DNA of 24,000 nucleotides from Synechococcus sp. A15-24 (GCF_014280195.1 NZ_CP047960.1:1218220-1242219), one strand, 5' to 3'. Counted from the first letter of the stretch, positions 1 to 24,000 are shown. A program made the numbers and translations. The notes: a model not told the origin generated them from the sequence alone.

Positions 1-468
1 GCCCTGACGCGCCGCGAGGCCCTGGTGGCGGAGGTTCAGGCTGAGGTGGGAGCCGAACTGGCCCGTGCCGAAGCTGAGGTGCCGGTGCAACAGGAACGCA
101 TCAAGCAGGTCACGCAGCAGCTCGAAGCGGATGTGATCGCCCCGGCGGAATCGGAATGCCAGACAATGATGGCCGAGGCCAAAGGTGAAGCGGCCACGAT
201 CGTCGAGCAGGGTCGCTCCCAGGCGGAAGGTCTGCGGGATCTGGTGGAGTCGCTGAAACGGTCCGGCGATGACGCCAAACGATTGTTCCTGCTGCAGAAA
301 CTCGAGCCGCTGCTGACGATGCTCAGCGACACCGTTCAGCCGATCGAGGTGGAGGAGGTGAACCTGATCGGTGAGCGGGAGGGGCAGATCAACCTGTCCC
401 TGGCCACCCTGCTGAAACAACTGCAGCAGAGCACCGGCTTGCGTCTGCCTGTCAGCGAGAGCGAATGA
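1..468 (+). CDS. SPFH/flotillin-family protein, C-terminal part (5' end lies outside the window)
   Basis: The frame is open from base 1, so ORF-track 25..468 is only the in-window tail. It has a long Ala/Glu/Gln-rich coiled-coil stretch (AEVQAEVGAELARAEAEVPVQQERIKQV...) and a tail typical of bacterial flotillin (YqiK/FloT-like) C-termini. Stop TGA at 466-468. Confidence 0.55.
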   Translation, partial: ALTRREALVAEVQAEVGAELARAEAEVPVQQERIKQVTQQLEADVIAPAESECQTMMAEAKGEAATIVEQGRSQAEGLRDLVESLKRSGDDAKRLFLLQKLEPLLTMLSDTVQPIEVEEVNLIGEREGQINLSLATLLKQLQQSTGLRLPVSESE

Positions 469-523
469 AACGGTTCTTTCTGCTACAGCTTCGCCAGGAT
501 CAAACTTAAGTTTCTCTCTCCCC

Positions 524-769
524 ATGTCGCGTGCCACCCGTCTGATCAACCGTCTGGACAAGGTGCTGGCCCGGCATGACAGCTTCGGCGACGATCCGGC
601 GGCCTTCGTGGACAGCGTGTTCGCCGAAATCGAAGAGCAGCTGGAACCGGTGAAGGCCAAGTCGAAGCCCGAACACTGGGCTGAGATCTATGTGGAACGG
701 GATCGCGCCCGGATCAAGGAGCAGGTGCTCAACCGCGTGATGGAGCGCGGGGCCGAAGCAGTCGATTAA
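524..769 (+). CDS. hypothetical small acidic protein (81 aa)
   Basis: ATG-initiated ORF with protein-like, helical, charged composition. It is convergent with mntA and the two ends overlap by 4 nt. No recognisable motif. Confidence 0.45.
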   Translation: MSRATRLINRLDKVLARHDSFGDDPAAFVDSVFAEIEEQLEPVKAKSKPEHWAEIYVERDRARIKEQVLNRVMERGAEAVD

Positions 770-1521
770 AGGGAATCGTCGCTGGAGCTGTTGCCGGTCA
801 ACAGATCCGGCGGCAACCCACCGAACGTCATGGCGAGATTCTCTGGGGTGAACACCTCGGAGGTTTCGCCGTAGGCCAGAACGGTTTTGTTGATCAACAC
901 CACGAGATCGCAGAACTCCCGCACATGACTCAGGTCATGGGTGGAGATAAGAATCGTGCGGCCGTCCTCGCGGAACTGCATGAACAGTTCCGCCATCAAC
1001 TTTTCAGTGCGAACGTCAACGCCGTTGAAGGGTTCATCCAGCAGGAGCACATCGGCACGCTGCGCGATCGCCCGAGCCAGAAAGGCGCGTTTGCGCTGTC
1101 CACCGGAGAGGGCTCCGATCGGCCTTGAGCGAAGGTCAAACAGATCCACCCGCTTCAAGGCGTCGCGCACAGCCACCCGATCGGAACTGCGGGGAATGCG
1201 CAGCAGATTCATGGCGCCGTAGCGCCCCATCATCACCACATCCCAGACGGAGACAGGGAACTGACTATCGATCCCCTCGCTCTGGGGTACGTAGGCCACC
1301 GACTGCTGCCGCTGGGCCTCCGCGACTGGAGCACCGTTGATACGGATGCGTCCACGGGATGGACGGACAAAGCCGGTGAGAGCTTTGAACAAGGTGGACT
1401 TGCCGGCACCATTCATGCCCACCAGGCCGCAGATGCAACCAGCGGGAAGGTGCAGGCTGGCGTCATAGAGCGCCACGGTGCCGTTGTAGTCAACGCAGAG
1501 CTGATCCGCCTCGATCCGCAT
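766..1521 (-). CDS. mntA: ABC transporter ATP-binding protein, Mn/Zn (MntA/ZnuC/TroB) type
   Basis: 251 aa. Walker A GMNGAGKST, ABC signature LSGGQRKR, Walker B VLLLDEP, H-loop ISTHD. Its ATG overlaps the stop of the upstream binding-protein gene (ATGA at 1519-1523), which implies an operon. Confidence 0.85.
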   Translation of the reverse strand: MRIEADQLCVDYNGTVALYDASLHLPAGCICGLVGMNGAGKSTLFKALTGFVRPSRGRIRINGAPVAEAQRQQSVAYVPQSEGIDSQFPVSVWDVVMMGRYGAMNLLRIPRSSDRVAVRDALKRVDLFDLRSRPIGALSGGQRKRAFLARAIAQRADVLLLDEPFNGVDVRTEKLMAELFMQFREDGRTILISTHDLSHVREFCDLVVLINKTVLAYGETSEVFTPENLAMTFGGLPPDLLTGNSSSDDSL

Positions 1522-2456
1522 CAGCGCTGCACCTCCAGAAGTCCGGACCTGATCAGATCCATATTGTGACGCTGGAGCTCCAGCAACGAAGGGGCCGGTC
1601 CATCTGCCTCCGAGAGGGAATCAACGTAAAAGCTGCCCCCGAAGCGGGCCCCAGCGGCAGTGGCCACCTCCCGCTGCGCCTTGTCGGAGACCGTGCTTTC
1701 GCAATAAATCGTGGGAATGTCACGCTCCCGAACGGTCGCGATCAGGCGGGCCATCCGCTTCGGCGTGACCTGACTCTCCGCATTCACTGGCCAGAGGTAG
1801 GCCTCCTCGAAGCCATAGTCCTGCGCCAGGTAGGAGAAGGCCCCTTCACAGGTCACCAACAGCCGACGCTCTGGCGGAATGGTTTGAAGGGCATCGCGCA
1901 GATCATGGTCCAGCTGCTGAAGCTCAGCCTTGTAAACGGCGGCATTGGCTGCGAACTGTTCAGCGCCAGCTGGATCGAGGTCTGAAAAAGCATCCACCAA
2001 GCGATCCACGTAGTGCATCGTCCGCTGCGGCGACATCCAGGCGTGGGGATTGGGCTTTCCGGCGTAAGCATCCTCTGTGATCAGCAGCGGTTGCATCCCT
2101 TCGGCAAGGGTGAGGGTCGGCACGTCACCAGCGGCAGCCGTGAATCGACGGAACCAGAGCTCCAGGCCCAGACCGTTTTCAACAATCAGATCAGCGGAAC
2201 TGGCCCGTTCGATGTCACTGGGGGTGGGCTGATAGCCGTGGATTTCGGCTCCAGGCTTGACGATGGAGCGCACATGTAGGCGATCCCCAGCCACATTTCT
2301 TGCCAGATCGGCCAGCACGGTGAAGCTGGTGAGAACCGTTGGTCTGGAATCGGAGGTTTGCTGTTCTGGATCGCGACTGCTGCAGCCGGCCAATGCAACC
2401 AAGGCCAGCAGCACCAGGCTGAACGAATGTCGAACCACCCTTTTCAACGACGCCAT
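1521..2456 (-). CDS. mntC: Mn(II) ABC transporter substrate-binding lipoprotein (TroA/cluster A-I family, MntC-like)
   Basis: 311 aa. Lipobox LVALAGC|S. Blocks recalled from Synechocystis MntC: TSFTVLADLARNVAGD, GAEIHGYQPTPSD, KPNPHAWMSP, CEGAFSYLAQDYG, YCESTVSDK, ARFGGSFYVDSLS. Confidence 0.85.
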   Translation of the reverse strand: MASLKRVVRHSFSLVLLALVALAGCSSRDPEQQTSDSRPTVLTSFTVLADLARNVAGDRLHVRSIVKPGAEIHGYQPTPSDIERASSADLIVENGLGLELWFRRFTAAAGDVPTLTLAEGMQPLLITEDAYAGKPNPHAWMSPQRTMHYVDRLVDAFSDLDPAGAEQFAANAAVYKAELQQLDHDLRDALQTIPPERRLLVTCEGAFSYLAQDYGFEEAYLWPVNAESQVTPKRMARLIATVRERDIPTIYCESTVSDKAQREVATAAGARFGGSFYVDSLSEADGPAPSLLELQRHNMDLIRSGLLEVQR

Positions 2457-2512
2457 AACAGCTGCGACGTCAACGCCATTGCACTGCAGGCATCATTGCC
2501 TGTGGAGAGCCG

Positions 2513-3175
2513 GTGAGGTCCATGCGCAAGAAGGAACGAGCGCAGGTGGCGCTGGAACGGCTGAACGACCAGTATCCGGAGACGCCGGTCCCTCTGGATC
2601 ACAGCGATCCATTCACGTTGCTGATCGCGGTGCTGCTCAGCGCCCAGTGCACAGACAAAAAAGTGAACGAGGTGACCCCGGCTCTGTTTGCCGCTGGGCC
2701 TGACCCTGCGGCCATGGCACAACTTGAGGAGCAGCAGATCCTGCAGCACATCCGCCAACTGGGCCTGGCGAAGACCAAAGCCAAGAATGTCCGCCGACTC
2801 GCGCAGTTGTTGCTGGAGCGTCATGACGGCGAGGTCCCCCAGAGTTTCGAGGCGCTGGAGGCACTGCCGGGCGTTGGGCACAAAACCGCCAGCGTGGTGA
2901 TGTCCCAGGCCTTCGGCGTACCGGCCTTTCCTGTGGACACTCATATTCATCGCCTGGCCCAGCGCTGGGGACTGAGCAACGGCGACAACGTGCAGCGCAC
3001 CGAGCGAGACCTCAAGGATCTGTTCCCGCGGGAGGCCTGGAATCGACTGCACCTGCAGATCATTTTCTACGGGCGGGAGTTCTGCACCGCCCGCGGCTGC
3101 GACGGTCGGATCTGTCCGATGTGCCGGGAGCTGTATCCGAACCGCCGCAAACCAGTGATCACACGCAAAGCGTGA
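2513..3175 (+). CDS. nth: endonuclease III (DNA glycosylase/AP lyase)
   Basis: 220 aa. LLSAQCTDKKVN block, helix-hairpin-helix LPGVGHKTASVV, PVDTH catalytic region, and a C-terminal Cys cluster CTARGCDGRICPMC for the [4Fe-4S] centre. The start is either GTG 2513 or ATG 2522. Confidence 0.85.
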   Translation: MRSMRKKERAQVALERLNDQYPETPVPLDHSDPFTLLIAVLLSAQCTDKKVNEVTPALFAAGPDPAAMAQLEEQQILQHIRQLGLAKTKAKNVRRLAQLLLERHDGEVPQSFEALEALPGVGHKTASVVMSQAFGVPAFPVDTHIHRLAQRWGLSNGDNVQRTERDLKDLFPREAWNRLHLQIIFYGREFCTARGCDGRICPMCRELYPNRRKPVITRKA

Positions 3176-3178
3176 CCG

Positions 3179-3460
3179 TCAGAGGTCGTCCTCGGCGTTG
3201 GCCTTGATGCTGCAGTCGCTGGTGGGATAGCTGACGCAGAGCAGGGCAAATCCCTGGCCGATCTGATCGTCGTCCAGGAAGCTCTGGTCGGTCTGGTCAA
3301 CGGACCCACTCAGCAACTTGCCGGCGCAGGTGGAGCAGGCTCCGGCTCGGCAGGAGTAGGGCAGATCCACACCGGCTTCTTCAGCGGCGTCGAGGATGTA
3401 CACGTCATCGGCGCACTCAAAGGTGGAACCACCTTCGATGCTGATCTTGTAGGAGGCCAT
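3179..3460 (-). CDS. petF: plant-type [2Fe-2S] ferredoxin
   Basis: ORF-track 3179..3517 trimmed to the ATG at 3460 ([11 protein letters not shown]...). It carries the [12 protein letters not shown]...LLC cluster-ligand motif. The 93-aa length and the acidic C-terminus are typical of cyanobacterial PetF. Confidence 0.9.
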
Positions 3461-3540
3461 TCGGAGAAAACAGACTTCCCGCTTGTTAGCCGCGGCGGTC
3501 AAAACGTGCCGTGCCAATCAAGACAACGCCTGGGTCCCAC

Positions 3541-4152
3541 TCAGACGTCGTCTGAGCCAACGGATCCCAACAGAGTCAGCACCTGGTCAAGCCCCTTGGA
3601 CTGATCGCGGATCACAACACTGGCGTTCTGTTTGAGGGGTTGGATGAAATGGCGCTCCCCAGGCAGCATCTCCCGCAACATCTGACGGATCACATAGCGG
3701 GGGGAACGATGGCGATCGCGGACGTCCCGCCGCAAACGTCGCCACAGTCGCCGGGGCACGGACTCCTCCAGATAAACCACCAAAAGGAACGGGAAATCGT
3801 TCACCAGGTGCTGAGGTCCGTAGGCACCTTCCAGAAGAATCACGTTGTAAGCAGTTGTGATCGACCGCCGCTGAACGCGGCGGGTGCGCATGTCGTACGT
3901 GCGCAAAGTCTGGGCCTGCCCCTGACGTGCCGCGGAAAGATCAACCCGCAGGGCCTGATCATCGATGGCATCTGCTGTGTCGAACCCGAACAGCGGATGG
4001 GGACTCCAATCCTGGCGGTAGTAGTCGTCGCAGGCGATCTGCAGAGGCTGACGACCACGGGCCTGCAGGGCTTGCGAAAGAGACGCCGCAAAGGTGGTTT
4101 TGCCGGCCGCGGAAGGGCCACAAATACAGAGGACAGGCCATAACGGGGTCAT
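3541..4152 (-). CDS. P-loop kinase of the uridine kinase/phosphoribulokinase family
   Basis: 203 aa. N-terminal Walker A GPSAAGKTT and a DDYY motif shortly after, as in Udk-like kinases. The substrate cannot be assigned from sequence. Confidence 0.6.
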   Translation of the reverse strand: MTPLWPVLCICGPSAAGKTTFAASLSQALQARGRQPLQIACDDYYRQDWSPHPLFGFDTADAIDDQALRVDLSAARQGQAQTLRTYDMRTRRVQRRSITTAYNVILLEGAYGPQHLVNDFPFLLVVYLEESVPRRLWRRLRRDVRDRHRSPRYVIRQMLREMLPGERHFIQPLKQNASVVIRDQSKGLDQVLTLLGSVGSDDV

Positions 4153-4309
4153 GAATCCATGCTGGCAAGGCCAGACAAGAGCACAGTCGCCAATTGGTAG
4201 CCGTTGTTACAGAAATGGCCTATGGTCAAGGCACGTTGAGCTTCATCCATGGAGCTGCAGTCAGACCCACGCCAGGCAACGGGGGCATGGGCGCTGAAGA
4301 GGTGATGTC

Positions 4310-4555
4310 ATGAACACACTTCAACTGATCAAAGCCCGCACCACCCGCACCCGGGCCATGCAACGGGCGCGCCTGCAGATGGCCAAGGCCTTCGGCAGTG
4401 CTGACCACATCGATGCCACCCACACACCGGTGGAATTTGGCCAGAAGCCACAACTGCGCTATCGCGGCGTGGCATATGACCCGATCCAACAGGATCAGGA
4501 GGCCACCGGCGGCCGCGAACTTCGCTACCGCGGCGTGAGCTACGGGGTGTATTGA
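4310..4555 (+). CDS. DUF4278-family small protein
   Basis: 81 aa with two copies of the L-R-Y-R-G-V-x-Y motif (QLRYRGVAY, ELRYRGVSY) characteristic of cyanobacterial DUF4278. A strong terminator follows. Confidence 0.65.
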   Translation: MNTLQLIKARTTRTRAMQRARLQMAKAFGSADHIDATHTPVEFGQKPQLRYRGVAYDPIQQDQEATGGRELRYRGVSYGVY

Positions 4556-4575
4556 TTCTCCAGACAACAGCAAGG

Positions 4576-4602
4576 AGCGGGGGACACTCCCCCGCTTTTT
4601 TG
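4576..4602 (+). terminator. Rho-independent terminator downstream of the DUF4278 gene
   Basis: A perfect 9-bp GC-rich stem (AGCGGGGGA / TCCCCCGCT) with a 3-nt loop (CAC) and a following T6 run, about 20 nt after the stop at 4555. Confidence 0.8.
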
Positions 4603-4605
4603 TGA

Positions 4606-4806
4606 TCAGCCCTTGGGAACGAACGCCTGGGATGCCGCGATCAGAAGGCCAGTGACCAGCAGGGCGGGAAGGATGACCGTCGGGCCACCGGGGGCCGTCT
4701 GAGAAGCGAACAGCAGCATGGAAGGCAATGCCGAAATGTTCAGATTGCCAGATCTGGACAGTGGATGCATCTGAGCAGTCACGCATCGCCATGGACTGCC
4801 CGTCAT
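4606..4806 (-). CDS. possible small single-pass membrane protein (start uncertain; internal ATGs at 4770 and 4719)
   Basis: The C-terminal half, PTVILPALLVTGLLIAASQAF, is a clear hydrophobic helix. The shortest version is MLLFASQTAPGGPTVILPALLVTGLLIAASQAFVPKG (37 aa). No family recognised. Confidence 0.3.
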   Translation of the reverse strand: MTGSPWRCVTAQMHPLSRSGNLNISALPSMLLFASQTAPGGPTVILPALLVTGLLIAASQAFVPKG

Positions 4807-5068
4807 CGAGGCTCAGCAGGACACGATGACGGGAAAAAGAAACAATTCACCCTGAACAGCTGCAGAGGACCGCGAAGACCTGACCTTGCAACTTGCCGAG
4901 CGAGGCGGCGCGGACGCTGGCGTGTCACTCAGCACTTTGCGGGGGCGAATCAGGGACTGCCGCATCCAGGCATCGGCACGGAAGGTGGCGTAGGGAGAGC
5001 TGCAAGCCATGAGGACCTCACTGATACACCTGTTCTAGTGCGTCTGTACTAGTGCGTCAACTGGCTGA

Positions 5069-5248
5069 TCAGATTCCGCAACCGCCGTCGACATTGCCGC
5101 TGTCGTCATGAAGCTGCTGCAGGCGCTTGAGGAGCTCTGCATCGCCAACGATCACCCGACGTCGTCCATCCACACCCATGTAGGTGAGCCTCCCTTCCGC
5201 ATCGACCACCAGGGCCGTGAGCGGCGTCACCGAGGAGGGCTCGTCCAT
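5069..5248 (-). CDS. hypothetical small protein (59 aa, below the ORF-track cutoff)
   Basis: Hand-translated as MDEPSSVTPLTALVVDAEGRLTYMGVDGRRRVIVGDAELLKRLQQLHDDSGNVDGGCGI. It has an ATG start and TGA stop and a protein-like composition. No motif. Confidence 0.3.
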   Translation of the reverse strand: MDEPSSVTPLTALVVDAEGRLTYMGVDGRRRVIVGDAELLKRLQQLHDDSGNVDGGCGI

Positions 5249-5891
5249 GGATCAACGACGCAATGGAATCACCATGCCAACACTCTCAGCACGAACGGGG
5301 ATGCAATAAGTGAAACAACCCATGCCAACAACCACTGTTCACGCTGCACTAACACCAGAACCCCCTTTTCGTCATGACCTCATGCCCGTGGCCGCGCCGA
5401 CGCGCGCCCATTGATCGCATGCGGGACTGGTGGACCCCGCCCATGCGCCAATCGCCATCGACCACCGATGCAGTGGACGACCAACAGCAGCTCTGGAGCA
5501 CATTGATGCAGGGGGGCTTCTGGCTCTCCTGAGACAGAAACACGATCGCCAATCAGCTCGCCAATGATTGATCAGAAGCAGTTAACGATGAATCAATCCA
5601 CGGCTTCGCCAATGTTCCTAACAGCTTTTCCACAATCCGACATCCTCAGGATGTCGATGCCAAGACGGGTCTGCCACTGGCGGGGGAAAACCGGTTTTCC
5701 TCTTGACGAGGCCGGAGAGCAGCCTGTAGTCCAGCGCACATCGCGCTCCAGAACGACTGCAAAAACTGATCTCACCCCGAACAAGGTCAACTTGATCGGT
5801 CCATCGGAACGGTTTTGACGAACCGACTCCTGACGTGCGGAGATGGATTGCAGGAAGCGCAGAGAGCAATTTGCTGACCACTCCGGATTCC

Positions 5892-6119
5892 ATGCCGCCA
5901 CACGTCAGTGTGGAAAACCAGTTGCCGCAGGATCTTTGTGAAGCCATGGGCCGATTCATCGAGAGCCATCCGCAATGGGACCAGTACCGACTGGTCCAGG
6001 TGGCCATCGCTGGCTTCCTGTTTCAGCAGGGCAGCCAGGAGCGGATGGTGGCGCAGCACTATCTAAAAGGACTGTTCCACCACAGGCCAGACCCATGCCA
6101 GATGGCGCTCGAGCGCTGA
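5892..6119 (+). CDS. DUF2811-like cyanobacterial small protein
   Basis: ORF-track 5835..6119 trimmed to the ATG at 5892. The core LPQDLCEAMGRFIESHPQWDQYRLVQVAIAGFLFQQG matches my recollection of the DUF2811 pattern (LPEEL..L..F...HP.WDQDR....A...FL.Q.G). Confidence 0.55.
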   Translation: MPPHVSVENQLPQDLCEAMGRFIESHPQWDQYRLVQVAIAGFLFQQGSQERMVAQHYLKGLFHHRPDPCQMALER

Positions 6120-6286
6120 GCTGTGATTGCTGTGCATCACCCGGAGAGCTGCACTACAGGGTCCGAACCGATGCGCTGACGGAGTGGATCTTCGTTTGTC
6201 CCTCCTGCTGGCCCGCGCTGAAAGCGCAACCCGGGTACCGCTACGGAGGGACCCGAAAGGCGGATCGGCGACGCCGTCGGCGCTGA
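6095..6286 (+). CDS. hypothetical Cys-rich (zinc-ribbon-like) protein with poly-Arg tail
   Basis: ORF-track 5975..6286 trimmed to the ATG at 6095: MPDGARALSCDCCASPGELHYRV...FVCPSCWPAL...RKADRRRRRR. It has two Cys pairs (CDCC, CPSC). It overlaps the preceding gene by 25 nt. Confidence 0.4.
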   Translation: MPDGARALSCDCCASPGELHYRVRTDALTEWIFVCPSCWPALKAQPGYRYGGTRKADRRRRRR

Positions 6287-6288
6287 AC

Positions 6289-6642
6289 TCAGGGCAGCGG
6301 TAGGCAGTCGTAGGCGACGATCGAGCCGCGGCGCTGCAGGAATTCCGGTTGCAGGGGGTCCTCGACCCGCCACCACCAACGACCGTCGGTGTAGCTGGGA
6401 GCACCGGCATTGTTCGTACGCGGTAGCTGCAAGGTCATGTCACGCCAGTGGATCAGAACTCCATCTCCGGGGAGCGTCCCGGCCGAGGTGTTCGGAATTC
6501 CTCCGGGCAGACCGGTCGGATCCACCGCACCAGCCACGGTCTCCACCCTCAGCGGATCACCGTCACAGCTCCAGTCTGCAGCGGCCGGAGCCGGCAACAA
6601 GCAGATCAGCATCGACAGGATCAACGACAGGAGGGCACCCAC
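6289..6642 (-). CDS. secreted hypothetical protein (possible MliC/lipocalin-like fold)
   Basis: 117 aa. Signal peptide LSLILSMLICLLPAPAAA|DW, with one Cys near each end of the mature protein (WSCDG...YDC). The SYTDGRWWW segment loosely resembles MliC-type proteins; this resemblance is weak. Confidence 0.5.
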   Translation of the reverse strand: MGALLSLILSMLICLLPAPAAADWSCDGDPLRVETVAGAVDPTGLPGGIPNTSAGTLPGDGVLIHWRDMTLQLPRTNNAGAPSYTDGRWWWRVEDPLQPEFLQRRGSIVAYDCLPLP

Positions 6643-6656
6643 GACAGAATTGTCCG

Positions 6657-7040
6657 ATGACTCTCACCCTCGTCTACGACGGCGGCTGCCCCTTCTGCCG
6701 TTCCTTTGCCCTGCGCAGTGAGTTGGTGGGCGGTATCAAGGAGCTAGAAATCCGTGATGGTCGGGCCGACAACGAGCTGCGCTGCCGCCTTCAGCAACAG
6801 GGTTACCGCCTAGCTGACGGGGCGATGCTGTTGGAAGGCGACACGATTTGGCACGGAAGCGCGGCCATTGCAGAACTGTGCCGACGCATGCAACCGAGTG
6901 ATCCACTGCTGCTGATGATGCGCCAACTGTTTCGCGACGATGGACGTGCCGCGGGGGTTTACCCCTCCCTGTTGCTGGCACGACGACTCGCCCTGACCAT
7001 TCAAGGCAAGCCAGTCGACCCAGACGTTCAACCGATCTGA
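6657..7040 (+). CDS. DCC1-like thiol-disulfide oxidoreductase (DUF393 family)
   Basis: 127 aa. The N-terminal VYDGGCPFCR motif (CxxC) is diagnostic of the DCC/DUF393 family. Confidence 0.7.
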   Translation: MTLTLVYDGGCPFCRSFALRSELVGGIKELEIRDGRADNELRCRLQQQGYRLADGAMLLEGDTIWHGSAAIAELCRRMQPSDPLLLMMRQLFRDDGRAAGVYPSLLLARRLALTIQGKPVDPDVQPI

Positions 7041-7085
7041 GCGAGGACCGGTGTGGCATCACGACCCCATGCAGGTCTACGGTGA

Positions 7086-7403
7086 ATGCATCGCCTTCAG
7101 GTTTCCTTAAGTATCGACCCCGATTCCTCTGTCCCCGATGCCCTGAGCCGCCACCAGCTCAGCGCCCTGCTCAAAGCAGCGATGGAGGGCACGCAAGCGC
7201 GAATGGCCAGCGTTGATGAGGACGAATTGCTGCGGGCAGCTCTAAGTGCCTGGGCAGATCAAACCAACGAACTGCTCCAGTGGATCGAAAGCCAGGGTGA
7301 TGCCGTCAGCGATACCAGAACACCAAAACAGGTCATGGCCCTGGGCAGCTTCCGAACTCACTTGGTGATGGGACTGAAGGCACTGCGATATGCGGAGAGC
7401 TGA
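7086..7403 (+). CDS. hypothetical protein (105 aa)
   Basis: ATG ORF with helical, protein-like composition. It ends exactly where G+C drops. No motif. Confidence 0.45.
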   Translation: MHRLQVSLSIDPDSSVPDALSRHQLSALLKAAMEGTQARMASVDEDELLRAALSAWADQTNELLQWIESQGDAVSDTRTPKQVMALGSFRTHLVMGLKALRYAES

Positions 7404-7633
7404 TCGCGTTCAGCGTCAGAGGGTCGGTTCAAGTTCCAAAGCGATGCTTAAATCAACTTGTTCGGCGAAATCCTCTAGCTCGGCATTCATTTCAATCAAC
7501 AACACGGCTAAAGCCGAAGCAAACTCAGTGCAGAAGTCGTCCGCCACAGCGTCTCAGAACGGGACCCACCATTTCTAGAGACAGGATTGGCACTGCTGTG
7601 GCTGTCCTCAACTGATGTTCACAAACGCTGAAT

Positions 7634-8150
7634 TCAGGCCACCAAACGTACGCTGAACTGATCGATATCAAGATTCAACTGACGCATCCGATCTCGAATT
7701 CCCAAGCAATCTCTGCAGGAGCAATGATCTTGACCAACCTCCACATGATGAAGGAGAAGGGGGAGAATTTGATCTTCGTCTTCGTAGAAGAAAGAGATGA
7801 TATCTCAGGCAGAGAATAAAGTTACAAAGATCCTTACTGGAACCAGCTTCGACGACAACAACAAATCATTCAGAATGGTGTTATCAACACACAAGAATCG
7901 TCAGGATTCAACAACAATAGGTTCATTCACAAATAATCCTGCGGAGTGTGCATCCACGAGCAGCGTGCTCAGGCAATCCATACCGAAACAGGCTTCGCCG
8001 GATAGCAACGTGGTCCATTCCTCCTCCGGGAAGTGGGTTTGCAGCCATAACGCACCATGGACACTGGCAACGATCAGACGGGCCAAACCGGGTCGATCAG
8101 CGTGTTGAACGAGGAGATCCAAAGCCGTCTACTAACTCAATTGAGTCCAT
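7634..8150 (-). pseudogene. decayed gene remnant in the AT-rich patch
   Basis: A single minus-strand frame runs 8122->7634 with only two internal stops, both TGA (7903-7901 and 7807-7805). This is in roughly 40% G+C DNA, where random frames should close far more often. An ATG-led 17-codon ORF (8150..) lies one frame off, consistent with a frameshift. Translation includes ...ADRPGLARLIVASVHGALWLQTHFPEEEW...*RFLCVDNTILNDLLLSSK...*DIISFFYEDEDQILPLLLHHVEVGQDH... Confidence 0.3.
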
Positions 8151-8286
8151 TACGCCGAACAATGGACCAACCAATTGTTCGTTCTGATACAAAAACGGCA
8201 AGAGGCCTCATCGTGGACGAAGTTTTAATTGGTTAAGTTAATGTTGTTACGTATTGAACACCGTGTCGGACGACCTGACAGCCATC

Positions 8287-8415
8287 ATGATTTCCTCCGT
8301 GTTGGTGGGAGCCGGGGTTGTCGTGGCGCGGTTCTTCCGAGAGGCGTCTCTGCTGGCAGCCTTTTTTCTCGTGGGCTTCATCGGCTTGGAGCTGACGCTT
8401 GTGCTGATCAGCTGA
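8287..8415 (+). CDS. possible small two-helix membrane peptide (42 aa)
   Basis: Hand-translated as MISSVLVGAGVVVARFFREASLLAAFFLVGFIGLELTLVLIS, with two hydrophobic segments. It is below the ORF-track cutoff. Confidence 0.3.
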   Translation: MISSVLVGAGVVVARFFREASLLAAFFLVGFIGLELTLVLIS

Positions 8416-8692
8416 GCTCCTGATCCCGTTGCCAACGCATGCCCAGCCTGAACCGTTGATAACGGACCATCGCTTGCTCCAGGCTGAGGTGAGGATAAAG
8501 CGCCGATGCTTCCTCAAGGGTTGCGGGCTCCCGCAACCAATCCTGATCCGGTGGTGTGGCCGCCGCTGCTGAATCGCGCCGCCAGCGTCGAGAACCTGGC
8601 AGATGCCGGCGCCATCGATCGAGAAGCTCGAGGGGATGAATCACGGTGTTTTTACAGAAAAACTCGTTTTGAAGGACTGTCGCCTCGCTCAA
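8408..8692 (-). CDS. hypothetical protein (start uncertain; TTG at 8692)
   Basis: 94-aa ORF. The C-terminal part (DWLREPATLEEASALYPHLSLEQAMVRYQRFRLGMRWQ) is protein-like, but there is no ATG near the 5' end. Confidence 0.25.
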   Translation of the reverse strand: MSEATVLQNEFFCKNTVIHPLELLDRWRRHLPGSRRWRRDSAAAATPPDQDWLREPATLEEASALYPHLSLEQAMVRYQRFRLGMRWQRDQELS

Positions 8693-8724
8693 GGGCGAGC
8701 TAGCACCGATTCAGCACGAGAGGA

Positions 8725-8904
8725 ATGATGGCTCGCTTCGGACTGAAAATGATCACGGATCACCTGCCACGCATCGGTCGGCGGCGCTCCGTGGTGCCAG
8801 CTGTTCCAACGCAAGAATCGCAGAACGCTCCGAAAATGGATTACTGGGCAATGGATTGCGCCGCCAATCCCTGGCGAAAGGGATGCCGCACCTACGACAG
8901 CTGA
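8725..8904 (+). CDS. hypothetical small protein (59 aa)
   Basis: Preceded by the SD-like GAGAGGA ending 1 nt before the ATG. Translation MMARFGLKMITDHLPRIGRRRSVVPAVPTQESQNAPKMDYWAMDCAANPWRKGCRTYDS. It is below the ORF-track cutoff. Confidence 0.4.
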   Translation: MMARFGLKMITDHLPRIGRRRSVVPAVPTQESQNAPKMDYWAMDCAANPWRKGCRTYDS

Positions 8905-8913
8905 GCGGTCGGA

Positions 8914-9777
8914 TCAACAAGCGGCGACCGGTTCGAGCATGGACCGGGTTCTCAGCGAGAAGCCCATCTGGAGCAGCCGTGCATTGGAGACACGTGCGTT
9001 GAACACCCTGGCCCCTGGACGATCGTGGTTGTCCCAGATCACAGGGGGGAGCCCTTCTTCATCGCAGAGTGCATTGGAGAGCTCGCGACGGCTGAGTTGA
9101 AGGTCATCCACGAGGTTGTAGATGCCCTGAAGTCTGCGCTGCAGGGCAAACTCAACCCCGCGAACGATGTCCTCCAGGTGCACCCAGGCATTGATGTGGT
9201 TGCCGTTCTTGGCCACCTGCTGCCCCGAGGCACTGCGAATGAACGATGGGATGTCTTTTCCGGGCCCGTAGATCCCCCCCAACCTCAGCACACAGGTCTG
9301 AATCGATGGAGTGTTGAGCCCAAGGACAGCATTTTCCGCCTGCACCAGTAGTTCGTTGGTGCTGTTGCTGAGATCCGGGGATGACAACTCCGTGGTGACG
9401 GCACCGCACTGATCGCCATAGACCCCAGCGCTGCTCAGGTAACTGACGTGAAGCGGACGTTGGCGAGGGCGCTCTCGGAGAGCTTTGACAATGGCAGGAA
9501 CCGCTTCGCCGTAAACCGCCCTGTACTGATCTTCCTCGTAGCTGGCCGTGGTCGGAGCCATGGCAATCAACACACCATCAAGGTCGTCGAAAACACTGAA
9601 GTCGGCGGCGGAATCACCAGCTCGAAGAATGCGGGGATGGTCGACCAGATCGCACAACTCAGCCAGACGAGCCGGGCCCGTGGTGGTGCCCGTCAGCTCG
9701 TAGCCCTGTGCGCGGAGGTGAAGGGCAACAGCAGAACCGACGTAACCACAACCCACCACTCCGAACCGACCTGACAT
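8914..9777 (-). CDS. NAD(P)-dependent epimerase/dehydratase-family (extended SDR) protein
   Basis: 287 aa. N-terminal Rossmann motif VVGCGYVGSAVA, with length and layout typical of SDR-type epimerases/reductases. The substrate is unknown. Confidence 0.7.
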   Translation of the reverse strand: MSGRFGVVGCGYVGSAVALHLRAQGYELTGTTTGPARLAELCDLVDHPRILRAGDSAADFSVFDDLDGVLIAMAPTTASYEEDQYRAVYGEAVPAIVKALRERPRQRPLHVSYLSSAGVYGDQCGAVTTELSSPDLSNSTNELLVQAENAVLGLNTPSIQTCVLRLGGIYGPGKDIPSFIRSASGQQVAKNGNHINAWVHLEDIVRGVEFALQRRLQGIYNLVDDLQLSRRELSNALCDEEGLPPVIWDNHDRPGARVFNARVSNARLLQMGFSLRTRSMLEPVAAC

Positions 9778-9858
9778 GACTTTTTTACCTGTGTTTACAT
9801 AACGTAACGATTCATGGGGCAGTGTGTTGTAAGAACCGCTGCAGCCTCTGTTGTTGGC

Positions 9859-10212
9859 TCAAAACAGCAGTTGCAGCAATCCGATTGTGACCAGGGCCAG
9901 TGCAACGGCAACAGCCAGCCCCCCCAGCAGCAGAACAACACCCGCCACAAAACCGATCCGCGCTGCCGTTTGGGGAAACAGTAGATAAAAGCTGAGGCCG
10001 AATGCCACGGGCCACAGCGGTGGCAACAGAACGCAAACGGCTGTGAGCAGGGTTAATCGATGGCGACGGCTGCGATCCTGTTCCTGGGACAGCTGAATCC
10101 GCTGGTTCTGACGATCGAGTTCCGCCTGTTCCTCGTCGCTCAGCCAGCGACCCCGTTGACGGGCGGCCTCAAGATCCTGGGCCGGATTGTTCGGGATGGA
10201 TCCCTTAGTCAT
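9859..10212 (-). CDS. hypothetical membrane protein
   Basis: 117 aa. A charged N-terminal half (EEQAELDRQNQRIQLSQEQDR) is followed by two or three hydrophobic helices (LTLLTAVCVLLPPLWPVAFGLSFYLLF, FVAGVVLLLGGLAVAVALALVTIGLL). Confidence 0.55.
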   Translation of the reverse strand: MTKGSIPNNPAQDLEAARQRGRWLSDEEQAELDRQNQRIQLSQEQDRSRRHRLTLLTAVCVLLPPLWPVAFGLSFYLLFPQTAARIGFVAGVVLLLGGLAVAVALALVTIGLLQLLF

Positions 10213-10241
10213 GGCGTCAGCGTAGGAAGCCGTGACAGCGC

Positions 10242-10634
10242 CTACGGCCCACTGAGTTGCTGGAATAGGGAACGACGGTCCTGCTCCAACTCAATCTGAA
10301 TGGTGCGCGCCACCGCCTGAGGATCACTAAGAACCGCGTCATGGGTGAACCGCAGCGTGCGCAGATGGCGACTGAGGAGACGATCACGGTTGTAATCCTT
10401 GTCGCGGCGTTTGGTTTTGTTGTGGCGAGCTCCGTCAATTTCCACATTGAGCAGCCCATGGGGGGAGATCACCAGCAGATCCAGGGTGCGACGGGTGCCT
10501 GTTGCACCCTCAGGAATGCAGATGTGCACCTCAAAACTGAACAGAAGTCCGGCAGCTTCGAGGGCCTCACACAGCCGCACATGACCCTCTGACTGAAGAT
10601 CAACCCCCTTGAACCTCTGCTCCCACTCAGCCAT
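10242..10634 (-). CDS. DUF559 / Vsr-like restriction-endonuclease-fold protein
   Basis: 130 aa. The pattern D-L-L-V...N-V-E-I-D-G-A-R-H...D..R...L...LRF matches the DUF559 (PD-(D/E)xK-like) signature. Confidence 0.6.
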   Translation of the reverse strand: MAEWEQRFKGVDLQSEGHVRLCEALEAAGLLFSFEVHICIPEGATGTRRTLDLLVISPHGLLNVEIDGARHNKTKRRDKDYNRDRLLSRHLRTLRFTHDAVLSDPQAVARTIQIELEQDRRSLFQQLSGP

Positions 10635-10643
10635 GCCTGCAGT

Positions 10644-10805
10644 TCAGCGGTTCACCAGCCGTGCATGCAATGCACACACCTTGACCGCCTTGGCAGGTGG
10701 CGCCTGACAGAGAGCGCCCAGCTCCTGGTTCAGCTGCTGAAACAAGCCAACGTCCGCCCCGGGCAGAGACGAAAGCGCAGACAAGAAGCCGACCATCGCC
10801 ACCAT
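10644..10805 (-). CDS. hypothetical small protein (53 aa) immediately upstream of the DUF559 gene
   Basis: Hand-translated as MVAMVGFLSALSSLPGADVGLFQQLNQELGALCQAPPAKAVKVCALHARLVNR. Its stop lies 9 nt before the DUF559 ATG. Confidence 0.3.
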   Translation of the reverse strand: MVAMVGFLSALSSLPGADVGLFQQLNQELGALCQAPPAKAVKVCALHARLVNR

Positions 10806-10844
10806 CACCACAGCATCACCCTCCGATCCAATCTTGAGACAAGA

Positions 10845-11054
10845 TTAAGACCCTGAAGCTGGAGGGTTGCCCTGAGGCTGATCCACCTCATCCAGTTGCA
10901 CCACTCCCTTGAGCGTGCCGAGGTGCAGCATCAATCCGGCACGCCAGGCCGCATCGGCATCAGCCGCTTCGACGCGCTCGGTGTTGAGCACGCCATTGCA
11001 ATCAAGGATTAGATCAAACAGAGGCGGCATGCCGGGGAGATGCAGTGTCCCCAT
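10845..11054 (-). CDS. hypothetical protein (69 aa)
   Basis: ATG ORF with protein-like composition (PPLFDLILDCNGVLNTERVEAADADAAWRAGLMLHLGTLKGVVQLDE). No motif. Confidence 0.4.
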   Translation of the reverse strand: MGTLHLPGMPPLFDLILDCNGVLNTERVEAADADAAWRAGLMLHLGTLKGVVQLDEVDQPQGNPPASGS

Positions 11055-11117
11055 TCAGGCGAAACCATGATGACGACACATACCCCAACTGAGGGATTTT
11101 GAATTCAACCGAAGGTC

Positions 11118-11231
11118 TCAGGCCTGGGATGCGAGAACGGAAAGCGCTGCTAACACCGCGACAGAGACGACGATGAACGACAGACCCATCGCAATCTCAT
11201 TGCTGCGCTTGATGTCTTGATAGCTGCGCAT
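11118..11231 (-). CDS. possible single-pass membrane peptide (37 aa)
   Basis: Hand-translated as MRSYQDIKRSNEIAMGLSFIVVSVAVLAALSVLASQA: a charged head followed by one hydrophobic helix. Confidence 0.25.
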   Translation of the reverse strand: MRSYQDIKRSNEIAMGLSFIVVSVAVLAALSVLASQA

Positions 11232-11971
11232 GACCCGATTGCGTGGATCGCCAAGCTAAGGGCGTAGTCACAAACCAAGCGAATGGGTCAATAGATCTTG
11301 ATGTCGACGAGACGTTTCTTTATGTCCATGAGAACAAGGACCTGACTCGAGCTCAATCCATTCCAGGACCAACGCATGCAGGCAAGCGAGAGCACTCCTC
11401 TGCTCCTGAGAGCCGGCGGGTGTGTACTTGAAATCCATGAACGCCCGGTCAGCCAGCGGTCGTTGCTGGAGGCAGCGATCCTGAATAGACATCAACTTTG
11501 GGGCTGCCCCGAACCTGAGAGGCGCGAGATCCAAAGCACCATGCTGGCGGCGGAAAAGGCGCCAAAAATGGTTAGAAGCAGCTGCGTAGACATCTCGCTG
11601 AGGCGCGCTTTCAGCGCAACCGTGAACTTCTTCACAAAACTACACGCGCTGATCCTGCTGTGTGGGCACGTCCATCAGTCGAGCGCGAACAGCCGTGCGC
11701 GAGCAGCAGCACCAATCACCGATGTGTCATGTTGAAGTGGTGAAGCAGGTCTGTTCAGGCCTGTGAGCTGAGCAACCCTGATAACGCAGGCGAGCGAGAA
11801 CCCGATAACCCTGTTTTGAACCCAATGAAGAAACACACCGCACGGCGTGCCGCAAACTTGACTGCGCGCAAGAGCGCAACCCCGAAGCACCCTCCTTCCA
11901 ACCAGCTCAAAACCTCTCCCCAACTCATCAGCTGGGAAGAGGTCATCGGCAAGCGCTGAACCGAGCTGAAA

Positions 11972-12217
11972 TCAGCGGCGGGGTTCGGCCTGACGAACTG
12001 TGATCCCGCGTCCCATCCACTCGACGTCCTGCAGGTCGTCGATGGCGGACTTTTCATCCGCAGCATTGGCAAGGTCGACAAAGGCAAAGCCACGCTTTCG
12101 GCCGGTCTCCCGATCCAAAGGCAGCGAACACTTGCTGACCTCGCCGTACTGGCTGAACAGATGAACGAGGTCTTCTCTCTCAGCGTCCCAGGAGAGATTG
12201 CCAATGAAAATCGTCAA
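11972..12217 (-). CDS. RRM-type RNA-binding protein (cyanobacterial Rbp family)
   Basis: RNP2 IFIGNL and RNP1 KRGFAFVD motifs, and the typical short Rbp length. There is no in-frame ATG. The best start is TTG at 12217, giving MTIFIGNLSW; the ORF track's alternative is TTG at 12229. Confidence 0.85.
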   Translation of the reverse strand: MTIFIGNLSWDAEREDLVHLFSQYGEVSKCSLPLDRETGRKRGFAFVDLANAADEKSAIDDLQDVEWMGRGITVRQAEPRR

Positions 12218-12275
12218 AAAAAAGGCCAAAACCGTACTAACTCACCATCGCATACAGCCGTACCTTGAATGCCAC

Positions 12276-12545
12276 TCATCCAGCAGGCTCAGTAGGCGGT
12301 GGCAGTGACAGAACGAATGTCAGCAGAGCTGAAGCAAGACGTGCGTCGCCCTCAAGTACTAAGAGACGGTGCACGTCCATCGCTTGACCAAGGTCCGGCG
12401 TCGCCGATCCGTTGATCAGACCACGCGCTTTGCTGCGGGCGATCACGTGCTGGAGCGACATGGTCATGACTCCAAGCTGGCTTATCTGAAACCAAAGCCC
12501 TTCAGGTCTTCCACATTGCAGCGGTATTGGGCCAAAACCAGGCAT
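12276..12545 (-). CDS. hypothetical protein (89 aa) starting 3 nt beyond repeat copy 1
   Basis: This is the non-repeat part of ORF-track 12276..12767. The ATG at 12545 gives MPGFGPIPLQCGRPEGLWFQISQLGVMTMSLQHVIARSKARGLINGSATPDLGQAMDVHRLLVLEGDARLASALL... No motif, and internal ATGs at 12467/12461 are alternative starts. Confidence 0.3.
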   Translation of the reverse strand: MPGFGPIPLQCGRPEGLWFQISQLGVMTMSLQHVIARSKARGLINGSATPDLGQAMDVHRLLVLEGDARLASALLTFVLSLPPPTEPAG

Positions 12546-12547
12546 GG

Positions 12548-13010
12548 GCACGCCATTTCCAACATCGGTGGGCGCTGCCCCAGAGGCAATGCGCCTTAAC
12601 ACCGATTGCCGGATGTGCTCCACGCGACCAACACTGTGGTCATCGAGATCGGAGGTGCCCATGACGGCCGACACTCCACCTGAGCAACACCCAGAAGCTG
12701 CCTGACTGACTCGGCTCCTGCTCCAACAGTTTCCACACATCCGTAAGGCTCGTCCTTTGGCAGGCATTCCTTGAGCGCCACGTCAATCGACACTCCATTG
12801 CACCGTCCTCAGGTGCCCAGGAGTCCACAAGCCTTCACAACTGGACCCCATGGCCCCAGGCGCCATCCAGCCAGACGCTTCGACCGTTTCTTCAGTCCCT
12901 TTGCTTGAGGTTCCAACTCACTGAAGCATTACTGATCAGGTCGATTGCTATGCACAAACGAGCGAGATAGGCCGTCCTTCCCATCCGGGAGGGGCGGCCT
13001 TCCCCTTGTT
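12548..13010. repeat. 463-bp direct repeat, copy 1 (left boundary of the OCP cassette)
   Basis: Base-by-base alignment with 16690-17152 shows the same orientation, no indels and 5 substitutions (12558, 12737, 12766, 12808, 12920). Homology ends abruptly at both edges. There are no plus-strand ORFs of 60 aa or more, and the minus strand has only mutually overlapping ORFs in all three frames. Confidence 0.95.
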
Positions 13011-13099
13011 GGGTGCATGGATCAAATCAATAGAAGGCCTGTTGTTTGGCGCTTTTCGATCCTTGGACTGTTCACCCTGGATGTAGTTGCAGCGAAGCC

Positions 13100-13294
13100 A
13101 TGGGTGGATTGAGTGGCACCAAATCGGACGACTTCATCAACGCCGCCAAAGCACGTGCTGAGGCCGCCATTCAAGACAACCAGCCAAAGCTGACCAAACT
13201 GGAAAAGGCTTTCCGCCATGCCGCCCTGCGGCGCCGGGCCCAGGATGCCCGCAGGGCTGCTGACGACCATCGCGCCAAACCCAACACTCCATAA
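13100..13294 (+). CDS. hypothetical small basic protein (64 aa) upstream of ocp
   Basis: ORF-track 13046..13294 (TTG start) trimmed to the ATG at 13100: MGGLSGTKSDDFINAAKARAEAAIQDNQPKLTKLEKAFRHAALRRRAQDARRAADDHRAKPNTP. Predicted helical and Lys/Arg-rich. No motif. Confidence 0.4.
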   Translation: MGGLSGTKSDDFINAAKARAEAAIQDNQPKLTKLEKAFRHAALRRRAQDARRAADDHRAKPNTP

Positions 13295-13385
13295 CAGATC
13301 AGAGCGACATCCGCAGGCCCTGAGCCCAATCCAGCGTGAACTCGAAACATAGTGTTACGGTTCGAAGGCTCTGTGTCCCCTGCGG

Positions 13386-14342
13386 ATGTTCACGCTCGAC
13401 AAAGCTCGTCAGATCTTCCCAGACACGTTGAGCGCTGGTGCAGTCCCGGCCATCACAGCCCGCTTCAAGCTGCTGAGCGCAGAGGACCAGTTGGCACTTA
13501 TCTGGTTTGCCTATCTGGAAATGGGGAAGACCATCACCGTGGCGGCACCGGGTGCGGCCCGCATGGCGCTGGCACAGCCGACGATGGATGAAATTCTGGC
13601 GATGAGCTTTGACGAGCAGACCAAGGTGATGTGCGATTTGGCTTCCAAGATCAACAGCCCGATTTCGGCGCGCTACGCCTACTGGTCGGTGAACGTGAAG
13701 CTGTGCTTCTGGTACGAGCTGGGCGAATTCATGCGCCAGGGCAAGGTGGCTCCGATTCCTCAGGGGTACAGGTTGTCCGCAAACGCCAACTCGGTGCTGG
13801 AGGCCGTCAAGAAAGTTGAGCAGGGCCAACAGATCACCCTGCTGCGCAACTTCGTGGTCGACATGGGCTACGACCCCGATGTGGACGACAGCCAGGTGGT
13901 CACCGAGCCGATCGTGGCTCCGACACCGGTTGATCAACGCGAGGAGATTCTGATCCCCGGCGTGCTGAATCAGACCATCCTCAGCTACATGCAGCTGCTC
14001 AATGCCAACGACTTTGATCAGCTGATCGATCTGTTTCTCAACGATGGTGCTCTGCAGCCCCCGTTCCAGCGTCCCATTGTCGGCCGCGACGCCATCCAGA
14101 AATTCTTCAAGCGGGATTGTCAGAACCTGAAGTTGATGCCCCAGGGCGGTTATGGCGAGCCGACCGAAGGTGGCTTCAATCAGATCAAGGTCACCGGCAA
14201 GGTGCAGACCCCCTGGTTCGGTCGTGAGGTGGGCATGAACGTGGCTTGGCGCTTCCTTCTGGATGAAAACGACAAAATCTATTTCGTGGCCATCGACTTG
14301 CTGGCATCTCCAGCCGAGTTGCTCAAGCTGGGTGGCAAATGA
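13386..14342 (+). CDS. ocp: orange carotenoid protein (full length: N-terminal carotenoid-binding domain plus NTF2-like C-terminal domain)
   Basis: 318 aa, collinear with Synechocystis Slr1963 as I recall it. Shared blocks: EDQLALIWFAYLEMGKT, MCDLA, GYRLSANAN, GQQITLLRN.VVDMG, LNANDFD.LI.LF..DGALQPPFQRPIVG, CQNLKL.P, QIKVTGKVQTPWFG..VGMN.AWRFLL, FVAIDLLASP. Confidence 0.97.
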   Translation: MFTLDKARQIFPDTLSAGAVPAITARFKLLSAEDQLALIWFAYLEMGKTITVAAPGAARMALAQPTMDEILAMSFDEQTKVMCDLASKINSPISARYAYWSVNVKLCFWYELGEFMRQGKVAPIPQGYRLSANANSVLEAVKKVEQGQQITLLRNFVVDMGYDPDVDDSQVVTEPIVAPTPVDQREEILIPGVLNQTILSYMQLLNANDFDQLIDLFLNDGALQPPFQRPIVGRDAIQKFFKRDCQNLKLMPQGGYGEPTEGGFNQIKVTGKVQTPWFGREVGMNVAWRFLLDENDKIYFVAIDLLASPAELLKLGGK

Positions 14343-15066
14343 GTTCAGCCCTCAGGCCCGCAAAGGGTTGGTTCTGGCTGGTCTGATTGGATCCGCCTGG
14401 CTGCTCTCCCTGGGCCTGAGCTACACCCTGCCACTCGATCAGACGCCTGGGCTGTTGATTGGCAGCTTGATTCTGCTGAGGGCCTTTCTGCATACCGGGC
14501 TGTTCATCGTTGCCCACGATTCCATGCACGCCAGTCTTGTTCCGGGTCATCCCGGATTGAACAGCTGGATCGGCAAAGTTTGTTTAATGATGTATGCAGG
14601 CTTGTCTTATGAGCGTTGTTCCCGCAACCACATACGTCATCACCTGGCACCGGAAACGTTCCAGGATCCTGACTACCAATGTTGCACGAAAAACAACATC
14701 CTGGATTGGTATGTTCACTTTATGGGCAACTATCTGGGTGGCCAACAACTGTTGAATTTAAGTTTTCTTTGGCTGACACTTGTCATTCTCAACGGTTCTG
14801 ATCTCCCTGTTCAGATCATGCATCTGCTGTTGTTCAGCGTTCTGCCACTGATCATCAGTTCCTGTCAATTGTTTCTAGTGGGAACCTGGTTACCCCACCG
14901 ACGTGGGGCCACGACACGACCGGGCGTGACAACGCGCAGCCTGGCCTTGCATCCAGCACTATCTTTCGCAGCTTGTTACCACTTTGGCTATCATCGCGAA
15001 CATCATGAATCGCCTTCCACTCCCTGGTTTCAGCTGCCACAACTCCGAAGTGAATCATTCATTTGA
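14332..15066 (+). CDS. crtW: beta-carotene ketolase CrtW
   Basis: Three His boxes of the CrtW/fatty-acid-desaturase type (HDSMH, HIRHH, HREHH) plus hydrophobic segments. The ORF track starts at ATG 14263, 80 nt inside ocp. I prefer the in-frame GTG at 14332 (MANEFSPQARKG...), which overlaps the ocp stop by 11 nt. The start is uncertain. Confidence 0.9.
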   Translation: MANEFSPQARKGLVLAGLIGSAWLLSLGLSYTLPLDQTPGLLIGSLILLRAFLHTGLFIVAHDSMHASLVPGHPGLNSWIGKVCLMMYAGLSYERCSRNHIRHHLAPETFQDPDYQCCTKNNILDWYVHFMGNYLGGQQLLNLSFLWLTLVILNGSDLPVQIMHLLLFSVLPLIISSCQLFLVGTWLPHRRGATTRPGVTTRSLALHPALSFAACYHFGYHREHHESPSTPWFQLPQLRSESFI

Positions 15067-15111
15067 CCATTTCTGACCAACGCTGATTTCCTCCTCACCG
15101 CTTTCCCCTTC

Positions 15112-15432
15112 ATGTCGGCAACAGACTGGACATCCGAAGAACAGGCCGTTGCCCGCACTGCCTTCGAACTTGGCAAACATCGTTCAATCACGGCTTTGAT
15201 TTCAACTCTGCAGGAGCAATCCAGCAACCTTGATACACCGGAATCGGTCTGGAAGCTGCATGACCACCTCAGCACTGAGCGCTATCTGTATGAAGGGCGC
15301 GCTGAGTTTGACGAAGGTAATGTGTTGTTCGTGTTAGCCGACATGATCAAACAACGTTTGATCGCTTTGGATGATCTGCAAGGGTTGGATCAAACTAAAG
15401 TGATCAAAGTCAAAGCGATGTCGATGTTCTGA
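15112..15432 (+). CDS. frp: fluorescence recovery protein FRP
   Basis: 106 aa and helical. The WKLHDHLS...R motif and overall pattern resemble Synechocystis Slr1964. The position directly after ocp-crtW is canonical. Confidence 0.9.
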   Translation: MSATDWTSEEQAVARTAFELGKHRSITALISTLQEQSSNLDTPESVWKLHDHLSTERYLYEGRAEFDEGNVLFVLADMIKQRLIALDDLQGLDQTKVIKVKAMSMF

Positions 15433-15470
15433 TCGACACGCAGAGATGTGATCAGAACCACCAGGCAACT

Positions 15471-16676
15471 TCAACGCAGTGAGCGTCCCTTCCAGGTCCA
15501 CCCCTGACCGGTGAAGGTCCGCCAAACCGACACGGGCCCGATGGCGCCAACAATCAACCCTCCGGCCCCCATCAGCCACCAGTAATCGATGGGTAGTTGA
15601 AATTCCCGTCTGGTCCACAGACGCAGGATGAACTGCTGAAGAACTGCGACTGTGGCGGCAGCCAGCAGAGCCAGCCACCACCGCTGAGCGATCGGGAGAA
15701 CCAACAACAATCCAGTCGAAACTGGAATCAGCAACCAGGGCAGGCTGAACATCAGCACCACCACGCCAGCAGCAGCCAGTCCTTTGCCGGGATCGCGATC
15801 CAGTCCAAGGCACCAGTTTTTGGTCCAGCCTTCCCACAACGCGGCCAGATCGGCGTACATACGCAGATCAACGGCATCAAGACCCAGCAGGTAGCGCAAG
15901 CGATAACCGCCCGTCTTGATCCTGCGCGCCAATGCCAGATCCTCCACCACCTCTGCCGCCAGAGCACGGTGCCCACCGATCCGCTCATAAACACTGCGGC
16001 GGATGAGCATGAACGGTCCCGCAGCAAAGGCAACGTCGGAGTCGGGATCATTGGCGGCCTCGATCGGAAAACCCAGCCCCAGCAGGCTGGCCATGATCGG
16101 TTGCACCATCCATTCGGCCAAGCAGCCACAGGTGAGTCGCGGCGCCAGGCTCAACAGATCCGCCTGATCCGCGATCGCCTGAGCCAGTGCTCGTGGGATG
16201 GCATCGGCTTGAAGCTGCACATCGGCATCGATGAACAGCACCCAGTCGCTGCGCACCTGCTCCATGGCCCGGGTGCACGCCCAGTTCTTGCCCACCCAGC
16301 GTTCAGAGGCCGGACGGGGACCTGCCGGCAGCACACTGAACCCCGCCGTGGACTGCGGGTGGCGGGCAGCACAGGCCACCGCCAGCTCCGCTGTGGCATC
16401 GGTTGAGTCGTCATCCACCACCAACACCTGCCACTCCACGCAGGGGGGCTGGCCCTTGAGCACGCTGGCCAGGCAAGCGCCGATGTTGCCGGCTTCGTTG
16501 TAGGCCGGAATCACCACCGTGAGGGAGGTCCGGGGCACAGGCGTGTCCGCCGCAGCCTGCAACTGCGGCGCCACTGCGAACACCCGCCAGAGACCGAGCT
16601 GCAGGATCAACAGGCCAATGCAGGAGGCCATGGCGGTGGCCAGCAACCCCAGCGCAACGATCACCAGTGGATCCAA
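15471..16676 (-). CDS. membrane-bound family-2 glycosyltransferase (CrtQ/HpnB-like architecture)
   Basis: 401 aa. An N-terminal TM helix, then a GT-A core (VVIPAYNEAGNI, VVDDDSTDAT, DXD in FIDADV), then three or four C-terminal TM helices. The start is TTG 16676 (14 nt from repeat copy 2) or ATG 16631. It is convergent with frp across a 38-bp gap. Confidence 0.8.
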   Translation of the reverse strand: MDPLVIVALGLLATAMASCIGLLILQLGLWRVFAVAPQLQAAADTPVPRTSLTVVIPAYNEAGNIGACLASVLKGQPPCVEWQVLVVDDDSTDATAELAVACAARHPQSTAGFSVLPAGPRPASERWVGKNWACTRAMEQVRSDWVLFIDADVQLQADAIPRALAQAIADQADLLSLAPRLTCGCLAEWMVQPIMASLLGLGFPIEAANDPDSDVAFAAGPFMLIRRSVYERIGGHRALAAEVVEDLALARRIKTGGYRLRYLLGLDAVDLRMYADLAALWEGWTKNWCLGLDRDPGKGLAAAGVVVLMFSLPWLLIPVSTGLLLVLPIAQRWWLALLAAATVAVLQQFILRLWTRREFQLPIDYWWLMGAGGLIVGAIGPVSVWRTFTGQGWTWKGRSLR

Positions 16677-16689
16677 AGGCTGTCGGCAA

Positions 16690-17152
16690 GCACGCCATTC
16701 CCAACATCGGTGGGCGCTGCCCCAGAGGCAATGCGCCTTAACACCGATTGCCGGATGTGCTCCACGCGACCAACACTGTGGTCATCGAGATCGGAGGTGC
16801 CCATGACGGCCGACACTCCACCTGAGCAACACCCAGAAGCTGCCTGACTGACTCGGCTCCTGCTCCAACAGTTTCCACCCATCCGTAAGGCTCGTCCTTT
16901 GGCAGGCTTTCCTTGAGCGCCACGTCAATCGACACTCCATTGCACCGTCTTCAGGTGCCCAGGAGTCCACAAGCCTTCACAACTGGACCCCATGGCCCCA
17001 GGCGCCATCCAGCCAGACGCTTCGACCGTTTCTTCAGTCCCTTTGCTTGAGGTTCCAACTCCCTGAAGCATTACTGATCAGGTCGATTGCTATGCACAAA
17101 CGAGCGAGATAGGCCGTCCTTCCCATCCGGGAGGGGCGGCCTTCCCCTTGTT
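16690..17152. repeat. 463-bp direct repeat, copy 2 (right boundary of the OCP cassette)
   Basis: See copy 1: 458/463 identical, same orientation, offset exactly 4142 bp. Confidence 0.95.
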
Positions 17153-17356
17153 CATATGGTGCAATTAAGGTGTGGAGCTGATGTTTACCGAACGCAATCA
17201 ATGATTTGCCGGATTGCAGCGGCTCGCATATGTTTTCTGGGTGAAGAGAAGTGCAGGCGACAGATTCCACTAAGCGGTGCATGCCTCGGCTGTCTGATTG
17301 CACCCTGATCGCTCCACGGCGTTGACTTCACGCAACCGTGATTCCGGAGACGAGCC

Positions 17357-17521
17357 ATGACATCAGCCTCTGTGGTGACCACGCGCGATGGAGACACCGT
17401 GCGCATGTTTCAGGGCGTGGATGGACCGTTTTACCGCGCCTGCAACGGCAACCGCTGCGTGAACTGCCGAGATCTGGTGATCGCCCTCGAGCATCTCAAG
17501 GTCTGGCGTCAGAAGCTCTGA
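17357..17521 (+). CDS. hypothetical small protein (54 aa)
   Basis: Hand-translated as MTSASVVTTRDGDTVRMFQGVDGPFYRACNGNRCVNCRDLVIALEHLKVWRQKL. Protein-like, with a C-x4-C-x2-C cluster. It replaces ORF-track 17338..17535, which is in another frame and is Arg/Pro-rich. Confidence 0.4.
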   Translation: MTSASVVTTRDGDTVRMFQGVDGPFYRACNGNRCVNCRDLVIALEHLKVWRQKL

Positions 17522-17550
17522 GCGGTCGCCCGTGAACGGGGGCTGACGGA

Positions 17551-17787
17551 TTACTTCTGGCGCTTAAAGGTGTAGCAACCACCGTGGTAACCGGTGAAGG
17601 GCTGGGCATAGGTGGTGAGCTCCCAGCCCTGTTCCCCCAGCTCATTCATCAACCCCACCAAGGTCACATCACGCTGGGGGTGGCTGCGGGAAATGATCTG
17701 ACGATCATCCAGCCACAACTCTTCGATCTCACCGGTCCACGACTTACCGCGGGGCACAAAGCGGAGCTGGGTGTATTCCCACTTCAT
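17551..17787 (-). CDS. DUF4177-like small protein
   Basis: ORF-track 17551..17967 trimmed to the ATG at 17787: MKWEYTQLRFVPRGK...LMNELGEQGWELTTY... The MKWEY start and the LNELGEEGWEL-type motif fit DUF4177. Confidence 0.55.
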   Translation of the reverse strand: MKWEYTQLRFVPRGKSWTGEIEELWLDDRQIISRSHPQRDVTLVGLMNELGEQGWELTTYAQPFTGYHGGCYTFKRQK

Positions 17788-17810
17788 CGCGGACCGGTAG
17801 GGGCAGTGGA

Positions 17811-18062
17811 TCAAAGCACGCCGAGTGGGCTCTTCTTCTTCTTGCAGTAGCCAGCGCCGATGTTCATCCAACCGGCCTTGCAGGCCTGGCCATTGGTGGG
17901 AGCTACCTCGTAATACACCGGAGACACACAGGTGGTACCGAGGGTGTTGACGTAGCCAGCAGGGCACTGATCAAAACCGGGGGCCTTGGGGATCTCCTTC
18001 TGCGCCAGGGCAGCGGAAGGAGCCACCAACAAAGGAAGCAGGGCGAGAAGAACGGAGCGCAT
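17811..18062 (-). CDS. secreted small Cys-loop protein (83 aa)
   Basis: ORF-track 17811..18188 trimmed to the ATG at 18062. Signal peptide MRSVLLALLPLLVAPSAALA|QKE. The mature part has two 13-residue Cys-bounded loops, CPAGYVNTLGTTC and CKAGWMNIGAGYC, and a KKKK tail. Its stop lies 23 nt upstream of the DUF4177 gene. Confidence 0.5.
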   Translation of the reverse strand: MRSVLLALLPLLVAPSAALAQKEIPKAPGFDQCPAGYVNTLGTTCVSPVYYEVAPTNGQACKAGWMNIGAGYCKKKKSPLGVL

Positions 18063-18180
18063 CAGGCGAAAGCGGCAAGAGCACCCAACGGTTTTAGGCA
18101 AATCCGCAGCAATCGACAGCCCTTCGCACGACAATTGTGCAAAGGATCCGACAGAGTGCCGGCACTTTAGGCTCCTACCC

Positions 18181-18483
18181 ATGACCACTCCCAGCCGCGA
18201 TCAGGTGCTGGCATCCTCCGCCGGTTGGGTGGCCGTGCTGCTCAACGTGGTGCCCGGACTCGGGGCCGGCTACCTCTACCAGCGCCGCTGGCGGGCCTAC
18301 TGGATCACCTCGGCTGTGGCCACCGCCTGGTTCGTGGCAGGTGCCGTGCTGGCTCAGGATGCGGACGCTGCTGCCGAAGCGCAGAACCAACTGGTGGGGT
18401 TGATCGGCCTGCTGGTGCTGGCGGGGGTGACCGCCACCGAAGCCGGCCTAACACTGAAGCAGGTGCGTCAGTCACTCTCCTGA
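18181..18483 (+). CDS. hypothetical membrane protein (100 aa)
   Basis: ORF-track 17986..18483 trimmed to the ATG at 18181: MTTPSRDQVL... It has hydrophobic segments WVAVLLNVVPGLGAGYLY, WITSAVATAWFVAGAVL and LVGLIGLLVLAGV. Confidence 0.5.
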   Translation: MTTPSRDQVLASSAGWVAVLLNVVPGLGAGYLYQRRWRAYWITSAVATAWFVAGAVLAQDADAAAEAQNQLVGLIGLLVLAGVTATEAGLTLKQVRQSLS

Positions 18484-18491
18484 TCTGAGGG

Positions 18492-18656
18492 TTACTCAGG
18501 CAGGCGTTCAACTGCGACGTGCATGAAGCGCTTGACCATGGCGATCGGCCAGCCTTCACGCTGCAGCTCCTCAGCGATCTGATTGATCTGATTGGCAATC
18601 TCCTCAGCCACCAGCTCCTCAAGCAGGTGGTTTGAGTGCTGGGTGGATGCGGTCAT
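18492..18656 (-). CDS. hypothetical small acidic protein (54 aa)
   Basis: Hand-translated as MTASTQHSNHLLEELVAEEIANQINQIAEELQREGWPIAMVKRFMHVAVERLPE. Clean helical composition. It is below the ORF-track cutoff. Confidence 0.4.
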   Translation of the reverse strand: MTASTQHSNHLLEELVAEEIANQINQIAEELQREGWPIAMVKRFMHVAVERLPE

Positions 18657-18770
18657 GGCAAGCGTGATCTTCTACGGGGCTAACCCATCACTGCCGAGCG
18701 GCGCCACTGCAGCATCCGTGACGGATGCCATCACTGTGAAGACGTACGGTCTCTTCACTATTGAGATGCC

Positions 18771-19067
18771 ATGGAGAGGATGGTCTGGGCAATGGTGCTG
18801 ATGGTTGGTCCAGCAGCGGCCCTGGCGGAAGCCAGGTTTGAGTGGACGGAGACCACCAGCAAGGAATGCAGGGCCTACTTCCAGCAGGCCTACATCGACC
18901 AGGCCCGTGCACTGCCGCCGAAAGGCATGGGACGTGACTACTGCGGTTGCGTGAAGGACGCACTGGCCACCAACCCAGCCGCGGCGGATGTCACCCAGAT
19001 GTGTTCACTGATGGTGAATTCCAGATTTCAAACAGCATCACAACAGGTAAACACCTCAGACAACTGA
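18771..19067 (+). CDS. secreted hypothetical protein with 4 Cys (98 aa)
   Basis: Signal-like N-terminus MERMVWAMVLMVGPAAALA|EA. The mature part is protein-like (KECRAYFQQAYIDQARAL...DYCGCVKDAL...QMCSLM). Confidence 0.5.
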   Translation: MERMVWAMVLMVGPAAALAEARFEWTETTSKECRAYFQQAYIDQARALPPKGMGRDYCGCVKDALATNPAAADVTQMCSLMVNSRFQTASQQVNTSDN

Positions 19068-19469
19068 GCTGGCATTCGACTCACGGATTGGGATAACACA
19101 GGCAGCCAATCTGAAGCGGTGTCTGATCACGATCAACCCAGCCCAATCCGTTTCCACAGTTCCATTCACGACGATCAACCTTGTGAATGCCTGAGCTGCC
19201 GCAATCTGCGTGCTGCAATTCAACGCAACGCTGTTGCACAGCCACTGCAGTTGCGGCGGCGTTGAACCGTTGGCAGGGTGAAGGCATGAAGCACTCCTCT
19301 CTGCTGCAGCGACTCGGCACCTATCTGCTGGGGTTGGTGGACGAATACTGGGCCATGAGGCGACCCTGGCAGTACGGCAACAAACAGCCCCAGTGCGGCT
19401 TGCAATGCGATGGCGATCATTGCCAGCGCAGCGACGAAGCTATTTGAATCGCAAGAACAGAAAAAGGAA

Positions 19470-19499
19470 GGCGGCCGCTGGTGTGAGAGGGCGGCCGCC
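19470..19499 (-). terminator. GC-rich hairpin, terminator-like on the minus strand
   Basis: A 9-bp perfect stem GGCGGCCGC (19470-19478) / GCGGCCGCC (19491-19499) with a 12-nt loop. On the minus strand it is followed by TTCCTTTTTCTGTTCTT. On the plus strand there is no T-tract. Confidence 0.4.
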
Positions 19500-19595
19500 A
19501 GAGAGCCAACTTCCCGATCAGCTCCACGCATGTTTTAACCGCGGCTTAAAGCAGCAGCTGTTGGAATGGATACACCGTCGCTCCATCGAAGCTGC

Positions 19596-19913
19596 ATGAA
19601 TCATTCGGCTCAGGTTCTTGTTCTGTTGAGTTCGCTCCTCCAGGGGGTCGCTCTGGCCAACACCACGTCAAGAGAGCAGCAGTCGGTGATCGCACGCTGG
19701 ACCGGTGAAAACATCTGCAAGATGGGCACCGAACGGTTCTACGCACTGCCAGAGGACGACGTCCGCAAGCTTTTTGAAAGCCAGACGTCCATGCGGTACG
19801 ACGACATCCCGTTGAACCCAAGCGAATCAGAACGCAACAGAATCACGTCTCAACTCACCGGTTACATCTCTGCCGTTTGCCCAGGAGAACTGGAAAATTA
19901 TCGGAAACTGTGA
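19596..19913 (+). CDS. secreted hypothetical protein (105 aa)
   Basis: ORF-track 19566..19913 trimmed to the ATG at 19596. Signal peptide MNHSAQVLVLLSSLLQGVALA|NT. The mature part is protein-like with two Cys. Confidence 0.5.
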   Translation: MNHSAQVLVLLSSLLQGVALANTTSREQQSVIARWTGENICKMGTERFYALPEDDVRKLFESQTSMRYDDIPLNPSESERNRITSQLTGYISAVCPGELENYRKL

Positions 19914-19965
19914 TCCGCTCCACGTTGATGCGTGATGGTCAGTCCAGTGCAATTCAGGTGCTGAA

Positions 19966-20136
19966 CTACTCGTCTTGCTGGTCCGCGTCCAGACCAAGGC
20001 AGGCCTGCTTGTCGACCTGACACAACAACTGCATCAGGTTCTGGCGATCCACGGCAGAGAGTTCCCCACTGGTTTCCCACTTCAAGCAGGTGCGTCGCTG
20101 ACAGCTTCCTGTGTGGCCCTTAAGAACTTCAAACAT
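19966..20136 (-). CDS. hypothetical small protein (56 aa)
   Basis: A strong SD (AAGGAGG) lies 5 nt upstream of the ATG at 20136. Translation MFEVLKGHTGSCQRRTCLKWETSGELSAVDRQNLMQLLCQVDKQACLGLDADQQDE. It is below the ORF-track cutoff. Confidence 0.5.
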   Translation of the reverse strand: MFEVLKGHTGSCQRRTCLKWETSGELSAVDRQNLMQLLCQVDKQACLGLDADQQDE

Positions 20137-20243
20137 GGCAGCCTCCTTTGGCTGATGTCTGGACTCTTACGCCAAAACAACACAACGAATCAAGAGCATG
20201 AATACCCATCAATGTGCAGTGTGTCGGCTCCGGAGCCAGCCCG

Positions 20244-20462
20244 TCAGGAGTTGTGAAGTTGCAGGAGAAGTTTGGCCGCCAGGCCTCTGGACAGGCGACG
20301 GTTCACCAACAGATCACAGATCCAATCAAACAGAGGCGGTGCATCATCCACCTGGGCCAAACGCTGTTCGAGCTCTTTCAGTTCCTGAACGTGCCTACAG
20401 CCCCGCAAGGCATCGATCAGGGTGTCCTCGGTCGGCTTGCCAGACATTGGGGTTCCGACCAT
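20244..20462 (-). CDS. hypothetical small protein (72 aa; alternative ATG at 20447)
   Basis: Protein-like helical ORF (TEDTLIDALRGCRHVQELKELEQRLAQVDDAPPLFDWICDLLV). It is divergent from the GNAT gene. Confidence 0.45.
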   Translation of the reverse strand: MVGTPMSGKPTEDTLIDALRGCRHVQELKELEQRLAQVDDAPPLFDWICDLLVNRRLSRGLAAKLLLQLHNS

Positions 20463-20589
20463 CTCGGTCCTGTTGCACCTTCATGATTGCTACGTCATGG
20501 AGGTGCTGTTTGTCACCAGATGGGGGTAGGGCCACAGGCCTGAATCGGTTGATGCTCAAACTGCGATGCCCTGATCGAAGATCGCACCC

Positions 20590-21480
20590 ATGACGGCATC
20601 ACTGGAGATCAGACCCTTTCAGGAGACGGACCTGGACTTCGTCAGGCAACTGGCACGTCAGGAGGATTTTGCTCCTGGCATTGGGGACATCGCGATTTAT
20701 GCCAACACGGCGAATCAAGGGGTATGGCTGGCCTGGCAGGGCGATATGCCCGTGGGATGCATCGCTGCCGTGAAATACAACCCTGATTACGGCTTCATGG
20801 GTCTGTTTGTGGTGCACCCCGACCATCGCGGCGGTGGAGTGGGCAGGCAGCTCTGGGATCACGCTCTGGCATCACTCGCAGATGTGACGTGCATCGGACT
20901 GGAAGCCGCACCATCAATGGTGGAGTTCTACCAACGTCAGGGCTTCCGAAAGGATTCGATCACCACGCGCAGGCAACATCTGCGCCTTGAAGAGTCATCG
21001 CAACACCCCACACGGCGATTGCTGCATCGCAACGACATCACGATTGTTCCGCTCAAGGCCATCTCACTGGATGCGGTGCAGGCCTATGACGAACGTCATG
21101 AAATCAGCCCGCGGCCCCACTTCCTCCAACAGTGGCTGAATCACCAGGCTGGTGATGTCTTCGTCGCCATGGACGGCAGCCATCAGTGCCATGGCTATGT
21201 CCGCATCCGTCCATGCCTGCTGCCCATTGGCCAAGGCTGGAGAATCGGTCCATTGCTGGCAGAAGAGCCCGGGATCGCATCCTTGCTGCTGAGCAACGCC
21301 ATGGATCGGCACAAAGGAATTATCCTCATCGACACCCCAGGCCATAATCGATCAGCCCGAACCGTTGCAGGGGCTAAAGGATTTCGAAGCATGGGGGCAA
21401 CCCATCGGATGTACAAAGGCGACCTTGACAATGGCCACGACCAGAACATCTACGGCCTGGCTTGCCTGGAATTGGGCTGA
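20590..21480 (+). CDS. two-domain GNAT-family N-acetyltransferase
   Basis: 296 aa. The N-terminal GNAT core has the acetyl-CoA motif VHPDHRGGGVGRQLW. The C-terminal ~130 aa extension is as seen in YitH/Acetyltransf_18-type proteins. Confidence 0.75.
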   Translation: MTASLEIRPFQETDLDFVRQLARQEDFAPGIGDIAIYANTANQGVWLAWQGDMPVGCIAAVKYNPDYGFMGLFVVHPDHRGGGVGRQLWDHALASLADVTCIGLEAAPSMVEFYQRQGFRKDSITTRRQHLRLEESSQHPTRRLLHRNDITIVPLKAISLDAVQAYDERHEISPRPHFLQQWLNHQAGDVFVAMDGSHQCHGYVRIRPCLLPIGQGWRIGPLLAEEPGIASLLLSNAMDRHKGIILIDTPGHNRSARTVAGAKGFRSMGATHRMYKGDLDNGHDQNIYGLACLELG

Positions 21481-21491
21481 GGCACGGTGAA

Positions 21492-22178
21492 TCAAATCTG
21501 AACCATGCCGCAACGCATTCCCTTCAACACATCCTGCACTCTGTTGTTCACCTCCAACGTGCGCAACAGGCGCTTGGTGTAGGTGCGAGCGGTTTCTTCC
21601 GTCACCACAAGATCTTCAGCAATGTCGCGATCAGACATGCCGCGGGCAAGCCGATCCAACACCTCATATTCGCGAGGTGTGAGCCTCGGGCAGCTCAGAT
21701 AGGGAAGCTCATCAGACCGCAACGATGGGCTGCGGTAGGAGTGATGTCCCATCACCGCCAACACGGCCGCTTCCAGGGGTTTGCGGTCTTCGATGATGTC
21801 GGCTTCAGCGACAACAGCTTCCAGCCAGGGCGCGCTGTCGTATTCCACAGGGATGGCATCACTCAAAGCGAGCACAACAACCTTCAGATCCGGTTGGTGC
21901 TCACGCGCTTTGCGCACCAGCTCAAAGCCGTTACCGCGCTCCAGTAAATCCGTACAAAGGAGAAACTCGAATGTGTCTTGTTTGAGGTAATCCAAGCAGG
22001 ACACTTCATCGGTCACGGCACAACCGATCTGGGCACGTTCAGTCAGACTTTCACAGAAGCAACGCAGGAAGAAACGGCCCTTCATCGCCAAGGCAATCTT
22101 TCCGGTCATCGCAACTGACAACAACGGCTCGTCGTTCAGCTTCTTTGGTTGCTGTTGGAGATATGGCGTCAGATCCAT
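21492..22178 (-). CDS. LuxR/NarL-type regulator with atypical receiver domain
   Basis: 228 aa. C-terminal GerE/LuxR HTH (LTPREYEVLDRLARGMSDRDIAEDLVVTEETARTYTKRLL). In the N-terminal receiver-like domain, the phospho-Asp position is kept (LLCTDL) but the acidic pair is replaced (AMKG). Confidence 0.8.
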   Translation of the reverse strand: MDLTPYLQQQPKKLNDEPLLSVAMTGKIALAMKGRFFLRCFCESLTERAQIGCAVTDEVSCLDYLKQDTFEFLLCTDLLERGNGFELVRKAREHQPDLKVVVLALSDAIPVEYDSAPWLEAVVAEADIIEDRKPLEAAVLAVMGHHSYRSPSLRSDELPYLSCPRLTPREYEVLDRLARGMSDRDIAEDLVVTEETARTYTKRLLRTLEVNNRVQDVLKGMRCGMVQI

Positions 22179-22606
22179 GCCGAGAGCTGCTCCCTCTGCC
22201 CATCCTTGCCAGGCCGAGGAAGCATTCCGGAAACGCCGTTGTCAGTCGTCATAGACGCGACATTCAGGGGCATCTGGATTGAGATCGCAATGCACCTCAA
22301 GCGAGGTGGGATCTTTTTGATCACCGGGGTGATGGCTGCGGTAGGTCTCAAGGCCTTCGAGTTCCGTGGCGTAGTGACGCACCTTGGCTGATCGCCACTG
22401 GCTTCCGCTCGCGCCAACTGCTCACGGTCCTTGGCGATGTGGGTTTCGATCGTGTCCATCCAGGATTCAACAACTCGGGTGCATCCAACCTCCACACAGC
22501 CCCAGCTCACTACCCCCATCCGGGGACAGCAGAACTGTCCCCAAATGGGAGGCGATGGAATACACCCAGCCAGCGCACACTGACGCCACCAAAACGACGC
22601 TGCAGC

Positions 22607-22804
22607 ATGACCACAGCAAGCCTGAGAATCGGTGAACTTGAAGCGAACTATGCGCTGTACTGCAAAGCCCTGAAGATCCTGATCCGACAAGGCAAAACCA
22701 GTGCGGAATTGCATCGCACCATCTGCTGGAATCGCCTCGGTTTGCTTCACCGATCACTGCCTCGGCAGTACAAGTCGCCTGAGCGACTGATGTTGATGAT
22801 TTAG
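22607..22804 (+). CDS. possible small protein (65 aa)
   Basis: Sub-ORF of track 22439..22804 from the ATG at 22607: MTTASLRIGELEANYALYCKALKILIRQGKTSAELHRTICWNRLGLLHRSLPRQYKSPERLMLMI. Support is composition only. Confidence 0.25.
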   Translation: MTTASLRIGELEANYALYCKALKILIRQGKTSAELHRTICWNRLGLLHRSLPRQYKSPERLMLMI

Positions 22805-22855
22805 ACCGATCTTTCCAACAATGGCTCTGTTTAGGAGTCGTTGTTCAGATGGAAC

Positions 22856-22978
22856 TCAACGACGACGGCGCTTGATGATGGCTGGCTTCAACGGGCAGGC
22901 CAGGGCATGAAACGGTTGATGCTTGCCTTCCAGGATCATCGTGCCGATTGGATAGGCGTGGGCGAGTTCGAGCTTCAT
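22856..22978 (-). CDS. possible small protein (40 aa) with Arg tail
   Basis: Hand-translated as MKLELAHAYPIGTMILEGKHQPFHALACPLKPAIIKRRRR. Support is composition only. Confidence 0.2.
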   Translation of the reverse strand: MKLELAHAYPIGTMILEGKHQPFHALACPLKPAIIKRRRR

Positions 22979-23098
22979 GGGTTTAGCAACTCGCAGGATC
23001 AACGTCCTGCTACAGGCTCACGATGCCTCGCAGCTGAGTAATCGACTACCCCAATTCGCCGAGTCAGGAACATCTACTCAGTGCCTGAAAGCGGCAGA

Positions 23099-23809
23099 TC
23101 AGGAATCAAGCGGGTCGATCAAGCCATAGAGCAGGGCGGTGACGGCCATCTGAGTGCGGTCGCGGGCACCGAGCTTGTCCATGGCATTGCCCACATGGGT
23201 TTTCACCGTTTCCAGGGAGATGCCCAGCAGATCAGCGATGGCATTGTTATCGAGGCCACGGGCCACGGCTGCCGCCACATCCAGCTCGCGCTGGGTGAGA
23301 TCCTCCACCAACGGCGGCAGATCAGGCTGCGGTGCTGCCACCGCCAGCCGGCGGATCTCCGCGGGGTAATAGACGCCACCCTCAGCGATGGTGTGCAGGG
23401 CAGCGATCAGATCACCACGGCCCGTGCCCAGGGTTGATTTGAAGATCACCCGATCGGCGAAGGCATCCAGCGCCTCCCGCACCAGGGCCTTGGTTTCCCG
23501 TTCCAGCACGATCAGCAGCTGGCAGGTGGGCAGCTCCGCCTTCACGCGTTTGAGCAACACCGGGCCGTAGCCGGTTTCCAGATCCGAGCTGCAGATCAGC
23601 AGATCCGGCTGGGTGCGCAGCACCAGCTCAACACCTTCGTCTTCTGTGGTGGCAGCACCCACCAGGGACGGCTGGATTGGTTCTGCGATCGTCAGGGCGC
23701 TGAGGGTGAGCCGATCACCAAACACCAGCACAAGGCGCCTGTGTTCGAGCAGCTCGGCGGCCTGGGCGATCGCCTCCTGGGTGGTGCGGGAATCGAGCCG
23801 GAGTTCCAT
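23099..23809 (-). CDS. LuxR/NarL-type regulator with atypical receiver domain (paralog of 21492..22178)
   Basis: 236 aa. HTH LTQRELDVAAAVARGLDNNAIADLLGISLETVKTHVGNAMDKLG. The receiver-like domain has LLICSSDLETGYG (Asp kept), FGD instead of DD, and no Ser/Thr at the T87-equivalent position (IVLERE). It starts 4 nt after the DUF411 gene stop. Confidence 0.8.
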   Translation of the reverse strand: MELRLDSRTTQEAIAQAAELLEHRRLVLVFGDRLTLSALTIAEPIQPSLVGAATTEDEGVELVLRTQPDLLICSSDLETGYGPVLLKRVKAELPTCQLLIVLERETKALVREALDAFADRVIFKSTLGTGRGDLIAALHTIAEGGVYYPAEIRRLAVAAPQPDLPPLVEDLTQRELDVAAAVARGLDNNAIADLLGISLETVKTHVGNAMDKLGARDRTQMAVTALLYGLIDPLDS

Positions 23810-23812
23810 GGC

Positions 23813-24000
23813 TCAGTAGAGCTCGAACACGGTTGTTGAACCGTCGTGGGCAATGGCCATCACCGCAAACGGATCCGCCGTCCTCCCCTTCACCTCCATG
23901 CCAGGAGAACCGATCGGCATCCCCGGCACCGCCAGGCCACGGATGTCGGGCCGTTCGGCCAGCAGGCGTTGGATCGATGATGCAGGCACATGGCCTTCGA
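23813..24000 (-). CDS. DUF411 (CopG-like) metal-binding protein, C-terminal part (5' end lies outside the window)
   Basis: Hand translation: ...EGHVPASSIQRLLAERPDIRGLAVPGMPIGSPGMEVKGRTADPFAVMAIAHDGSTTVFELY*. The GHVP and VPGMP.GSPGME blocks are the DUF411 signature. Confidence 0.65.
   Translation of the reverse strand, partial: EGHVPASSIQRLLAERPDIRGLAVPGMPIGSPGMEVKGRTADPFAVMAIAHDGSTTVFELY

Follow-up and report, generated by a model that had tools for sequence, protein, structure and literature searches.

A conserved element of about 460 nt flanks the ocp-crtW-frp operon as direct repeats in marine Synechococcus

Gene content and repeat pair of the ocp locus

The window analysed here, a stretch of 24,000 nt from Synechococcus sp. 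A15-24, is syntenic with Synechococcus WH8102. It harbours two direct copies of a conserved element, termed R, which enclose a 64-aa ORF, ocp, crtW, frp and a convergent gene for a family-2 glycosyltransferase (GT2); the copy on the rbp side is designated R' (Table 1). According to Pfam matches above the curated cut-offs, the locus encodes an OCP with Carot_N and NTF2 domains, a CrtW-type ketolase (the name carried by its homologues in their source records) and FRP, the components of an OCP-FRP photoprotection module. The domain matches bear out the gene content (ocp, crtW, frp and GT2) given in an earlier annotation of this DNA, referred to below as the sequence-only reading.

Pfam searches yielded no match for the 54-aa ORF downstream of R, nor for two longer readings of 82 aa (13046-13294) and 163 aa (12276-12767) that contain the 64-aa and the 63-aa ORF, respectively. 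The GT2 start is separated from the edge of R by 14-26 nt and is overlapped by a 47-aa upstream ORF (uORF). About 8 of the 47 uORF residues are changed relative to the related locus L019, and the KORDI-49 copies are frame-shifted by a 1-nt deletion; the uORF is probably not a conserved protein. No tRNA was found at the locus, and integrase or transposase domains were absent from the window ORFs tested as well as from the called genes of homologous loci. Terminal inverted repeats of R were not detected in the window either (minimum length 30 nt), its ends, GCACGCC... and ...CCCCTTGTT, not being complementary. As regards tRNA, integrase, transposase and terminal inverted repeats, the searches agree with the sequence-only reading.

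When the window was compared at an offset of 4142 nt, the two copies proved to be 463 bp long, with five substitutions and no indels. Their edges are sharp, only 2-3 of 10 bases matching in the 10-base blocks just outside each of them, so that the previous description of length, divergence and abrupt edges stands. A repeat search of the window (at least 30 nt) revealed no further repeat family and no inverted repeat. Both copies are also present in 12 other WH8102-type assemblies, which comprise finished genomes (WH8102, RS9915 and three more strains), SAGs and metagenome scaffolds. An assembly artefact, with the segment collapsed or duplicated, had been considered in the earlier reading and is refuted by this recurrence: the same structure is found in 13 sequences (finished genomes, SAGs, metagenome scaffolds, several sample sets), strain-specific substitutions occur in both copies, and nothing beyond the general risk posed by near-identical repeats speaks for an artefact. 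Six of ten metagenome contigs carrying rbp stop inside or at R', as expected when an assembler meets a genuine repeat.

Table 1. Features at the ocp locus of Synechococcus sp. A15-24 (window coordinates)
Feature	Coordinates	Strand	Remarks
rbp, RRM-type RNA-binding protein gene	11972..12229	-	Pfam RRM_1; left neighbour in every arrangement
63-aa ORF between rbp and R'	12276..12467	-	called in all clade-III-like loci
R', rbp-side copy of the ~460-nt element	12548..13010	.	kept in all 13 WH8102-type sequences
Terminal 13-14-bp hairpin of R', then TTCCCCTTGTT	12970..12999	+	terminator-like on the + strand
64-aa ORF	13100..13294	+	outside the ocp unit; stays by the GT2 3' end in OCP-less L019 and L034
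ocp (orange carotenoid protein)	13386..14342	+	Pfam Carot_N 6.9e-59, NTF2 7.1e-15
crtW-type beta-carotene ketolase gene	14332..15066	+	Pfam FA_desaturase 1.9e-18
frp (fluorescence recovery protein)	15112..15432	+	Pfam PF18032 5.6e-27
GT2, convergent with frp	15471..16676	-	Pfam Glycos_transf_2
47-aa uORF, starts inside R, overlaps GT2 start (GTGA)	16661..16804	-	called in many genomes
R, GT2-side copy, type 1	16690..17152	.	offset comparison and orthologous copies in relatives
Terminal hairpin of R, same as in R'	17112..17141	+	paired throughout on the + strand (2 G.U pairs); 2 C.A mismatches on the - strand
54-aa ORF downstream of R	17357..17521	+	87% nucleotide identity to A15-28

Arrangements in related genomes

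The genome of A15-28 (CP047931) is collinear with window positions 18488-13023, including ocp, crtW, frp, GT2 and a single GT2-side R. The operon, GT2 and the 64-aa ORF occupy the same places as in the window, but a full rbp-side copy is missing, 58 nt standing where the window has 12530-13022. Two further loci, L019 and L034, lack exactly ocp-crtW-frp and keep GT2, the 64-aa ORF and the GT2-side copy, in the order flank, R, GT2, 64-aa ORF, 63-aa ORF, rbp; the breakpoints are the stop of the 64-aa ORF and the stop of GT2, not positions within R. Thus the patchy occurrence of OCP, to which the sequence-only reading had drawn attention, is seen here among close relatives, and the unit that varies among them is ocp-crtW-frp alone. 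The single R upstream of GT2 is orthologous in all three (identity of 92% in A15-28, 94% in L019 and 92% in L034). R' is replaced in each of them by a segment of 58-65 nt with a decayed R tail of 40-70 nt. The tail of A15-28 aligns to R 422-461 with a score reached by none of 500 shuffles, those of L019 and L034 align to R 398-436 and R 404-434, respectively (3 of 500 shuffles each). At the L019 junction, GCAGCGGTATTG is followed by diverged R from about position 398.

A different arrangement is found in KORDI-49 (CP006270) and, with the same order, in locus L035: rbp, R_a, ocp-crtW-frp, R_b, DUF4278 and a homologue of the 64-aa ORF. Here two direct copies of ~460 nt bracket ocp-crtW-frp alone. 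R_a lies ~67 nt upstream of the rbp start, GT2 is missing between frp and R_b, and the 64-aa homologue is located outside the pair, downstream of R_b. In L035, R_a is of type 2 and R_b of type 1, the two being 86% alike; central regions are ~50% identical between the types and 87-98% identical within a type. The R_b of L035, although positioned downstream of frp, belongs to the same type as the GT2-side R (90-92% identity). That OCP loci may be repeat-bounded therefore holds for the window, KORDI-49 and L035, with the qualification that the bounded unit in the latter two is ocp-crtW-frp only. In other clades, GT2 resides in a different neighbourhood. The 64-aa ORF and GT2 are placed differently in the clade-III and the KORDI-49 arrangement, for which at least two further rearrangements must be assumed.

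Sequence exchange between the copies

Concerted evolution was assessed in the 12 non-identical genomes with both copies. Within a genome the copies differ by 3.0 positions on average (range 0-8), versus 8.8 (range 1-17) for orthologous copies of different genomes, and for 22 of the 23 non-singleton derived alleles there is at least one genome that carries the allele in both copies. In KORDI-49, R_a and R_b (spacing 2723 bp) are 100% identical over 434 bp, only the first ~40 nt having remained of different types, which is the pattern of a conversion tract. Judged from these allele patterns, the copies recombine, gene conversion being shown by their concerted evolution. The ~99% identity is that of a homogenised old pair and does not reflect a recent origin; the age of the pair is deduced from the two diverged paralogous types in L035 and from the decayed tails at the "empty" sites. 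Recombination between the copies, as envisaged in the sequence-only reading, is hence supported as far as exchange by gene conversion is concerned, but the absence of OCP in the relatives did not come about by crossover between the repeats.

Nature of element R

R extends over ~460 nt, from GCACGCC to CCTTCCCCTT. It forms a discrete unit that does not code for protein and is strongly conserved in clade-III-like marine Synechococcus and in the KORDI-49 lineage. Between the window and A15-28 it is 91% identical (94% in the distal 296 nt), versus 67-78% for true intergenic DNA and 83% for GT2. A conserved protein in R is excluded by one-nucleotide indels together with the shifted uORF frame in KORDI-49. 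The terminal hairpin block, together with the nucleotides preceding it, does not vary among full-length copies, whatever the lineage. R folds similarly on either strand; pairs with both sides changed are about as frequent as in shuffles, numbering 5 on the + strand (3.7 in shuffles) and 3 on the - strand (2.2 in shuffles), most pairs being invariant. The + strand ends in a perfect terminator-like hairpin, and three of the four contexts of R are divergent intergenic regions; both features suggest a role for R as an RNA or regulatory element. No promoter was recognised within R. Rfam 15 covariance models gave no match at the gathering score in the window or in seven related loci, and at E values up to 10 only two chance-level matches appeared over 16600-17400.

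As far as can be seen, R is not dispersed. ORFs beginning in R occur in just three C-terminal contexts among 5.8 billion proteins, an nhmmer search over ~0.5 Mb of loci, including the 20-kb flanks of six finished genomes, recovered the known R copies only, and phage, plasmid and viral-contig collections contained no match. One scan of a genome collection returned a chance match only, the known WH8102 and A15-28 loci not being returned either. It is accordingly improbable that R transposed to several sites around the ocp operon as a non-autonomous mobile element, whether MITE-like or of IS200/IS605- or IS91-type descent. Such an element would account for the same sharp boundaries in four contexts (upstream of GT2, rbp and ocp, downstream of frp) and for an invariant subterminal hairpin without terminal inverted repeats, as in hairpin-ended elements. 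Yet every context falls within one ~5-kb neighbourhood with no transposase nearby, and the small number of ORF contexts, the lack of extra copies in the 20-kb flanks and the lack of phage, plasmid or viral copies likewise speak against mobility. A possible target-site duplication, GCATGG, is present on both sides of R', the right-hand one outside the repeat edge; nothing comparable flanks other R copies, and a convincing duplication is lacking.

Origin of the repeat pair

We regard an old direct pair of conserved R copies, homogenised by conversion and followed by later losses in relatives, as the best explanation of the locus, with a probability of roughly 65%. It draws on the repeat as observed, its conservation and concerted evolution, the alternative arrangements and the tails. 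The two copies would have flanked the ocp-crtW-frp operon, one towards rbp and the other towards frp. Both would have survived in the WH8102-type lineage, to which the window belongs. There the 64-aa ORF and GT2 are also enclosed by the pair, and intrachromosomal gene conversion holds the copies at ~99% identity; as conversion cannot pass beyond the homology, the repeat edges are sharp. In A15-28, L019 and L034, most of the rbp-side copy would have been deleted, leaving a tail of 40-70 nt that has since decayed, and the junction fits a ~415-bp deletion between two ATTG motifs. The polarity (an ancient pair, then loss), deduced from few lineages, and the deletion mechanism are what we infer.

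Alternatively, the rbp-side copy could be a new duplication specific to the WH8102 lineage, the clade-III ancestor having had only a short tail at the rbp side. The copy would then have arisen by repair or conversion templated on the GT2-side R, anchored by the tail homology and by microhomology at the other end. The full copy is missing from three of the four clade-III-like lineages sampled, R' belongs to type 1 from end to end and shares 99% identity with R, and the left 18 nt and right ~11 nt at the flanks of R' cannot be aligned to other lineages, all of which such an event would explain. However, a full-length copy lies beside rbp in the outgroups KORDI-49 and L035, so that a loss and a regain would be needed, and the L019 junction is the product expected of an ATTG-to-ATTG deletion from a WH8102-type state. 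We therefore consider a new duplication unlikely. Far less probable is the proposal of the sequence-only reading that the 4142-bp interval was brought in on circular DNA through a single crossover with a resident 463-bp sequence, or else stems from a recent segmental duplication, and that crossover between the repeats removes it as a unit. Flanking direct repeats with sharp edges are indeed present (12548-13010 and 16690-17152), the copies demonstrably exchange sequence, and the tighter R / ocp-crtW-frp / R order of KORDI-49 and L035 has the topology of a Campbell insertion. But A15-28 contains the whole interval without a second full copy, and the diverged paralogous types and the tails mark the pair as old. 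Outer flanks joined by a single copy were not found: in OCP-lacking relatives the rbp flank and the flank from 17153 onwards had been predicted to meet at one copy, whereas L019 and L034, with one R, keep GT2 and the 64-aa ORF between them. Nor is 4142 bp the unit of gain and loss, as A15-28 lacks just the full second copy and L019 and L034 lack ocp-crtW-frp only. These arrangements contradict a recent Campbell-type insertion of 4142 bp, and they show that the known absence of OCP is not due to repeat crossover. A crossover deletion of 4142 bp is physically possible; the deletion allele was absent from ~17 spanning contigs, and a deletion-junction pattern scan of metagenome contigs gave 0 matches, with low power since only three relevant contigs were available there.

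What can be retained is an operon situated between two unusually conserved copies of ~460 nt in three or more lineages, the model strains WH8102 and KORDI-49 among them, while an attractive but wrong explanation of the locus, a recent 4.1-kb cassette insertion, is removed. This raises the possibilities that R is expressed as a regulatory RNA with a link to the expression of ocp, rbp or GT2, and that the operon is excised or re-integrated by way of the repeats. More speculatively, and in our estimate rather doubtful, R could be a hitherto undescribed element with a function, probably that of a structured RNA or of a regulatory module, and its paired copies could make ocp-crtW-frp a recombinase-free cassette, the WH8102 type being a rearranged descendant. 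If so, crossover in the configuration of KORDI-49 and L035 would free a ~2.7-kb circle of one R and the operon, and homologous recombination could return the operon to any genome in which an R is resident. Such a process would be one reason why OCP is patchily distributed among marine Synechococcus.

Comparison with known systems

In the examined passages of PMC10119275, ocp-crtW-frp is the accessory cluster Syn-eCAG_016 of marine Synechococcus, treated as a presence/absence unit linked to cold water, and OCP-based quenching is accessory with a patchy distribution that tracks cold and mixed waters. The locus described here has the same three genes in the same order; no description of a flanking conserved repeat pair was found in those passages or in other literature searches.

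Yfr103 is an abundant multi-copy ncRNA of 290-328 nt in marine picocyanobacteria, reported in WH8102 and KORDI-49, with copy coordinates given for CC9605; its family trait is a TSS with an upstream imperfect palindrome (PMC5069720). Compared by description only, R resembles Yfr103 in being multi-copy, a few hundred nt in size and present in WH8102 and KORDI-49, and its best-conserved distal ~300 nt end in a terminator-like hairpin. Rfam, on the other hand, yields nothing above chance level for R even when E values up to 10 are admitted. A relationship to Yfr103 is a lead only. Yfr103 is described as light- and temperature-responsive (PMC5069720), a behaviour that would suit an ocp neighbour.

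With Campbell scars and excisable units the locus shares the repeat-cargo-repeat topology, the cargo being exactly ocp-crtW-frp in KORDI-49 and L035, where the product of crossover would be a circle with the operon and a single repeat. It differs from a Campbell scar in being an old pair with diverged paralogous types, in that the predicted empty site is contradicted for the window, and in that neither circle nor deletion allele was seen in the spanning contigs and the low-power scan.

Duplicated tuf or rRNA genes in bacteria undergo concerted evolution via intrachromosomal gene conversion. The R copies behave similarly: two of them lie in the same orientation a few kb apart, are closer within than between genomes, have derived alleles in common and, in KORDI-49, display a visible conversion tract (434 bp). 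Unlike tuf and rRNA genes, however, R is a non-coding element of ~460 nt, and its pair consistently brackets one accessory operon, ocp-crtW-frp.

The repeat pair in the window

The two copies of the non-coding element R, the GT2-side copy R and the rbp-side copy R', are direct repeats of 463 bp with five substitutions and no indels. An offset comparison bore out their sharp edges as claimed in the sequence-only reading, since outside each edge 10-base blocks agree at just 2-3 of 10 bases. A repeat search found this pair as the sole long repeat in the window and no inverted repeats. The claimed absence of integrase, transposase, tRNA and terminal inverted repeats was likewise upheld: no tRNA was found in the window, and no integrase or transposase domain by Pfam among the window ORFs tested.

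Features in the window and in the loci compared (L numbers), each counted along its own sequence
Feature	Position	Strand	Remark
Glutamine-II riboswitch aptamers	window 4231-4291; L035 9683-9746; L036 (KORDI-49) 11669-11732	+ (window)	Rfam RF01704, 48-71 bits
130-aa ORF	window 10242-10634	-	DUF559 / REase_MTES_1575 endonuclease-like domains; kept in related loci
rbp, RRM protein gene	left of the repeats		Pfam
163-aa ORF	window 12276-12767	-	uORF starting inside R' and reading in frame across the 63-aa ORF upstream of rbp
R', rbp-side copy	window 12548-13010
ocp (OCP)	between the repeats		Pfam Carot_N and NTF2
CrtW-type ketolase	between the repeats		Pfam
FRP	between the repeats		Pfam
Family-2 glycosyltransferase (GT2)	between the repeats	convergent	Pfam
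R, GT2-side copy	window 16690-17152
78-aa protein	window 17551-17787	-	faint DUF4177 hint
Both copies in L016	10637-11099; 14781-15243
GT2 orthologue in L022 and L023	7001-8236
Junction contig L029 (OZSS01012853.1)	1-1588		R ends at about window 17002, joined to inverted segment matching window 19574-19101
OCP-module irregularities	L002 5938-6758; L011 12354-12590; L015 12674-13444

Exact-protein look-ups recovered the synteny of the window in Synechococcus WH8102 (BX548020), in the finished genomes CP047955, CP047956, CP047934 (RS9915) and CP047947, and in SAGs and metagenome scaffolds. The OCP and GT2 proteins of the window and the GT2 homologue P0099 of Synechococcus A15-60 had no exact match on record. 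Both copies were present in 12 of 12 WH8102-type assemblies at a spacing of 4140-4142 bp, so the duplication is real and an assembly artefact is ruled out. Six of ten rbp-bearing metagenome contigs end in or at the rbp-side copy.

Related loci with a single copy

It had been proposed that the copies bound a 4142-bp cassette, gained by Campbell-type insertion or segmental duplication and lost by crossover between them. A15-28 (CP047931) is collinear with window 18488-13023 over GT2, frp, crtW, ocp and the 64-aa ORF and carries a single R (92% identity) upstream of GT2, with just 58 nt replacing window 12530-13022. Two further loci, L019 and L034, also have one R each upstream of GT2 (92-94% identity); here the 64-aa ORF adjoins the 3' end of GT2, and in L019 about 34 nt stand in for window 13285-15482. 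These two loci are without exactly ocp-crtW-frp, and also without a full rbp-side copy. OCP thus occurs with one R in A15-28 and is missing with one R in L019 and L034, i.e. its presence is independent of that of the second copy. The predicted empty site, with the outer flanks joined by a single copy, is not present, as the loci lacking OCP retain GT2 and the 64-aa ORF, and the 4142-bp interval as a unit is contradicted by these loci. What stands of the repeat-bounded interpretation is the architecture and recombination between the copies; the proposed origin, unit and route of loss do not.

The rbp-side 'empty' sites align to the end of R: that of A15-28 to R 422-461 (0 of 500 shuffles reached the observed score), that of L019 to R 398-436 and that of L034 to R 404-434 (3 of 500 each). 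In the L019 and L034 tails the hairpin is preserved through changes in both arms. Judged by these alignments, the 'empty' sites hold decayed R tails. At the L019 junction, GCAGCGGTATTG is succeeded by diverged R from about position 398, the outcome that would be expected had a WH8102-type sequence been deleted from one ATTG motif to another.

The element around the operon in KORDI-49 and L035

A small ORF that starts inside R has just three C-terminal contexts (GT2-side, rbp-side and frp-side) among 5.8 billion proteins, and the frp-side context led to the loci L033, L035 and KORDI-49 (CP006270). These loci run rbp, R_a, ocp-crtW-frp, R_b, a glutamine-II riboswitch with a DUF4278 gene, and a homologue of the 64-aa ORF, R_a and R_b being the rbp-side and frp-side copies of the element; in their broader gene order (epimerase ... 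acetyltransferase, CP12, RimK) they agree with the window. In KORDI-49 and L035 the riboswitch lies directly between R_b and the DUF4278 small ORF. R_a and R_b of KORDI-49, spaced 2723 bp apart, are 100% identical across 434 bp and differ in their first ~40 nt. Those of L035 are 86% alike and represent two types, whose central regions share ~50% identity between types versus 87-98% within a type; R_b of L035 falls in the clade-III type, at 90-92% identity to the window. Both edges of the element are the same in every copy and every context. L033 resembles a circular R-frp-crtW-ocp unit, but in view of L035, a 39-kb scaffold from that lineage, it is better explained by the assembler having cycled through two homogenised copies.

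Concerted evolution and origin of the pair

The two copies of one genome are separated by 0-8 differences (mean 3.0), orthologous copies across genomes by 1-17 (mean 8.8). Of the 23 derived alleles that recur, 22 are shared by the two copies in one or more genomes, and one is locus-specific. Copies that are alike within genomes and share derived alleles indicate that gene conversion maintains their high identity, which is thus uninformative on the age of the duplication. In L016 the GT2-side copy has alleles common to L008 and L009 and the rbp-side copy is WH8102-group-like, which suggests that recombination between strains had a breakpoint within the bracketed interval.

Because decayed R tails lie at the 'empty' sites and the same element brackets the operon in KORDI-49 and L035, an ancient pair of direct copies would be the most economical reading of the loci compared. 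The WH8102 type would have kept the old pair and homogenised it, and the rbp-side copy would have been truncated in the other lineages of clade-III-like kind. The rbp-side copy may instead have been re-created in a lineage-specific event. Derivation of R' from a crossover between R_a and R_b via flank homology was also considered, but the matches were short and unconvincing. The 64-aa ORF and GT2 are placed differently in the WH8102-type and KORDI-49-type arrangements. The GT2 orthologue of other Synechococcus clades (L022, L023; 69-72% amino acid identity) is flanked by VanW/cobW/ZnuA genes and a GAF-domain gene, and neither R nor ocp is found within 7 kb of it. In the clade-III-like lineages, GT2 therefore seems to have moved to its place beside frp and R.

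Nature and dispersal of the element

When the window is compared with A15-28, R proves better conserved than the regions around it: the whole element is 91% and its distal 296 nt 94% identical, compared with 67-78% for true intergenic DNA, 83% for GT2 and 90.5% for ocp. In the same comparison the 78-aa gene at window 17551-17787 reaches 95% at the DNA level, unusually high for a small hypothetical gene, and 1132 blocks of the collection contain its exact protein sequence. The last ~64 nt of R are invariant across all lineages and include a 13-14-bp hairpin, then TTCCCCTT; the arms of the hairpin pair perfectly on the + strand, with two C.A mismatches on the - strand. In three of four contexts R occupies a divergent intergenic region. 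A protein-coding role was rejected, as L019 has a 1-nt deletion inside the sole long internal ORFs, and a 47-aa uORF did not hold up as a conserved protein, its differences being mostly non-synonymous and its frame shifted in KORDI-49. In other strains the R' uORF ends after 59 aa (P0129-P0131); the 163-aa read-through is probably fortuitous. Rfam gave no match for R at gathering score or at E up to 10, covariation was not significant on either strand, double changes being too sparse to assign a structure or a strand, and a simple promoter scan recognised no site.

R lacks terminal inverted repeats, shows no convincing target duplication and is accompanied by no transposase. Searches of 20 kb on either side in six finished genomes turned up no further copies, and there were none in phages and plasmids (BLASTN) or viral contigs (two pattern scans). 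A genome-collection scan with an invariant 20-mer gave one chance match (a Fimbriimonadales MAG) and also missed the known WH8102 and A15-28 loci, presumably masked or absent there. The predicted deletion junction, GCGGTATTGGGCCAAAACCAGG-(486 nt)-TGTGGAGCTGATGTT, had no match in metagenome contigs, a weak negative since a control scan found just three relevant contigs in that collection; all of the ~17 spanning contigs lack the deletion allele. The 4142-bp crossover deletion, unobserved so far, is possible. The L029 junction is a rearrangement unless the contig is chimeric.

Variability of the operon and comparison with known elements

The irregularities of the OCP module comprise an ocp called in three fragments in SAG GCA_902540675.1, an frp called at just 78 aa in CP047955 and no called crtW in RHLE01000002. 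They could be decay in some strains, i.e. pseudogenes, or sequencing or annotation errors. The ocp-crtW-frp genes are treated as a variable cluster in the available text of PMC10119275, and the available portions of the literature searched gave no description of a flanking repeat pair. Yfr103, an abundant multi-copy ncRNA of 290-328 nt in WH8102 and KORDI-49 (PMC5069720), is a possible lead to the identity of R. Its copies in CC9605 include, in Table S2 of that paper, Yfr103e (nTSS-520624, start 520334, - strand), Yfr103g (1437033, +) and Yfr103f (946997, +). We file the window pair as a new case of concerted evolution between paralogous repeats, with an undescribed conserved non-coding element as the unit.
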